Below are positions 1-64,000 of a DNA stretch of 64,000 nucleotides, piece by piece; within the stretch, counting starts at the first letter, position 1, and each line of letters starts with the position of its first letter. A program made the translations under genes and the position numbers. This stretch comes from an uncultured delta proteobacterium (lineage in GTDB: Bacteria; Myxococcota_A; Polyangia; Polyangiales; Polyangiaceae), in contig CAVQUB010000021.1 in NCBI GenBank assembly GCA_963716725.1, positions 256,001 to 320,000 of the forward strand. The letters are read 5' to 3'. The notes beneath the pieces were generated by a model. It was not told the origin of the DNA. It saw nothing but the letters and a program-made list of their open reading frames with translations, and did no database searches.

Positions 1-43
1 GCCGAATTCGACGACCGGGCGCGCGGACGCCCGTATAGTCGGA

Positions 44-1063
44 GTGGTGACCGCGTTCGACCCCCCGCCATCGCGACCGATCGCCGATCTCCTATCCCAA
101 CGCGATGCAAAGTCGCCCCGAGCGCTGGCTCTGGCGCTGCAAGAGACGATCGACGCCCCCTTCTTCGCCGAGGAGTCGGGCGCCCTCTTCCCCATGCGTC
201 GCGTCGGGCTCGACGGTTCGACGCCGAACTTTCCGGGCGCGGTGGTCGTCGCCGACGGCTTGGTCGCGGACGGAGCGCGGAGCAGCGCCGCGCTGGTCGA
301 GCTCCATCGCGCAGAATTCTTGTCCACGCCGGTGATGCGCGTCGGGGGGCGAGACCAAACCGTGACGGACGTCCTGGCCGCCGCCGCAGGGAACTCGTCC
401 GACGACGAACGCCCCACGCCCGCGCTGAACGCCTGCTTGCGTGCCATCGCGGGCGTGGTGCTGCATGCCCTTCGACCCGTCGCGCCCTTGGCGTCCGAGA
501 TCGAGCCGCTCATCACGCGCCACACCGTGCCCGCCGGGGCGAGCCTCTTCGTGGCCCGCGACTCCGCGCTGAACACCCTCGGCATCGACGCTCCGCTCGA
601 TCGCGGTTTCACCTGGGCGGCCGCGGTGCGCTTCCTTCGCCCGCGGGCGTCACAGAGCGGCGTCGTCTACGAGGTCGGAGAAGTGCAGGGGGACTCCCTC
701 ATCTTCTCCGTGCGCGCATCGGCGGACGACAGCGTCCACTTTCTGTGCCGACTCCCCGGCGGTCCGGTGCTCGAAGTCGGGGCGCCCGTTGCCGGGCTCT
801 TCGATCGGTATGTGCGACTCGTGGCCGTCGTGCGCTTCGCACCTTACTCCCAGCTCCGCGTCTGGGCCGACGACGTGCTCGTCGGAAGAGCGCGCAGTGA
901 ACGCTCGAGCGCGGGACGTCTCGTCGGACGACAGACGATCGGGGCGGGCATCCTGGGCAAGCACCGTTCGGCGCTGTTCCTGCGCGAACTGATGCTGATC
1001 GGGAACCCCCTCGACGCTCGCGGTCGGAGCAAGGTCATGCTGCACCTCCAGCGGCACACCTAG
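44..1063 (+). CDS. hypothetical protein, C-terminal half resembles a LamG/concanavalin-A-like beta-sandwich
   Basis: 339-aa ORF. The C-terminus (FTWAAAVRF...LRVWADDVLVG...TIGAG...LRELMLIGNPL) has the LamG-like pattern. Start uncertain. Confidence 0.45.
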   Translation: MVTAFDPPPSRPIADLLSQRDAKSPRALALALQETIDAPFFAEESGALFPMRRVGLDGSTPNFPGAVVVADGLVADGARSSAALVELHRAEFLSTPVMRVGGRDQTVTDVLAAAAGNSSDDERPTPALNACLRAIAGVVLHALRPVAPLASEIEPLITRHTVPAGASLFVARDSALNTLGIDAPLDRGFTWAAAVRFLRPRASQSGVVYEVGEVQGDSLIFSVRASADDSVHFLCRLPGGPVLEVGAPVAGLFDRYVRLVAVVRFAPYSQLRVWADDVLVGRARSERSSAGRLVGRQTIGAGILGKHRSALFLRELMLIGNPLDARGRSKVMLHLQRHT

Positions 1064-1122
1064 GCAGTCCGCACCCCTGCTGGTTTCGACCGGCGGGTCG
1101 GGCTAATTTGCTGGCCGCGAGC

Positions 1123-1992
1123 ATGCTGGCTCAACCCGCATCGACCACCGCTCTGCCCATCCGTCCCGCCGCGGACATCGGGGCCTTTCTCGACTCGCCG
1201 GTCGATCGATTCGTCGCGCGTCGCTGCTTCTGCTTCTGGCAGCTGGGCACCGACACCAAGGGCCTCGTCGCCTGGGGAGCTCCCAGCGCCGAAGACGCGC
1301 GGGAAATGGTCCGGGCCTTCGGGACGGGAGAGCGCCCTGACGAGCCCCACGTGTCGTTGATCGACATGCGCTCCCTCCGAACCATCGACGTGGCGGCGTT
1401 CGAGATCATCATGCGATACATGGCCGAGCGGCAGGAGGTATTCTCCCGCACGGTTCGACGCCAGGCGCTGCTGCACGGGACCGGCGCGATAGGTGCGGCG
1501 GTCGCGGGCTTCTACTCGGTGGTGCAGCCCAGCTATCCCGTCGAGTCGCACTCGGACCTCGCCGAAGCCATCGCTTGGATCGCGCCCGCGAATCCGCACG
1601 CCGTGCACGCGATCGTGGTCGCCCTGCGCGCTCGGCACATCGACGCGCCTCCCGTGGTGTCTCGCCTGCGAGTTGCCCTGGAATCGAGCGCCGACCTGTT
1701 GACGCTCGCCGATGCGGCCCGGGCCCTGGGGACCAGTCGCCGCTCGCTCCAACGAGATCTCGACGCGGCGGGAAGCTCATTCCGCGAGGAGGTGGCCCTT
1801 CACCGACTGACACGCGCAGAACGCCTGCTCGCGGGCTCGAGTCTGCCGCTCAAGTCCATCGCGGCCGCCGTCGCCCTGGCGCCATCGCGACTGAACGCGT
1901 TGTTCCGCCATCACCACGGCGTCGGTCCGGCCGCGTGGCGCGCCCGGTTCGTGCGAGCCGCCTCGGAAAAGGACCCGGGCGACCCCGTCTGA
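1123..1992 (+). CDS. AraC-family transcriptional regulator
   Basis: C-terminal double HTH (LADAARALGTSRRSLQRDL...LKSIAAAV...LFRHHHGVGPAAWR). ATG at 1123 within ORF 1108..1992. Confidence 0.85.
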   Translation: MLAQPASTTALPIRPAADIGAFLDSPVDRFVARRCFCFWQLGTDTKGLVAWGAPSAEDAREMVRAFGTGERPDEPHVSLIDMRSLRTIDVAAFEIIMRYMAERQEVFSRTVRRQALLHGTGAIGAAVAGFYSVVQPSYPVESHSDLAEAIAWIAPANPHAVHAIVVALRARHIDAPPVVSRLRVALESSADLLTLADAARALGTSRRSLQRDLDAAGSSFREEVALHRLTRAERLLAGSSLPLKSIAAAVALAPSRLNALFRHHHGVGPAAWRARFVRAASEKDPGDPV

Positions 1993-2083
1993 AGGTCTGT
2001 CGAAGAATGGCGGAGCGCAAGCCGGCGGAGCCGGCCCACCCCGTCGGCCCGTCGGGTGTCACGCAGCGCGTCGCGTGGGGTGG

Positions 2084-2172
2084 GGCCCCAACGAATTCAC
2101 TTCGGTGGGGCGGGGAGGCGCGTGCCTCCCCGATGACAAAGTGAAAGAGCTGTCGAATTTTCGACAGCTCTT
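2084..2172. repeat. cluster of three palindromes (REP-like element / bidirectional terminator) between convergent genes
   Basis: GCCCCAaCGAA-ttcac-TTCGgTGGGGC (~2085-2111); CGGGGAGGC-gcgt-GCCTCCCCG (2111-2132); perfect AAGAGCTGTCGAA-tt-TTCGACAGCTCTT (2145-2172). Confidence 0.7.
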
Positions 2173-2182
2173 GAGTCCGCCC

Positions 2183-2998
2183 TCACTTCTTCTGGTAGAA
2201 CGTCTTGCAGTTCTCGCCGGTGCAGGCGAGATCCGTCAGCCAGATGCCGGGCTTGTCGCCCGCCAGGTCCAACGCATATTTGAAGTTCAGGACCTTGCCC
2301 GGGGCCGCTTTTGTGTAGCCGGTGCCACAGCCGCCGATCCATGCCACGGCGGTGACGCCCTCGGCGAGCGTGACGGTGAGCTCGTCGCCCTTCGCCGTGA
2401 CCGAGCCGGTCTTCCACTCGCTGTTGACCGACATCGAGCAGGACCCGACCGATGACTCCTTGTACTTCGTGTGGATCGCAGAGCCGCCTGCGGCGAAGGT
2501 GAAGTCCGAAACGTCGCTCCAGCCGGGTTGCACCCAGTAACCCACCAGCTCGGCCGAGATCGCGCCCGTGGGCACGCCGCCGTCGGGATTGGGCGTGCCG
2601 CCTCCCGTCGTGCTCGACTCGAGGCAAGTGACGAGCTCCGTTGGGCATTGGGCCTCGGTGCAGGTCACGTCTTCGCACTTCTTGTCGTCCATGCAGGTGA
2701 GCAGCGCGAGCAGCTGCGACTGAGCCGGAGCAGCGCCCGCCGAGTAGCAGGCGTCGGGGCAATTCGCGTCCGTCTCCGGGCAGTCGGCGATGCAGGACAA
2801 GAGGTCCATGCAAGTCGAGTAACCCACCGGGCCGCCCCCGCTGCCGCCGCTGCCGCCAGCCCCGCCCACGCTGCCGCCGGCGCCGCCACTGCCAGAGACG
2901 CCTGCGCTGCCGCCCGTCGCGGAATTGTCGTTCTTGGCCACGGTGCAGCCCAGCGCGAGGGCCAAGGCTGAAACTGAAATGAGGACGGTTCGCATCAC
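2183..2998 (-). CDS. Cys-rich lipoprotein with Gly-rich linker
   Basis: Lipobox LALGC, GGSG linker, Cys-rich helical segment, beta-rich C-terminal domain. Confidence 0.75.
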   Translation of the reverse strand: MMRTVLISVSALALALGCTVAKNDNSATGGSAGVSGSGGAGGSVGGAGGSGGSGGGPVGYSTCMDLLSCIADCPETDANCPDACYSAGAAPAQSQLLALLTCMDDKKCEDVTCTEAQCPTELVTCLESSTTGGGTPNPDGGVPTGAISAELVGYWVQPGWSDVSDFTFAAGGSAIHTKYKESSVGSCSMSVNSEWKTGSVTAKGDELTVTLAEGVTAVAWIGGCGTGYTKAAPGKVLNFKYALDLAGDKPGIWLTDLACTGENCKTFYQKK

Positions 2999-3099
2999 GG
3001 AAGCTTACGAACCAGCAACCCTCTGCATACCGTACGCATTGCGCCAAAGGGCAGACGTCTCACGCCAAGTGCGGGCCCGGCGGCCGTTTTCGGTCCGGC

Positions 3100-3930
3100 T
3101 CAGCGCAGCAGGCGCGGCAAAAGCCCGCGCCAATTCCTCGCCACCAGCTCCGAGGCCAGCGACGGAGCGGCGCGCTTCGCCGCGTCGATGAGGTGCGCTT
3201 CCCGCGTGATCAGCACCCGCGGCGAGTTCTTCTCGATGCCCCGCACGATGGCGTGAGCGACTTTGGCCGGCGGCATCAGTCGCTCGAACTTCCTCGCCGC
3301 CTGCGCACGGATGGCTTCGGCTTCGGCGCCACCGGAGCTGCGCGAAGCGACGACGATGTTGGTGGCGACGCCCCCCGGGTGAACCGAGGTGACGCCAATC
3401 CGCGTGTCCGAGAGCTCCGCGCGCAGGCTTTCGCTCAGGCCGGCGACCGCGAACTTGCTGGCGCAATAGGCCGAGTTCAGCGGCATGCCCATGATCCCGA
3501 ACACGCTGGAGATGTTCACGATGTGGGCTTCGTCCTGGCGACGCAGCAGCGGCAAGAACAGTTTGCAGCCGTGCACCACACCCCAGAAGTTGACGCCCAT
3601 GAGCCAGTGGAAGTCCTCGAGTGGCAGCTCTTCGAAGCTCGACGCGACGCCGACGCCGGCGTTGTTCACCACGATCTGCACGCTGCCGTGCGCACCCTCG
3701 ACGGCGCGGACCAGGTCTTCCATCCGCGAGCGGTCGGACACGTCGCAAGCGTGCACGCTGACTCGCCGCCCCATGCGCTCAATCTCGGCGCGGACCTCGG
3801 CGAGACCGCGGTCGTTCACGTCCACCAGCGCCAGGTGCGCCCCCTTCTCGGCGAGCCGCAGCGCCGTAGCTCGACCAATCCCGCTTGCCGCGCCGGTCAC
3901 GACGGCGACACGATCCCGAAGGCGTTTCAT
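3100..3930 (-). CDS. short-chain dehydrogenase/reductase (SDR)
   Basis: TGAASGIG, NNAG, NISS and YCASK motifs. Confidence 0.95.
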   Translation of the reverse strand: MKRLRDRVAVVTGAASGIGRATALRLAEKGAHLALVDVNDRGLAEVRAEIERMGRRVSVHACDVSDRSRMEDLVRAVEGAHGSVQIVVNNAGVGVASSFEELPLEDFHWLMGVNFWGVVHGCKLFLPLLRRQDEAHIVNISSVFGIMGMPLNSAYCASKFAVAGLSESLRAELSDTRIGVTSVHPGGVATNIVVASRSSGGAEAEAIRAQAARKFERLMPPAKVAHAIVRGIEKNSPRVLITREAHLIDAAKRAAPSLASELVARNWRGLLPRLLR

Positions 3931-3994
3931 GGACCGGTGCTAGCGCTAGGCGGTGCGGATTACCAGGTGTAGTCTCGCGCCGAGTCTTCCTTCG

Positions 3995-5260
3995 ATGCGG
4001 TCCCGAGCTCTCCTGCCTTTGTCACCTCTGCTGTTCGCCTTCGGGGTGGCGTTCGGCGCCGAGGGCAGCGCCGCGGCGCAAGCAGCAGAAGACGTCGCGC
4101 GCCTGCCGACCGTCACGCGGTCGAGCTTCATTCGACTCCGGGTGGTCAGCGGCCTGGAAACCGCCCGCGCCATCGCCGGAATGCTGCCCCCGCTCGGCGG
4201 ACGCGTGCTGCGTTCCAGCGAGGCCGAGACCGCGGCCGAGGTGCCCACGGCCCGCTATCGGGATTTCGTCGCAGAACTGCGGCGCCTCGGTGAGCTCCAA
4301 AAGGAGCAGGTCTCCTCCAAGGATGTCAGCGCAGCGCTTGCCGATGCGGAGTCGGAAGCACGGGCCGCCCGCGCTGCTTTCGAGCGGCGCCGCCAGATGG
4401 CGCGGGTCGCTACCGGCGTGAACGACAAGCTGGCGCTGGAACGCGAGCTCTCGAGCGCTTCGAGCCGGGCCCTGCTCGCGGAAGGTCGCGTGCGTGAGCT
4501 GCAGTCCAGTGGCGAGGCCGTGAACGTCACCGTCAGCTTCGAGACAGAAGCCAAGGAGCCCATCGAAGCGTCGCAGCTCCCCTTCCCCTGGCTCGACGAT
4601 CTCGGGCTCGAGCGCCTGGCAAATCCGCCGTCGCAGCGCTCCGATCAGTCGCGAGCGCTTCGCTCGCTCACTGACTTCGGCTTGACGCTGAACACGGCCT
4701 ACGTGCCCCGCGCCGAAGCGCTGGATGGCACCAAGCTCGCCGTCGCCCTCGGATTCGACCTGCGATCGCTGGGCGAGGCCAACCCCATCGGTCTGTTCGG
4801 CGGCTTCGATCTCGCGGCGGGCGCCAGCGCTGGCTTCGTCTACGGCAGCCACTTCGTGCTCGGCGCCGGCATGCCCCTCGGAAAGCGCTTTGCGTTTGGC
4901 GTGGGAGCGGGCGGCGGCATCGACGGCATCACCTCGGTGGTGCCCATCGGGCTCGTGGTCCCCGTCGAAGTCTGGGTCGGCTGGGATCTCGCGGACTTCA
5001 TGCACCTGAGCTTGCGCGCGCAGAACGCCTGGGTCCCAGCCTCCGACGAGCGAAGGCACGGCTCGGAGCGCGCGCTCTTCGGGGACGAGCTCTCCGCCGG
5101 GCTGCACGTCGTGATCGACGAGCGCAGCGACTGGGGCAGCTCGCAGCGTCGCGGCGGGCTGCTGGTGGGCGCGGGTTATCGCGAGCTGATGGGGACGAGC
5201 GTGGTCGAGCTACGACTCGGAATTGGCGGGGTTAATTCAGGTTTTTCAGGCGATTATTGA
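3995..5260 (+). CDS. exported DUF4349-like protein with C-terminal beta-barrel-like region
   Basis: Signal peptide. The EVPTARYRDFVAELRRLG...SSKDVS + coiled-coil pattern is typical of DUF4349. Amphipathic beta-strands at the C-terminus. Confidence 0.55.
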   Translation: MRSRALLPLSPLLFAFGVAFGAEGSAAAQAAEDVARLPTVTRSSFIRLRVVSGLETARAIAGMLPPLGGRVLRSSEAETAAEVPTARYRDFVAELRRLGELQKEQVSSKDVSAALADAESEARAARAAFERRRQMARVATGVNDKLALERELSSASSRALLAEGRVRELQSSGEAVNVTVSFETEAKEPIEASQLPFPWLDDLGLERLANPPSQRSDQSRALRSLTDFGLTLNTAYVPRAEALDGTKLAVALGFDLRSLGEANPIGLFGGFDLAAGASAGFVYGSHFVLGAGMPLGKRFAFGVGAGGGIDGITSVVPIGLVVPVEVWVGWDLADFMHLSLRAQNAWVPASDERRHGSERALFGDELSAGLHVVIDERSDWGSSQRRGGLLVGAGYRELMGTSVVELRLGIGGVNSGFSGDY

Positions 5261-5370
5261 GTGCCACTTGCTAACATCGACACTCTGCGTCAACCTTCTT
5301 GACGACGCGGTGCGGCACGGGCCGTCCGACCGTCAGCACGGGTCCGAGCAGGGGGGAGGAGCAACCAGCC

Positions 5371-7212
5371 ATGTCCCTTCCCCAGAACCGCTACAAGGCC
5401 GACCTTCGTGAGATCCAGTTCGTGTTGTTCGAGCAGTTCGGCCTCGGCGACCTGCTTGGACGCGAGCCGTACGAGGACTGGGGCGAAGACGAAGTCAGGC
5501 TGACGCTGAGCGAGGTCTACCGCTTTGCGACGGAGGTGACTGGACCGCTCAACTCCGTCGGAGACAGCGAAGGCTGCCGGATCGAAGACGGCCAGGTGAT
5601 CACGCCGACGGGATTCAAAGACGCTTGGAAGAAGATCTACGAGAGCGGGTTCAAGAGCCTGATCGTGCCAGCCGAGTACGGTGGACAGGGCGCGCCGCGG
5701 GTGCTCTCCGCCATCACGATCGAGCTCACTAGCGGGTCGAACACCGCCTTCGACATGTACCCGGGTCTGACCATCGGCGCTGCGGATCTAATCGAAGCCT
5801 TCGGCACTCCCGAGCAACGCGAACGCTACTGCCACAAGATGTTCTCCGGCGAGTGGGCCGGCACCATGTGCCTGACCGAGCCCCAAGCCGGCTCGGACGT
5901 CGGCGCCGCGTCCACCTTCGCCAAGAAGAACGCCGACGGCACTTACGACATCACCGGCACGAAGCTCTTCATCAGCGGCGGCGACCACGACCTGACCGAG
6001 AACATCATCCACATGGTGCTGGCGCGCACCGAGGGCGCGCCCAAGGGCACCAAGGGTCTGTCGCTGTTCATCGTGTCCAAGCGGCGCATCGAGGCCGACG
6101 GCACGTCCGGCGAGTCCAACGACGTCAAGTGCGCGTCGATCGAGCACAAGATGGGCATCAACGGCTCGTCCACCGCGCTCCTGCAGTTCGGCGACGACGG
6201 CACGTGCATCGGCGAGCTGTGCGGCACCGACGAGCAGCAGGGCATCCGACAGATGTTCAAGATGATGAACTACGCGCGCATCGGCGTCGGTCTGCAGGGG
6301 CTGGGCATCGCCTCCGCGGCCTATTTCTCAGCCTTGGACTACGCCAAGGAGCGCAAGCAGGGCGCGAGCGCTGCGACCTGGAAGGATCCCGACGCGCCGC
6401 GAGTTCCCATCATCGAGCACGCCAACGTGCGCCGCATGCTGCTCTGGATGAAGGCGCACGTCGAGGGCGTGCGCGCGCTGATCGTCAAGGGCGCGATGCA
6501 CCTCGATCAGGCGGCCATGCTCGCGGGCAAAGACGACGAGCAGGCCCTTTACCACCAAGGCCAGGTCGAGTTGCTCACGCCGCTGATCAAGGCTTACTCG
6601 TCGGACACGGCGTTCCGCGTCGCCGAGATCGCGATTCAGGTGCACGGTGGCGTCGGCTACACCTGCGACTATCCGGTCGAGCAGCACGCTCGCGACGCCA
6701 AGATCTTCAGCATCTACGAGGGCACCAACGGAATTCAGGCTCTCGACTTGGTCGCGCGCAAGCTGGGCCAAGCCGGAGGCGTGAACACCCAACGCTTCCT
6801 CGGCGACATCGCCACGTTCGTCGACAAGCACCGCGAACACCCCGCGCTCGGCCCCAGCATCGCGCAACTGGCCTTGGCCCAAGAAGCCGTGGCGAGCTCG
6901 GTCATGCAGTTGCTTGGCTGGTTCCAGGCGGGCGAGGTCGCGCGCGTCCCGCTGGTCGCCAATCGGTTCTTGGGCATGATGAGCGAGCTCACGGTGGGGT
7001 GGCTGCTGCTCGACGCGGCGGTCATCGCCCTCGAAAAGCAGAAAGGCCTCGCCGAGAGCGACCGCGATCACGCCTTTTACGAAGGCAAGCGCCACGCGGC
7101 GAACTTCTTCGCCCAGCAGGTGCTGCCCGGGGTGGTGGGCTCCGCCAAGATGCTCGCTGGCGGTGACACCAGTGCGCTCGACATCCCCGACGCTGCGTTC
7201 GCCAGCGTATAG
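5371..7212 (+). CDS. acyl-CoA dehydrogenase (long-chain/FadE-like, ~600-aa type)
   Basis: GTMCLTEPQAGSD, GTKLFISGG, EHKMGING, QVHGGVGY and IYEGTNGIQ motifs; GGAGGA RBS before ATG 5371. Confidence 0.95.
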   Translation: MSLPQNRYKADLREIQFVLFEQFGLGDLLGREPYEDWGEDEVRLTLSEVYRFATEVTGPLNSVGDSEGCRIEDGQVITPTGFKDAWKKIYESGFKSLIVPAEYGGQGAPRVLSAITIELTSGSNTAFDMYPGLTIGAADLIEAFGTPEQRERYCHKMFSGEWAGTMCLTEPQAGSDVGAASTFAKKNADGTYDITGTKLFISGGDHDLTENIIHMVLARTEGAPKGTKGLSLFIVSKRRIEADGTSGESNDVKCASIEHKMGINGSSTALLQFGDDGTCIGELCGTDEQQGIRQMFKMMNYARIGVGLQGLGIASAAYFSALDYAKERKQGASAATWKDPDAPRVPIIEHANVRRMLLWMKAHVEGVRALIVKGAMHLDQAAMLAGKDDEQALYHQGQVELLTPLIKAYSSDTAFRVAEIAIQVHGGVGYTCDYPVEQHARDAKIFSIYEGTNGIQALDLVARKLGQAGGVNTQRFLGDIATFVDKHREHPALGPSIAQLALAQEAVASSVMQLLGWFQAGEVARVPLVANRFLGMMSELTVGWLLLDAAVIALEKQKGLAESDRDHAFYEGKRHAANFFAQQVLPGVVGSAKMLAGGDTSALDIPDAAFASV

Positions 7213-7223
7213 TCGCGGGGGCG

Positions 7224-8051
7224 ATGGCGGCCCGTCGCCAGGCGACACGCAGCATGACTCCCCCGAAGCTCGAACTCGACTGGAGAGGCGATACGCCAGA
7301 CGGCGCGCAGTCCCTCGAGGGTGCCCCGGAAGTCGAGATGCTCGCCGGCAAGGGCCCACCGGGAGATCCCCGCTACATGAGCGCCGAGCTGCGCTCCGAG
7401 CTCTGCGCCATCCTCGAAGGTAGCTGGCTCTCCGTGAGGCAGCAGTTCGAGCGCCTGCAGATGTGGATCGGGTGGGACCAGCCCAACCAGTACGTGGTGC
7501 GCGGATCGGACACGCGGGTGGTGCTCTACGCCGGGGAAGAGCGAGGGATTTGGTCGAACCTTGCGCGCAACTTCAACCCCTTTCACCAGCGCCACATCGA
7601 GTGCCTCACGCTGAATGGCACCCGCGCCATGACCATCGACTTCCCGTTCCGCTTCTTGCTCCGTCGTGGCGAAGTCCAGGCGTGGGATGGCCGTCCCATG
7701 GGGTACCTCCAGGAGCGCTTCCACCTGCTCCGCACCATCTTGGAGGTTCAGTCTCCGAGTGGGGCCACCCAGCTTGTCATTCGCGGGCCCTGGCTCAAGC
7801 TGTTTTCGTTCTCGGACTGGGTCTTCGATGTGACGCAGGGTGAGCGCGTCGTCGCCCGCATCAAGAAGCACTGGAGCGGCTGGCTGCGCGAGTCGCTGGG
7901 CACGTCCGACAACTTCTCGATCGAGTTCGAGCCGCAGTTGGTCGATCCGCGTCTGCGTCAGCTCTTGGTCGCCGCGGCGCTGACGCTCGACCTCGTGCGG
8001 TTCGAGCAGCGCGGCAACCCCGGCACCGCCATGCGTCTCTTGGGCGGTTGA
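7224..8051 (+). CDS. phospholipid scramblase / LURP-one (Tubby-like) family protein
   Basis: NQYVVRG...LYAGEE, RPMGYLQERF, ARIKKHWSGWLRE...SDNFSIEF...LLVAAALTLD pattern. Start may be 7254 or later. Confidence 0.75.
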   Translation: MAARRQATRSMTPPKLELDWRGDTPDGAQSLEGAPEVEMLAGKGPPGDPRYMSAELRSELCAILEGSWLSVRQQFERLQMWIGWDQPNQYVVRGSDTRVVLYAGEERGIWSNLARNFNPFHQRHIECLTLNGTRAMTIDFPFRFLLRRGEVQAWDGRPMGYLQERFHLLRTILEVQSPSGATQLVIRGPWLKLFSFSDWVFDVTQGERVVARIKKHWSGWLRESLGTSDNFSIEFEPQLVDPRLRQLLVAAALTLDLVRFEQRGNPGTAMRLLGG

Positions 8052-8106
8052 GGGTTGCGGCGAGGTTCGTCGCGAGGGCCCGTGCGACCTGCTAGAGTCG
8101 CGGGCG

Positions 8107-9312
8107 ATGCGGATTGGGCGTACCTGGATCGCGCTTGCCGCCGGGGTGGTGCTCAGCGTCGGCGGTGCGCTTGCCTATCGAGCTGCGCGAAAAGCTCCCG
8201 AGTCGGTCGAGGTCCGCCCTCGCGAGCTCCGCCAGACCGTTGTGAGTAGCGGGCAGGTGATGCCCCCTGCGGAGGTTCGCCTCGAGAGCCTGACGACGAG
8301 CACCGTCGTCGAGATCGCCAAGCGCGAGGGCGACCTGGTGAAGGCCGGAGAACTCCTGATCCGGTTCGACGACAGCGACGCCGACGCCGCTGTCCAGCAG
8401 GGCGAGGCCGCGGTGGCGCAAGCGCGCGCGGGAAAGAGCTCGATCAAGGTCACGACTCTGCCGCAGGCGGCCGAGACTCTGAACCAGATCCGCGCAAACC
8501 TGAGCGTCGCACGGGTTGAGTTGAAGCGGCAGAAGACGCTCTTCGAGAGCGGCGTCACCACGGCCTCGGCCCTCGAGTCCGCGCAGAACGCCGTCCGCAT
8601 CTACGAGAGCCAGGAGAAGGCTGCCGACCTGCAGGTCAAGGCAGCGTCGAAGGGTGGGTCCAGCAACCTGAGCGCATCGACCGCCGTCGCCGTCGCCGCC
8701 GCACAGCTCGCCGCCTCCAAGGTATCCAAGGACAGGACGCGCATCGTCGCGCCGATGGACGGCGTCATCACCTCGCGCTCAGTCGAGATCGGCGAGGCAG
8801 TGCGGCCCGGAACGGAGCTCTTGGTGTTGACCGCGAGCGGTCGGACGCGCGTGCTGCTCGAGCCCGACGAGCGTAACCTCGCCCTACTCGAGAAGGGGCA
8901 GCACGCAGTGGTCTCTGCCGAGGCGTATCCGAGCCAGACGTTTGACGCGACGTTGAGCTACATCGCGCCCGCCGTGAACAGCGACCGCGGCACGATCGAG
9001 GTTCGCCTAGACGTGCCCAAACCGCCGGCCTACCTCCGGCCAAACATGACCGTGTCTGTCGAGCTGCAGATCCAGACGCGGCGGAGTGCGCTCGCTCTGC
9101 CCCTCACCACCGTGCAAGATCTGGGCAGCACGCGACCGTGGGTCGGCGTGCTCGACGATCGCGGCAAGGTCTCGCGCCGGGCCGTACAGCTTGGCCTGCG
9201 CGGCGACGAACTGGTCGAGATCACGTCGGGCCTCAGCCAGGGCGAGCGCGTCGTCTACGAACCCACCGTACCCAAGGGCGAGCCGCTGCCCGCTCCGCAG
9301 ATGGGGAAATGA
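8107..9312 (+). CDS. MacA-like periplasmic adaptor (membrane fusion protein)
   Basis: N-terminal TM, lipoyl half-motifs (REGDLVKAGELL; IVAPMDGVI), long alpha-hairpin, C-terminal LGLRGDELVEITSGL. Confidence 0.9.
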   Translation: MRIGRTWIALAAGVVLSVGGALAYRAARKAPESVEVRPRELRQTVVSSGQVMPPAEVRLESLTTSTVVEIAKREGDLVKAGELLIRFDDSDADAAVQQGEAAVAQARAGKSSIKVTTLPQAAETLNQIRANLSVARVELKRQKTLFESGVTTASALESAQNAVRIYESQEKAADLQVKAASKGGSSNLSASTAVAVAAAQLAASKVSKDRTRIVAPMDGVITSRSVEIGEAVRPGTELLVLTASGRTRVLLEPDERNLALLEKGQHAVVSAEAYPSQTFDATLSYIAPAVNSDRGTIEVRLDVPKPPAYLRPNMTVSVELQIQTRRSALALPLTTVQDLGSTRPWVGVLDDRGKVSRRAVQLGLRGDELVEITSGLSQGERVVYEPTVPKGEPLPAPQMGK

Positions 9313-9313
9313 A

Positions 9314-10540
9314 GTGCCGCTCGGGTGGTTCGTCGCACTCCGATTCATGTGGGAACAGCGCTCTCAGAATGCGCTGATGGTCACGGGCGTTGGGGTCGGC
9401 GTCGGCGTCCTCGTGTTCATCTCCGCCTTGATCGGCGGCCTCCAGACCTCGCTCATCGATCGCACGACCGGGACTCAGGCGCACGTCGTCGTGACGGCGC
9501 TCGAGCTCGAGGGGCGGCCGGTTCTCGAGGCTGATCCAGCGGACTCTGTCGCGTACTTGCGCCGCGTCGAGCGCCCGATCCAACGCATTCGGTCGATTCC
9601 GGATTTCCGGAAGCACGAGCGAAACATCGCCACGGTGAGCGGCGTGACCGCAACCGCGCCGGTCGCGACGGGACCGGCCCTGGCCATGCGGGGCGCGACC
9701 GAGCGGTCGGTCGTGGTGATGGGAGCCGACGCTGAGCGGCTCGAGAACGTGATTGCGATCCGCCAGAATGTCGTCAAGGGAAGCTACGGCGTGAACGGCA
9801 CCGACGTGGTGCTCGGCGTCGATCTCGCCACCGACCTCGGCGTCGGGCTCGGCGACCGAGTGCGGTTGCGTACCGCGCGCGGCGAGGGTCAGCTGTTCAT
9901 CGTCCGCGGCCTGGTCGACATGGGCAATCAGGGCCTGAACAAGAGCTGGGCACTCATGAGCCTCCGCAATGCCCAAACCCTGCTCGAGCTCGGCGGGGCG
10001 TCGACGTCGATCTACGTGCGCGTTCGAGATCTCTATGCAGCCGACGCCGCCGCGCAGCGCATCGGGCGTGTTACGGGGCTCACCTCGCGGAGCTGGATGG
10101 AGAGCAACGCCCAGCTCTTGACGGCGCTCGAGTCGCAGAGCGCCTCGACCACCATGATCCGATTCTTCGTGGTCGTGAGTGTGGCCATCGGCATCGCCAG
10201 CGTGCTCGTCGTCTCGGTCATCCAGCGCTCGCGAGAGATCGGGATTCTCCGGGCCATGGGCACGTCACGAGGCGGCATCCTGCGCATTTTCCTGATCCAA
10301 GGAGCAATCGTGGGGCTCCTGGGCAGCGCCGTCGGCTGCGGCATGGGCGCCGGTCTGTCCGTCGGCTTCCAGGCTGCGGTCCGCAACGCAGACGGCTCTC
10401 CCCTCTTTCCGTTCACCCTCACCGCCGAGCTCTTCCTGACTTCGGCCGCGGTTGCCACATTCGCCGGGGTCCTCGCGGCAATCGTGCCCGCCCGTCGGGC
10501 AGCGCGCCTCGATCCAGCGGAGGCGATCCGCTATGGTTGA
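9314..10540 (+). CDS. ABC transporter permease, MacB/LolC/FtsX family
   Basis: GTG start 1 nt after the adaptor stop; TM1, periplasmic domain, [25 protein letters not shown]. Confidence 0.92.
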
Positions 10541-11282
10541 GTCGACGGGCGTCGCCGCTCCCGACACCAGCACACAGCGCCGGCCGCCAGTCCTCGAGCT
10601 CAGCGGCATCGTGAAGGATTTTGGCGTGGACGAGACCCGCGTGCGCGTACTGCACGGTCTCGAACTCCGGGTCGAGCCGGGGGAGCTGATCGCGATCATC
10701 GGCCCCTCCGGCAGCGGCAAGAGCACGCTGCTCGGCATCATCGGTCTCTTGATGCCCGCGACCGCGGGCTCGCTGCGCCTGACCGGCCAGGATGTGGCTC
10801 AGATGGACGACACGACGCGCACGCGGTTCCGCGGAGAGCGGATTGGCTTCGTCTTCCAGTTTCACCATTTGATCTCGGGCCTCACCGCAGCCGAGAACCT
10901 GATGATGCCTCTGATCATTCGCCGAGGCCGCATCACGCCGGACATGCGCGAGACGGCGCGCGCCGCGCTGGTCGAGGTCGGCCTTGGACACAAAATGGAT
11001 GCCCGTCCCACGCAGATGTCAGGCGGCGAGCAACAGCGCGTGGCCGTCGCACGGGCGCTCATCGGTCACCCACCACTGGTCCTCGCCGACGAACCGACCG
11101 GCAACCTCGACACTGAAAACTCGGAAAAGATCTTCGACTTGATGCGTCGCTACAATCGCGACCGCGAGACGGCGATCGTGACCGTCACGCACGATCCGCG
11201 GATCGCGGCGCGATGCGATCGCATCGTGAGCGTCGTCGACGGACGTATCGAGGACGAAGCACCGGTCCAGAGAGAGGCCTGA
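10533..11282 (+). CDS. ABC transporter ATP-binding protein (LolD/MacB type)
   Basis: [30 protein letters not shown]. Confidence 0.95.
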
Positions 11283-11418
11283 GAGCGCCTTGGGTCGCCC
11301 TCTCGAGCGTCTCGCAAGCTGCTCTGCGCCGAGGAGCGAGACTTCTCGCTGCGTGAAGAGAGAAGCGCCGGGGCGCTCCGAGGGAGGCGGGCGCGTCCCA
11401 CCCCGCTCTCACCTGAGA

Positions 11419-12984
11419 TCACCGCGCGCTTCGGCTCGAGGCGAGCTCGTGCAGGTACACCTCGAGGTTGGTGTAGCCGGGTGCGCGCAACCTGGAGACA
11501 GACAGGGTGGTGGCGTTGCCGTCCTTCGGGTTCGCAGAGTCGAGCCCGTGTTGCTTCTCCCACGCATCGTCGATGCCGTCACCGTCGGCGTCGGGCGGTG
11601 AAGCGGGCGGCGAGCGCGGGTCGAACGCAAGGCTCAAGGCGTCGCCCGCCGGGTTGCGATCGCTCGGCGAGGCGTCGAATCCCCTGGCACGAACCGGCGC
11701 GGTGAGGCGGCGGTCCATCGGGTCGCGCGGGAGGGCTCCAGCCGTGTCGACGACCGAGCTGATCGTGGCCTCGCCGGCGGGCAAGTACGACACCGCGGGG
11801 AATGCGTGCCGCACTTGCGCGAAGAACTGAGCCGCGCGGGCGGGTCCGTAAGGAAACGACCCATCGCGGTCGGCGACGTCGTAGTCGTTGCAGCAGTAGA
11901 TGAGCTCGAGATCGCTGCGCTTCGGAAAGCGAAGGCTGCGGTTGCCCGACAAGAAGAGGCTCGAACCAGCCGCCAGCGCCTGCGGTTTTGGCGTCTCCTC
12001 GATGGTGAGCATCCCGTATGCGCGCTGCGGCGCGAGGCCGTACACGTTGCCGACGAAGTTGATGCGCCAATGCACCGGCTTCTTGGTCTGCGGATTGGCG
12101 CCGGCGAGCCACATCGGGCGGTGCGGGTCCCAGATCACGTTGTTGGCGATTTCGAGCTCCGCGGTCGTTCCGTCGCTCGAAGCGAAGTTTTCGCGTGAAA
12201 GCTCGGGCGTGCGACCCTGAATGCGGACCAAGAGGTTGCGAAGCAGCGCGATCCGCGTGAGCGGAAAGCCGCGCCCCGGATCGGAGTAGTTGATCAGGAT
12301 CCCCCCGAGCTCTGCGTGCGCTCCGAGGGTCTCGGCGATGATCGAGTCCTGCAAGCTCAACTCGCTGGACAGGGAGATCTGCACGGCTTCGTCAGCTGCA
12401 TTGCCGATGGATAGGTGATCGACGATGCCGCGCCGGGCGCGATGAAAGCGCAGGCCGTCGCCGCTGCCAACGGCGTCATCGGAGCCGGCGGGCCGGATCC
12501 GCAGATGACGAACCACGAAGTTCGACGGTGATTGGCCCGGCAAGGGACAGCCCTCTTGTTCACAGACGGTGTCACCTTGGATCATCAGGCCGCGCAAGAT
12601 CACCCCGCCGGGGGAGGTCTGCCCGGCGATTGTCACGTCACCCTTTTGGAGGACGGGCACACCGGCGACCACGCCGCTCACGTGAAAGACGATCGTGCGA
12701 GGCCCATCGGCGTCGAGCGCCGCCTGGAGCGAGCCAGGCCCCGAAGCCGCCAGCGTCGTCACTGCGATGACGCGCCCACCTCGGCCGCCGGTAGCGATCG
12801 CGCCGAAGCCCTCGGCGCCCGGAAATGCGACGGGGCCGCCTCCCGCTGGCGGAAGCGCTGCGGCCGCGCCCGGGGGCTTCGCGCCTTCGTTTGGCGCCGC
12901 GACCACACTCTTGTTCCGCGGCCGATTGCACATCACTACGAGAGGCAGCGCTGCAAGGAACCCGCCGAAGGCTCGGAGACGCAT
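11419..12984 (-). CDS. exported pectate-lyase-like (PL1 family) beta-helix protein, probable lipoprotein
   Basis: AFPGAEGFG..ATGGRGG, GPGSL, TIAGQTSPG; C-terminal DADGDGIDDAWE and GYTNLEVYL. Confidence 0.85.
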   Translation of the reverse strand: MRLRAFGGFLAALPLVVMCNRPRNKSVVAAPNEGAKPPGAAAALPPAGGGPVAFPGAEGFGAIATGGRGGRVIAVTTLAASGPGSLQAALDADGPRTIVFHVSGVVAGVPVLQKGDVTIAGQTSPGGVILRGLMIQGDTVCEQEGCPLPGQSPSNFVVRHLRIRPAGSDDAVGSGDGLRFHRARRGIVDHLSIGNAADEAVQISLSSELSLQDSIIAETLGAHAELGGILINYSDPGRGFPLTRIALLRNLLVRIQGRTPELSRENFASSDGTTAELEIANNVIWDPHRPMWLAGANPQTKKPVHWRINFVGNVYGLAPQRAYGMLTIEETPKPQALAAGSSLFLSGNRSLRFPKRSDLELIYCCNDYDVADRDGSFPYGPARAAQFFAQVRHAFPAVSYLPAGEATISSVVDTAGALPRDPMDRRLTAPVRARGFDASPSDRNPAGDALSLAFDPRSPPASPPDADGDGIDDAWEKQHGLDSANPKDGNATTLSVSRLRAPGYTNLEVYLHELASSRSAR

Positions 12985-13154
12985 TGATCCCAAAGCCTCT
13001 CATGCCGCGGTACGGTGGTCGAGCCGAGCGAGCCGCCAACCAATCTTCGCCCCCGTCGGCAGCGGAACGGCGCTCGCGGGACCTGAAGCCTCGACGCGCC
13101 CCAACTCGGGACAAGACGTTGCCGCCAACAGCACGAACGATGAATACTACGGCG

Positions 13155-13538
13155 ATGTGGAAAACGAGGAGTCGACTCGTCGCCTCGGCGTTGCTCTTCT
13201 TTGCGACCGTCGCTCGGGCCGACGTCCCCCCGATGGACAGTTGTGGCCCGGCGGGCTCGATCTGCAAGAACGCCGGCAACAACGCCGATGAGTCGGGCAT
13301 TTGCAAGAAGGCGACTTGTTCGCGCTCCAGCCCCGACGGCACCACCCGCGTCTACGAGTGCAACCGCTGCGCCGCCGGTGTCAGCGCATTGACGAAGGGC
13401 TGTGAAATGGGCCGAGATGGGGGAGAGCCGCCGGTGCCGCTGGTGATCCTGGCCATCGGAGCGCTGGCCAGGTGGCGACGGGCCGGGACTTCTCGCGGGC
13501 GACCGAGCGCGCAGCCACGCGGGCAACGCGGGTTCTAG
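13155..13538 (+). CDS. small exported Cys-rich protein with MYXO-CTERM-like sorting tail
   Basis: Signal peptide (…TVARA|DVPP), six-Cys domain, KGC-linker-PLVILAIGALA-RWRR tail. Confidence 0.6.
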   Translation: MWKTRSRLVASALLFFATVARADVPPMDSCGPAGSICKNAGNNADESGICKKATCSRSSPDGTTRVYECNRCAAGVSALTKGCEMGRDGGEPPVPLVILAIGALARWRRAGTSRGRPSAQPRGQRGF

Positions 13539-13583
13539 ACCGAGCCCCCAGAGCCCCCAGGCGCCCGGCGCTGCCCCTAGACC

Positions 13584-15542
13584 GTGCCCACCGGTTCGGT
13601 TAAGATTCTAGGTTTAGAGGTCGTAGTCAGTAGGGAACATGCTGCTGGAACCAGAGCGACTCCGCTTGGCACTCTCCGTCGGCACTTCGAGGGGGGCGCG
13701 GCGAGCTTGACCCACCCAGCGGCCGCTCAGGGTGACGGAGCGCTGGGTCCGCGCGACCGAGGAACGATCCTGTTCGTCGACGATCAATCGACCCAGCTCC
13801 AGATCATCGGCCGCACTCTCGAGACCTCCGGCTACACCGTGCACACGGCGCAACAAGCGGAAACGAGCTTGCAGACCGCAGCGACGCACTCCATCGAGGT
13901 CGCTATCTGTGATCTGCACATGCCAATCGTCGATGGGATCTCCCTCATGCGTCGCCTCCAGGCGCACGACCCCAACTTGCCCGTGATCATTCTGAGCGCC
14001 GACGCGGACGTCAGCGGGATCCTCGATGCGGTGGGCGCAGGCGCGTTCGACTACGTGCTGAAGACGCCGGAGGGGCTCCGCTTGCTGCCGGTCGCGCTCG
14101 ACCGCGCGGTGAACCACTCGCGCGCGGCGCACCGAGCACAGCTTCTGACCAAGGAACTGGAGCGCGCAAATGCCGAACTGGAAGCGCGGGTGTCGCGCCG
14201 AACGGCGGCCCTCGAGGCGACCGTGGACCAACTCCGCCGTCGTCGGCAGGAGCTACAGACGGCTCTGGACGAGCTCGAAGCCGCCAAACAGCACATCATC
14301 ATGCAGGAGCGCCTGGCATCCATGGGCACGCTGAGCGCGGGCATTGCGCACGAGATCAACAACCCAGCGGCGGTCGTGATGGCCAACCTCGAACTGGCGC
14401 GCGCCGACCTCGAGACGCTCGACGAAGCCGCCTCCGAAGTTCGGCGTTGGGTAGTGGCTCATCCGGAACTGGAGGAGCTTCAGGCGGTTTTCCAGCAAAG
14501 CGAGCTCTCGCCTAGACTGAGTCGACTGCGCGACGTCGTCGCGGATGGTCTCGAGGGCATCCAAAGGATCGCTACCTTGAGCGCCGATCTCCGCGTCTTC
14601 AGCCGACACCAGAACGACGAGCAAGAGCCCGTCGACATCAACGCGACGGTCGCTACGGCTTGCCGGATGGCCGGGAACGAGATCCGGCACCGCGCGACCC
14701 TGCACGCGGACTACCAGCCACTGCCGCAGATCCTCGGAAACCGGCTGAAGCTGAGCCAGGTGGTGCTCAACCTCTTGATCAACGCCGCGCACGCGATCCC
14801 CGAGGGAAACACCCAGCAGCACCGAGTCAGTGTGCGGACATCGATTGCGGGTGAGCTGCTCTGCATCGAAGTGGCAGACACCGGCCTCGGTATCCCCCCC
14901 GAGATCGCCCCGAGGATCTTCGAGCCCTTCTTCACGACCAAGCCAGTGGGCGAAGGCACCGGCCTCGGCCTGGCGCTCTGCGCAAAGATCGTGCGCGATC
15001 ATGGCGGCGAGCTCACGTTCACCAGCACTCCGGGCGAAGGAAGCCGCTTCCTCGTCGAGATCCCCATCGGAACGAGCCCTGTCGCACCTGCCTCGCGCAC
15101 GCCCATTTCGACTCTTCCTCCGCCGCCCCTGGTCGGACTGCGGATCCTCCTGGTGGACGACGAGGAGCTCCTGCTCAAGGCGCTGCGCCGCACCCTCGCC
15201 GGCAACGAAGTCGTGCTGGCGCAGGGGGGGAGCGTCGCGCAGCGCACGCTCGCAGCGGACTCCAGCTTCGATCTGGTCCTGTGCGACCTGAAAATGGCCG
15301 ACGTCGATGGCTCCTGCCTGTATGAGAGCGTAGCGGCGACGGACGCGGATCTCGCCAGCCGGTTCATCTTCCTCACCGGCGGTGCCTTCGCGCCGCAAGC
15401 GACGGAGTTCCTCGACAGGGTCGGTGTTTGCGTGCTGAAGAAACCGACCTCGCGCACTGAGTTGGTCGAGGCATGCCAGACCACCCTCATGCGTGTCGGC
15501 CGGCGGCCCGTGGGCAGCAACCACGACGAGGTTCACTCGTGA
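13584..15542 (+). CDS. cytoplasmic hybrid histidine kinase (REC-coiled coil-HisKA-HATPase-REC)
   Basis: N-terminal REC (FVDD, CDLHMP, K); H-box AHEINNP; N-box NLLINA; DTGLG, FFTTK, GTGLGL; C-terminal REC (LVDD, CDLKM). True start may be TTG 13707. Confidence 0.9.
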
Positions 15543-15949
15543 TCCCAGAAGCGCCGGTGCTCGACGAGCAAGCGGTCTCGCTCCTTCGTCGGCTCGTCGG
15601 ACCGGACCGCCCTCACTTCCTGCGCGAGACCGTCGATACCTATCTCCGTGACGCTGAGGAGACCGCCATCGCTCTCGAGCGCGCGCTTCGCAACGCTGAC
15701 TCTGCGGAAGTGGCGGACGCCGCGCACCGAATTAAAGGCGCGAGCGCCATGGTCGGGGCCGCTCGCGTCGCCAACGTCGCTGAAGCCCTCCAGATCGCCG
15801 CCAGCGTGTCTGAAGTCAGCGCCTACGCCGGTCTCTTCGGCAGGCTCGAAGAAGAGCTCGAGCGGGCGAGGTCAGCGCTTTGTGAGCTGATATTCGAAGA
15901 CCACGACGCGACGAGAGCACACCCGCGAACCAAAGCAGGAGACCCATGA
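15539..15949 (+). CDS. Hpt (histidine phosphotransfer) protein
   Basis: AHRIKGASAMVGA motif; GTGA overlap with the upstream stop. Confidence 0.9.
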   Translation: MIPEAPVLDEQAVSLLRRLVGPDRPHFLRETVDTYLRDAEETAIALERALRNADSAEVADAAHRIKGASAMVGAARVANVAEALQIAASVSEVSAYAGLFGRLEEELERARSALCELIFEDHDATRAHPRTKAGDP

Positions 15950-17097
15950 CGAATACACTGAACCTCAAGCGCGGCGCGTCTCGAGCCAAGGACGAACTCG
16001 AAGCTGCGAGAGAGCTCTGGGAGGCCATCGGTCAGCCAGACATCTCGTTCTGCCTGTTCTTCTGCTCTCCCAACTACGACGTGAAGAAGCTCGGCCCGGC
16101 CCTCGCCGAGCACTTCGGCGCCTTGCCAATGCTGGGCTGCACGACAGCCGGAGAGATTTCGCCGACAGGCTACCTGAGCGGAGCGATCACCGGCATCAGC
16201 ATCGCTAGCCCAGACTTCAGGGTCGTGACGCGTCGCATCGACCAGCTCAATGCCTTCGATCTCGATGACGGTGAGAGGACGATCACTTCGCTCCTTGCAG
16301 AGCTCAAACAGGTCGGCGAACCACCGACGAGCGAAAACACCTTCGCGTTCTTGCTGGTCGATGGCCTGAGCCTACAGGAAGAGCGGGTGGTGGCGGGCCT
16401 GTGTCGCGGCATTGGCGACATCCAGCTTTTCGGCGGCTCCGCCGGCGACGAGGAGAACTTCTCGGCCACATACCTCTTCCATGACGGCGCATTTCACGAC
16501 AACGCGGCGGTGGTGGCTTTGGTGCAGACCCAGCGCCCCTTTCACGTCTTCAAGACCCAACACTTCGTGCCATCGGACGCGAAGCTCGTCGTCACCGGCG
16601 CAGATCCAGCCAATAGGGTAGTGACCGAGATCAACGGGGACCCCGCGGGCGCCGAGTACGCACGGCTCGTTGGCCTCGAAGTCGACAAGCTCACACCGAT
16701 GATCTTCGCGACCTACCCCGTGGTCGTGCGCCTTGGCGGCGACTACTACGTGCGCTCGATCCAGAAGGTGAACGAGGACGGGAGCCTCACGTTTTTCTGC
16801 GCCATCGACGAAGGCGTCGTGCTGACGATCGCGCAGGGCGTGGATTTCATTCAGAACCTCGAGGACGCCTTTGTAGGGGTCCAAAAGGCGGTGGGCGTGC
16901 CCGAGCTCGTCATCGGCTGTGACTGCATCCTCAGGAAGCTGGAGAGCGAGCAGAAGGGCATCAAGGCGCAGATCTCGGAGCTCATGACCAAGAACAACGT
17001 CATCGGTTTCGCCACCTACGGCGAACAGTTCAACGCGATGCACGTGAACCAGACCTTCACCGGCGTCGCCATCGGCGCGATGAGCGATGGCGAGTGA
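15946..17097 (+). CDS. nosP: FIST-domain nitric-oxide/heme sensor, NosP-like
   Basis: [74 protein letters not shown]; directly upstream of a hybrid kinase. Confidence 0.88.
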
Positions 17098-18874
17098 TGA
17101 ATTCAACGAGCTAGAGCTTCTCCGAAGCCGGAACGCTCGGCTCGAGAAGATCAACCGCGCGCTCATGGATCGGGTAGAGCGCTCGATGGACCAGCAGGGC
17201 AGCGCCTACTCTCTGTTCCAGACCGCGACTGCGATGGAGGGCGAGCTTCGCAAGCGAACCGCAGCGCTCCGCAGCACCATGGAGGAGCTCGAGCGCTCCA
17301 ACCGCGATCTGTCCACGGCCAAAGAACTCGCCGACGCGGCCAATCGGGCCAAGTCCGACTTCCTTGCCAACATGAGCCACGAAATCCGCACGCCACTCAA
17401 CGGCGTGTTGGGCATGGTGGGTCTGCTCCTGAAGACCGATCTGGGACCGACCCAAGAGCACTACGCCGAGACGGTCCGGCGCTCCGGCGACATCCTGCTC
17501 CGGATCATCAACGACATCCTCGATTTCTCGAAGATAGAGGCTGGTAAGCTGGAGCTGGAAAACACCAGCTACGATCTCAGGAGGGTCGTGGAGGACGCCA
17601 TCGAAGGGTTCGCCACGCGCGCTCACAACGCGCGGACAGAGCTGATCTGCGAGATCGCGCCTGAAGTCCCCCGAATCGTCAGCGGCGACCCTTTGCGGGT
17701 TCATCAGGTGCTCGCCAACTTGCTCTCCAACGCCATCAAGTTTTCCTGCAACGGAGACGTACGCCTCATCGTCGAAGTCCAGAAGGCACCTCCGGTCGAC
17801 GCCATTCGCTTCGAGGTTCACGACCAGGGGCAGGGGTTGAGCGGCGAGCAATGCACGCGCTTGTTCAGTGCGTTCACTCAAGCGGATACTTCGACCACGC
17901 GCCGGTTCGGCGGGACTGGCCTCGGCCTCGCCATCAGCAAGCAGCTCACCGAGATGATGGGGGGACGGATCGGGGTGCGGACTGCCATTGGCGAAGGCAG
18001 CACCTTTCATTTCACCGTGCCCTTCGATGCATCCGCGGCTCGAGCGACGGGCTGGGTCCCGAAGTTGTTCGACCGAACCGCCCTCGTCGTGGACGCGAGC
18101 GAAGGCAGCGGTCGGGCGCTGCTCACTCAGCTGGCGAGGCTGGGCCTTCACGCGACTCACCAGAGAAGTCTGGCCTCGGGGGCCAGCTGGCTCTCTGCCC
18201 AAGCTGGCGCCGTCGACTTGATCGTGGTGTCTCGCGAGACGGTCGGCAAAGACGACGCGGAGATCCACAGCGTCCTCGCGGCGAGCGGCCACCCCGAAGC
18301 GAAGACGCTGCTGCTGACGCCGTTTCTGGCTGACCTTGCGGAGTCGGCCGGCTCCACTGCCTACGACGCTGCCACGCACAAGCCGGTCACGCCCAGCCGG
18401 CTTCGAAGTGTCGTGGAGGCCGTGGTCGCGCCCGAGTTGAAGCCTCGACGCCGCAGTGTGAGCGTCCCGACCTCGAGACCCGCGCTCGGCGAGGTCGCCA
18501 GACCTCGGGTGCTCGTCGCGGAGGACAACCCCACGAACCAATTGGTCATCACCGCTCTCCTGGCGGAGCTCGGCTACGCAGCCGTCGTGGTCGGCAACGG
18601 AAGCGAGGCCATCGCCGCGCTCGAGGAGCCCCATGAAATTCGGGCTGTGCTCATGGACTGGCAGATGCCGATCATGGATGGAGTGGTGGCGACTCGCGAA
18701 ATCCGCCGGCTCGAAGCACTCCGGGGCACACGCGTACCCATCATTGGTCTGACCGCGCACGCGCTCAGCGACCAGAAGTCGGTCGCGCTCGATTCGGGCA
18801 TGGACGAATACCTCACCAAGCCGGTTCGTGAGGAGGAGCTGGCCCGAGCGCTGACGCGGTGGTGCGGAGTATGA
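17087..18874 (+). CDS. NosP-associated hybrid histidine kinase (NahK-like)
   Basis: N-terminal [27 protein letters not shown] coiled coil as seen in NosP partner kinases; [18 protein letters not shown]; degenerate REC plus canonical REC (AEDN, LMDWQMP, TKP). Confidence 0.88.
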
Positions 18875-18916
18875 GAGCCCAGAAGCGACCAGCGGCGCCG
18901 AAGCGGCGCCCCGCGC

Positions 18917-19412
18917 CTAGTGCCGCGCGGCCGAAGTTCGAGTGGATTCGCCCCTGAGACCTGCGCTCATTTGGGCTCTCACAGGAAGGGCGGAAGAGCG
19001 GAAGGATTTGGGGTGGTCAGGCGTTAGCCTCCGCAGGCCATTTCTGAGCGCGGTCACGTTGAAGTTGACGAGCAGGCCGACGGGCAACCGCGAAAGGCGC
19101 AGATAGGTGATGACCTGCGCTTCGTAAATCGGGAGCAGCCGCTCGACCGCCTTGAGCTCCAGGAGGATACGATCTGGAAGCGACCAGGTCGAGGCGATAG
19201 GCGCTGTCAAGGTGCACGCCTTTGTAGCGGATTGGTAGCGGTCGCTGCCGCTCGAACTTGAGCCGTCGTTCGGACAGCTCGGCAGATAGACAGGCCTCAT
19301 ATGCGGATTCCATCAGCCCTGGACCGAGATGCCGATGCACCTCGATCAGCGCACCGATCACCTCGTCCGTCCCATCCCCAAATCTTCCGAGCTTTCGCCC
19401 TTCCTGTGCCAT
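18917..19412 (-). pseudogene. GxxExxY family protein (PD-(D/E)XK nuclease-like), split by a 1-nt frameshift near 19178
   Basis: IEVHRHLGPGLMESAYEACL...YRLDLV in one frame continues as DRILLELKAVERLLPIYEAQVITYLRLS...GLLVNFN in another. Confidence 0.85.
18980..19408. repeat. imperfect 33/34-bp inverted repeats bounding the GxxExxY gene
   Basis: 18980-19013 CACAGGAAGGGCGGAAGAGCGGAAGGATTTGGGG versus reverse complement of 19376-19408 CACAGGAAGGGCGAAAGCTCGGAAGATTTGGGG (30 of 34 aligned positions match). Confidence 0.85.
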
Positions 19413-19444
19413 CCCCGTGTGGTCGGGCCTCACTCCGAAACAGT

Positions 19445-20100
19445 TGCTGTCCGGCCACCATCGGAATGTCAGCGTAGCGGCGTTCGAGCGCCTGGATGCC
19501 GGTCTTCTCGTCGACGCACACGATGTGCTCCTTCTTTGGCGTCTCGTAGTAGACGCGCAGCACGTCGTCGCGCTTCCCCCTGAACTCGTCGTCGTGCGAA
19601 GTCAGGTACATTTGTTGCCGATGCGGTTGCAGGTCAGCATCCTTGAGTATGCGGCCCACCGACCGGTCGCTGATCTGAATTCCTTGCGCGCGAACGTGCA
19701 CGCCAAGCAACGACGCTGACCAGTGCGTGACGGGCACGCCGACGTCGCTCGGCGGTCGACACGCTTCTGCTTCTACTCGAGCCGCTACGGTGTCCGAGAG
19801 AGAGGGCGGCCGTCCCGAGCGCGGGGCGTCCGCCAGTCTCTCGCTAGGTGCCGCGCAGTCGAAGCGCTTGCGCCAGTCGTCCACCGTGCGCACGTGCACC
19901 CCGAGGAGCCGGGCGATGTCCGTCGCAGGCACTCCGTCCGCCATCATCAACACGGCCTGCGCCCGACGAACCAGCCGCTGCTCCGCCCTGGCGGGTCGCA
20001 ACGCCTCCTCGATCCGCGCGCGCTCTTCAGCCCTCAGCGCGAGCGGAACCGTCGGACGACCACCGTGCGCTCGGCCCGCGAACGCGCTGTAGTCGATCAT
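19445..20100 (-). pseudogene. IS630 transposase, truncated after the first catalytic Asp
   Basis: RRAQAVLM..DIARLLGVHVRTVDDWRKRF, DAPRSGRP, HWSASLL, VCVDEKTGIQALER, PMVAGQ. Homology then stops, and no second D or E region is present. Confidence 0.85.
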
Positions 20101-20165
20101 GTCACCCCACTACACCGACGACACGCACACGGAAAAGAAACCAGCGAAACTTCTGCCGCGCGGCA

Positions 20166-21509
20166 CTAGTCGCTCGCGCCCGGGCGCGCGGCAACGCTGC
20201 GTCTGGGCGCGGCCGGCTCGCGCGGCGGATCAGCGAGCTCGTCGGCGAGATCGAAGGCCACGAAGCGCCCCGAGAGGTGCGGCGCTTCGCTGACCCACAG
20301 CGTGCGGCGACCACAGTCGAAGACGACGCCATGGGTGGCGATGTCCGCGTCGATGGCGCGCCGATCGCCCGCTGGCAGCGAGGCGCCACCTGCTGCCTTG
20401 CGATCGCGCAGGAGGCGTACCGCGTCCTCGACGGTCACGGGGCGGGTCAGGGTCGAGACGAGCTCGCGCCCTCGGGCCTCGCGCTCGAGCGTGGTGGTCT
20501 CGCGGCGCACCCGCTGGTTCTTCGGATCGCCCGCGAGGGGCCCCTCGAAGTGATTGGTGACCGCGGCCCGCGTGGGCAGCGCGCGGGCGTGGGGCGGCGA
20601 GCCCGGAACGCGCTCGATGGCAGAGGCGTGTCCGCCGGCGTCCGCGGCGATGACGATGTGGCTGACCATGGGCTCGCGCAGGGCAAATGCCTTCACCGCT
20701 TCGTCCACCGTGCGGGCGGTGGACAGCACGCGCCGGAGCGCGTGAACGACGGGCTCGCCCTGCGCTCGCGGTTCACCCGCGCGTCCGCCGTGCACCACCA
20801 GCGCCAGACCCTCGCGATTCATGCCGCTGACGACACCCGGCAGACCCGGCCAGGCCACCGAGGCGAAGGGGATCTGCCCCGCTTCGTTCACGAAGAAGAC
20901 CGCTTTCTGCTCGTCGAACACGTCGTGCACGTCGAAGTCGAAGGCGCGGGCCAGCAGGGTGTGTCCGTCCTCCGCGGCTTCTCGCGCGAAGGTGAAGCTG
21001 GTGCAGCCGATGAGCGGAGAGCTCTCGAATGAGAGCGCGATGTCGTAGAGCGCGTTCAAGTAGACGAAACGCTGATAGGTGGGGAAGAACCCGGTGTAGG
21101 GATCGGGGGCGAATCCGAGGGCAGCGGCGGCGAGCTCCCGGCGTCGCGCTGGATCGATCTCGCGGTCGAGATCACGATAGCGGAGCTGCGCCAGATCCAA
21201 GACCAGCCAGCGCAGTGGCGCCGGGCGCACGGAATGCTCGAACTGCCCGAGCAGGACGCGCTCGTTGTGCATCATGTCCTGTCGCAGCAGGCGCGCGTGG
21301 GAAAACCCGATCTCTTCCGGGCTTCCAGCGAGATGCACGACGCGCAGGCTGCCTTCCCGTGAGAGTCGTGAGCGGCCAAGCATGCCTTCGCTCACGCTGA
21401 CCGCGGGCGGCTCGAGGCGCGCTCGAAGTCCAATGCCAACGTGGCTCGCGCCGAGGCCGACGGCCAGACCGAGAACCGCGACCAAGACGGCGCGCCGACG
21501 ACGCGTCAC
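20166..21509 (-). CDS. C45-family autoproteolytic acyltransferase/hydrolase (Ntn hydrolase)
   Basis: GCTSF autocleavage site, LARAFDF, SGMNREGL, TNHF; N-terminal TM; stop codon coincides with the IS target CTAG. Confidence 0.85.
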   Translation of the reverse strand: MTRRRRAVLVAVLGLAVGLGASHVGIGLRARLEPPAVSVSEGMLGRSRLSREGSLRVVHLAGSPEEIGFSHARLLRQDMMHNERVLLGQFEHSVRPAPLRWLVLDLAQLRYRDLDREIDPARRRELAAAALGFAPDPYTGFFPTYQRFVYLNALYDIALSFESSPLIGCTSFTFAREAAEDGHTLLARAFDFDVHDVFDEQKAVFFVNEAGQIPFASVAWPGLPGVVSGMNREGLALVVHGGRAGEPRAQGEPVVHALRRVLSTARTVDEAVKAFALREPMVSHIVIAADAGGHASAIERVPGSPPHARALPTRAAVTNHFEGPLAGDPKNQRVRRETTTLEREARGRELVSTLTRPVTVEDAVRLLRDRKAAGGASLPAGDRRAIDADIATHGVVFDCGRRTLWVSEAPHLSGRFVAFDLADELADPPREPAAPRRSVAARPGASD

Positions 21510-22201
21510 GCGCCCCCACGACCCAACAGCAGGGTAGACACGACCCTGGCGACGATGCGCGCCGGATCGCGCACCGAGTTGAAGTGGGTGCGTCGGTCCG
21601 AGGGGTAGATCACGCGGATCGGGACCTGCTCGATGAAGACTCCCGCGCGGGCCGCGAGCAGCACGATCTCCGCCTCGAAGGCGTAGCCGGTCGAGCGGGC
21701 GCCCAGCGCCAGCGTGCGCTGGAGGGGATAGCGCCGGAGCCCACACTGAGTGTCCAGCAGTCGGCGGCCAGTGAACCCCGACAAGAAGAAATTCGAGATA
21801 GCGTTCGACCGTTGGTTTGCGCGGGGCGCACCGGCGCCGACGAGATCTCGGATCCCGAGCAGCAACGACTCGACGGGAGCCGGATGGATCGCGAGCTTGA
21901 TGGCCTCGCCGGCAGGGTGTTGTCCGTCGGCGTCCACGCTGACGACGGCCTCGGCGCCGAAGGCCCGGGCGCGCTCGAAGCCAGTTCGAAGCGCCGCGCC
22001 CTTGCCTTGGTTCTTCGGGTGACGCACCACGTAGGCGCCCGCGTCCCGGGCCACGGATCCGGTTCGATCGCCGGAGCCGTCGTCAACCACGATCACCGCG
22101 GGCATGCCTTCGACCTTCGGCCACGACGCGCGAAGGGCGTGAACGACCTCACCCACCGACCGCTCGGCGAAGTATGCGGGAACGAGCGCGACCACGCGCA
22201 T
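21506..22201 (-). CDS. glycosyltransferase family 2 (DPM1-like)
   Basis: VVDDGSGD, NQGKGAAL, DADGQH, DTQCGLR; GTGA overlap with the C45 gene. Confidence 0.92.
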   Translation of the reverse strand: MRVVALVPAYFAERSVGEVVHALRASWPKVEGMPAVIVVDDGSGDRTGSVARDAGAYVVRHPKNQGKGAALRTGFERARAFGAEAVVSVDADGQHPAGEAIKLAIHPAPVESLLLGIRDLVGAGAPRANQRSNAISNFFLSGFTGRRLLDTQCGLRRYPLQRTLALGARSTGYAFEAEIVLLAARAGVFIEQVPIRVIYPSDRRTHFNSVRDPARIVARVVSTLLLGRGGA

Positions 22202-22259
22202 GGGGACGAATCTGCCACGAGACGGGCCCGAGCCGAAGCGGCCGTGGTATCCAGTGCCC

Positions 22260-22898
22260 ATGGCGGAGCTCGAAAAAGGCGAATTGGAGGCGCTCTTGGC
22301 CCAAGCCAAGCGCCAGATCCGGGCCCGGATGAAGGCCCTGCGGAGCGCACTTCCTCCCTCGGCCATCTCCGCGCGAAGCGCGCGCATCATCGACTCACTC
22401 GACCGGCTGCCCGAGTTCCAGCGCGCCCAGAGCGTCGCGTTGTTCTGGCCCATGGTCAGCAAGAACGAGATCGATCTCAGGGCGCTCGACACGGCGCTGC
22501 GTTCCCGGGACAAACGCGTCTTTTACCCCTTCATGTCCCCCACCGAGCAAGGGTTCCACACCGGGTTTCGCCGGCTCGATCGCACGACTGATCTCGAGGC
22601 ACGAGGCCGCGGATTCATGGAGCCACCGCAAGGCGCAACCGAGGCCGCCCGGGGCGACGTGGACCTGGTGATCGTCCCGGCCCTCGCGGCCTCTGCCGAC
22701 GGCTACCGCATCGGCTACGGGATCGGCTTCTACGACGTGACCTTGCCGGACGTGTGCCCGCCCGCGGTCTCGGTGATCGTCGCGCTTTCGTTCCAGCTGC
22801 TCGCGGAGCTGCCCCACGACCAACACGACTTCGCTTGCGACTGGGTGGTCACCGACGAACGCTTCATCGATGCGCGCTCCGCGCGCGCCCCGGCTTGA
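22260..22898 (+). CDS. ygfA: 5-formyltetrahydrofolate cyclo-ligase
   Basis: KRQIRARM, NEIDL, DLVIVPALA, GYRIGYGIGFYD, HDFACDWVVT. Confidence 0.9.
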   Translation: MAELEKGELEALLAQAKRQIRARMKALRSALPPSAISARSARIIDSLDRLPEFQRAQSVALFWPMVSKNEIDLRALDTALRSRDKRVFYPFMSPTEQGFHTGFRRLDRTTDLEARGRGFMEPPQGATEAARGDVDLVIVPALAASADGYRIGYGIGFYDVTLPDVCPPAVSVIVALSFQLLAELPHDQHDFACDWVVTDERFIDARSARAPA

Positions 22899-23382
22899 CC
22901 TGGCTCTTCTTGGCGCACTCCGCACACGCGCCGTAGAGTTCGTGTTTGTGGTCACGGACCACGAACCCGTAGCGTGCCGCGATGGCATCTTGCAGCTCTT
23001 CGATGGCGGGCTCCTCGAACTCGGTGATCTTGCCGCAGTCGAGACAGATCAGGTGATCGTGGTGCGCATGTTCGTCAGCCAACTCGTAGCGCGTGAAGCC
23101 ATCGCCAAACTTGCGCTCGTGCACCAAGCCGCCTTCGGACAACAGCTTCATGGTTCGGTACACGGTGGCGTACCCCACGCGTGGATCCACGGCGCGAACG
23201 CTCTCGAGCAACTGGTCGATGGTCACGTGCTCGGTCACCTCGAAGAGTTGTTCGATGATCACGCGGCGCTGCTCGGTGCTGCGCAAGCCGCGCCTATCCA
23301 TGAACGCCGTCAGCTCCCCGCGGAGCCGCTCTCGATCGGGCGGGCGAGGTGCGCTTCGAGGCTGGTGATCGCCGCGCTTCAC
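22864..23382 (-). CDS. fur: Fur-family transcriptional regulator
   Basis: GLRSTEQR, ATVYRTM, HHDHLICLDCG, LYGACAEC. Start GTG 23382 or ATG 23301. Confidence 0.9.
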   Translation of the reverse strand: MKRGDHQPRSAPRPPDRERLRGELTAFMDRRGLRSTEQRRVIIEQLFEVTEHVTIDQLLESVRAVDPRVGYATVYRTMKLLSEGGLVHERKFGDGFTRYELADEHAHHDHLICLDCGKITEFEEPAIEELQDAIAARYGFVVRDHKHELYGACAECAKKSQVKPGRARSAHR

Positions 23383-23423
23383 CCACACTACATCGCGCCC
23401 GCAGCCCGAGGGGTCAAGCCATC

Positions 23424-25719
23424 TCAGCCTTCTCGGGAGCGCAGGCGGAAGAGTGCGGCGACGGTGCCCATCACCGCGGAGAGCGGCGCGACCGCGGGCG
23501 GCAGGAGCGCGAAGGCGACACCCAGGCTGGCCCCGAGCCCGGGGACGACAGTCAGCAGCAATCCCAAGCGAGCCTCTTGCTTCGCTCGGTGGGCGAGCCG
23601 AATGGCAAAGGCCGCGTCGCGAACGTCGTCGCTGGCGAGTTGAACGCCCCATTCCGCGGTGCTCGAGCCCGCGGAGCTCAACGCGGCGGAGACGTCCGCA
23701 GCCGCCAGGGCGACGTCATCGCCGGGGCTTCGACCCACGACCGCGACCGTAGCGCCGCCTGCCGCGAGCCTACGCACTTCGTCACCGCGATCGCCGGGCA
23801 GGACTTCGGGGCGGATGTGCTCGATGTCGAGCGCCCGGCCGATGGCCTCACAGGTCTCGCGTGCATCACCCGACAGGAGCACCGGCTCGACGCCCACGTC
23901 GAGCAGGTGTTGAACGGCCGCGCGAGCACCGGGACGCAAGCCATCCTGCAATCCCATGACGCCGACCAAGTGGCCCCCGAGAGCGACCAAGAGCACGGTG
24001 CGCCCCATGGCCTCCAGCTCGAGGATCTTCGGCTCGGCGGCGGCGACGCTGATGCGCTCCTTCAACATCAGCGCGCGGCTGCCGACGACCAGGGGCTGAC
24101 CGCTCGATGCCACTGCTGTCACGCCCAGACCCGCCTGCACGTTCGGGCTGCGCACGCCGTCGGGGCGAACGCCGCGGACCCGCGCGGCGCGCAGCACCGC
24201 CGTCGCCATGGGGTGTGTTTCGCCCGCTTCCGCGCCGGCGGTCAACGCGAGCACGCGCTCAGGCTCCGTCTCGCCAACGGGCTCGATATTGGTCACCTCA
24301 GGCTCGCCGAGCAGCAGCGTGCCCCGCGCGCAGAAGGCAGCGACCGCGACGCGTCCCGCCTTGTCCAGGGCTTCTGCCGATCGGAACACGATCCCGCGAC
24401 GCAGCGCGACCAACACCGCTTCGAGCACGTGGAGCGCGCCGATTTGGGCGACACCGGCGTTGGCGAGCGCAGTCTGCGCCGCGACCGCGAACATGGCGAT
24501 CACGAGCGGGGGCTGATCCTCCGCGTAGCCCGCCAGCGCCGCCAGGCCCGCCGCGGTGGGCGCGGCCCGCTCGGCGGTGAGCCGCCCCACGCGCGCTGCC
24601 GCAGCGAGACGGTCGGCGCGTCGCCTGAGATCGTTCGTGACGCGCATCCACGCGCGGTCGAGACCAGTCCAGGCCGCAACGGCCCGCACGCGGCCTTCGA
24701 TCACGGTGGCTCCCGCGACAACGTGGTCGCCTTCGCCCCGAATCGCGCTGGACCTCGCGCCGAGCCAAGGCGCGACGCGAGCCGAGCCGGCGGTGATGGT
24801 GGCGTCGACCGGAATGACCTCGCCCGGTTCGACGACGATCTCTTCACCCGGCCTGAGATCCTGCGCGCGCACCGTCGCTGTTTCGTCTCCGATCACCCTC
24901 CGACCCGAGCCCGACAGCGCTTCGGCGATGGCCTCGCGCTCCAGATCGAGAGGGCGTCGCGCTCGCCGTGTAAGCCAAATGCTCGCGGCCACCGCGGCGA
25001 GCACGACGCCTGCGAGGGTGACGGCAGCGCTGGCTTCCTTTGCGCCAGAGATGTGCCCGATGAACGCCAACGCGAGGGCGGCGATTGGGCCTGCAAGCAA
25101 CACGGCCGGATGGAGTTCGGTCGGATCACGTCGCGCCGTGACGGCTTCGGCGACGAGGGCAGCCGCGGCGACGCAAACAACCACCAGACGGGCGGTGAGG
25201 GCACCCGGCGAGCCGCCGGCCAAGCTGAGCGCGACCGACAGCATGCCGCCCGCGATGGTCAGGCCAAGCAAGAGCACGCCCACGTCAGCCCGCTCCGGCG
25301 ATCCGGACGAGGACAGGCTCGGCACCGACACCTCATCCGACGCCACCAGCTCCGGGTCGCCGAGCGCGTCGAGGTGGCTCGCGTCGTGGCCCGGTCCGAT
25401 CTGCGCGGCCGTCACGTCCGCGAGTGCTGCCACCTGCCGCCGCTGGTCGAGGGACTCGACGGCCTCGGCACGGGTCGCGACCACGTCGGCAGCGGGCGTC
25501 GCCGCCCTCCGCCGCTTGGGCATTGGTAGCGGAGTCTCGCGGGCCACCGGGTCGTAGTGCTCCCGGCATTCTGCGCTGCAAAAGTAGCGAAACTTGTCAT
25601 TGAAGATGGCCACCCGGGCCGCCCGCAGCGGATCGACGGCGCTGCCGCAGCCCGCGCAGCGAACCGGGCGGGCGCGCGGTCCCGTCCCAGGTTCGATCGG
25701 TGCCGGTGATTCCAGCGTC

Positions 25720-25727
<8 letters not shown>
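23424..25727 (-). CDS. P1B-type ATPase homolog with N-terminal YHS/TRASH domain; catalytic motifs degenerate (pseudo-ATPase)
   Basis: Domain order and flanking sequences match P1B ATPases (PGEVIPVD, HP, GLG, DGLRPG, SGD), but DKTGT reads CARGT, TGE and CPC are absent, and GDGxND reads GRSPGD. Confidence 0.8.
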
Positions 25728-26651
<924 letters not shown>

Positions 26652-26655
<4 letters not shown>

Positions 26656-27863
26656 GACAGCCCTTTCAGGACACGATCAACGACCTCGAGCGCCTCGGCG
26701 ATCTCCGCCTTCTGAACCACCAGGGCCGGCGAGAATCGCAGGCCGGCGGCGCCGGCGAGGCTGAAGAGCACCCCTGCCTCGCGGAGCCGCTCCAGCACGC
26801 CGCGCGCGTCGACTCCGTCGCGCAACACCAAGGCCTGCAAGAGCCCGGATCCGCGCGAGGTCGCGACCACGCCTTCGTGGCGTTTGGCCAGATCGGAGAG
26901 CCCCTGCGTGAGTTCGGCCCCACGAGCGACGACGTTGGCGACGATCTGTTCCTCGTCGATGACGTCGAGCACCTCGAGCGCGGCCGCGGAGGCCAAGGGA
27001 TTGCCTCCAAAAGTCGAACCGTGACTTCCGGGTGGCAGCACGCCCTCGAGCGCTGACTTGCACAGCATCGCTCCGATCGGCACCCCCCCAGCCAGTCCCT
27101 TGGCGAGCACCAGCGCGTCAGGCTCCACACCCTCGTGCTGCACCGCGAGGAACTTCCCCGTGCGCCCCACGCCGGTCTGGATCTCGTCGGCCAAAAGCAG
27201 CGCCCCGTTTTCGTCAGCGATTCGCCGGAGCTCGCGGACGAATCCAGGCGGCGCCGGCAGCACGCCGCCTTCTCCCTGAATGGGCTCGAACAAGATCCCA
27301 GCGACGTCGGGACCCATGGCCGCGCGCACTGCCCCCACGTCACCGAAGGGAACGTGCGTGACGCCGGGCAACGGACCGAACCCTTCGCGGTACTTCTTCT
27401 GACCCGTCGCCGCCAACGCGCCGAGCGTCCGCCCGTGAAACGAGTTTTCGAAGGCAACGATGCGGTACCGGTCCGGCTGGCCCTGGTCGAAGTAGTGCCT
27501 CCGCGTCAGCTTCAGCATGCCCTCCATGGCCTCGGCTCCGGAGTTACAGAAGAAAGCGCGTGCCATGCCGGTGAGCTGACACAGGCGCTGCGCCAGTCGG
27601 ATGTTGGGCTCGTTGTAGAAGTAGTTGGAGAGGTGGATCACCTCGCCCGCCTGCCTCGCGATCGCGGCGACGAGCCGCGGGTGCGCGTGCCCCAAGGTAC
27701 TGACCGCGATGCCGCCGTGCATGTCGAGGTAGCGCTTACCGCTCTTGTCCCAGAGTTCGCAGCCCTTGCCGCGCGCGATCACCAAGGGCGGTTGGCGGTA
27801 GTTGGGGTAGAGGAACTGCGCCCCGAGGGCGACGAGGTCGGATTCAGCGGCTGGGCTGGACAT
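26652..27863 (-). CDS. argD: acetylornithine aminotransferase
   Basis: NSGAEA, FHGRT, EPIQGEGG, DEIQTG, AKGLAGG, HGSTFGGNP; overlaps argF by 4 nt. Confidence 0.93.
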
Positions 27864-28063
27864 GGCGAGCACCGACTACCGCAGTCGCGCGCGGCAGGCC
27901 AATGGCACCGGTTTTTGTCGCGCGCCAATGAAACGAGCGCGCAGGACGGCGCGGCCCGGCGCGCGACGCCCACTGCCCGGCGCGGGCCGCGCGAGTAGCG
28001 CGCATGCGCTCGCGGAAACGAGCGAGCGTCCCGCCCGCCCCGCTGCGCGATCCTGCAACGCCG

Positions 28064-28225
28064 AACCCGCTCCGGCGTGGCGTTTGGCGCCCACAGCGAC
28101 ATCAACCACGTCTGAGCGCCTTCCGGCGTGGCCTTTGGCGCCCACAGCGACATCGACCACGTCGCAACCCGCTCCGGCAGTGCACCCCGTGACGCGGCCA
28201 TGCCAGAGCGCGCTCCGGCGTGGCG
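28064..28225. repeat. intergenic direct repeat, 51-bp period
   Basis: TCCGGCGTGGC(G/C)TTTGGCGCCCACAGCGACATC(A/G)ACCACGTC at 28071-28112 and 28122-28163; partial cores GCTCCGGC at ~28171 and GCTCCGGCGTGGC at ~28212. Confidence 0.85.
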
Positions 28226-28337
28226 GTGCCGGGAAGCGGGCGCGTTCCGGGCCGCCGCTCCGCTGATTCTCTTGACGCATCGACAGCCGTCCGGTCGCGC
28301 GCCTATAGTTCCTCCCGGAACCGGTCGAGGAGTTCAC

Positions 28338-28697
28338 ATGACGATCCGCCTTGCTCAATGGAGCTGCCTGTTCGGACTGTTTGCGATGGCCTGCGGAGGC
28401 GCCGCAGCGCCGAACGAACGCGTGACCTCGGCGACGGCCGCCGTGCGCGCGGCCGAGGTCGCCGGGGCGCCGGGCGTTCCGGACGCGAGCCTCTTGCTCA
28501 AGCGCGCGCGCGAGGGGCTCGACCAAGCCAAGGCGCTGATGGGCAACGGCAAGAACGAAGAAGCGGACCGCGTGCTCCAGCGCGCCGAGGCAGACGCCGA
28601 ATTGGCGCTTCACCTGGCCCGCGAGGCGGTGGCGAAGGCCGAGGCGCAGGCCGCCGTCGATCAGGTCAAGGCCTTCAAGAAGAAAGCAAGCGAGTGA
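28338..28697 (+). CDS. DUF4398-family lipoprotein
   Basis: Lipobox AMAC; AVRAAEVAGA...RAEADAELA; GAGGAG RBS; upstream of an OmpA-domain gene. Confidence 0.8.
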   Translation: MTIRLAQWSCLFGLFAMACGGAAAPNERVTSATAAVRAAEVAGAPGVPDASLLLKRAREGLDQAKALMGNGKNEEADRVLQRAEADAELALHLAREAVAKAEAQAAVDQVKAFKKKASE

Positions 28698-28719
28698 CCC
28701 GCCGCGAGGAGGACCGCAC

Positions 28720-29679
28720 ATGACTCGAACGAACAAGACTCTCGCCACCCTCGCTCTGGCTCTGTCGCTCGCCCCGTTGGCCTGCGGCACCACGCTCGCG
28801 CCGAAGGAGCTGCTCGACGCCCGCGACGCCTACGCCCGCGCCGCAAAGGGCCCCGCAGCGAAATTGACCCCGGCCCAGCTCGACACCGCGAAGCAATCCC
28901 TCGACCAAGCCGAGTCGTCGTTCCGAGACGACGGTGACCAGGAGAACACCAGGACGCTCTCCCACGTGGCGATGCGCAAGGCGCAGATCGCGGCCGCTCA
29001 AGCCGAGGTCGCGGCTGCCGCACTGCGCCGCGATCAGGCCGCGAGCGACCTGCAGGCCGCTCAAATCGCCGACGGCGACAAGGCCAAAAAGAGCCTCGCG
29101 AAGACCAAGGCCGAGCTCCAGGATCAGAAACGGAAGGCCGAAGCCGACCGCAAGCTGGCGGAGATCGATCGCAAGCAGAGCCAGGCCGAGATCGCTCGCA
29201 AGGAGCAAGAGGTCCACAAGACCCAGAAGCAGCTCGAAGAAGAGCAGAAGAAGCGGCTCGAGACCGAGAAGAAGCTCTCCTTGGCGATGGCAAGCTTGAC
29301 CGAGATCGCCAAGGTCAAAGAAGAGAAGCGCGGCGTCGTGATCACGATCTCGGGCGAAGTGCTGTTCGCCTCGGGCAAGCACACGCTCTTGCCGATCGCG
29401 CAGTCCAAACTCGAGGACGTGGCCAAGGCCCTCAAAGACCAGGGTTACAAGGCCATTTTGGTCGAGGGGCACACGGATTCGCGCGGCAGCGCCAAGAAGA
29501 ACGAGGAGCTGTCGTTCCAGCGCGCGGACTCGGTTCGATCGTATCTCGTCTCGCGCGGCATAGCGGCCGACAAGATCAAGGCGACGGGCATCGGCCCTTC
29601 GCGCCCTGTCGCGACCAACGACACCGCCGAGGGCCGAGCCAACAACCGCCGGGTCGAGCTGGTCGTGACGCCCGAATGA
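28720..29679 (+). CDS. OmpA-family peptidoglycan-binding lipoprotein (DUF4398 + coiled coil + OmpA_C)
   Basis: Lipobox PLAC; VEGHTDSRG, LSFQRADSV, NRRVE. Confidence 0.92.
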   Translation: MTRTNKTLATLALALSLAPLACGTTLAPKELLDARDAYARAAKGPAAKLTPAQLDTAKQSLDQAESSFRDDGDQENTRTLSHVAMRKAQIAAAQAEVAAAALRRDQAASDLQAAQIADGDKAKKSLAKTKAELQDQKRKAEADRKLAEIDRKQSQAEIARKEQEVHKTQKQLEEEQKKRLETEKKLSLAMASLTEIAKVKEEKRGVVITISGEVLFASGKHTLLPIAQSKLEDVAKALKDQGYKAILVEGHTDSRGSAKKNEELSFQRADSVRSYLVSRGIAADKIKATGIGPSRPVATNDTAEGRANNRRVELVVTPE

Positions 29680-29692
29680 CGGGGTCGCTGGA

Positions 29693-29926
29693 CTAAAGCG
29701 AGAGCGTGATCCCCATCTCCTGCAGCACGAAGTAATCGAAGGCCCCCGCGACCATCAGACAGACCAGCGGGAGCACGAGGACCAGCGCGACGTCGGTCGG
29801 CGCGAAACGCTTCTTCGGGGGCAGCCCGAGTCGCGCATTAGAAACCCACGCTGGTGGGCGATCTGGGCCGCGCAGGTCGGTGTGCTCGTCGTCGCTTGCG
29901 TCTTCTTCTGGCTGGCGGTCATCCAT
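29693..29926 (-). CDS. small membrane protein, hypothetical
   Basis: 77 aa, acidic N-terminus and one C-terminal TM. Confidence 0.45.
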   Translation of the reverse strand: MDDRQPEEDASDDEHTDLRGPDRPPAWVSNARLGLPPKKRFAPTDVALVLVLPLVCLMVAGAFDYFVLQEMGITLSL

Positions 29927-29973
29927 CCGCTGCTCGAGGGACTCGAGCGGGTGTTTTCCTGAGTCGGGGCCAG

Positions 29974-30201
29974 TCAGCGCATCGGGGTTGCGTCAGCGGC
30001 GCCCGCGTCGCGCTTGCGCGCCACCCGATTGCCGTACCTCGGCGGAGGAGCCGTGTGGATCCCGGCGTCCGCTTCGGGTCGCACTTCCGTGAGGGGGCGC
30101 TCGGTGGGCTCGGGAAGGGCCCGGGGCTCTTGCGCCGGCGCGCCGCAAGACGCCGCGCCCAGCGCCACGCCCACACCCGCTCCCAAGAGCAACCGCGCCA
30201 T
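29974..30201 (-). CDS. small lipoprotein, hypothetical
   Basis: MARLLLGAGVGVALGAASC lipobox; APPPRYGNRV motif. Confidence 0.5.
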   Translation of the reverse strand: MARLLLGAGVGVALGAASCGAPAQEPRALPEPTERPLTEVRPEADAGIHTAPPPRYGNRVARKRDAGAADATPMR

Positions 30202-30251
30202 CGGGACGATCTGACACGCTCTCATCGGTCGCTCCGCACTCCGGAAGGAGC

Positions 30252-31962
30252 CTACGCCCGTTCTTCTCTCAACACCAAGCGCGCGAGCAGCACGCATGCG
30301 ACGGCGTTCGCGACGGCGAAGAGCGCGAGGCCCCAGCGTCCCAAGGGTGAGTGGATGCCCCCCTGCACCGCTACGGCGAACAAATAGGCCGCCGTACCGA
30401 CGGCGAGGCCCGAAATCATGGGCCGTGCGCTACGGACTCCGAGCAAGAGCAGCGTGAGGGAAAAGGGCAACAGCACGGTGCCCAAGGGCAGGTAGCCGTG
30501 GAAGGACGCGCCGAGCAGGATGTCCCAGTCCGGGAGCGGACGCGCGAGCAAGTCCACGAAGTCGTTGTGTCGTCCGATCACGAAGGGCGCAAAGAACAAC
30601 AGACCGGGGCCGGCAAGCAGCGCGGGCCCGAGGAAGCCCGGAGTCCACGGGCTCCGGCGCCGTTGCTTTCGGAACACGACGAAGATCACCAGCGCGAGGG
30701 CGAGCAGCCGGCCCAGCGTGCGCTCGAGCGCGACGCTCCTCAGCGCCACCGCGGCATCCAGGGCGCCGGCCCCGAACAAAAAACGGCCTTGGGCAGAGTC
30801 ATCGAGCGTGCGCGCGTTCTTGGTGAGCGCTCGTTCGACCGCTGCGGGCTCCGATAGCCCGAGGGACACCAAGAGCGCTGCGGCGCCGGCCACGTGGGGC
30901 GACGCCATGCTCGTGCCGTTGTAGCTCGGGAACCGCTCGCAGCGATCGTGCCCGCCGTTGCAGATGGTCTGCTGCACCACGTCGACGCCCGGAGCCGCGA
31001 GGTCCACGCCGGGCCCCCGCGACGAAAACCTCGCCAGTTTGTCGGCTCGAATCCAGGGCGCTGACTCCAATCACACCCTCGGACCCACCCGGGAACCCCA
31101 CCGCGCCGCCGCTGTTGCCGGCCGCGGCCACGACGACGACGCCGCGTTTCTTCGCGTAGTCGACGGCGCGTTGCAAGATGCGCGAGTTGCGCGGACCGCC
31201 CAGGCTCAGGTTGATCACCTGGGCGCCGTGGTCGGCGGCCCAACGGATCCCGTCTGCAACGTCTGTCGTCGTTCCCCATCCGCCCTGGCTGAGGACCTTC
31301 ACGGGCATCAGGCGGGCGTCGAAGGCCATGCCCGCCGCGCCAATGCCGTTGTTGGTGCTCTGGGCGATGGTGCCGGCAACGTGCGTCCCGTGACCGTGGT
31401 CGTCGTTGGCGTGAGGCGACTTGGCGACGAAGTTGTAGCCTTCCACGCAGCGGGTCCGGGCGAGATCCGTGGCTTTGTCGAAGGGGCCAAACTTCTCGCA
31501 GGCGATACCGGTGTCGATCACCGCGACCGTCACCCCTCGTCCGGTCGAGAAGTCCCACGCGCGCTCGGCGCCGACGCGGCTCAGGTGCCACTGGTCTTTG
31601 AGCAGTGGGTCGTTGGGAACGAACAGCGCCCGCACTTTGGCGTGGGGCTCGACGACCTCGACGCGCGAGTCCTTCTCGAGCGCTCCACGCACCTCGTCCA
31701 GTCGCTCGCCGACCACGCGCACCACCTGGATGCGGGTCTGCACCTCGAGCGCTGAAGGCGAAAACGAGACCGCCAATCGCGCGAAGAGATCGCTGATGGT
31801 CGTCTGCCCCACGTCGTCAGCGAAGTCGACGACCAACTCACCCGGAATGTCCTCGGCAGACTCCTCGGCGGCAGTGGGCGCCGGCACCCCCGGAGCGCCC
31901 GCGAAGGCCGCCTCGGCGGCAAGCAGAGCGGCAACCGAGATTGACCAGATCGATGCCTTCAC
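30252..31962 (-). CDS. S8 (subtilisin-like) serine peptidase with C-terminal membrane domain; 1-nt frameshift near 31048
   Basis: VIDTG, HGTHVAG and AAAGN in ORF 30799..31962; GTSMASP and TM helices in ORF 30252..31070. Confidence 0.88.
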
Positions 31963-32043
31963 GTGCCGGGGAGCGTAGCTCAGCGCGCGGGCACGGGCAT
32001 TAGCGGGTGGGCGCCCGCGCCGAGCAGTGCTGAGATCCGGCCC

Positions 32044-32826
32044 ATGCGACCGATTTCAGAGCTGCCTCGGGCCGAGGCCGAAGGGCTCGACGGGCTGCTC
32101 TTCGACCTGGACGACACCGTGCTCGACCGCGGTCAGCTGAGCGAGGCGGCGTACGCGGCTCTGTTCCGCCTGCGTGAGTGCGGACTGCGTTTGATCGCGG
32201 TGACAGGCCGGCCCGCGGCCTGGGGCGAGGTGCTCGCGCGTCAGTGGCCCATCGACGCCGCGGTGACCGAGAACGGCGCGGTCGCCTTCACGCGAAGCGA
32301 TGGCGTCATGACGCGGCACGACGCCGCACCCGAAGGCGAACGCCAGCGTCGCCGAGCCCTGCTCGCCCAGGTCGTCGCGAGCATCGCCGAAGACCATCCC
32401 GAGGTCCACGCGGCCGACGACGTCGGCGGTCGCATCAGCGACTTCGCGTTCGACATTGCAGAGCATCATCGCGTGGCGCCCGAGGTCGTGCGCGCCGTGA
32501 GCGCGCTGGCACACGAGCACGGCGCTCGCACTCACTCCTCGAGTGTGCACCTGCACATCACCTTCGACGCGGACGACAAGGCCACTGGCGTGGTGCGCCT
32601 GATCAACATGCTGTGGGGCACCGACCCCACGCTGGCGCGCTTCCGCCACGCATTCATCGGCGACAGCGAAAACGACGGTAGCTGCTTCGCGGCCTTTCGC
32701 ACGAGCATCGCCGTGCAGAACTTCTCGGGTCGACCGACGGTGGGACCTCGCTACCTGACCCGAGCCGCGCGAGGTCAGGGTTTCGCCGAGGCCGCCGCTC
32801 GGCTGGTCGCGCTGCGGGGCAAGTGA
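32044..32826 (+). CDS. HAD-IIB family hydrolase
   Basis: FDLDDT, VTGR, ENG, DK, GDSEND. Confidence 0.88.
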   Translation: MRPISELPRAEAEGLDGLLFDLDDTVLDRGQLSEAAYAALFRLRECGLRLIAVTGRPAAWGEVLARQWPIDAAVTENGAVAFTRSDGVMTRHDAAPEGERQRRRALLAQVVASIAEDHPEVHAADDVGGRISDFAFDIAEHHRVAPEVVRAVSALAHEHGARTHSSSVHLHITFDADDKATGVVRLINMLWGTDPTLARFRHAFIGDSENDGSCFAAFRTSIAVQNFSGRPTVGPRYLTRAARGQGFAEAAARLVALRGK

Positions 32827-32852
32827 AGGGCGGTGACCGCCAGCGCCGACTG

Positions 32853-33996
32853 CTAGCGTCCAGCCCCCGCCCGCCACGCCCGGATCGAGCGCCGACGCCG
32901 CGAGTGCAACGTCACTCTCGCTCGTGCTCCGCCCCAGCGTGAGTCGCACCGAGCCCAGGGCGTCTTCGGCTGCGACGCCCATCGCCAAGATCACGGCGGA
33001 AGCGCTCTCGTGTCCCTGGTGGCAGGCCGATCCGGTCGAGGCAGCGATCTCCGGCGCCCCGGCGAGCAACGATTCGCCCGAGGCCCCCGGGAAGCGAACG
33101 TTCAGCGTATTCGGAAGCCGAAGCTCGTGATGACCGTTCAGTTGGATCCCGGGCACGCCGGCCGCAAGCGCGTGCCACAGCGCGTCCCGCCGATCGCGCA
33201 TTCGCGCCGACGCCGCGTCGAGATCGCGCCCCACCGCATCACACGCCACCCCGAGCCCGGAGATGAACGCCACGTTCTCGGTCCCGGGGCGGAGCCCGCG
33301 CTCGTGTCCTGCACCGAGCACGAAGGGCAGGAGCGGGGTTCCGCGTTTGACGTACAGCGCACCCACCCCCTTGGGCGCGTAGAGCTTGTGACCCGCGATC
33401 GAGAGCAGATCGACGTCCAGCTCACGCACGTTCACGCGGACCTTGCCGAGAGACTGCGCCGCGTCGGTGTGAGCGAGGGCCCCCACGGCGTGGGCGAGCC
33501 GCGCCAGCTCTTCCACGGGCTGGATCACGCCGGTCTCGTTGTTCGAGTGCATCACGGTCACCAGCGCCGTGTCCGCGCCCACGGCCTTCGCGGCTTCATC
33601 GACGCGGGCGCAACCCTGGGCATCGACACCGACGCGGCTGACCCTCCACCCGTGCTTTTCCAGCCAGTCGCAGGGACGAGCGGTCGCCGGGTGTTCGATC
33701 AGCGTGGTGACGACGTGGCGGCGGTCGTCACGAGCGTCGGTCACGCCGCGGATCGCGAGGTTGTTGGCCTCGGTACCGCCGGAAGTGAAGATCACTTCGT
33801 CGGGCTCGCAGCCAACCAGCGCCGCCACCTGCTCCCGAGCCCGAGCCACGGCCACGCGCGCGCGCTGCCCGTAGACGTGACCGCTCGACGGGTTGCCGAA
33901 GTGATCGCGAAGATAGGGCAGCATCGCGTCCACGACCTCGGGCAGGACGGGCGTGGTCGCGTTGTAGTCGAGGTAGATCGGGTCGGTGTCGTTCAT
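32853..33996 (-). CDS. cysteine desulfurase (IscS/NifS type); apparent 1-nt insertion near 32886 causes read-through
   Basis: YLDYNATTP, TSGGTE, HTDAAQS, GHKLYAPKG, ASTGSACH. Removing one base restores ...ASALIRAWRAGAGR* ending at 32853. Confidence 0.9.
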
Positions 33997-34129
33997 GGCC
34001 AGCGCGCCGGCGCCCATGCTACCGGCGAAGAGTGTGGGACGACACAGAAGCTCAGCGGTAGGGCCCAGCTCGTTCCAGTGAAACGCCGGAAAGCACCCCG
34101 GCTGCGTCGCTGATGGCCCCCAGCGCCGA

Positions 34130-34430
34130 GTGCACGACCTCGCCGGTGACGACGGGTGCCCGAAGCCGAAGCTCGAGCCCACGGTCGTCCCCGGTGACCA
34201 CCGCGGGCACGATCCACTGGAAGGGTTCATCGACGTGGGCAGCATCTTCTCGGCTCCGCGCGACATCGTCATCGACATCGAAGCCATCGAACGCGCCGAG
34301 TCGAAGAAGAAACTCGATGCGCTCTTGAAGAGCCTGTTCGGTGCGCACTACGCGAAACAGATGAATCCCTCACCCCTGCTGCACCGTCTCGAACGCATGA
34401 AGGGCTGCTCTGGATCAACTGATCGTCGCC
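34130..34430 (+). other. possible gene fragment of unknown family
   Basis: Protein-like stretch (FIDVGSIFSAPRDIVIDIEAIERAESKKKLDALLKSLFG) with no good start or stop. Confidence 0.3.
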
Positions 34431-34435
34431 GACGG

Positions 34436-35236
34436 TCACGGCGCCGCGCACCGTCCCTCGAGGGCGATGCTCACCCGCGTGATCGTGACTGCTTCCACCG
34501 GACGATCACCGGCTCCGGTCTTCACGCTGGCGATCCTTTCGATGGTGTCGGATGGCTCGCACTCCCCGAACGCCGTGTAGCGACCAGTGATGTGCCCCGC
34601 GGCTTCGTCGAGGATGAAGAACTGCATTCCATTGGTGTTCGGACCGCGGTTGGCCATGTACAAGAGCCCTCGTCGATTGGCGTCGATGTCGGGATCGATC
34701 TCGTCGGGCAGCACGAAGCCGGGCTCGCCACGACCCGTGCCGGTGGGATCGCCACCCTGGATCATGAAGCCGCGAACGACCCGGTGGAACGTGGTGCCGT
34801 CGTAGGCGGGACGGGTCTCCCAGTGCCCGGTGTTCGGGTGTTCGAAGGGGCGAAGACCGCGCGCGAGCCCGACGAAGTTCGCGACGGTTCGAGGTGCAAT
34901 GTGCTCCCAGAGCTCACAGCGCAGCGGGCCCTCGGAGGTCTGGAGGGTGGCCACCAATGGATAGTCGCCGCTGAGCCCCGCAAGCGCGCGATCCAACGCG
35001 AACGCACCGCCCGTCGGATCCTTCGGGTTCGGCGTGACCTCGGCGATCGGCAAGAGCGGGCGCTGGGGTCTCGGGCGCGGAACGCACGCTCCCGCGCGGT
35101 TCGCGCGCTGATCCTGACTTGCCTCGACGGTCGCCGCTGGCACCTCCACCTGCACGGCCGACGGCGTCCCGCCTCCACGCGGCGCGCACGAGCAGAGCCA
35201 GATTGCCAGGGGCAGCAGCGCGCGCCGGGACACCAC
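34436..35236 (-). CDS. cyclophilin-type peptidyl-prolyl isomerase, lipoprotein
   Basis: APRTVANF, FHRVVRGFMIQGGDP, MANRGPNTNGMQFFI; N-terminal LCSC. Confidence 0.93.
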   Translation of the reverse strand: MVSRRALLPLAIWLCSCAPRGGGTPSAVQVEVPAATVEASQDQRANRAGACVPRPRPQRPLLPIAEVTPNPKDPTGGAFALDRALAGLSGDYPLVATLQTSEGPLRCELWEHIAPRTVANFVGLARGLRPFEHPNTGHWETRPAYDGTTFHRVVRGFMIQGGDPTGTGRGEPGFVLPDEIDPDIDANRRGLLYMANRGPNTNGMQFFILDEAAGHITGRYTAFGECEPSDTIERIASVKTGAGDRPVEAVTITRVSIALEGRCAAP

Positions 35237-35319
35237 CGAACGCTAGCGCGTCACGACGTGAATCGCAGCATTGTTCCCCGGCGGCGCAACTGCCGCTTCG
35301 CATGGTATGCTCTTGCACC

Positions 35320-36687
35320 ATGCGGGCACATCTCTCGATCTTTCGGACTGGAGTGATGCTGGCGCTCGGGTTCTCGGCCCTCGCCTGCAGCGGCGAGACC
35401 AACGAGTCGCCCGCGCTGCGGCCTTGCGCCGGCTCGACGCCGGTCGCCCACGATCCCGCTCTCTCCCAGTGTTCGGACGGAACCGTTCACCGCACGACCG
35501 CGGCCCAGTGCACCAGCAGTCTGCCACGGCCGGATGCCTGCGTTTCGGCAGGCACCAGCGCGTGCACCAAGGACTCGGATTGCACCAGCAAGGCCCACGG
35601 CTACTGCCGCGAGTCCTTTGAGACTGCGACCTGCTCCTGCAACTACGGCTGCGTCACGGACTCCGATTGCGGAACGGGATTTCTCTGCGCATGCAGCGAC
35701 CCAGTCGGCTCCTGCGTGCAGGCGAACTGTCGAAGCGACGCAGACTGCGGCGGCGGCGCACTGTGTGTGCAAACTCGACTGCAGAAGTGCGGCAACCTCG
35801 GCTTTGCGTGTCAGAAGCCGGGTGACCAGTGCAACACGGACGCGCACTGCACCGACGGCCAACAGTGCGCTCTCGCCGATGGCATTCGAAAGTGTCTCGC
35901 GAACGACTGCCCGGTTCCCGGTCGGCCGTTTCTCGTCGACGACGCACCGCGGGTCGCAGCCCTGACCGAGCGCTCTGACTGGCTCGACGAGCTGGCGCCG
36001 CGCTGCGAGGGCATGAGCGCGGAGCTCCGCGAGAGGCTCGCAGCACATTGGGCACGCATCGGGCAGATGGAGCACGCATCGGTCGCAGCGTTCTCGCGCT
36101 TCACGTTGCAGCTCCTGAGCCTGGGAGCGCCCGCCGCGCTGCTGGAGGAGAGTCAGCTGGCCGCCGCCGACGAAATCAGGCACACGCGGCTGTGCTTTGG
36201 CCTCGCTTCGGCCTACGCGCGCTCGCCGCGAGGGCCCGCTCCGCTCGACGTGGCGGGAGCGCTCGGCGACGACGACGTGGCTACGATCGTGCGCCTCACC
36301 TTCCGGGAGGGCTGCGTCGGCGAGAGCGCTGCGGCCCACGAGGCGCGTGTCTCGGGCGAAGCTGCCGACGACGAGACGATTCGACGGGTGCTCGTCGGTA
36401 TCGCCGACGACGAAGAGCGTCACGCGCTCACGGCGTGGAAGTTCATGCGCTGGGCGGTCGCGGAGTTCGGAGCCGTCGCTCGCGGAGCGTTGATCGACGA
36501 AATCGCGCGGCTCGAATCCGAGTCGTCGCCGCCGCGCTTCGCTCACGGTGAGCTGTCCCGACATGCCCTTCTCGACGACGAGGCCCGCCTCTCGCTCCGA
36601 GGGCAGGTCGTGCGCCAAGTGGTGTTGCCCTGCGCCCGGGCGCTCCTCGACGCCACCGCTGGGCAGCGGCCCGCGCGGGCCGCCTGA
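35320..36687 (+). CDS. lipoprotein with Cys-rich repeats and C-terminal ferritin-like (di-iron) domain
   Basis: Lipobox ALAC; CxxDxDC repeats; GRPF linker; EHASVAAF, DEIRH, EGCVGE, DEERH. Confidence 0.82.
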   Translation: MRAHLSIFRTGVMLALGFSALACSGETNESPALRPCAGSTPVAHDPALSQCSDGTVHRTTAAQCTSSLPRPDACVSAGTSACTKDSDCTSKAHGYCRESFETATCSCNYGCVTDSDCGTGFLCACSDPVGSCVQANCRSDADCGGGALCVQTRLQKCGNLGFACQKPGDQCNTDAHCTDGQQCALADGIRKCLANDCPVPGRPFLVDDAPRVAALTERSDWLDELAPRCEGMSAELRERLAAHWARIGQMEHASVAAFSRFTLQLLSLGAPAALLEESQLAAADEIRHTRLCFGLASAYARSPRGPAPLDVAGALGDDDVATIVRLTFREGCVGESAAAHEARVSGEAADDETIRRVLVGIADDEERHALTAWKFMRWAVAEFGAVARGALIDEIARLESESSPPRFAHGELSRHALLDDEARLSLRGQVVRQVVLPCARALLDATAGQRPARAA

Positions 36688-36751
36688 GCAGCCCCGCTCG
36701 AGTTGCGCTGGATCAGGCGAGTCGGGCAGGCTAGCGTCGTCGCCTCGTCCG

Positions 36752-38806
36752 ATGCACGCCGCCCGCCGTCACTCGCACGCCCGAGCCGAGGGCCGCGTCA
36801 CTCTCGTGCCACAGGGCCTCGACGTGGACGGGCAGACGGTGCCCTTGCACGCCGCCGCTGTGCACTACTGGCGCCTCGAGCCGCGCCACTGGCGCCGCGC
36901 CCTCGAAGCGACCAAGAGCCTGGGCTTCCGCCTGATCGACGTGTACGTGCCTTGGGGCGTGCACGAACTGGGGCCCGGGGCCTTCGACTTCGGCAAGCTG
37001 TCCGACGAACGCGACGTCGCCGCCTTCGTCGATCTGATCGCTGAGCTCGACCTGTTCTGTATCTTGCGCCCGGGCCCCCACATCAACGCCGAACTCACCG
37101 GCTTCGGGCTGCCGGAACGAGTGATTTGGGACGCTGACTGCCAGGCGCGCTCGCCCCGCGGCAATCCCGTCGTGTTGCCGGTTCCACCGTTGGCCTTTCC
37201 GGTCCCGAGCTACGCCAGCGAGACCTTCCACTCCGAGGTCGCGCGCTGGTTCGCCGCGGTCGGGGCCGAGCTCGCGCGCTTCATGTACCCCAACGGCCCG
37301 ATCGTGCTCTGTCAGGTCGACAACGAAGGCGCGCTCTACTTCCGCGACGGCGTCTACGACCAAGACTGGCACCCGGACTCGCTGAAGAAGTACCGGCGCT
37401 TCCTGCAGGCCCGCTACGAGCGGGTGTCCGCGCTGAGGCGCGCGCACCGAGACGATCACGTCACCTTCGCGCGCGTCGACCCGCCCACGCGCTTCGATGC
37501 CAAGAGCGCCGACGAGCTCGCGCCCCACCTCGACTGGGCCGAGTGGCAGGAGCAAATGCTGGCAGACTCGTTCGCGCTCATGCGAGAGCACCTGGAGGCC
37601 GCCGGGCTCGGCGGCGTGCCGATCTCGCACAACCTGCCGCTCAGCGAGGGAGCCACGCCCCTCGATCCGGAACGCGTCGGCAAGGTCGTGGACCTGATCG
37701 GACTCGACTACTACCACGGCGCCACGGCGCCCCAGCGCAGCGAGATCGCGCGCCGCACGACCGAGCTGGCGGAGCGATGTGCCGCGCGCGGCCACTCGGC
37801 CTTTGCCTGCGAGCTGGGCGCGGGTTTCCCGCCCTTTTTTCCTCCGCTCACCGATCGCGACAACGCCTTCTCGGTGCTCACGGCCCTCGCCTACGGGCTC
37901 CGAGGCTTCAACGCCTACATGGTGGTGGAGCGCGATCGCTGGATCGGCGCGCCCATCGATCCCGCCGGCAGGATCCGGCCCTCGGCGGAGGCGTGGCGCA
38001 AGCTGCTCGCCGCCCTGGACCGCACGAGCTTCGCAGAGCTTCGCCGAGACGCCGCGGTGCACATCGTCATCCCCCGCAGCTTCCGCCGGCTCTCGCGGGT
38101 GTGCCACGCCTTCGGTCCGCTGAGCGCAGCGTTGTTCCAGGTCCTGGGAGGCGGCGCGCAGGAGGCCTGCTTCGAAGACGACTTCGGATTGGGCGCCTCG
38201 GTGGTGATCGAGACCGAGCGCTTCGCGCGTCAACTCGAGCACGCCCTGGACAGCGCGCGCATCCCCTGGGCAGTCGTCGGCGGCGATCTGATCGAGCGCT
38301 CGCTGGAGCGCGCGAAATGGGTGGTCGTCGCCTCCACCGGCGCGCTAGAGCCCGAGATTGTCGCGTCGATCGAGCGCGCATGGAAGAGCGACGCGGCGCT
38401 CAGCCTCGGCCCCTATCTGCCACACCGCGACCCGACTTTTCTCCCCATCAGCGCGCCGCCCGGGCTGCCCACGGGCGATCGGGCCGTTCCCGGACTGGTG
38501 GGCCTCGGCGCCGAATCCATGGCGGCGATGGTCGCTCAGGCCAAGGCCGCCCTCGGGTTGCCTACCCTCGACCTGAGCCCCAGCGAGCTCCTGTCGACGC
38601 TTCATGTCGATGTCGCCGGCACGGCTCGCGTGATGTTCGTGATCAACCCCACCGGGTGGGCCGCTGAGGCGACCCTCGGATCGGCGGGGGCTCGCCTCGC
38701 GATCGACGCGCTGGATGGCACACGCTTCGAGGCCCGATCCGGCTCGCTGTGTGTGCAGGTCAGCGGCCGCTCGGTGCGCATGCTCGAGCTGGTGCACGGC
38801 GATTGA
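36752..38806 (+). CDS. beta-galactosidase-like glycoside hydrolase (GH35/GH42-related)
   Basis: VHYWR, YVPWGVHE, LRPGPHINAE, GPIVLCQVDNE, CELGAG. Confidence 0.8.
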   Translation: MHAARRHSHARAEGRVTLVPQGLDVDGQTVPLHAAAVHYWRLEPRHWRRALEATKSLGFRLIDVYVPWGVHELGPGAFDFGKLSDERDVAAFVDLIAELDLFCILRPGPHINAELTGFGLPERVIWDADCQARSPRGNPVVLPVPPLAFPVPSYASETFHSEVARWFAAVGAELARFMYPNGPIVLCQVDNEGALYFRDGVYDQDWHPDSLKKYRRFLQARYERVSALRRAHRDDHVTFARVDPPTRFDAKSADELAPHLDWAEWQEQMLADSFALMREHLEAAGLGGVPISHNLPLSEGATPLDPERVGKVVDLIGLDYYHGATAPQRSEIARRTTELAERCAARGHSAFACELGAGFPPFFPPLTDRDNAFSVLTALAYGLRGFNAYMVVERDRWIGAPIDPAGRIRPSAEAWRKLLAALDRTSFAELRRDAAVHIVIPRSFRRLSRVCHAFGPLSAALFQVLGGGAQEACFEDDFGLGASVVIETERFARQLEHALDSARIPWAVVGGDLIERSLERAKWVVVASTGALEPEIVASIERAWKSDAALSLGPYLPHRDPTFLPISAPPGLPTGDRAVPGLVGLGAESMAAMVAQAKAALGLPTLDLSPSELLSTLHVDVAGTARVMFVINPTGWAAEATLGSAGARLAIDALDGTRFEARSGSLCVQVSGRSVRMLELVHGD

Positions 38807-38875
38807 GCCGAGCGAGCGGCGCATTTCCCACTCCGACTTGGATTCGACCCCCAAAGCGTGTAAGAGCGCGCGCCC

Positions 38876-39484
38876 ATGATTCTGGAGATCAACCCCGAGC
38901 ACCCGGAGCCGCGGAAGATCCGCCGGGCGGTGGACGCGCTCGAAGCAGGCGAGGTCATCGCGTACCCGACGGACACGGTTTACGGGCTCGGCTGCGACCT
39001 CTTCAACAAGAAGGCCGTGGAGCGCCTCTACCAACTCAAGGGCCTCCAGAGAGACCAGAAGCTCGCGTTCGTGTGCGCGGATATCAGTGACGCCGCGAAG
39101 TACGCGGTCCTGCACGATCAGGTGTTTCGCATGCTCAAGCGGCACCTGCCCGGGCCCTACGTCTTCATCTTGGAGGCCACGCGCGAGGTGCCGAAGATCG
39201 TGCACCTGCCCCGGAAGACCATCGGTGTCCGAATCCCCGACCACGCGGTGCCCGTCGCGCTCGTGCGCGAGCTCGGGCGCCCCATCATTTCCAGCACGGC
39301 GGCCCGGCACGGCGCCGAAGGCAGCCCCGATCCCCACGAAATCGACATCGAATTTCCAGGACTCGCCCTGGTCCTGGATGGCGGTCCCGGGGGCAACCAG
39401 CCGACCAGCGTGGTGGATCTGACCGGCGCTTCTCCGGTGGTGGTCCGCGAGGGTGCCGGCGACGTCTCGGCGTTCTTGGAATAG
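38876..39484 (+). CDS. Sua5/YrdC/YciO family (threonylcarbamoyl-AMP synthase-like, YciO type)
   Basis: YPTDTVYGLGC, LPGPYVFIL, TIGVRIPD, PTSVVDL, REGAG. Confidence 0.9.
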   Translation: MILEINPEHPEPRKIRRAVDALEAGEVIAYPTDTVYGLGCDLFNKKAVERLYQLKGLQRDQKLAFVCADISDAAKYAVLHDQVFRMLKRHLPGPYVFILEATREVPKIVHLPRKTIGVRIPDHAVPVALVRELGRPIISSTAARHGAEGSPDPHEIDIEFPGLALVLDGGPGGNQPTSVVDLTGASPVVVREGAGDVSAFLE

Positions 39485-39608
39485 CCAGAGGCGCGCGCAA
39501 TCTGCGCGGTACCTACAAAAGTGGACCACAGCGCCCCAGTTTGGATTAAATTCGCGTCCCAATCAGCTCGCAGGCCTCCACCTGCGCACAGCCAGGAGCC
39601 GAAGATTC

Positions 39609-39914
39609 ATGACGTTCGTCGTCGCGGAGAACTGCAAAGGATGTCGTTTCACGGACTGCGTTGCGGTCTGCCCGGTGGATTGCTTCCACGGCGACGACGA
39701 GATGCTCTACATCGATCCCGATGAGTGCATCGACTGTGGGGCGTGTGTGCCCGAATGCCCGGTCGAGGCAATCTTCGACGAGACTCAGCTCCCCGACGAC
39801 CAGAAGGCGTGGACGCAGATCAACGCGGATCGCGCCAAGGGACTGCCCGTGGTCAACGAGAAGGGCGACGCGCTGCCGGGCGCCGAAGAGCGCAAGAAGG
39901 ACCTGGGCTTCTGA
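39609..39914 (+). CDS. fdxA: 7Fe ferredoxin (FdxA type)
   Basis: MTFVVAENCKGCRFTDCVAVCPVDCF...CIDCGACVPECP. Confidence 0.92.
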   Translation: MTFVVAENCKGCRFTDCVAVCPVDCFHGDDEMLYIDPDECIDCGACVPECPVEAIFDETQLPDDQKAWTQINADRAKGLPVVNEKGDALPGAEERKKDLGF

Positions 39915-39923
39915 GCCGTAGGG

Positions 39924-41021
39924 TCACTTTGCGCCCAGGGCGATCGTGACGTCCGCGATCGATTGAACGCCCAGCCGCTGATCCCCGCCGCCTGCGGGGA
40001 TCAGCCCGGCGACGAAGGTCTGCTTGCTCGTCCCCGATCGTGCGAGGGCGTCGCCTTTGTGCATGACGAGCTTGGCCTCGGTGGTCGACTGGAACTGATC
40101 GAGCTCGGCCCCGGGCGGAATGCCTGCAAACTCGAACTTGTGGGAGACGGCGTAGCGCTTGGTGCTCACGCTGAGCGTGAGGCTCTCGCCCTCCACCTGC
40201 TCCAGCTTCACTAGGCGATACGCAACAGCCTCGGCACCGCCGGTGTTTCCCCGGGTCGTGATCAGCCAGAACCCGCCTGCTCCTACCGCTTCTTTCGGGA
40301 ATCCGATGGCGGTCGCCTCGAGGGCCTCGCCCACCGAGCGCAGCACCATCTCGAGCTCCGGCGTCGCCCCCTTGGCAAGTTGGTGCGAGAAGTCGACGCC
40401 GACCCCGCCGCTGACCACCGAGAAATCGATCTTGCTGCCCTTCATCTTGGCGAGCTGAGCTGCGAGCTCCTTGCCCTGTGCGCCGACGTCGCTCGACAGC
40501 TTCACGTCGGTGAGCCTGGCGCTGACTCGAATGCCCTCGGTCGGCGGCGTCGCCGCCGCCGGGCCAGCCGCCGCGCCAGGCGCCGCAGCAGCCGCCAGCT
40601 TTGGGGCCTCCAAGCTCAAGGAGACAGCGAGGCCCGGGAACTGCGCACGACCCAAGCGCAGCGTCAGATCGAGGGTGCCGTTCTGCTTCCATCCGGGCGC
40701 GAGGGAGCTCGACAGCACCGCGCGAGGTTCGGCGCCAGCTTCGCCCAGAACGATCTTGGGAGGTTTGCCGCGTTCGATCTGGGCGTCCGCCTTGCCCGCT
40801 TCGAAGATCCCGTTCTGCGGAGGGCCATCGTCCGCGCTGGCCCCCGCGCCGGGCTTCACCGCCTTGCTGCCAGCCGCAGCGACAGCCTCTGCGAGGTTTG
40901 GATCCACCGCGCTCGCCTTGCCGGCGTCGAGGTCCGAAAGCTTCGCCTCTTTGGGTTTGTCTTCGCAGCCGAGGACCAGGCCCAGCACCGCCGCCGTGAA
41001 CGCAACTCTCGTCATCATCAT
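39924..41021 (-). CDS. hypothetical lipoprotein
   Basis: Lipobox VLGC; LGEAGAEPRAVL and PKEAVGAGGFW motifs; beta-rich. Confidence 0.7.
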   Translation of the reverse strand: MMMTRVAFTAAVLGLVLGCEDKPKEAKLSDLDAGKASAVDPNLAEAVAAAGSKAVKPGAGASADDGPPQNGIFEAGKADAQIERGKPPKIVLGEAGAEPRAVLSSSLAPGWKQNGTLDLTLRLGRAQFPGLAVSLSLEAPKLAAAAAPGAAAGPAAATPPTEGIRVSARLTDVKLSSDVGAQGKELAAQLAKMKGSKIDFSVVSGGVGVDFSHQLAKGATPELEMVLRSVGEALEATAIGFPKEAVGAGGFWLITTRGNTGGAEAVAYRLVKLEQVEGESLTLSVSTKRYAVSHKFEFAGIPPGAELDQFQSTTEAKLVMHKGDALARSGTSKQTFVAGLIPAGGGDQRLGVQSIADVTIALGAK

Positions 41022-41089
41022 GGTTTCGGCCCCGGTTTACCCGATGCGAGCCCGAAGTCTAGACCCGATCCACCCTCAGACGATCTAGG

Positions 41090-43996
41090 ATGGCGCCCAT
41101 GCGGATCTGGCGTGTCGCCGTGGCATTGGTCCCGCTGGCGCTTTCTTGCCGCGACTATCGACCGGACCCGAAACTCGCGCCACCGAGCAGCCCCGCCCCG
41201 ACGACGCCGGCCGCCGCCCGCGCCCCCGTGCCCGAATGGCTCCCCGTCGACTTTACCCGGGGCGGCGACTCCCTTGCGCCGTCCGCCGGCGATCCGGATG
41301 GCGGCGTCCTCGTGCAAGGGCAGCGCATCGCCAAGAGCGGGCCGTCCTCTCAGCTCGCGACGGCGCCGCTGCTCGGAGGAGCTCGAGTCCCGAAACACCT
41401 GGGCGGAGGTTTCCTGTTCTGGGGCACCACGGCGCTCTACTTCGCCAAGACCTTCCTCGCCGATCTCGAGCCCATCGTCGCTGTGGAGGCCGGCCCGGTT
41501 TCCGTGAGCTTCGGTCCTGGCTACACGATAGTGCACCAGAACAACGGCGGACGCTTGGCCCTGTCGTGGCCAGCCAAGCGCTCGACCGCGCTGCCGGTGG
41601 CGGCCCTGGTCGACGTCGGCACCTCGGCGGACGGGCGCAGCGCGCTCCTGATCGAACCCGATTTGGTTCTGACCCGAGGCGCCGGCCACGAGAGCTGGCG
41701 CGATATGACGGCGGAGGCTCGCATCGTCTCGAGGTTGTATCGCAGCGACTCCGAGCTCTGGCTCGAGCGCAAGGACGGTACGGCCGCTCGCGTTGAAGCG
41801 GATGGCTCGCTCTCGATGCACGGCCGCGTCCCAACGGAGATCAGTCGTCCGCGTGTGACGGTCGACGATCCTCGGTGGCCTCGATCCATCCAGGAGACGC
41901 CGCTGTCGCGCGCCGTGCGCCGCGGTGTTCCGCTCGATGATCACCGGGTGGTGGTTGAGGTCGCCGGCGCGTTCGCGACCGTCGACCTCGGCACCGGAGA
42001 GTTGACCCACGTCACGAGCGCTGTGCTCGCGAGCGCCCGAGAGTGCGAGCTCTTGCCCATGAGCTCGGACGTGCTGGCGCTGTGCCGACTGCAAGACGCC
42101 ACGCAGGTCGTGATCTCCGGAGCCGGGGGCTCCTCGCCGAAAATCGAGCACGCCTTCTCGGGTCCGGGCAGCTTCTTCGTCGGGAGCCCGGGCACGTTGC
42201 TGTTCGGCGGCGCCTGCGACGGGCGAGCGAACGATCACCCGCTCGTGTGCGTCCGCCAACGCGACGGTTCGTGGCGCGAGCTCGGGCCCCCGCCGGGCCC
42301 AAGGGCGGGGGACGCGGGACCGACGGCTCCTCCGACGGCAATCGCGCGCTGGGTCCCCACCGCCGACGGCCGTGCGCTCGGTCTCGTCGGCGGCCAAGCG
42401 GGCGGCGTCTACGACCCAGTCACCGGGGCGATCGCCCCGTTTTCGACGGACCCGCGCCCCCAGGAGCCCGCGCTGTTTTCGCCGCGGCGCCAGCTCGTCA
42501 CGGACGACGTCGCGTTGGCCCAGGACGGGCGCTTCGTGGGCTACGTCGGGACCTCCGCGATGACGCTGGGGAGGGACGGAAGCATCGAGCGCTCCCCGCA
42601 GCGCTTCGTTGCGCTCGTTTCTTCCGGCGCCCTCGCGTTGGCCCAAGACCCCGAACATCGGCTCTGGCAGTCCACCGACTTTGGTCGGCACTGGCTCGAA
42701 GTCGGGCGCCCCCCCGGATCAACGCCGGGGCAATCGTACCCGATCACACTGTGCTCGCGGGTCGGCTGCGAGCTGTCCGGATGGTTCCGCATCGGGTATC
42801 GCACTTCCCCAACCCGAACCGCTCCAGTGAGCGTCGCGCCCCACCCCGGGCTGGCGCCCGCGGCGCGTTTGCCGCAGTTGGTCTGCGACCGCACTTCTCC
42901 CCCGCGCACGCGTTGGACAACTCGCTCGCGCAACGCCGAGGGAGAAATGATCGAGGAGTTCGACTTCGGCGCGCGCAAGGTGCGGGCTCGCGACGGCTCA
43001 CTCGCCAGTATTCTTCTACGATTCGAGGCGGTCGCGGACGAACTGGCACTCGGCGCGACCTTCATCGAGTCCGACCTCGCTGACCCGACTTCGACGCTTT
43101 TCCGCGCGCTGGTGGGGCGACCTCGCACGCTGCGGTTCGTCGATCTGTTCGGCGATGCGAAGGTCGTCGAGAGCCGCTTCAGTTGGCAAGACGTACTCAC
43201 GCGCGCAGCTCGGGAGTCGGGCGGAGTGCTGGATGCACCAGACCGCGAGGAGCGCTACGTCGTCCCGGTGCTCGGCGAGAGGCCCTACGAGACCACAGGC
43301 CTGTCTCTGCGGGACTCCAGCGGCGCACTGCTCTGGCTGCGCGGGGGCCAGGCTGCATCCGTTCTGGGCTTAGGCCGTGAAAACGCCGGGTTCGAGCCGA
43401 TCAGCGCCATCGCCAAGGGAAAGAGCGAGCTGGTCGTGCTGTCCGAAGACGACTCGTGCAGCGCCCGCGTGCTCGCTCTGACGCCGGCCGGCGCGCGCAC
43501 CTTGCTCGAGCTACCGGCTCGCCCGACCCAGAAGTCGTGCCCGGCGAACCCCGACGCGCTGGCTCACTTCGACGATGGCAGCTTCGGCGTGCTGCGCATG
43601 CCGTCGACGGGGCCACCGACCAGCAGCGATCCGGCGTTGGCACTGAAGCCTCGGAGCAAGCCCGTGTCGCTCGCGCCCTGGTCCACGCTGACGGCGTGTG
43701 GCGCCGATGCCAAGGGCCTTCGGGCCACCATCACCATCCCGAGCCGCTGGGTCACGCTCGAAGCACCTGGGCTCGCAGATGCGACCGAAGCTTATACGCT
43801 GGCCATCGTGCGTTGGAGCGAGACGCGAGTGTGCGCAGAGTCATTGGCCATCGCGGCTCCCCCGGTCCAAATTGGCGACGAAGAGCTGGCGACGACCGTG
43901 GTGGCGCGCTTCGGCACCAGACCACGCGCCGATCGCCGCGGCTTCGCGTTGGGCGCGGAGCACACCGAAGACCTGACGTGCAAGCTCGCGCCGTGA
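41090..43996 (+). CDS. large hypothetical lipoprotein
   Basis: 968-aa ORF, lipobox ALSC, one Asp-box-like STDFGRHW, probable beta-propeller regions. Confidence 0.65.
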   Translation: MAPMRIWRVAVALVPLALSCRDYRPDPKLAPPSSPAPTTPAAARAPVPEWLPVDFTRGGDSLAPSAGDPDGGVLVQGQRIAKSGPSSQLATAPLLGGARVPKHLGGGFLFWGTTALYFAKTFLADLEPIVAVEAGPVSVSFGPGYTIVHQNNGGRLALSWPAKRSTALPVAALVDVGTSADGRSALLIEPDLVLTRGAGHESWRDMTAEARIVSRLYRSDSELWLERKDGTAARVEADGSLSMHGRVPTEISRPRVTVDDPRWPRSIQETPLSRAVRRGVPLDDHRVVVEVAGAFATVDLGTGELTHVTSAVLASARECELLPMSSDVLALCRLQDATQVVISGAGGSSPKIEHAFSGPGSFFVGSPGTLLFGGACDGRANDHPLVCVRQRDGSWRELGPPPGPRAGDAGPTAPPTAIARWVPTADGRALGLVGGQAGGVYDPVTGAIAPFSTDPRPQEPALFSPRRQLVTDDVALAQDGRFVGYVGTSAMTLGRDGSIERSPQRFVALVSSGALALAQDPEHRLWQSTDFGRHWLEVGRPPGSTPGQSYPITLCSRVGCELSGWFRIGYRTSPTRTAPVSVAPHPGLAPAARLPQLVCDRTSPPRTRWTTRSRNAEGEMIEEFDFGARKVRARDGSLASILLRFEAVADELALGATFIESDLADPTSTLFRALVGRPRTLRFVDLFGDAKVVESRFSWQDVLTRAARESGGVLDAPDREERYVVPVLGERPYETTGLSLRDSSGALLWLRGGQAASVLGLGRENAGFEPISAIAKGKSELVVLSEDDSCSARVLALTPAGARTLLELPARPTQKSCPANPDALAHFDDGSFGVLRMPSTGPPTSSDPALALKPRSKPVSLAPWSTLTACGADAKGLRATITIPSRWVTLEAPGLADATEAYTLAIVRWSETRVCAESLAIAAPPVQIGDEELATTVVARFGTRPRADRRGFALGAEHTEDLTCKLAP

Positions 43997-46354
43997 TCAG
44001 AACGGCGGCAGCTCGGGGCTCGGCCCCGCGTCACCCGTGACTTCGGCATCGGGGACCACGGCGGGCTCGGCCGCCGGCACACCGGCCTGCATCGCTTCGG
44101 GATCGACGGGCTGACCCGCGTCGATCTCGGGCGCCGCGTCCACCCCGCCATCGGCCACCTCGGTCGGGACCGTGCCCTCGAGAAACAACTCGTCTCTGCC
44201 ATCTTCTTGATCGGATCGCGCCAGGAGCCCCGATGCGGGATCGATACGCGCGCTGATCAGGGAGGGGGGACGCGGGAAGTCCGTCGCGGGTTTCTTGTCG
44301 TGCGCGTTCTTCATCAGCTCGATCCAACCCGGCAAAGCCGTGGTCGCACCGGACTCGCCCCAACCGAGCGGCAACGCGTCATCGAAGCCCACCCAGACCG
44401 CGCAGACGAGATCGGTCGAATAGCCGATGAACCACGCGTCTTTGGCTTCGTTCGTGGTTCCGGTCTTGCCGGCGAGCGGGCGCGCCAGCGACAGCGCGCG
44501 CGTGGCCGTGCCCTCCTTGACCACGCTGCTGAGCAGGCTCGTCAACAGATAGGCTTCGTCCTCGTTCATCACGCGTCGAGCTGGCGGAGGTGCCGGCAGC
44601 ACCAGCTCTTTGCCGTCGGGGCCCACCACCTTGGTCACGAGCACGGGCGCCGCGAATTGTCCCCCGTTGGCGAATGTGGCGTAAGAATTGGCGGCCTCGA
44701 GCGGCGTGACCTCGTAGGCTCCGAGCGCCAAGCTCGGTGTGGGCTCCAGGCGCGACTCGATACCCGAGGCATGAGCCCACCCGACGACACCGTCGGCGCC
44801 CACCTCGGATAGCAAGCGCTCGGCTGCGGCGTTGTCGCTGCGCGACAGAGCCAGGCGTAGGCTGATCCTTCTCGCTTCGAGCTTGCCGTCGCGCGAGGCC
44901 GGCAGCTCGAGCAGCGTCGCTGCAGTGAATCGCTTGGTGTGGAGTGCGTAGCCGTAGACGAAAGGTTTGAATGCGGAGCCAGGCTGCCGCCGGGCACGCG
45001 TTGCACGATCGAGCCCGCCCGCGATGGCTTCGTGGCTGCCAACCAGCGCGAGCACCTGCCGCGAGCGCGGGTCGATGGCCACCAGGGCGCTCTGGGGCCC
45101 GAGCTCGAGGCGTGCGGCCACCGCCTCGTCCCCTTCCGGGAGGGCCGAGATACTGGCCCGAACCAGCGCACCCTCCTTGGTGAACTCGCTGGGGGGCAGG
45201 CGCTTGGGATTGAACCGCTCCTCGTGGGCGAGCTGAATACGGCCAACCACGCTGCCAAGTTGGACGTCGACGGTTCCGAGCTTGTCGTCGACTCGAAGCA
45301 CTCTTCCGGTGTGAGCGTGATGCGGACGGGGCCTGCCCTCGAATGGCGCGCCGAACAAGCGTCGCTTCGTCGCAGTGTGCGGGGGCTCGAGCTTCTGGCG
45401 CTCAGCGTAGCGTTGCAGGTTATTGCGCACCGCCCCCCGGGCGGCAGCCTGCAGTGCGGGATCGATGGTGGTCGTCACCGTGAAACCCCCGCGACGAGCG
45501 CGATCACCGACCAGGCTCTCCAGCAACTTCGAGACGTGAGCGACGACCTCCGGTGCGAGTTCGGACTCGCCCTCCGACGCAGGCGCGAGCCTGACCGCCG
45601 AGGCGGAGGCCTCTTCGTGCAGCTGGGCGGTGACGAAGCCCTTGGCCGACATTTGGTCGAGAACGTAGCGCCGGCGCTCGGAAGCTCCGGTCGGGTTCTT
45701 GCGCGGCGAGAAGCGCTCCGGCGAGGCGACCAGCCCGGCCAGCAATGCCGCCTCGGGCAGGTTCAGCTCTTTGGCCTTCTTGCCGAAGTAGAAGCGGGCC
45801 GCCTCTTCGATGCCGTAGCGGCCGTGACCCAGATAGATGTGATTCAGGTAGAGCGAGAAGATCTCGTCCTTGCTGAGCTGCTGCTCGAGCCGCCTCGCCA
45901 AGATGGTCTCGCGCACCTTGCGCCGATAGGTACGTTCGGGGTCGAGCAGCAGGTTCTTCACGACCTGCTGCGTGATGGTGCTTCCGCCCTGTACCGTGCG
46001 CCCCGCACGCAAGTTCGCAGCCAACGCCCGGAGCATCCCGAAGTAGTCGAGGCCCTGGTGCTCGTAAAAGCTGGCGTCCTCCGCGGCCAAGAACGCCAGC
46101 TTCGCGACGTCGGACACCTCGCTGAGCGGTACGACCGTGCGCCGCTCGGTGAAGATACTGTCCAGAAGCGAGCCGTCCCGGGCGAGGACCCGAGTGACCT
46201 GAGGCGGGGCGTATCCGGCGCGGAGCTGCTCCACACTTGGGAGATCTGCCTCCTGGTGCCGGATCAACACGAAGACGGCGACCGCCCCCAGCGCGGCGAG
46301 CCCACCCGCGGTGAGCGCCAGCCGTCTAAGCCACTTCGTGATGCGCCGGAGCAT
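43997..46354 (-). CDS. mrcA: class A penicillin-binding protein (PBP1A)
   Basis: Transglycosylase EDASFYEHQG, GGSTITQQ, RKVRE; transpeptidase SAFK, SDN, KTG. Confidence 0.92.
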   Translation of the reverse strand: MLRRITKWLRRLALTAGGLAALGAVAVFVLIRHQEADLPSVEQLRAGYAPPQVTRVLARDGSLLDSIFTERRTVVPLSEVSDVAKLAFLAAEDASFYEHQGLDYFGMLRALAANLRAGRTVQGGSTITQQVVKNLLLDPERTYRRKVRETILARRLEQQLSKDEIFSLYLNHIYLGHGRYGIEEAARFYFGKKAKELNLPEAALLAGLVASPERFSPRKNPTGASERRRYVLDQMSAKGFVTAQLHEEASASAVRLAPASEGESELAPEVVAHVSKLLESLVGDRARRGGFTVTTTIDPALQAAARGAVRNNLQRYAERQKLEPPHTATKRRLFGAPFEGRPRPHHAHTGRVLRVDDKLGTVDVQLGSVVGRIQLAHEERFNPKRLPPSEFTKEGALVRASISALPEGDEAVAARLELGPQSALVAIDPRSRQVLALVGSHEAIAGGLDRATRARRQPGSAFKPFVYGYALHTKRFTAATLLELPASRDGKLEARRISLRLALSRSDNAAAERLLSEVGADGVVGWAHASGIESRLEPTPSLALGAYEVTPLEAANSYATFANGGQFAAPVLVTKVVGPDGKELVLPAPPPARRVMNEDEAYLLTSLLSSVVKEGTATRALSLARPLAGKTGTTNEAKDAWFIGYSTDLVCAVWVGFDDALPLGWGESGATTALPGWIELMKNAHDKKPATDFPRPPSLISARIDPASGLLARSDQEDGRDELFLEGTVPTEVADGGVDAAPEIDAGQPVDPEAMQAGVPAAEPAVVPDAEVTGDAGPSPELPPF

Positions 46355-46431
46355 GCTCGCCGTCCTTCATGCCCAGGCGCGGCCCAGTTCGACAAGAAAA
46401 CGCCCTCGGAGCTGGGAAGCTTCCCCAGCGC

Positions 46432-47529
<1,098 letters not shown>

Positions 47530-47576
47530 ACCTCGGTGCCCGCTACGAGGTTTCCCCTACCCGATGGGCTCGAGCC

Positions 47577-48350
47577 ATGAATACCGCTGAATTCCTGACG
47601 AGTCCCCTGCTCAGCCGGAACGGGTTTCGTCACGCTTTCTTCACCCGGAACGGCGGCGTGTCGACAGGACCCTTCGATTCGCTCAGCTTTTCCGTGACGG
47701 TGGGCGACCACCCGGACAACGTTCGCGAGAACCTCGCTCGGGCCGCTCGCGCGCTCGACATCGACCCAGAGAAGCTCTTCTTTCTCTCTCAGGTCCACGG
47801 CCGTGAGTTTCATCGCGTCGACGTACACTCGCGCCGCGACGACCTGATTCGGACCGACGGCGACGCACTCGTCTCGGGCGACCCGGCGGTGGGCTGCGCG
47901 GTGCGGTCGGCGGACTGCGTTCCGGTCTTGATCGGCGATCGGCGAAGCGGTGGCGTCGCCGCGGTGCACGCCGGCTGGCGGGGCGTCGTCTCCGGCGCGG
48001 TCGCGAGCGCTGTCACAGGCCTGTCGGGGTCCCCGCCGGACTTGGTGGCCGCCATCGGCCCTCACATCTCTGCCGCGGCGTTCGAAGTCTCGGAAGACGT
48101 GGCTGCTCAGCTCTTGGCCTGCTCGCCGGATCCGACCGTCGCGGTGCGGGGATCCGGAGCCCGACCGCACATCGACCTGCGCCGCCTGGTTCGCGCCCAG
48201 CTCGTGGCCATGGGCCTGGGTGCCGACGGAATCGACGACGTCGGAGGGTGTACGGTGTTGGACCCCACCCGTTTCTTCTCATTCCGGCGCGACGGCGCCC
48301 GCAGTGGCAGGCACCTCTCGGCCATCGTCGCCCGATCTCTGCACGCCTGA
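47577..48350 (+). CDS. pgeF: peptidoglycan editing factor PgeF/YfiH
   Basis: FFTRNGGVS, QVHG, ADCVPV, HAGWRG, IGPHI, FFSFRR. Confidence 0.93.
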   Translation: MNTAEFLTSPLLSRNGFRHAFFTRNGGVSTGPFDSLSFSVTVGDHPDNVRENLARAARALDIDPEKLFFLSQVHGREFHRVDVHSRRDDLIRTDGDALVSGDPAVGCAVRSADCVPVLIGDRRSGGVAAVHAGWRGVVSGAVASAVTGLSGSPPDLVAAIGPHISAAAFEVSEDVAAQLLACSPDPTVAVRGSGARPHIDLRRLVRAQLVAMGLGADGIDDVGGCTVLDPTRFFSFRRDGARSGRHLSAIVARSLHA

Positions 48351-48403
48351 GCAGTAACCGGCTACTTTTTCCTTCCGAGCGCCCGGGTATACGCTCCTCC
48401 TCT

Positions 48404-50146
48404 ATGTCCCTGGAAGTCCAGTGCGGGGGGTGCAGCGCGCGTTTCACGCTGCCCGACGATCTCTACGAGCGCAAAGTGCGAGGACGCATCGTCACCGTGC
48501 GCTGCAAGAAGTGCCGCGCGGACATTTCGGTGGACGGCACCGAGAACGGTGCGGTGATCGACGAGACACCCACCGAGCAGATGCCGATTTCTCTGCCGCC
48601 GGTGGCCGGCCTCTGGGTCGTTGGCTTCGGCGACGACGACGACCGCGAGCTCACCGTGGGACAGATCAAGAAGGCGCTCGACGCGGGCGAGATCACCCGC
48701 GAGACCTTGGTGTGGAACCCCAACCTCGACGAATGGCTGATGCTGGGCGAAGCGGCGGGACTGAAGGATCTCGTCACCGGGGACGATGTTGGCGGGTTCT
48801 TGGGCACTGGTGTCGACGTCAGCGCCAGCGTGGATCTGCAGGGCAGTGACGAGATCGGTCCCTTCAAGAGCGCGGGCGCGGGCACGATGAGTGACCGCCC
48901 CACCGATGGCGAGGAGCCGTCCGCGGACGAAGCGTCCTCCGAGACGGAGCCTGCGGCCCCGGAGCCAGTGGAGAAGCTCGAGTCGCCACCTGTCGATGGC
49001 ACGCCGACGCTACCGCTCGTGATGCCGTCCAAGGCGAGCACGGACGGCGGCGGCCCCCCACCGAAACCGCATCGACACCTGCCGGACGCGCCCGCCAAGC
49101 TCCGACCCGCGTGGTTGAGCGATGAGGAACCCAAGCGCTCTCCGCCCGCGACCGAAGATCCGGATCTGCCCGACGGCGAAGAAGAGTCGCCGTCGAGCGG
49201 CACCCCGGATCTGCGGACGCTGATGTCCGAGTCCATCGCTCCCCCCAAGCGCGAGAAGGCCGACAAGAACGAAACGGCGTCGGAGGAGATCTTCGCCATC
49301 GGCGGCGGCGGCATCGCAGCGGCGCTGCCCACCATCGACCTGGCCGCCATCAAGCCGGCGCCGCCATCCGATCCGGAAGCGTCGAAGCCCGACCAAAGCG
49401 GGGCCCCCGCCGGCAGCAAACGCTCGCCAAAACGTGAGCGTTCGGGGCCCAAGGGCCGAAAGCGCTCGCCTTCGAGCCTGCGCCCTGCGGCCGCCAGCGC
49501 CGCGCCGGTCGAAGCCAAGAGCGACTCGTCGATGATGTGGATCTTCGTCGCGGCCATCGGCGCGCTCGCGGCGTACTGGTTTCTGATCCGAAGCCCCGAC
49601 CCCTCGAGCTCGACTCAAACGCCCGCGCCCACGACCCCGGCGACGGTGGTCACACCGCCGCCTGAGCCGACGCAGCCCCTGGCGCTCGACGCGGCTCCCG
49701 CCCCGCAAGCGGACGCGGAGCCCACACGGACGGAGACGACGCCCACCGAGCCCAAGGAGACGACGCGCACCGAGCCGAAGGAGTCGACGCCCACCGAGCC
49801 GAAGGAGTCGACGCCCACCGAGCCGAAGGAATCGAAACCCTCGCCCTCGGCCAAAGGCCCCGACGTCGCGATGGCCGCACCCTTCGACGCCAATGCTGCT
49901 CGTGCGGCGCTGTCATCAGCGGCCGGAGCCGCGTCGAGCTGCCGAAAAGAGGGCGACCCTCCCGGGACCGCCACCGTGGTGGTCACCTTTGCTCCGTCGG
50001 GTCGAGTCACCAGCGCCAACATCAGCGGCCCGCCCTTCGCCGGGACGCAGACCGGGGGCTGCATCGCGTCTGCGATGCGCGGCGCGAAGATCCCCGCATT
50101 TTCCGGCGAGCACATGACGGTGAGCAAGACCGTCGTCATTCAATGA
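48404..50146 (+). CDS. zinc-ribbon (MJ0042-type) / GYF_2 domain membrane protein with TonB-C-like terminal domain
   Basis: CGGC...CKKC; GEITRETLVWNPNLDEWL; Pro-rich linker; TM; C-terminal SSCR...VTFAPSGRV...GGCI. Confidence 0.78.
   Translation: MSLEVQCGGCSARFTLPDDLYERKVRGRIVTVRCKKCRADISVDGTENGAVIDETPTEQMPISLPPVAGLWVVGFGDDDDRELTVGQIKKALDAGEITRETLVWNPNLDEWLMLGEAAGLKDLVTGDDVGGFLGTGVDVSASVDLQGSDEIGPFKSAGAGTMSDRPTDGEEPSADEASSETEPAAPEPVEKLESPPVDGTPTLPLVMPSKASTDGGGPPPKPHRHLPDAPAKLRPAWLSDEEPKRSPPATEDPDLPDGEEESPSSGTPDLRTLMSESIAPPKREKADKNETASEEIFAIGGGGIAAALPTIDLAAIKPAPPSDPEASKPDQSGAPAGSKRSPKRERSGPKGRKRSPSSLRPAAASAAPVEAKSDSSMMWIFVAAIGALAAYWFLIRSPDPSSSTQTPAPTTPATVVTPPPEPTQPLALDAAPAPQADAEPTRTETTPTEPKETTRTEPKESTPTEPKESTPTEPKESKPSPSAKGPDVAMAAPFDANAARAALSSAAGAASSCRKEGDPPGTATVVVTFAPSGRVTSANISGPPFAGTQTGGCIASAMRGAKIPAFSGEHMTVSKTVVIQ
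49742..49834 (+). repeat. 24-bp coding tandem repeat (PTEPKEST, about 4 copies)
   Basis: C(C/G)CACCGAGCC(C/G)AAGGAG(A/T)CGACG units starting at 49742, 49766, 49790 and 49814. Confidence 0.9.
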
Positions 50147-50252
50147 TCGCTGAATCGATCCGGATCCGCTCAGCAACCCCCGACGACGCTGAGCTGGTGC
50201 TCCACTTCATCCGGGAACTCGCCACGGGCGAGGCGCTCTCGACCCATGGCGC

Positions 50253-50945
50253 TCAGCGGCAGTCGGAAAATACGTCGCGGTAGAGCGCGTCGGCCACGAT
50301 CTGATGGCCCGCTTTGCCCCAGTGCACGTGATCGTTGGCAAAGCGTCGGTTCTTCGGGCAGAGCATCTGATCGTCCCCGCAGCTGAGGAGCCCGTGGATG
50401 TCCACGGCATGGTCCACGAGTCCGCTCTCGGCTTGCTGCCGGATCCACCCATTCAACGCGTCCGTGGCCTCGACACGCCTGTCCCGCACGCCTCGAAGCC
50501 TGCCCCAGGGCGGAAGCGTGAGCGCGATCACGGCGACACCCCGCGCTCGAGCAGTCCGATACATCTGCGCCAGGTTCTTCTTCATGCGCTCGATCCGGGC
50601 TTCGCGAGGCGACGCTGCGGCCAAGTCGTTCACTCCGCCCAAGATGATCACGTGTGTGTAGGCGGGGCGAGGGCGCCAGGGCGTGCCGGCTCCAAAGAGG
50701 TTGTCCGCTAGCCGCCAGCGCATGTGGTCCGTGCGCTGCCCGCCCACGCCGTACGCGTCGAAGCGACTCTCCGGGCAGCGTTCCGCCAGCGATTTTAGGT
50801 ACTTTCCACCGCCAGAGCGGGGGTCCGTCAGCGAGTCTCCGATGGCAGCCACCAGGTAGCGTTTGGTCGGTGGTGATTCGGCTCGCCCAGGTGCGCCAAA
50901 AGCCAGGAGCGCGAGGCCGAAGGTCAGAGCAAGCGTGATGCGCAC
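50253..50945 (-). CDS. exported SGNH/GDSL hydrolase
   Basis: Signal peptide; GDSL, GVGG, GVND, DHVH. Confidence 0.88.
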   Translation of the reverse strand: MRITLALTFGLALLAFGAPGRAESPPTKRYLVAAIGDSLTDPRSGGGKYLKSLAERCPESRFDAYGVGGQRTDHMRWRLADNLFGAGTPWRPRPAYTHVIILGGVNDLAAASPREARIERMKKNLAQMYRTARARGVAVIALTLPPWGRLRGVRDRRVEATDALNGWIRQQAESGLVDHAVDIHGLLSCGDDQMLCPKNRRFANDHVHWGKAGHQIVADALYRDVFSDCR

Positions 50946-51050
50946 TCGTCAAAGTGTAGCGCCGCGCAGGACGGACGCCCAATTCGCCGCGGTCCGGGCC
51001 GATCGCCGATCTCGTGTTAGGTTTTCGGCCTCTTCCGCCAGGAGAATGCG

Positions 51051-52283
<1,233 letters not shown>

Positions 52284-52570
52284 CGGGCGGGATTTGCCCT
52301 CGGTTGGGCGCCGGATCTCCCGAGCCGGCGCGGGGGCTGGCGCAACTGGAGGGCCGGCCTTAGGTTGCTCTCATCGGCGCCCGCTGGGGTCGCAGAGTAC
52401 CGCACCCATCCCCGCCCAACCCCGCTCGTCGGGCCGTCGAGCGCAGCGAGAGCCGCGTTTTCGCCCGACGCCTCCAGCGCGGCGCCGATATTTCTTCCGA
52501 GCCTCAGACGGTCAACGGCCCGACCTCGTCGCATCGACGGGGCCGGGCCGAGGGTTCGTGCCGCTGCTGA

Positions 52571-53497
52571 TCAGAGTCGGCGCAGCGCGATGGCAGCCGC
52601 GTCGCGGACGAACTGGTTGGGATCGCTCTCCGCAGCCTTGACCGCTTGCTTGGCCGCTGCGTCCGCGATCTTTCCGAGCGATGACACCGCAGCTGCTCGC
52701 ACATTCGCGTCGGATTCGGTGCTGGGCGACGTCAGCGCGATGAGCCCGACGACCGCGTCCTTGGTCCGCAGGGTGCCGAGGGCCTCGGCGGCCCGCTTGC
52801 GCACCAACGGCGACTGGTCGGAGATGCGCTTCACGACGGCGTCAGTGCCGGTGAAGACGTTCACGCGAGTGGCGGCGAAGAGCGCTTGCAGCCTCACGTT
52901 CTCGTCTTTGTCGCCGATGGCCGCGGCGAGCTCGCCGTTTGGTCCCTGACTATTGATGCGCCAGAGCGCATACGCCGCGGACTTGCGCACCTTGGCGGAG
53001 GGATCCGAGACCGCGGCCTGCGCGATCACGGGGATGCCCGGTGCCGCCAAGAACTCACCCAGCGCCTCGACCGCATAGGAGCGCTTGTTCTCGCTCGCGC
53101 TCTGGTCGGCGACGGTCTTCAGGGTCTGTTCGTAGACCTGACCGGGGCCGAACACCCCGAGGATGCGGCGGCGCAGCCACCACGCGCTGATCTCGCGGGT
53201 CCGGGCGTTGGAGTTGAAGATTAGCTTCGAGACGATCGGGATACAGTCGAGGCACTCGACCTTCTCCGCCTTCTCGAGCCGGGACCAGATCTCCGTCGGC
53301 GCGATGTTGGCGTTGCCGACTTCACGGATGGCCGCGGGTGAGGTCGGGTTCTCGAGCGAGAGCGGATCGAGGTTCTTGTACACCTGCGAGCGGCCGCCCA
53401 AGGTGTTGGTCGGTGCCGAGTCCGCGATGACGGCGCCGGACACGAGCAGCGTGGCTCCGGCGAGAAGTGCGCCCAGGGTGGTTCGAATGGTCTTCAT
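52571..53497 (-). CDS. exported HEAT-repeat protein
   Basis: Signal peptide, ECLDC, repeated D.S..VR..AA.AL.. units. Confidence 0.85.
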   Translation of the reverse strand: MKTIRTTLGALLAGATLLVSGAVIADSAPTNTLGGRSQVYKNLDPLSLENPTSPAAIREVGNANIAPTEIWSRLEKAEKVECLDCIPIVSKLIFNSNARTREISAWWLRRRILGVFGPGQVYEQTLKTVADQSASENKRSYAVEALGEFLAAPGIPVIAQAAVSDPSAKVRKSAAYALWRINSQGPNGELAAAIGDKDENVRLQALFAATRVNVFTGTDAVVKRISDQSPLVRKRAAEALGTLRTKDAVVGLIALTSPSTESDANVRAAAVSSLGKIADAAAKQAVKAAESDPNQFVRDAAAIALRRL

Positions 53498-53520
53498 GAC
53501 TTTCTCCGTTGCTCCTCAGC

Positions 53521-55884
53521 TCACTTGTATCCGCCGCCGCCAGCGAGGGGGTCGCTGCCGAATGGCTTGAATCCGGTGTTCTGGCGGGCGTAGTACTGGC
53601 CGCCGACGTCGATGGCGCGGATCAGCTTGGCGCGCTCGTCGCGGGTCAGGGTCACGCCCTTGTCTTCGGGGTGGAGCGTGCGCGTCCCGCCCTTGATGCC
53701 GGGGTCACTGAACGCCTCACCCAGCTTCCAAGCGGTCTTGTTCGGGTCCGTCGCCGAGACCATGTTGATCTTCTCGATCATCGCGCTGTTGCGGGCGTCG
53801 CTCGGCACGGCCCAGGCCGGCGGAATGGTGCCCGTGATTTGCATCTCGAGCTCGGTGCCCACCTCCATGCCCGCGGGGTAGAAGAGCGACACGTAGCTCG
53901 CCGGGTAGCTGGCGACCTTGTTGTCGTACATCACCGTGATGGGCGTCGTGCTCAGATCGAGGCGCGGGATCTGGTACAGCGTTGTCTCGCCCGTGAGCGG
54001 GTTGTTCATCGTCACGGTGTAGTACTCGGTCGTGCCCGAGTTGTGACAAGACACGCACTTGTCGTCGAGCACCTTCTGAATCTCATTGCCCTCGAAGCCG
54101 GCGTCCGCCTTGTACCAGGGGAACTCGGTGCGCTGGGCGATGGGCTTGTTGAAGTTCATCGGGTGGTCAGCCTTGGTCGGATCACCCTTGCCGGCGGCAG
54201 TGGTGAGCGCCTGCGACCCCGGCATCACCGGGCTCTTGCGGCTCTCGTGGCAACCGCCACACACCCGGTCTTCGCCTGGCATGCCTTGGATCCACAGCGT
54301 CTGGTTGCGGATGGCGAGTTCGAACTCGTCGACGGCCTGGAGATGCACCGGCACGTAGGGCGGAATGGCAGCGAGCCAAGAACCGTCGTCGTAGACCTCT
54401 GCTTCGCCGAGCACGGCCGCGCCTTCGGACATCGTGATTCCGAACATCGTCACGCCCGGAGCGCCTTCGCTGGAGAAGCCCTCGATGATGCGCACCTTCT
54501 TGGCGTGCTTGAGCGCCTCGTCCATCGGCGTGCTCTTGGTGAACTGGGCGCCCGACACGCTGTCGCCGTGCACCGCGGCAAGCGACGTCTGCTTGATGTC
54601 GATGGATCCGAGGACCGCCGGCACGGTCGAGTCCGGGGTGTCTTGGATGGATCCGATGATGGGCGGAGTGGTCCGCTTGACCACCGCCTTGGCGTAGATC
54701 TCCCAGGTTCCTTCGTAGTTCTTCACCAGCTGGTTGGTGCGGGTCTTCGGGTCATAGATGTACACGCCGAAGTCCGGCGGCGTCTGCGACAGCTCGTTCA
54801 GCTCGTTGACGAAGCCCTTGGCCCAACCCGTGAGAATGCGGCCGTCAGGCAGCACCGTGGGAGAGCGATAGCGACCAACGGGAGACGGTGCACGGTCCCG
54901 CGGAACGGCCTCGGAGAGCACCGTGTAGACCGGCTCCTCCTCGTAGAAGGCGGCGGGGTTGTCGGGGTTGCGTGCGTCAATCTGGACCAACGCTCCGGCG
55001 TGGTTGGGTTGCTGGCGGTCGGCGGCGACGGCCACGAACACGTTGGCGACGTTGGTCTCGATGCCCTGAACCAGCGAGTTCGACGGCTTGCCGTGTTGAC
55101 CACTGACCGCCGTCATCTGCGTGCAGTCGGGGTTCGAGGCAAAGAGCTTCGAATCGTTGACGTTCTCGAGGTGCTCCCAGCGGGTGAAACCGACGCGACC
55201 ATCTTGCATCGCGAAGGGGTTGACTGTGTGCGACAGGTTTTGCGAGCAGAGCTTGCGATCCGCGTCACCACCCGTGACCGAGACGAAGGCGAGCTGCGAG
55301 ACTTCACGGCTGTGGTTGTACTCGTCTGCGCGAGTCCCCATCTCGGTGTAGCCCTGGTTGGTCACGAAGGCGATCTTGTCGCCGGGGATCCACGCAGGCT
55401 GGATGTCGTCGTGGTCGCCGAAAGTGAGCTGGTGGATCTCGAACTTGCCGTCGTCCCCGGGCTGCAGACTGGCCCAGTACAGGTGGTACGAGTCGCTGCC
55501 GTTCTGCTTCATCGAAAACACGACCTTCGTGCCCTCGAAGTTCAGGTCGAGACCGGAGATGTCCGCGGTCTTGAAGTCCGAGATGATGTTCTCGGCGTTG
55601 CCCGTGGACAGATTGAAGATCTCGAGGCGCCCGCCCGGAACGAAGCGGTCGTAGTTCAGGACCTGCCCTTCGCCGTCCGCGACGTGCACGTTGTAGGTGC
55701 CGTCCTCGTTCATCGATGTCGTCTGCCGCACTGCGTAGACGAGCTGCTTCACATTCTTGATTGCGGGGCCCTCGGACTCCTCGCCCTTGTCGCTGGCGCA
55801 GCTCGACGCGGTCAAACCGAGAGCTACCAGGAAGGGGAGAGCGAGAGCGCGAACTAGGCGACGGCGCGAAGAGGTCTGTGCCAT
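53521..55884 (-). CDS. hydrazine synthase alpha-subunit-like lipoprotein (beta-propeller + middle domain + two c-type heme motifs)
   Basis: Lipobox ASSC; PD40/TolB-like repeats; GFTRWEH; LGEAEVYDDGS...LQAVD...QGMPGEDRVCGGCHE; second heme motif CVSCH; GGAGG RBS before ATG 55884. Confidence 0.78.
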   Translation of the reverse strand: MAQTSSRRRLVRALALPFLVALGLTASSCASDKGEESEGPAIKNVKQLVYAVRQTTSMNEDGTYNVHVADGEGQVLNYDRFVPGGRLEIFNLSTGNAENIISDFKTADISGLDLNFEGTKVVFSMKQNGSDSYHLYWASLQPGDDGKFEIHQLTFGDHDDIQPAWIPGDKIAFVTNQGYTEMGTRADEYNHSREVSQLAFVSVTGGDADRKLCSQNLSHTVNPFAMQDGRVGFTRWEHLENVNDSKLFASNPDCTQMTAVSGQHGKPSNSLVQGIETNVANVFVAVAADRQQPNHAGALVQIDARNPDNPAAFYEEEPVYTVLSEAVPRDRAPSPVGRYRSPTVLPDGRILTGWAKGFVNELNELSQTPPDFGVYIYDPKTRTNQLVKNYEGTWEIYAKAVVKRTTPPIIGSIQDTPDSTVPAVLGSIDIKQTSLAAVHGDSVSGAQFTKSTPMDEALKHAKKVRIIEGFSSEGAPGVTMFGITMSEGAAVLGEAEVYDDGSWLAAIPPYVPVHLQAVDEFELAIRNQTLWIQGMPGEDRVCGGCHESRKSPVMPGSQALTTAAGKGDPTKADHPMNFNKPIAQRTEFPWYKADAGFEGNEIQKVLDDKCVSCHNSGTTEYYTVTMNNPLTGETTLYQIPRLDLSTTPITVMYDNKVASYPASYVSLFYPAGMEVGTELEMQITGTIPPAWAVPSDARNSAMIEKINMVSATDPNKTAWKLGEAFSDPGIKGGTRTLHPEDKGVTLTRDERAKLIRAIDVGGQYYARQNTGFKPFGSDPLAGGGGYK

Positions 55885-56065
55885 TGGTTTCCTCCGAGGG
55901 GGGTTGCCCCGTAGCTTCCAAAAGCAGAATCCAGGCCAACCAGAAAACCCTGAGATCTGCGGTAGGTTCGCGGCCCACCGAGGGTGCCTGCCCCCACCGG
56001 GGTGGCCGGGCGCGGGGGCCGCTCCCCCCTGGCCCCCACCGGTGCGGGCCTCGTAGAGTGCCCCG

Positions 56066-56729
56066 GTGAACCTCCAGTGGGACGAGCGCGGGTTGATTGT
56101 GGCGGTGGCCCAAGACCGGCTGACAGGTGAAGTGCGCATGGTCGCGTGGATGAACGAGGCTTCCCTCGCAGCGACCCGCGAGACGGGCTTCGCTACCTTC
56201 TTCAGCCGATCGCGGGGCGAGCTCTGGCAGAAAGGAGCGACCAGCGGCAATCGCCTCCGAGTCCTCTCGGTCACTGCGGACTGCGATGGCGACACCCTGC
56301 TCTTGGCTGTCGACCCCGAAGGACCCTCGTGCCACACCGGCCGTTCGAGCTGTTTCTTCCAACCGCTCGACGAGGCCTCGCGCGAACTCCCACCCATCTT
56401 GGTCGATTCTCGAATCCGCGATCGCCGCACGGGCGAGCAGTACGGCCAGCGAGAGCTACACCCGGTCGCTACTCGACGGGGGTGCTCCACAGATCGGCGC
56501 CAAGCTCACGGAAGAAGCCGCAGAGTTGGCGGCCGCGATCGCCAGCGAGTCCGACGAGCGAGTCATCGCGGAGAGCGCGGACGTCCTCTTTCACTTGCTG
56601 GTGGGACTGCGGTCCAGACAGGTAGCGCTTCGCGAAGTACTTCATGAGCTCGCGCGCCGGGTCGGCACGAGCGGGCACGCGGAGAAGCGGTCGCGTGGGC
56701 CCGGGGGCGGCGGCCCGCAGCAGGTTTGA
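56066..56729 (+). CDS. hisIE: bifunctional phosphoribosyl-AMP cyclohydrolase / phosphoribosyl-ATP pyrophosphatase; 1-nt frameshift near 56402
   Basis: HisI motifs SRSR..LWQKG, DCDGD, CHTGRSSCF; HisE motifs SYTRSL, KLTEEAAE, ESADVLFH in the next frame. Confidence 0.9.
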
Positions 56730-56816
56730 CCCTGCTCCAAGTGGCCGATATTGTGGGCCACTCGCGTAAACGCTGCCGGTCATCTCGGCCGGACCCCTCC
56801 CCGCGGAAAGCTCGAA

Positions 56817-58898
56817 ATGAAGGTATTGGTCTTCGAAGCGGACGCACAATTCGCGGCGCTCATCCAAGGCGGTCTCGCTGCTCTGGGCTGCGAGACGACG
56901 ATCGTCGATGAAGCGAACGTGGGATTGCAGGAGGCGGCTTCGAACAAGCCCGATCTGATCCTGCTCTCGATCGAGCTTCCGAAGATGAACGGGTTCTCGG
57001 TCTGCAACAAGCTCAAGCGTGACCCCTCGCTCAAGGACGTTCCGCTGATCATCATGAGCAGCGACTCGACGGAAGAGACCTTCGAGCAGCACCGGCGCCT
57101 GCGCACGCGCGCCGAGGACTACGTGCACAAGCCCATCGACTTCGTGGACTTGATGGGCCATGCGAGAGCGTTCGTCGCGCTACCGGACAGCGGCGGGATG
57201 ACCGACCCGCCGCCAAGCGACGACATCGTCATCGACGACGAAATCGTGCTCGACGACGCGCAGCCGCTCGCTGAAGACGCCGGCGCGGAAGGCTCGCTCG
57301 ACGACGTATTCGACTCGCTGCAGCAGAAGCCGAGCGAGCCCACACCCGCACCCACACCCGAGCCTGAGCCCGCACCCGAGCCCGCACCCGAGCCCGCGCA
57401 AGAGGCCGCGCCGCCACCGCCCCCGGTGGCATCGGTACCGCCACGGGCGTCCGCAGAGCCGGCCCTGCAGGCGGAAGTCGACAAGCTCCGCGCCCGCAAC
57501 GCCGAGCTCGAGACCGACCTCGACGCCTTCAGGCAGAAAATAGCCGGCCTCGAAGACGGCGCCAGCCGGGAGGCGAGCAAAGACGCCGAAGTCCAGAAGC
57601 TCAAGCGCGAGCTCGACGACACCAAGGCCAAGCTGGCCTCGTCGAGCAAAGGTGGCGGCAGCTCGGCCCGCGAGTTCCTGGACTTGCGCGAGCAGCTCAA
57701 CAAGAAGGACAAAGAGCTGCTGGACCTGCGCGAGCAGGCCACCGGCAAAGACAAGGAGCTGCTCGGGCTCCGCGACTCGGCGCTGAAGCTCGACCGCGAC
57801 AAAGCGGATCTCAACGACCGGATCGCCGAGCTCGAGTCGCAGCTGTCCGACGCGCAGAAGAACCTGGACGTAACCCGCGCCGACAAGGAACAAGCCAGCA
57901 AGCGCGCGGACGACTTCAAGCGCAAGAGCGAGAAGCTGACCGGCGATCTGGAAGCCAAGAGCAGAGAGCTCGACGACGAAAAAGAAGCCAACGTCCGCGA
58001 GTTCGCAACGCGAGACGCGAAAGAGGCTTCTCTGCGGGTCGAGCACCAGGAGCAGCTCGAAGCGGCGGAGGAGAAACGCAAGGCGGACGTCGCCGCGGCA
58101 GAGGAGCAAGGCCGGACGAACCTCGCGGAGGCGGTCGAGCAGGCCCGGAGCGAGGCGGCGGACGCAGAGGCCGCTGCCCTCGAAGCGGCCGCCCAGGCAG
58201 CGGAGCGCGCCAAGGCGGAGGCCATCACCCAACGCGAGAGCGAGCTGAAGAAGGAATACGACTCGAAGATGGCCGCACTGCATCGCGCCAACGAAGACGC
58301 GATGAACAAGCTCAAGGCCGAGCACGCCCAGGCGATGGAGGACGCAAACGCGGCTTCCAAGCTGCGCCTCGCCGATCGCGAGTCCGAGCTCGCTGCCGCT
58401 CGCGCACAGTCGGAGGCCGAGCTCACCGCCGCCCACGACGGCACGAAGGCCGAGCTCGGCGAGACGCGGGAGAAGCTCCGGGCGGTCGAGCAGGCCAAGG
58501 AGGAGAGCGAGGCCGCCCGCGACGCGCAGATCGCGTCCCTGAAGGGCGATCTCCAGGAGCGGACAGAGGAACGCGACGCGGCCAACGGGACCATCCGCGA
58601 TCGCGACGCCAAGATCGCCGAGCTCGAGAGCGCGCTCGCGACGGAGAAGACCGAGCTGGCGTCCGCCCGCGAGACCATCCAGACGCGTGACGGGCGAGTC
58701 TTCCAGCTCGAGGCCGAGTTGGCCGCGACCCGGGGCGATCTGGACACGACCAGCGCCAACCTGGCCGCGGAGGCCAACCGCTTGACCAAGGCCCGCGCGA
58801 AGTGGGGCGAGGACAAGGGGGCGCTCGAACGAGCCAAGGACGCCTTGGCGGCGGCTCTCTCGCAGATCGAGGACGCTGAAAACCGGCCCTTCGACTGA
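56817..58898 (+). CDS. FrzS-like atypical receiver + long coiled-coil protein
   Basis: Pseudo-receiver (DLILLSIELP; FEQHRRLRTRAEDYVHKP), Pro-rich linker, more than 450 aa of coiled coil. Confidence 0.8.
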   Translation: MKVLVFEADAQFAALIQGGLAALGCETTIVDEANVGLQEAASNKPDLILLSIELPKMNGFSVCNKLKRDPSLKDVPLIIMSSDSTEETFEQHRRLRTRAEDYVHKPIDFVDLMGHARAFVALPDSGGMTDPPPSDDIVIDDEIVLDDAQPLAEDAGAEGSLDDVFDSLQQKPSEPTPAPTPEPEPAPEPAPEPAQEAAPPPPPVASVPPRASAEPALQAEVDKLRARNAELETDLDAFRQKIAGLEDGASREASKDAEVQKLKRELDDTKAKLASSSKGGGSSAREFLDLREQLNKKDKELLDLREQATGKDKELLGLRDSALKLDRDKADLNDRIAELESQLSDAQKNLDVTRADKEQASKRADDFKRKSEKLTGDLEAKSRELDDEKEANVREFATRDAKEASLRVEHQEQLEAAEEKRKADVAAAEEQGRTNLAEAVEQARSEAADAEAAALEAAAQAAERAKAEAITQRESELKKEYDSKMAALHRANEDAMNKLKAEHAQAMEDANAASKLRLADRESELAAARAQSEAELTAAHDGTKAELGETREKLRAVEQAKEESEAARDAQIASLKGDLQERTEERDAANGTIRDRDAKIAELESALATEKTELASARETIQTRDGRVFQLEAELAATRGDLDTTSANLAAEANRLTKARAKWGEDKGALERAKDALAAALSQIEDAENRPFD

Positions 58899-58913
58899 GA
58901 AGCTATTTGGCGG

Positions 58914-58987
58914 CACGCCCGGAGGGACTCGAACCCCCGACCACTAGATTAGAAATCCAGCGCTCTATCCAGCTGAGCTACGGGCGC
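58914..58987 (-). tRNA. tRNA-Arg (anticodon UCU)
   Basis: GCGCCCG TAGCTCAGCTGGATAGAGC G CTGGA TTTCTAA TCTAG TGGTC GGGGG TTCGAGT CCCTC CGGGCGT G; folds into a cloverleaf. Confidence 0.95.
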
Positions 58988-59037
58988 AGGCTGGCTTCAC
59001 CTGTCACATTCGGGCGGATTTTTCAAAGGGAAGCGCG

Positions 59038-59316
59038 ATGATCGATGACAGAAGGGCGATCTTGGCGCGTCGAGCGAGCTTCGTTGCGGCCGCCATCGCG
59101 AGCGCCGGGGTGGGCGGCGCGACCTCGGCCTGCGCGAGACCCGCGGTATGCCTCGAGCCTCCCCCGACTCGAATCGAGGTGATCGTGCCCGAGGCGGACG
59201 CGGGTCCGGCGGACGAACCAGCTGATGGAGAGCTGCCGGAGCGGAGCCCCGGCCCTCAGGCGCCCGCTCCAGTGCCCACCGAGCCCTCGCCGCGGATCTG
59301 CTTGAGCGAGCTTTGA
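59038..59316 (+). CDS. small exported (lipo)protein with repeated PxxCL motifs
   Basis: ILARRASFVAAAIA..SAC, PAVCLE, acidic Pro-rich linker, PRICLS. Confidence 0.6.
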   Translation: MIDDRRAILARRASFVAAAIASAGVGGATSACARPAVCLEPPPTRIEVIVPEADAGPADEPADGELPERSPGPQAPAPVPTEPSPRICLSEL

Positions 59317-59359
59317 CGCCGCGCGCCTCGGCCACACCCTGCTAGCGTCTCCCAGCCAG

Positions 59360-60565
59360 GTGCCGCGTTATCGCTGGGTCGTTTGGATCCTGAGCTGGAT
59401 CGCCTACGCCTCGTACTACACGGGACGCAAGGGCCTCAGTGTCTCCAAGACGTCGCTTCACGATCGCCTCGGCGTGTCCGAGGGCGCGCTCGGCGCCATC
59501 GATACTGCCTATCTCGCGGCCTACTCCGCCGGACAGTTCGTCAGCGGGTTTGCCGGTGATCGCATCGGCTCGCGACGTCTCGTGGGCGCCGGCATGCTCG
59601 CGTCGGCGATTGCATGCGCTGCGTTTGGAGCTTCCAGCACGGCCCTCCTGTTCGGGGTGTTCTTCTGCTTGAACGGGCTCGCCCAATCCACTGGCTGGCC
59701 GGGTACGACCCGATCGATGGCGGAGTGGACCACCCGCGAGAACCGCGGCTCGGTCATGGCCTTCTGGGCCACCTGCTACCAGGTCGGCGGGGTCCTCGCG
59801 ACAGGACTCGCGGCATTCCTTCTGGGCCGATACGGCTGGCGGGCCGCGTTCTTCGGTCCCGCGCTGTGGCTCGCAGTCGTGGGCGTGGCGGTCTGGCTGT
59901 GGCTCGCTCCGGGACCCGCGGTGGCCTCCGCCGGCGAGACAGCAACGCGGGAGAGGCGAGCAGCCCAGCGTGCCGTGCTGAGAAACCCCGTGCTCTGGTG
60001 CTATGGCGCGAGCTACTGCACCATCAAATTCATTCGCTACGCGCTGCTGTTCTGGCTCCCGTACTTTCTGGCCAAGAAGCGCGGCTATGGCGAAGAACAG
60101 GCGGGCTACGTGTCCACCGCGTTCGAGGTCGGGGGCGTGGTTGGGGTGATCACGCTGGGGATCGCTTCGGATCGGCTCAAACGCTACTCGCGTTCGCTAC
60201 TGTCCGCCGTGGGACTGGTGACGCTGACGCTCGCGCTCTTGTCGTACTCGCGAATCGACTCGAGCTCGACCTGGACCAACGTCATCGGCCTCGCGCTGAT
60301 CGGTGCGGCGTTGTTCGGACCTGACGCGTTACTGTCGGGCGCCGCGTCGCAAGACGCCGGGGGCCCCCACGCCGCGGCCACGGCCGCGGGGTTCGTCAAC
60401 GGCATGGGCTCCGTGGGTGCGGTGCTCGAAGGCATAGTCGTGCCGGCCATCAGCAAGCGCTACGGATGGGAAGCCGTATTCCACCTGTTCATCGCCCTCG
60501 CCCTGCTCGGAGCGCTCCTCTTGGTCCCGACCTTCAAGTCCGCACCCTCTCCCAGGGCCGGGTGA
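59360..60565 (+). CDS. MFS transporter, organophosphate:Pi antiporter (GlpT/UhpT) family
   Basis: YYTGRK, GDRIGSRR, QSTGWPG, RYALLFWLP, FGPD, AAGFVNG. Confidence 0.88.
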   Translation: MPRYRWVVWILSWIAYASYYTGRKGLSVSKTSLHDRLGVSEGALGAIDTAYLAAYSAGQFVSGFAGDRIGSRRLVGAGMLASAIACAAFGASSTALLFGVFFCLNGLAQSTGWPGTTRSMAEWTTRENRGSVMAFWATCYQVGGVLATGLAAFLLGRYGWRAAFFGPALWLAVVGVAVWLWLAPGPAVASAGETATRERRAAQRAVLRNPVLWCYGASYCTIKFIRYALLFWLPYFLAKKRGYGEEQAGYVSTAFEVGGVVGVITLGIASDRLKRYSRSLLSAVGLVTLTLALLSYSRIDSSSTWTNVIGLALIGAALFGPDALLSGAASQDAGGPHAAATAAGFVNGMGSVGAVLEGIVVPAISKRYGWEAVFHLFIALALLGALLLVPTFKSAPSPRAG

Positions 60566-60568
60566 GCT

Positions 60569-61297
60569 TCATCTCTCGAATCGCTGCCAATCGCTGCCAA
60601 TGAGGCGTTCGTGGGGCAAAAACCGCGCTTTGTAGCGCATGCGATCGCAGTCGCCGATGTAGAGGCCCAGGTAGAGATATTCGAGTCCCCAGCTCAGACA
60701 CAGCTCGATTTGCTTCATGATCGAGAACGTCCCGATGCCGAGTTTGTCGTGGGCGGGGTCGTAGTAGCAGTACACGGCGGACAGCGACGCCTCGGCCCGG
60801 TCGGTCACCGCCACGCCGATCAACGATTCTCCCAGGTAGTAGCGCAGCTCGAACGACTCGCAGCACGAAGCGACCAAGAAGTCCGTGTAGTCAGCCGCTT
60901 CGATCTGCCGCGCGTCGTCGATGAGCCCGCGCCCGAGCTTGTGCTGATTGTAGAGGTCGACCCGAGTGGGATCGGTGATCGCTGGTCCGATCTCGACGCG
61001 CAACGCGGCTGCGGCACGCTTCACGCCGCGTCGCAGCGAGCGACTCGGGAGGATCTCACGCACCGGGATTCGGATCGGCTCGCAGGCTCGACATTCCGGG
61101 CACTGGGGCCGGTACAGCACCAATCCTTGGCGACGATCGCCAGAGTGGAGGCGAACGTCGAGCTCGGCGCGACTCAGCTCACGAATGGGCAGCCGCAACG
61201 GCAACCGCGCCGTGCGTTCCGGCAGGTAGGGGCAACGGCTCGGCTTGTCGAGGACCAGGAGCTCCGGCGGCTCACCTGGGATGAGCGGAATGCTCAT
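60569..61297 (-). CDS. ATE1-like aminoacyl-tRNA-protein transferase (Bpt/arginyltransferase family)
   Basis: CPYLP, GDRRQG, YRPQCPECRAC..IRI, LSAVYCYYDP, YLYLGLYI, MRYK. Confidence 0.9.
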   Translation of the reverse strand: MSIPLIPGEPPELLVLDKPSRCPYLPERTARLPLRLPIRELSRAELDVRLHSGDRRQGLVLYRPQCPECRACEPIRIPVREILPSRSLRRGVKRAAAALRVEIGPAITDPTRVDLYNQHKLGRGLIDDARQIEAADYTDFLVASCCESFELRYYLGESLIGVAVTDRAEASLSAVYCYYDPAHDKLGIGTFSIMKQIELCLSWGLEYLYLGLYIGDCDRMRYKARFLPHERLIGSDWQRFER

Positions 61298-62625
61298 GCG
61301 ACCTTGGCGCGACGCGCCAAGCGGCCGGCTTGCTCCCGAGCAACGCGCACGACGCGATCGACCTCGAGCGTCGTGAGCTGCCCGTGATCGACCACCGCTC
61401 GACCTCCGACGAACACGTGCTCGACGTCGCGGGCCTGCGTGGCGTAGACGAGCGTGCCGACGGGATCGGGGGTGGGCACGCTGTGCGGCCCCTTGGTCCC
61501 GACGACGACGACGTCCGCGCTCTTCCCGAGCTCCAGCGACCCAATTTGGTGAGCGAGCCCGAGCACGCGCGCCCCGTCGATGGTCGCGAGCCGCAGCACT
61601 TGTCGCGCCGGCAGCGCCCCCGGCCCGGCGACCCCGCTCGACAGCAACGCCGCGTGGCGCATCTCGAGCCAAGGATCGAGGTTGTTGTTGCAGGGCGCGC
61701 CGTCGGCGCCAAGGCCGACGGTCAGGCCCGTGGCTCGCATCTTTGCCACCGCGGCGATGCCGCTACCCAGTTTCAGATTGGCGCTCGGGCAGTGAACCAC
61801 GCTGGTCTCGTCCTGCGCGAGCCGTCGCATCTGGGCGGAAGTCAGCTGAACGCCGTGGGCGATGGAGGCGCGCGGCCCGTAGAAGCCCCAGCGTCGCAAG
61901 ATCACGACGTCGTCAGCGCCGAGCGCGCTGCGGACCGCGAGCCGTTCTCCGGGGTGCTCGGCCGCGTGGGTGTGCATCACCGCGTGGGAGGCCCGTGCGC
62001 GCTCGCAGGCGCCTCGGATCAGCCGCTCGGAGCACGAAAGGATGAATCGAGGGATCCAAGCGTAGTGCACCCGCCCCGATTCGTGGCTGGACCAACGACG
62101 TTCCAGCCTTTCCCCGTCGTCGAGCGCGTGAGAAAGGCGCTCTTTCAACTGCCGCGGAACCCCGGCGCCAGAATCCATCAGGCTCTTGCCACCGACGACC
62201 CGGATCCCAGACCGGACGCAGGCGTCGAAGACCGCGTCGTGATGGTGCACAGTGCCGAGATCGAGCGCGGCGGTGGTTCCCGCGAGCAGCATCTCGGCCA
62301 GGCCGAGTTCGGCGCTGGCGCGAATGCTGACTTCGTCATGAGCGGCCTCCAGGGGCCAGATGCGCTTCCTCAGCCATTCGAGCAGCGGCAGGTCGTCGGC
62401 CATTCCGCGCATCAGGACCTGACACAGGTGGACGTGCGCCATGATCAGGCCGGGCAGCACGATGCAGTCGCGGGCATCGATGGTGCGCACCCCGTTCGGT
62501 GCGCGGACGCGCCCCAGCCCCGCGATACGTCCGTCGCGGATCAGCAGATCGCCGCGGATGACCCGGTCAGCGGCGTCGCAGGTGACCAAGGTCGCCCCGC
62601 GGATGAGCGTCGCGCTGACGGTCAT
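61294..62625 (-). CDS. amidohydrolase (MtaD / 5'-deoxyadenosine-deaminase-like)
   Basis: AHVH, HTHAAE, AHGV, HCPSANLKLGSG, GADGAPCNN. Confidence 0.88.
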   Translation of the reverse strand: MTVSATLIRGATLVTCDAADRVIRGDLLIRDGRIAGLGRVRAPNGVRTIDARDCIVLPGLIMAHVHLCQVLMRGMADDLPLLEWLRKRIWPLEAAHDEVSIRASAELGLAEMLLAGTTAALDLGTVHHHDAVFDACVRSGIRVVGGKSLMDSGAGVPRQLKERLSHALDDGERLERRWSSHESGRVHYAWIPRFILSCSERLIRGACERARASHAVMHTHAAEHPGERLAVRSALGADDVVILRRWGFYGPRASIAHGVQLTSAQMRRLAQDETSVVHCPSANLKLGSGIAAVAKMRATGLTVGLGADGAPCNNNLDPWLEMRHAALLSSGVAGPGALPARQVLRLATIDGARVLGLAHQIGSLELGKSADVVVVGTKGPHSVPTPDPVGTLVYATQARDVEHVFVGGRAVVDHGQLTTLEVDRVVRVAREQAGRLARRAKVA

Positions 62626-63014
62626 CGGCGGAATACGAACGCCTCCGGCAAGAGCGCCGCGAGGGTGGTTTGACGGCGGTCCGTCGCGGTTGTGGAGACG
62701 ATGACGGCCGCGGGCCCGAACTCCTGGATCACTTGCCGGCAAATGCCGCAGGGCAAGGCCGGCGTTTCCGCTTCGGTGTGGACGGCGACGGCCAAGATCT
62801 CGGACTCGCCGGCCGCAACGGCGGCGCCGATGGCGTTGCGCTCCGCGCACACTGTGGCGCCGAAGCTGGCGTTCTCCACATTGCAGCCCACGTAGGCCTC
62901 TCCGCTCCCTGCTCGCACCGCGGCTCCAACCCGGAACTGCGAATAAGGCGCGTGAGCGTGCTGCCTCACCGCTCGGGCAAGCGCTTCGAGCCCGGGTAGA
63001 TCGAGGTCGGTCAT
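62622..63014 (-). CDS. cdd: cytidine deaminase (tetrameric type)
   Basis: APYSQFRVGAA, GCNVENAS, CAERNA, PCGICRQ. Confidence 0.93.
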   Translation of the reverse strand: MTDLDLPGLEALARAVRQHAHAPYSQFRVGAAVRAGSGEAYVGCNVENASFGATVCAERNAIGAAVAAGESEILAVAVHTEAETPALPCGICRQVIQEFGPAAVIVSTTATDRRQTTLAALLPEAFVFRR

Positions 63015-63850
63015 TTCTGCTCGGCGGAAGCGATGTGGGCGGCGGCCTCGACCCACTTGCCCAACAAGGCGGTGAAGGTGGTTCGCGTCTTCTTCGCGGT
63101 CTCTTCGACCTCCGAGTGGTCGAGCAGCGCGTCCGAGAGTCCGGCACCGAGGTTGGTGATGCAGCTCATGGCGCCGACCCGCACACCACGATGGCGGAGC
63201 ACGAGCACCTCGGGGACCGTGCTCATCCCAACAGCGTCGGCACCGAGGGTGCGCAGCATGCGGATCTCTGCCGGCGTCTCGTAGCTCGGTCCCAGGAGTC
63301 CAGCGTAGACGCCCTCTTGCAGCTTCACTCGGAGCTCGCGAGCGGCCGCGCGCGCGGCCTCGGCGAGCTCGAGATCGTAAGCCCGTGTCATGTCCGGAAA
63401 GCGCGGGCCGGCGCCAGCTTCATTGGGACCAACGAGGGGGTTGTCCCCCATCAAGTTCAGGTGGTCGACGATCAGCATCAGGTCACCAGGCGAAAACCCT
63501 GCCTTGATTCCACCTGCTGCGTTGGTCAAGAGCACGGCGCGGCAACCAAGCTCTGCGAGGAGGCGCACGCCAAAGGTGACCCGTTCGAGAGCGTGGCCCT
63601 CGTAGACGTGGACCCTCCCCTGCAAGCACGCAACCCGTGCCTCGCCCACCGTGCCGAGGCACAGGTTGCCAGCGTGCCCCACCACGGACGACTCCGGCAT
63701 GTGGGGGATCTCGGAGTAAGGCAGCTTCACGAGACCGGTCAGTGAATCGCCGAAGGCGCCCAGCCCCGACCCGAGCACCACACCCACCTGCGGGACCGGC
63801 GCCGCCAAGGCGCGGATCCGCGCGGCGGCTTCGACGAGGTCGCTGGCCAT
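63011..63850 (-). CDS. punA: purine-nucleoside phosphorylase (trimeric PNP I)
   Basis: LGSGLG, QGRVHVYEG, TNAAGG, GPSYETPAE, VGMSTVPE. Confidence 0.93.
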   Translation of the reverse strand: MASDLVEAAARIRALAAPVPQVGVVLGSGLGAFGDSLTGLVKLPYSEIPHMPESSVVGHAGNLCLGTVGEARVACLQGRVHVYEGHALERVTFGVRLLAELGCRAVLLTNAAGGIKAGFSPGDLMLIVDHLNLMGDNPLVGPNEAGAGPRFPDMTRAYDLELAEAARAAARELRVKLQEGVYAGLLGPSYETPAEIRMLRTLGADAVGMSTVPEVLVLRHRGVRVGAMSCITNLGAGLSDALLDHSEVEETAKKTRTTFTALLGKWVEAAAHIASAEQK

Positions 63851-64000
63851 GCCTCGGAGACTGGCAAAATCGGGCTGGCGGGACAAAGCGGATTCTCGCG
63901 CTCCCACCCCGAGCGCGCGTGCTATGGTCCGCGCCCCCCGCGGCCGGGTCCGGCCGCCCTTTGCCCCCCCGGCGCTCGCGCCGTCTCATCCCATGGACAT

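Follow-up and report, generated by a model that had tools for sequence, protein, structure and literature searches.

A decayed GxxExxY gene between inverted tandem-repeat arms, its IS630-family carrier, and similar repeat arms across the GxxExxY family

Why does a small gene of the GxxExxY family lie between its own inverted repeats, inside an insertion sequence (IS)? The gene is in a 64,000-nucleotide stretch of DNA (the window) from an uncultured member of the Polyangiaceae. An earlier note on this DNA had proposed that the gene and its repeats, about 430 bp together, might be a tiny self-mobile unit whose protein acts on the repeats, or that the repeats might pair as an RNA stem. We consider it likely that the repeats are the arms of a GxxExxY cassette that was part of an element with IS10-like ends, that this element was frameshifted and has since been the cargo of an IS630-family element, and that the window copy is dead.

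We examined the repeats themselves. Read directly, the core arms at 18980..19013 and 19376..19408 form 30 pairs over 34 positions and contain a single 1-nt gap. A repeat search extends them to 18973-19016 and 19372-19415 (44 nt each, 77% complementary, with a spacing of 355 nt). The core is made up of CACAGG and then three GGAAGNNC octamers (8-nt units). When the two arms are aligned locally, with +1 for a match and -2 for a mismatch, the inverted repeat scores 20, while none of 389 random placements with the same geometry within the window reached 14 (the maximum was 13). The inverted repeat that had been reported to bracket the GxxExxY open reading frame is thus well above chance, and its placement is as described. 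On the minus strand, the cassette's 5' arm (19376..19408) starts 1 nt past the ATG and encodes residues 2-13 of the ORF, and the 3' arm (18980..19013), with the three octamers, lies directly beyond the last conserved residues.

The gene between the arms (19017..19412, minus strand, with the ATG at 19412-19410) is a pseudogene. It belongs to PF13366 (PDDEXK_3) and TIGR04256, not to TIGR02436 (the S23p or four-helix-bundle family). Both profiles match in two pieces and in two frames, at positions 3-67 and 68-114 (72.9 + 49.4 bits for PF13366, with a cut-off of 22, and 76.4 + 50.4 bits for TIGR04256, with a cut-off of 35), so the gene must be frameshifted. The lesion, which the earlier note did not mention, is at 19175-19179, where 5 nt replace 4 nt (CTTCC for TCGA). 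It falls between the catalytic D61 and the E71-x-K73 motif. (Across 11 aligned homologues, D61 never varies, and E71 and K73 hardly do.) The window copy has no uninterrupted reading frame with D...E-x-K.

That the cassette sits inside a separate IS proved correct, and the carrier is an IS630-family element of 1247 bp (18920..20166, minus strand). We identified it by its terminal inverted repeats (at about 18920-18949 and 20137-20166), its transposase profile, and its other copies. It is flanked by a TA target duplication (18918..18919 on the left and 20167-20168 on the right), with both copies within CTAG. The element derives from a 1736-bp form by internal deletion. The remaining transposase ORF (19447..20100, minus strand) has just the N-terminal ~218 residues, which comprise the helix-turn-helix (HTH) domains and, of the catalytic residues, the first D. 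It matches NF033545 with 111.9 bits (the cut-off is 100), but over positions 1-170 of 299 only. Comparison with a full-length copy (q620-q1100 are missing) places the deletion junction at 19446..19447. The 480 bp that were lost include the upstream leader of the cassette, the upstream outer terminal repeat (see below), and ~436 bp from the 3' portion of the transposase gene.

The genome (7.9 Mb in 35 contigs, 84% complete) contains 32 copies of this IS630-family element in at least five structural classes: 5 full-length copies (~1736 bp), all with a complete transposase ORF; 4 of ~1255 bp (the window type); 9 of ~1068 bp; 6 of ~644 bp, at ~94% identity; and 8 other partial forms. Where the left end could be displayed, the junction is CTA|G in 30 of 31 copies and GTA|G in the other one. 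We also found an empty site. In an independent metagenome run (X7), a 7437-nt contig joins position 18916 to position 20166 and skips 1249 bp. This is the length of the IS plus one TA, so the contig represents the site without the IS, in a population that is ~98% similar. In two other runs (X1 and X2), the depth is ~60 across the IS but 3-6 across the flanks. Undeleted forms are visible as loose ends at 19446/19447 in all three of these runs. The locus is thus no assembly chimera, and at this site it was the entire IS that moved. The idea that the inverted repeat arose by chance or through misassembly can be rejected as virtually impossible, given its score of 20 against a maximum of 13 among 389 placements, the presence of the same arms in 32 copies and in other genomes, and the recovery of the stretch from public runs of 9 studies, in contigs of which one bridges the empty site. 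These results also answer the concern that the repeat might have no copies beyond this locus.

We then considered how the cassette came to be in the IS. There are three nested mobile layers: the IS630 element, an element of ~540 bp whose terminal repeats resemble those of IS10, and the GxxExxY gene between its arms. The ~540-bp element is inserted in the last 40 bp of the IS630 element. The nearest IS630 relatives from elsewhere (62-67% amino-acid identity) end 12-13 codons past RPKSW, without an insert, and they rely on the target TA to complete their stop codon. In the full-length copies, the insertion is flanked (in the orientation of the gene) by GGCCGAATC and GGGCGAATC, which are identical at 8 of 9 positions. 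The nested layer has the IS10-like ends and the 9-bp duplication of an IS4/IS10-type element. In the window, one copy of the target duplication from this insertion is retained (18945..18953, GATTCGCCC on the plus strand), and of the outer repeats only the downstream one, which is diverged (18954..18975; in an alignment it corresponds to the right ends of elements in a related genome, G001). The earlier note saw no target-site duplication. This is accurate for the window copy, because the nested element has lost an outer end there, but not for the nested element itself.

Within this genome, the cassette seems to travel only with the IS. The left end and the GxxExxY unit are retained in all 32 IS copies. 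The downstream outer repeat is present in 31 of them and nowhere else in the genome, and we found no cassette arms or outer repeats outside of the IS630 copies. (The genome's sole other GxxExxY gene is at C14:2117-2464.) The identical frameshift lesion is present in 29 of the 32 copies, and the intact form in three, all of the 1068-bp class. Given its confinement to the IS and the damage in 29 of 32 copies, we regard the cassette as a passenger in this genome. The proposed self-mobility is not supported here, and the empty site, which had been suggested as a way of finding the ends of the gene-plus-repeat unit, covers the whole IS instead. Because of the further 480-bp loss, both the transposase and the cassette are non-functional in the window copy. 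The likely history is that a ~540-bp element with IS10-like repeats entered an IS630-family IS within its last 40 bp, that it gained a frameshift and was afterwards copied solely as IS cargo (now in 32 copies), and that the window copy then lost another 480 bp. What the window itself holds is ordinary: a decayed passenger in an IS.

In related genomes, the cassette is found without the IS. We searched for homologues of the intact protein and retained one genome per species, which gave 54 loci. When we compared the whole IS to these loci with blastn, the only match was to e1162-e1708, which is the cassette, and never to the transposase. So the view of the gene and its repeats as a discrete unit holds in that related genomes share the cassette alone, which can move without IS630. 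What does not hold is the proposed boundary: the moving unit is bounded by outer repeats with 9-bp duplications, not by the inverted arms. The clearest example is a MAG (G001) with ~50 copies of the cassette. Most of these have lost the gene, so the MITE-like derivatives that had been anticipated do exist. We recognised the outer terminal repeats (CTGGGAAATCCCCTCATTT... and ...AAATGAGGGGATTCCTCAG) from the flanks of ~12 copies of 320 bp. This genome has 55 such ends with at most one mismatch and 52 exact 13-mers, versus none of either for the reversed control. Of 28 further sites that we fetched from it, 27 are small cassette remnants (one form is 150 bp long, with arms 20 nt apart), and the other (L233) is an isolated 13-nt end match without arms. 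Across this MAG and another (MFD04944), 10 of 17 repeat pairs have perfect 9-bp duplications and two more are near-perfect. The ten perfect duplications are all at different sites and all begin with G.

A second genome, G225, has an unrelated type of terminal repeat (GGGTGCYTCCCTGAAA) that also frames GxxExxY. It has 74 sites, or ~33 elements of 579 bp. Perfect 9-bp duplications were present in 10 of the 12 that we fetched, and the ORF is intact in 7 of 8 copies of 578-579 bp. (Two 2-kb versions are not a larger partner element; they are the 579-bp element interrupted by an unrelated 1428-bp IS of the IS4 family.) GxxExxY is the sole ORF that we found in these two unrelated families of terminal repeats. 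The results show that gene-bearing copies multiply within genomes. Also, the core of the gene has dN/dS of 0.05-0.21 in all six pairs that were compared, and by this measure it is under purifying selection.

What moves the outer element? A 9-bp target duplication is a hallmark of IS10. The first type of outer repeat (CTGAGGAATCCCCTCAT) is identical in 15 of its first 17 nucleotides to IS10-Right's outside end, as printed in a primer in one paper (PMC2705183). Because of these IS10-like ends and the 9-bp duplication, we favour a DDE transposase acting in trans. Judging from the sequences of the ends, this would be the mover with slightly better than even probability, and it is a more likely mover than GxxExxY itself, which we think improbable in that role. 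In their end sequence, their 9-bp duplications, and their multiple copies with internally deleted members, the outer-repeat elements resemble the MITEs of IS10 and the IS4 family. MITEs normally lack an ORF, however, while these elements carry a conserved and selected one. Another difference is that we found no IS4-family transposase with these ends in the genomes examined, although a gene missing from an assembly may still exist. In G001, we found no partner IS with such ends (its only IS4_1-like IS has different ends); nor did we find one at the 3 of 10 IS4-like loci that we inspected in a Sorangium genome and MFD04944, nor one with matching ends in G225. Ends of the outer-repeat type do occur ~20 times in Sorangium sp. 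So ce1128, without an adjoining match to GxxExxY.

We then asked if the inverted arms are a general feature of GxxExxY genes. Using an alignment of diverse homologues, we collected 80 loci across many phyla, archaea among them, and 77 of these could be scored. We counted an inverted repeat as present if the two 200-nt flanks of the gene formed one that scored 14 or more. By this standard, 53 of 77 loci have a flanking inverted repeat, as compared to 0 of 142 shifted controls (whose maximum was 13), and 24 loci do not. The expectation that other GxxExxY genes would carry repeats of the same design was therefore confirmed. In 46 of the 53 loci with inverted repeats, the arms consist of CNCNRAR heptamers, most commonly CACAGAG, CACGGAG, or CACGAAG (CACRGAG-type), and the outer end of the arm is usually (TTC)ACCAC. 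The 5' arms are purine-rich, resemble Shine-Dalgarno sequences, and lie 0-30 nt upstream of the ATG. Mismatches between the two arms affect just 3.6% of heptamer positions, versus 12.8% of spacer positions (p=1e-10), which argues that the motif itself is constrained, beyond the need for pairing. Overall, the design of the cassette is that inverted arrays of tandem 7-9-nt repeats enclose the gene for a small PD-(D/E)XK nuclease.

The outer layer does not share this wide distribution. Among 51 loci from other phyla, the median score of a second inverted repeat is 7; the sole loci where one stands out are L077 and five whose arms are doubled. We saw no target duplication or direct repeats at the ends of the arms. 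(Four paralogous copies in a Waddliaceae MAG do not mark the cassette's ends, as they lie within a larger duplicated block.)

This analysis ties the GxxExxY family to a fixed DNA architecture, with inverted arrays of tandem heptamers, as in the intervening sequences (IVS) of ribosomal RNA. In the survey of PD-(D/E)XK proteins, the function of PF13366 is entered as "Unknown" (PMC3424549). Our literature search found no paper on the function, repeats, or architecture of GxxExxY, whose name occurs only in passing, and searching with the repeat strings found unrelated primers only. Given the link between family and architecture, the protein's function becomes directly testable, as that of a ~125-amino-acid protein on a defined repeat substrate of 25-45 nt. 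The architecture also accounts for the sporadic occurrence of GxxExxY genes in annotations and for spurious ORFs that read through the repeats.

The closest precedent for this architecture is the IVS in the 23S rRNA of Coxiella and Leptospira. In Coxiella, the IVS is described as 428 nt long, with three heptamers in tandem ahead of its S23p ORF; the first of these is where RNase III cuts, and strains differ in the number of repeats (PMC4990558). The same study indicates an ORF of ~120 amino acids in the loop of a long stem, heptamers upstream of the ATG, a sporadic distribution, and an ORF that is often decayed (PMC4990558), all as in the GxxExxY cassettes. There are also clear differences. 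The ORF is from the PD-(D/E)XK family instead of the four-helix-bundle family; the cassettes are not in helix 25 or 45 of the rRNA (the window copy is in an IS, and none of the 40 GxxExxY loci that we scanned contained rRNA); and the class of heptamer is conserved together with the gene family. As a comparison, we examined 18 genes for four-helix-bundle proteins (TIGR02436, S23p) from 5 genomes. Nine of these have inverted arrays of 7-8-mers (the control maximum was 11), but the unit of the array varies from cassette to cassette. Because of the shared heptamer-stem architecture, we view the GxxExxY cassette as IVS-like in design, with a different ORF and outside of rRNA. This bears on the origin of IVS elements, which has long been an open question.

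If transcribed, the arms could also act as RNA. The predicted mRNA of the window's cassette is closed by an arm-arm stem, with a minimum free energy of -223.5 kcal/mol and a z-score of -4.7, and none of 100 shuffled sequences was as stable. There was no match to Rfam within 18800-19600, at E values up to 1. An RNA run (X20) gave two contigs only, at a depth of 2.

The AlphaFold model of GxxExxY has a pLDDT of 95, and its neighbours (from Foldseek and VIA) are generic PD-(D/E)XK proteins only: the best are the Cas4 protein SSO0001 (Z = 7.6), Hjc (Z = 6.1), and restriction enzymes, with Foldseek E values above 0.02. These matches are weak, and no specific structural relative emerged from them. 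A search of the PDB by sequence gave no matches. The cassettes do recall the free-standing homing endonucleases with a PD-(D/E)XK fold, in that there is a small nuclease gene, which is sporadic in otherwise conserved loci, and no duplication at the arms. A difference is that no cleavage site or intron or intein context is known for GxxExxY, and the only structural hint of a homing endonuclease is a weak Foldseek hit to I-Bth0305I (E = 0.23).

Another system that the cassettes resemble is REP/RAYT (REPIN), with a small single gene between inverted short palindromic repeats and with many intergenic hairpins that lack the gene. One genome of Acidobacteriota (G002) has 120 double-heptamer hits, versus 25 in the control, and many of these arrays are intergenic hairpins of 130-180 bp without a gene. 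(At one of its loci, the order is 5' arm, gene, 5' arm, loop, and 3' arm.) We compared an orthologous intergenic site in seven relatives: it is empty in two, has a ~30-nt spacer in one, has hairpins with three other types of heptamer in three, and has a decayed GxxExxY gene with CACAGAG arms in one. Across 60 genomes of Acidobacteriota, arrays are present in 16 of 21 genomes with the gene but in just 5 of 39 without it (odds ratio 21.8, with the caveat that related genomes are not independent). Leaving out two genomes that are flagged as unpublished, the counts are 15/20 and 5/38. But once we discounted 8 hits per gene for the gene's own arms, they shrank to 7/20 and 5/38 (p=0.09), and we do not consider a RAYT-like link between the gene and the solitary hairpins to be established. 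Two genomes have many hits but no GxxExxY gene (86 in G150 and 33 in G145), and another (G158) has 4 GxxExxY genes and no arrays of this pattern. Besides this weak association, a difference from RAYTs is that the flanked gene encodes a PD-(D/E)XK nuclease and not a Y1 (IS200-like) transposase.

How, then, should the arms of intact cassettes be understood? Our tentative view, to which we give somewhat less than even weight, is that the heptamer arms are putative sequence-specific sites in cis for the cassette's own nuclease. The nuclease would cut heptamer hairpins that lack the gene, and their repair from a copy that has it would make the gene spread, much as in homing. The transcribed arms would fold into a long stem, of the type that RNase III cuts in the rRNA intervening sequences. 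That stem might be all there is: the arms would then work at the level of RNA only, with a host RNase III cut freeing or silencing the loop with the ORF, and GxxExxY itself would have no role. The stable stem in the predicted mRNA, the identical design of the experimentally studied Coxiella IVS, the inverted arrays at 9 of 18 S23p genes, and the Shine-Dalgarno-like 5' arms just ahead of the ATG all fit this. A stem alone explains neither the constancy of the CACRGAG-like heptamers across phyla, where synonymous sites are saturated, nor the concentration of arm mismatches in the spacers, and neither rRNA (0/40 loci) nor Rfam gave a match, so we think this account rather unlikely, although it is the strongest of the alternatives. 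We give slightly less weight to the idea that the cassette is ordinary cargo, that is, that the hairpins and the IS10-type MITEs are independent entities, with a gene of unrelated host function (such as defence or repair) captured or retained in their loops. This would explain the gene-less hairpins of G150 and G145, the varied contents of the orthologous site, the outer-repeat-like ends without the gene in Sorangium, and the CGCCAAG-type hairpin in the window's genome whose loop holds an incomplete copy of the IS. It does not explain why one class of heptamer is so tightly tied to one gene family (46 of 53 loci with inverted repeats), why the same gene is the only ORF in two unrelated families of terminal repeats, or why one genome would have 33 mostly intact copies if they were neutral.

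At the other extreme, the ~430-bp unit, including the elements with outer repeats, might be an autonomous minimal transposon, with GxxExxY as the transposase that acts on the inverted repeat. The exclusive presence of this ORF in both terminal-repeat families would fit, as would the ~33 near-identical copies of 579 bp in G225 (with 7 of 8 ORFs intact), the pattern in G001, where few copies bear the gene and many have an internal deletion but still possess their ends and arms (as expected of an autonomous element with non-autonomous derivatives), the purifying selection on the gene, and the lack of any larger partner element in the genomes examined. But PD-(D/E)XK enzymes are hydrolytic nucleases, and we know of no strand-transfer activity for them. 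Further, one of the outer repeats matches the IS10 end at 15 of its first 17 positions and comes with the 9-bp duplication of IS10, similar ends occur in Sorangium with no GxxExxY nearby, the unit is inert in the window's genome, and cassettes from other phyla have neither outer repeats (median score 7) nor duplications. We therefore doubt this reading. We have similarly low expectations of the broadest version of the proposal that the nuclease acts on its arms, in which GxxExxY proteins would be the mobility nucleases of pan-prokaryotic cassettes of ~420-700 bp, would recognise their own CACRGAG-type arrays, and would either copy the cassette into hairpins or drive elements of 527-580 bp with 9-bp duplications. 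If it were true, these would be the smallest known autonomous mobile DNA elements, and two large families that so far lack a function could be given one, namely GxxExxY and (by analogy) the four-helix-bundle proteins (S23p) of the rRNA IVS.

Finally, the carrier in the window is similar to known deletion derivatives of IS630 elements, with an HTH + DDE transposase, terminal repeats, a TA duplication in CTAG, a stop codon that the target TA completes, and derivatives that are short and non-autonomous. It differs from other members of the IS630 family in that a foreign element is nested in its 3' end and is retained in every derivative. (The retention of the cassette's end by every derivative is not significant on its own; we roughly estimate a probability of ~0.13 for six left breakpoints.) One partial copy of the IS in this genome occupies the loop of a CGCCAAG-type hairpin. 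Three of the deletion events are clustered within 3 nt of each other, directly outside of the 5' arm.

Since the nested element inserted, the reading frame of the GxxExxY gene has extended across the 3' arm and the IS terminus, taking in the final 10 codons of the former transposase frame (ESTRTSAARH) before it ends at a TAG that the target TA completes. The read-through frame is at 18917-19300 of the window, on the minus strand, and is also present in copies such as L001:758-1333. With this extension, intact copies code for a protein of 164 aa whose tail is foreign.

Among the IS copies of G000 (the window's own genome), the intact GxxExxY allele survives nowhere but in the 1068-bp class, where three of nine copies have it (C13:340437, C20:93865, and C33:68887). 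The frameshift allele is in the other six, and likewise in the more diverged 644-bp copies. This distribution suggests gene conversion among the IS copies.

Three independent deletion or truncation junctions in the IS copies of G000 (C1:35500, C11:120627, C2:111950, and the five other copies of ~644 bp) all fall inside 3 nt, at 5-7 nt outside the 5' arm, where the sequence up to the break is ...CCATCCCCGTG. This spot may be a breakage hot spot. Local tandem duplications also touch the arms, in the copies at G000:C14:36042-36958 and G000:C4:85104-86308: one contains three 74-bp repeats, each with the 5' arm, and in another, 125 bp are duplicated from a point 8 nt outside the 3' arm. At G000:C2:111922-112510, inverted CGCCAAG-type heptamers form a hairpin whose loop holds a partial IS copy of 504 bp (the left end and the cassette, truncated 5 nt past the 5' arm). 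So, G000 has heptamer hairpins of its own.

In the window, the IS interrupts no gene. The nearest edge of the IS is 44 bp beyond the stop codon of an ORF (17087-18874) for a hybrid histidine kinase / receiver of 595 aa. The only GxxExxY gene of G000 outside the IS is on C14, in a region (L002:478-1851) where a ~207-bp direct repeat occurs three times around it; these repeats include inverted pairs of tandem units of the GCACGCGGG type. The closest intact homologue, L004, is 88% identical at the amino-acid level and 81% at the nucleotide level, and its cassette has the arms and degenerate outer repeats. Since L004 is from a Phycisphaerales MAG, labelled as another phylum, this homologue reflects either inter-phylum transfer or a binning error.

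In G225, the 579-bp GxxExxY element was struck twice by an identical 1428-bp IS4-family IS with ends CATAGGCATTAACCC and an 11-bp duplication (L235, G225:C20:14118-16133; L236, G225:C23:162554-164571). The two insertion points are mirror images, 25-35 nt from either end of the element, so the terminal repeat seems to be the target of this IS.

In G001 (a related MAG), several cassette elements (L013, L024, L036, L039, and L041) lie within or next to a further palindromic repeat (TGCCGGTCCGGCGCGGAATCC...), and one of the 9-bp duplications (GATTCCGCG) is inside this repeat. It may be a preferred target.

Sorangium sp. So ce1128 and two further genomes of Sorangium (L250-L321) have at least 20 IS10-like ends, and a recurring stretch, whose translation includes ...PPPCEFSEEFEGM..., follows several of them by ~80 nt. 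These may be tiny gene-less MITEs with the same type of end. Contig ends of a Myxococcales MAG (L256, L276, and L318) carry an IS10-like end and, ~100 nt further inward, the start of an ORF (MDGFEHERLDVYRAS...). This start looks like the N-terminus of a putative four-helix-bundle protein; the contigs stop there.

Follow-up and report, generated by a model that had tools for sequence, protein, structure and literature searches.

No enzyme other than hydrazine synthase is known to produce hydrazine, and whether it arose by de novo birth or by recruitment of existing periplasmic haem proteins is under debate (PMC12758564). The locus described here raises the question of what a relative of its alpha subunit, HzsA, does in a myxobacterium, where its gene stands next to that of an exported HEAT-repeat protein. 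Both genes are located in the window, a stretch of 64,000 nucleotides from a genome of the Polyangiaceae, and all features within them lie on the minus strand. An initial annotation of the window had described a two-gene envelope redox module, possibly involved in NO or hydroxylamine chemistry.

The gene of the HzsA-like dihaem lipoprotein, in the following called the alpha-like protein, extends over 53521..55884 and encodes 787 aa from an ATG start codon. The reading frame is open up to a GTG at 56490, but this alternative start was rejected because 25 of 25 aligned orthologues begin at the equivalent of the ATG; it is further disfavoured by the PRA-CH (hisI) gene on the plus strand at 56066-56647. 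The N-terminus of the protein is MAQTSSRRRLVRALALPFLVALGLTASSC. In the translation, a signal sequence and a lipobox ending in Cys29 were recognized (55798..55884), and this cysteine is found in every one of 26 aligned sequences and in 39 of a set of 40. By the sequence pattern and the conservation of Cys29, the protein is taken to be a lipoprotein.

The structure was predicted with AF2 (pLDDT 83.9, pTM 0.83). The model contains a six-bladed TolB-like beta-propeller at approximately residues 40-405 (54670..55767), for which a VIA comparison of model residues 37-404 with the six-bladed propellers of TolB gave a Z of 26-27 across some 270 residues. The propeller bears a D187-E188-Y189 loop, W236/H238 and D253, all invariant in the aligned set of the family; loop 181-192, which contains the DEY motif, has a pLDDT below 50. 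It is followed by the HZS_alpha middle domain (residues 481-547, 54244..54444), for which the Pfam profile PF18582 reaches 50.1 bits (cut-off 26.6, E 4.2e-13) with positions 32-98 of its 98, the match stopping just past the first haem motif. The middle domain was aligned with residues 504-561 of HzsA from Kuenenia stuttgartiensis (5C2V chain A, 5c2v_A). This chain is the best PDB match (Foldseek E 1.2e-30, compared with 1.5e-10 for TolB) and the sole full-length structural match, with a VIA Z of 35.7, an rmsd of 3.3 and 20% identity over 593 residues (model 42-773); at the sequence level, five colinear local matches were obtained (profile E 2.2e-10). More than 1100 database proteins match the alpha-like protein at E<=0.001. 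The lipoprotein, its propeller, the HZS-alpha segment ending in CGGCH and the second motif CVSCH, as given in the initial annotation, were thus all recovered, and the likeness to HzsA was borne out by both profile and predicted structure.

Haem motif 1, CGGCH (C542, C545, H546; 54247..54261), is aligned to CSGCH of 5c2v_A and is the counterpart of HzsA haem alpha-I. Haem motif 2, CVSCH (C610, C613, H614; residues 610-614, 54043..54057), is aligned to CAMCH and corresponds to haem alpha-II. All 40 aligned sequences of the family, down to 23% identity, carry both CxxCH motifs, and the alpha-like frame is the only CxxCH-bearing one among the plausible coding frames of at least 150 aa in the window. 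According to Hagglund et al. (PMC12758564), the iron of haem alpha-I in HzsA is ligated by Tyr591, four residues past the CxxCH His, and His772 is the distal His that makes haem alpha-II bis-His. A Tyr four residues after the haem-1 His is absent from all 40 alpha-like sequences (position 550 is K, T, G, N, S or another residue), so the haem-1 ligand is probably an ordinary His. The protein of the window has no Tyr between H546 and Y591, and in the family consensus the first Tyr is found in EYPW, about 40 residues on. For haem 2, conservation suggests His738 (53671..53673; invariant in 26 of 26 sequences, present in 32 of 40) as a candidate distal ligand; it is located eight residues ahead of an LTR(D/E)ER helix, as compared with four residues between His772 of HzsA and the aligned helix. 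The Zn site of HzsA is formed by the CxxCH His and Cys303. In the alpha-like protein, C213 and C254 are conserved only among closer relatives.

The alpha-like gene is separated by a 23-nt spacer (53498..53520), with a GGAG ribosome-binding site 8 nt ahead of the next ATG, from the gene of the exported HEAT-repeat protein (52571..53497, 308 aa), the candidate partner subunit. The latter matches HEAT_2 (PF13646) with 106.6 bits (cut-off 27.7, E 7.8e-31) and HEAT (PF02985) with 69.5 bits (cut-off 23.5), and a Sec-type signal sequence was read by eye from the translation at residues 1-26 (53420..53497). The CxxC reported in the initial annotation is CLDC at residues 82-85, and both of its cysteines occur in 79 of 79 orthologues. 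It belongs to a signature helix, E75-x2-E78-x3-C82-x2-C85 (53243..53275), in which the four named residues are invariant in 43 of 43 sequences, down to 27% identity; the same holds in these 43 sequences for W106 and W107 of an A105-W106-W107 motif (53177..53185). RNA-library contigs of one study map within both genes, one of them spanning 53286-53601 and hence the junction, which is a weak sign of expression, as DNA may occur in such libraries.

The two genes form one conserved unit. Of 80 Polyangiaceae loci, 78 have the HEAT gene directly downstream of the alpha-like gene in the same orientation, and in the remaining two only 210 and 9 nt of sequence are left. The adjacency extends to all 18 orthologous loci of other families (29-47% identity), where the HEAT gene was kept while the flanking hisI and response-regulator genes were lost from the neighbourhood; in the window, the neighbours are the HEAT gene and a convergent thiolase gene. 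Among 401 Myxococcota genomes, 34 hold the alpha-like gene (E<=5e-76) and the identical 34 hold a full-length HEAT match (E<=1.9e-63), with no genome having one alone, although these genomes are kin and 34/34 therefore overstates their independence. All 34 belong to the class of the window itself, the Polyangia, and the next-best HEAT match among the 401 genomes (9e-29) covers generic repeats only.

A direct interaction is predicted as well. The complex of the alpha-like and HEAT proteins was scored 0.90, 0.86 and 0.91 (best control 0.08), and the mark applied was attained by 116 of the 157 solved complexes and by 2 of the 215 mismatched pairs, counts that hold only roughly here, the complex having been folded with custom alignments. 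No complex like this one is known to us, so a memorised answer of the predictor is unlikely. The predictions comprise 253-258 contacts, of which at least 62% agree between runs, with a partner pLDDT of 87-91. On the alpha-like side, the interface includes the propeller loops 150-158, 181-194, 205-209, 237-244 and 262-269, the middle domain at 439-445, 472-485 and 527-529, and the C-terminal domain at 624-699; the CxxCH segments are absent from the contact list. The HEAT side includes E75, E78, C82 and W106, and five of the nine invariant HEAT residues fall within an interface that spans 81 of 272 residues, which is a mild enrichment. The invariant residues D187, E188, W236, H238 and D253 of the alpha-like protein are outside the list of confident contacts, and only their neighbours are inside.

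The claim of a two-gene module stood with regard to the conserved dihaem lipoprotein and the exported HEAT/CxxC protein, whereas the usual operon has three genes: alpha-like, HEAT and a one-haem alpha-like paralogue of about 1000 aa, whose gene comes after the HEAT gene at 80 of 86 loci. In the lineage of the window, this paralogue has been relocated to two other genomic sites. The same genome contains a fourth alpha-like gene on contig 5, which adjoins a fused beta-gamma-like gene. Neither the DEY nor the W-x-H motif is retained by the g3 and contig-5 paralogues, for which the alignment is uncertain. Given the third conserved gene, a picture with two subunits may be incomplete, and in most relatives the one-haem protein probably works with the alpha-like/HEAT pair.

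As the best explanation, we propose with a probability of about 0.6 that the products of the two genes are the subunits of a single c-type cytochrome complex, periplasmic and lipid-anchored, that works as follows. The alpha-like subunit retains the entire architecture of HzsA together with both haem-attachment sites. The HEAT solenoid would be its permanent partner, clamped onto the upper face of the propeller in contact with the middle and C-terminal domains, and would thereby set the invariant Glu/Glu/Cys/Cys helix against alpha-like loops that are invariant in the subfamily. Haem 2 (C610/C613/H614), whose sixth ligand is probably H738, may deliver electrons to an external partner or take them up from it. 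Haem 1 (C542/C545), with the ordinary ligand His546 instead of the Tyr of HzsA, would be the reactive one, situated where propeller and middle domain meet, and the cysteine pair of the HEAT protein may help to form its site, acting as a redox-active dithiol or binding a metal acquired in the periplasm. Such a complex would occupy the position of beta and gamma in hydrazine synthase, so it is not a hydrazine synthase. Improbable, by our estimate, is the more specific proposal that the pair and the one-haem third protein form a new periplasmic haem enzyme, in which the HEAT cap replaces beta/gamma and the Glu/Cys helix builds a metal or thiol centre beside the haem that matches the N-N-bond-forming haem of HzsA, with possible redox conversion of small nitrogen or sulfur molecules.

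The conserved pairing could also mean that the HEAT protein is a maturation or assembly factor of the alpha-like cytochrome instead of a subunit, keeping the haem-binding cysteines reduced or aiding haem attachment before being released, which is how CcmH/NrfF-type CxxC proteins act on apo-cytochromes. Strict synteny and co-occurrence fit such a factor equally well, and the invariance of its CxxC pair would be expected; in addition, the repeats resemble the PBS-lyase HEAT type, members of which attach tetrapyrroles to cysteines (CpcE and NblB scores far below the cut-offs), and a gene for a DsbD-like thiol-disulfide transporter is located beside or near the alpha-like gene in five loci. However, DsbD is missing from the window and adjoins none of the 80 Polyangiaceae loci, and the second HEAT cysteine is followed by Ile or Val, so a haem-binding site is not present in the HEAT protein itself. 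Moreover, the predicted interface is very large and is formed with a folded three-domain protein, leaving the CxxCH segments untouched. Taken together, an assembly factor appears unlikely. Even less is to be expected of a non-enzymatic role, either as a plain periplasmic electron carrier or as a TolB-like envelope or scaffold protein with structural or sensing haems, which we regard as very improbable despite the TolB-like propeller, the usual function of HEAT solenoids as scaffolds and the lack of catalytic residues that could be named with confidence. The invariant polar residues D187, E188, S218, H238 and D253 cluster in propeller loops at the predicted interface and are joined by the invariant Glu/Cys helix of the partner, an arrangement typical of an active or metal site and not of a carrier, and the TIGR02800 TolB profile scores just 12.2 bits against a cut-off of 343 (343.15), which leaves a likeness in fold only and led to the rejection of an assignment as TolB.

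As to the turnover of NO or hydroxylamine by HzsA-like nitrogen chemistry at haem 1, possibly combined with NosP-type NO sensing, nothing was found that points there, and the proposal of the initial annotation is considered rather improbable. HzsA, the only characterised relative, does handle hydroxylamine and NO-derived nitrogen at the equivalent haem (PMC12758564; PMC12607021). Four cd1-domain genes are present in the genome of the window, two scoring 345-351 bits, and NO may therefore be made in the periplasm, but strong matches to cd1 nitrite reductase (E<=1e-70) occur in only six of the 34 carriers. The NosP-type gene itself is present, as a FIST N+C gene (15886-17097) followed by a hybrid kinase gene (both at 15886-18874); a link to the alpha-like/HEAT module was not found. 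DNA of the window occurs in metagenomes of biofilters, wastewater, sediment and groundwater, habitats in which nitrifiers are common. Against this, the conserved neighbourhood contains no nitrogen-metabolism gene, the HZS_alpha Pfam domain is also matched in Bacteroides thetaiotaomicron, and differences such as the missing Tyr at His+4 in all 40 sequences are read as loss of the HzsA mechanism by Hagglund et al. (PMC12758564).

With the alpha-like protein, a full-length relative of HzsA is now known that is frequent throughout one class of myxobacteria. It has exchanged the partners beta/gamma for an unrelated HEAT protein, has kept both haem sites and has gained an invariant site of its own at the predicted interface. 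Should the complex prove real, the alpha scaffold would be a general catalytic platform usable with different caps; if, beyond this, the module is a new enzyme, it would show the role of the alpha subunit before its recruitment by anammox bacteria. Some carrier genomes are single-contig assemblies, and if any of these stems from a cultured strain, a tractable system for the scaffold would be available, in contrast to the slow-growing anammox bacteria. Periplasmic redox activity of the module in biofilters, wastewater, sediment and groundwater could matter for element cycling.

Compared with known systems, the alpha-like protein shares the six-bladed propeller with TolB, which has no haem domains and, judging from PDB entry titles, also binds partners on the propeller face. 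The HEAT partner shares HEAT_PBS and HEAT_2 repeats with PBS-lyase-type proteins (CpcE/CpcF, NblB, YibA-like). An assignment as E/F-type phycobilin lyase was rejected (CpcE 29.8 bits against 330, CpcF 16.3 against 220), and NblB (34.1 bits, cut-off 300) and PRK09687 (23.4 bits, cut-off 275) are likewise far under. It differs from these proteins in being exported and in its N-terminal ExxExxxCxxC...AWW signature, which was compared within the partner family only. With HzsA, the alpha-like protein shares the propeller, middle and C-terminal cytochrome domains, the succession of both CxxCH motifs and a C-terminal helix with the conserved pattern LT..ER..ID.G.Q. It differs by a shorter linker between the haem motifs (64 residues, 98 in HzsA), by its putative lipid anchor, by its predicted HEAT partner in place of beta/gamma and by its hosts, a class of myxobacteria instead of anammox Planctomycetota. 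Cultured members of this class are mostly aerobic. The equivalog NF052339 is matched with 39.1 bits at a cut-off of 800, by residues 487-548 only. In agreement with the initial annotation, no beta/gamma (HzsB/C-like) gene was detected in the window by tblastn with the contig-5 beta-gamma-like protein (E<=1e-3). The score, the lack of the His+4 Tyr and the lack of this gene in the window led to the rejection of the alpha-like protein as a hydrazine synthase. HzsA homologues outside anammox bacteria had been described as uncharacterised, which is still true for their function, while their existence was already surveyed by Hagglund et al. in 2025 (clades I-IV, PMC12758564). A HEAT-paired form was not found in the published literature, and 'Myxococc', 'Polyang' and 'HEAT' are not mentioned in the main text of PMC12758564. 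The clades I-IV are likewise distant relatives of HzsA that kept the haem alpha-I site and miss Tyr591 and Ser590; clade I has no distal His772 (PMC12758564), whereas the alpha-like family has His738 near that place. These clades were selected for an alpha gene beside a beta-gamma gene (PMC12758564), a type which the contig-5 alpha-like/beta-gamma cluster of the genome of the window resembles, whereas the alpha-like gene of the window stands beside a HEAT/CxxC gene.

The pair of genes described in the initial annotation was confirmed throughout in the window sequence. According to ORF and translation, the gene for the large, HzsA-like protein (787 aa) is located at 53521-55884 (-) and the gene for the HEAT-repeat protein (308 aa) at 52571-53497 (-), separated by 23 nt containing a GGAG. 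Due to the G + C content of the window (63-71%), many long spurious frames occur. The frame of the large gene is open upstream as far as 56490. The ATG at 55884 was assigned as the start codon, because the equivalent methionine is the first residue in 25 of 25 aligned orthologues and the PRA-CH gene (hisI, 56066-56647, +) runs in the opposite direction; the extension 53521-56490 (-) was ruled out as coding by this overlap and by the orthologue starts. A 741-codon frame at 23304-25526 (+) was rejected as well, being antisense to a P-type ATPase gene with a chance CHCCH inside. Both spurious frames are typical of DNA at this G + C content.

The pair is flanked by a convergent thiolase gene downstream and by the divergent hisI and a gene for a 715-aa response regulator (56751-58898, +; receiver domain, weak DUF7801 match) upstream. 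hisI is kept in 75 and the response regulator in 72 of 80 Polyangiaceae loci. As functional partners both were rejected, since neither was found in any of 20 loci from other families, and their linkage is therefore read as local gene order only; like the thiolase, they have no relation to the pair. At 56407, inside the hisI ORF, the contigs of two DNA runs (X8, X1) have one base fewer, which may be an assembly difference or a strain variant and would shift the 3′ frame of hisI. Scans of 52200-56200 were uninformative; no promoter-like site was found, and of 5 terminator-like ones (2.7 expected), none lies at a gene end.

At the N-terminus of the large protein, a hydrophobic signal sequence ends in Cys29, which is invariant in 26 of 26 sequences and present in 39 of 40, a pattern that marks the protein as a putative lipoprotein. 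Tat export was dismissed, as orthologues do not share the RRR of this signal sequence. The Pfam domain HZS_alpha was found at residues 481-547 with 50.1 bits (cut-off 26.6) and ends just past the first haem motif CGGCH (residues 542-546); the second motif, CVSCH, comprises residues 610-614. With a profile of 26 family members, the sole PDB sequence found was the hydrazine synthase alpha subunit HzsA (5c2v_A, E 2.2e-10), matching in five colinear stretches from the propeller through the last helix. An AlphaFold2 model based on a 40-sequence alignment (pLDDT 83.9, pTM 0.83) also had 5c2v_A as its best PDB match (Foldseek E 1.2e-30, TM 0.62/0.64), and VIA-align superimposed 593 residues (model 42-773) with a Z of 35.7 and an rmsd of 3.3 Å. 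The next-best structural matches were TolB propellers (Z 26-27), covering residues 37-404 only. The large protein is thus a relative of HzsA along its full length.

The partner protein matches HEAT_2 (E 7.8e-31) and has a Sec-type signal sequence as judged by eye; phycobilin-lyase-type models scored far under their cut-offs. Ahead of the repeats lies a signature of E75, E78, C82, C85, R101, W106 and W107, invariant in 43 sequences with identities down to 27%, and all 79 of the orthologues have the pair C82/C85. With their spacing of i, i+3, i+7, i+10, both glutamates and both cysteines would face the same side of a helix. Since isoleucine or valine follows the second cysteine, the CxxC is not a haem-attachment motif.

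Conservation of the gene order was analyzed in 80 loci of species-representative genomes, whose labels are Polyangiaceae, Polyangia, Myxococcales or generic names throughout. The HEAT gene is the next gene downstream on the same strand in 78 of them, and the remaining two end 210 and 9 nt past the large gene. From the class's other families, 20 loci were obtained, and 18 of these are orthologous with room for a downstream gene. Their large proteins share 29-47% identity with that of the window, and the HEAT gene is next in every case, although neither hisI nor the response regulator is there. Across the 401 Myxococcota genomes sampled, exactly the same 34, all belonging to the class of the window, contain the large gene (E≤5e-76) and a HEAT match over the full length (E≤1.9e-63); the next HEAT score is 9e-29, with generic repeats only. 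These 34 co-occurrences are not 34 independent events, because the genomes are kin. In the family to which the window belongs, the pair is encoded by 14 of the 29 other genomes. The large gene and the HEAT gene are one unit.

The initial annotation had proposed a two-gene module. The pair itself is conserved, but the picture was incomplete, as 80 of the 86 loci that extend 1500 nt or more past the HEAT gene have a third gene there (76 by automated count and four whose tblastn match overlapped the end of the HEAT gene by 3-118 nt). Its product, e.g., L085:9178-12414 (+) and L098:1431-4394 (-), has about 1000 aa, contains a PD40 propeller and, near the C-terminus, one CxGCH, and shares 20-21% identity with the large protein. 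The three closest relatives of the window (L004-L006) are among the six loci that lack the third gene, and in the window the thiolase occupies its position. Two orthologues, 54-55% identical to the L007 copy, were found in the window's own genome on contig 6 (L107:7809-11051, +) and contig 8 (L108:7883-11077, +), with no HEAT gene nearby; in this lineage, the third gene is detached from the operon. The contig-6 copy is directly followed by a hemerythrin gene and preceded by genes for a cytochrome b/FlpD/4Fe-4S fusion and a beta-eliminating lyase.

Residues 45-772 of the large protein and 37-308 of the HEAT protein were co-folded, each with its own alignment. The predicted complex scored 0.90, 0.86 and 0.91 compared to 0.08 for the best control; 116 of 157 solved complexes attained the score mark, as did 2 of 215 mismatched pairs, and these counts hold only roughly here because analysis-specific alignments were used. 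The predicted interface comprises 253-258 contacts with a partner pLDDT of 87-91 and at least 62% contact agreement between runs. No solved complex is known to resemble this pair, so that a mere reproduction of a known structure by the predictor seems unlikely. In the predicted complex, the HEAT solenoid lies over propeller loops 150-158, 181-194, 205-209, 237-244 and 262-269, the middle domain (439-445, 472-485, 527-529) and the C-terminal domain (624-699), and the HEAT side contributes E75, E78, C82 and W106. The propeller residues D187, E188, S218, W236, H238 and D253, invariant in the aligned set, are located in or beside the interface loops, yet are themselves absent from the confident contact list; the loop D187-Y189 is poorly modelled. 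These propeller motifs are not kept in other alpha-like paralogues, where the alignment is uncertain. Together with the invariant HEAT residues, they may form a composite site to which both chains contribute.

It is possible that the HEAT protein is an assembly factor for the alpha-like cytochrome, which would fit its CxxC and the DsbD-like gene (DsbD_TM and a thioredoxin-like domain) that lies in the vicinity of the alpha-like gene, or diverges from it, at five loci from two or three sister families (L084; L085:4353-6164, -; L086:4933-6267, +; L088:8242-9930, +; L089:8629-9954, +). However, the predicted interface is large and lies on the folded protein, which favours a permanent subunit. The DsbD-like gene was rejected as a general partner, being confined to these five loci, with none in the 80 Polyangiaceae loci or in the window. 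The earlier view of a conserved envelope redox module is supported and extended, with the HEAT protein as a probable subunit.

The chemistry of NO or hydroxylamine that had been suggested for this module is not supported. Circumstantial points in its favour are the kinship to HzsA, a FIST gene 36 kb away and four cytochrome cd1 domain genes in the window's own genome. The FIST N + FIST C protein (NosP-type architecture; 15886-17097, +) is followed by a hybrid histidine kinase (17084-18874, +) and preceded by a further kinase/receiver protein (13581-15542); no tie between these genes (13581-18874) and the pair was seen. The cd1 matches are located on contigs 18, 34 and 20 (L109-L112), and as two of them score 345-351 bits in frames of about 687 aa, nitrite may be reduced to NO by this organism. 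Neither copper nitrite reductase (TIGR02376) nor hybrid-cluster protein (TIGR01703) gave a match in this genome; as it is 84% complete, either gene may have been missed. However, of the 34 genomes that encode the pair, only 6 have a strong cd1 match (27 such genomes occur among all 401 Myxococcota sampled), and the large protein does not have the special tyrosine ligand of HzsA. Furthermore, HZS_alpha is above its cut-off in the control genome of Bacteroides thetaiotaomicron and therefore also occurs beyond nitrogen-cycling or environmental bacteria. The conserved neighbourhood of the pair contains no gene naming a substrate.

Near-identical DNA was found in runs of eight studies covering biofilter, wastewater, sediment and groundwater. 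Both genes carry contigs from two metatranscriptome libraries of one study, and one 316-nt contig spans the gene junction (53286-53601); 55824-57000 and parts of both genes are not covered. These contigs are a weak sign of expression, since such libraries may hold DNA and a contig is no proof of a single transcript.

Hundreds of HzsA-like matches across bacteria are reported in PMC12758564, and hydrazine-synthase-like enzymes have been suggested in PMC10732223 to be a wider family with other substrates. The isolate label OFTM3 of one fetched locus, the MAG locus L044, fits the naming of the latter study. Among scored candidates, the family comprises 1117 proteins at E≤0.001, and the wider superfamily 3559 clusters at 50% identity, of which 186 reach E≤1e-30. 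A related cluster carries the automatic protein Atlas label 'HzsA-related protein family protein' and is commonest in Myxococcota; the range outside Myxococcota is based on such labels only. A literature search did not find hydrazine synthase together with HEAT repeat, a search with myxobacterial terms gave no mention of hydrazine synthase among the matches listed, and the main text of PMC12758564 does not contain 'Myxococc', 'Polyang' or 'HEAT'. Within those searches, the HEAT-paired form, the invariant cysteine helix, the predicted complex and the three-gene operon appear undescribed. The HEAT-paired form thus appears new, whereas the HzsA-like kind is already known, though uncharacterised.

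The large protein is not HzsA proper; it scores 39.1 bits with the NCBIfam HzsA equivalog (cut-off 800). According to PMC12758564, the iron of haem alpha-I in HzsA is ligated by Tyr591, four residues past the CxxCH histidine, and this histidine and Cys303 are zinc ligands. In contrast, a tyrosine at +4 from the haem-1 histidine is present in 0 of 40 sequences of the large-protein family; the first tyrosine past the motif in the large protein is its own Y591, and the family consensus is without tyrosine for about 40 residues. Haem 1 would accordingly have His546 as an ordinary ligand. The linker between the haem motifs also differs, with 64 residues compared to 98 in HzsA. A phmmer search with residues 520-640 against HzsA matched the two CxxCH stretches only and did not place Tyr591 or His772. 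His738 (invariant in 26 of 26 sequences, present in 32 of 40) lies just ahead of the conserved last helix, which aligns to the helix after HzsA His772, and is a candidate sixth ligand of haem 2. A second HzsA-like cluster is located on contig 5 of the same genome (L003, 336000-355999). It begins with a fourth alpha-like gene, for a protein of 1108 aa (L003:9162-12488, -; HZS_alpha 24.5 bits, CAGCH and CQKCH), after which come genes for a DUF3570 protein (L003:7880-8971, -), a 178-aa ORF product (L003:7340-7876, -) and an 817-aa protein with a seven-bladed propeller, CAHCH and CNSCH (L003:4890-7343, -). The 817-aa protein is similar to the fused beta-gamma homologues of PMC12758564. In PMC12758564, four clades with neighbouring alpha and beta-gamma genes were analysed and their key residues concluded not to be conserved, and it is the alpha plus fused beta-gamma clusters described there that this contig-5 cluster resembles.
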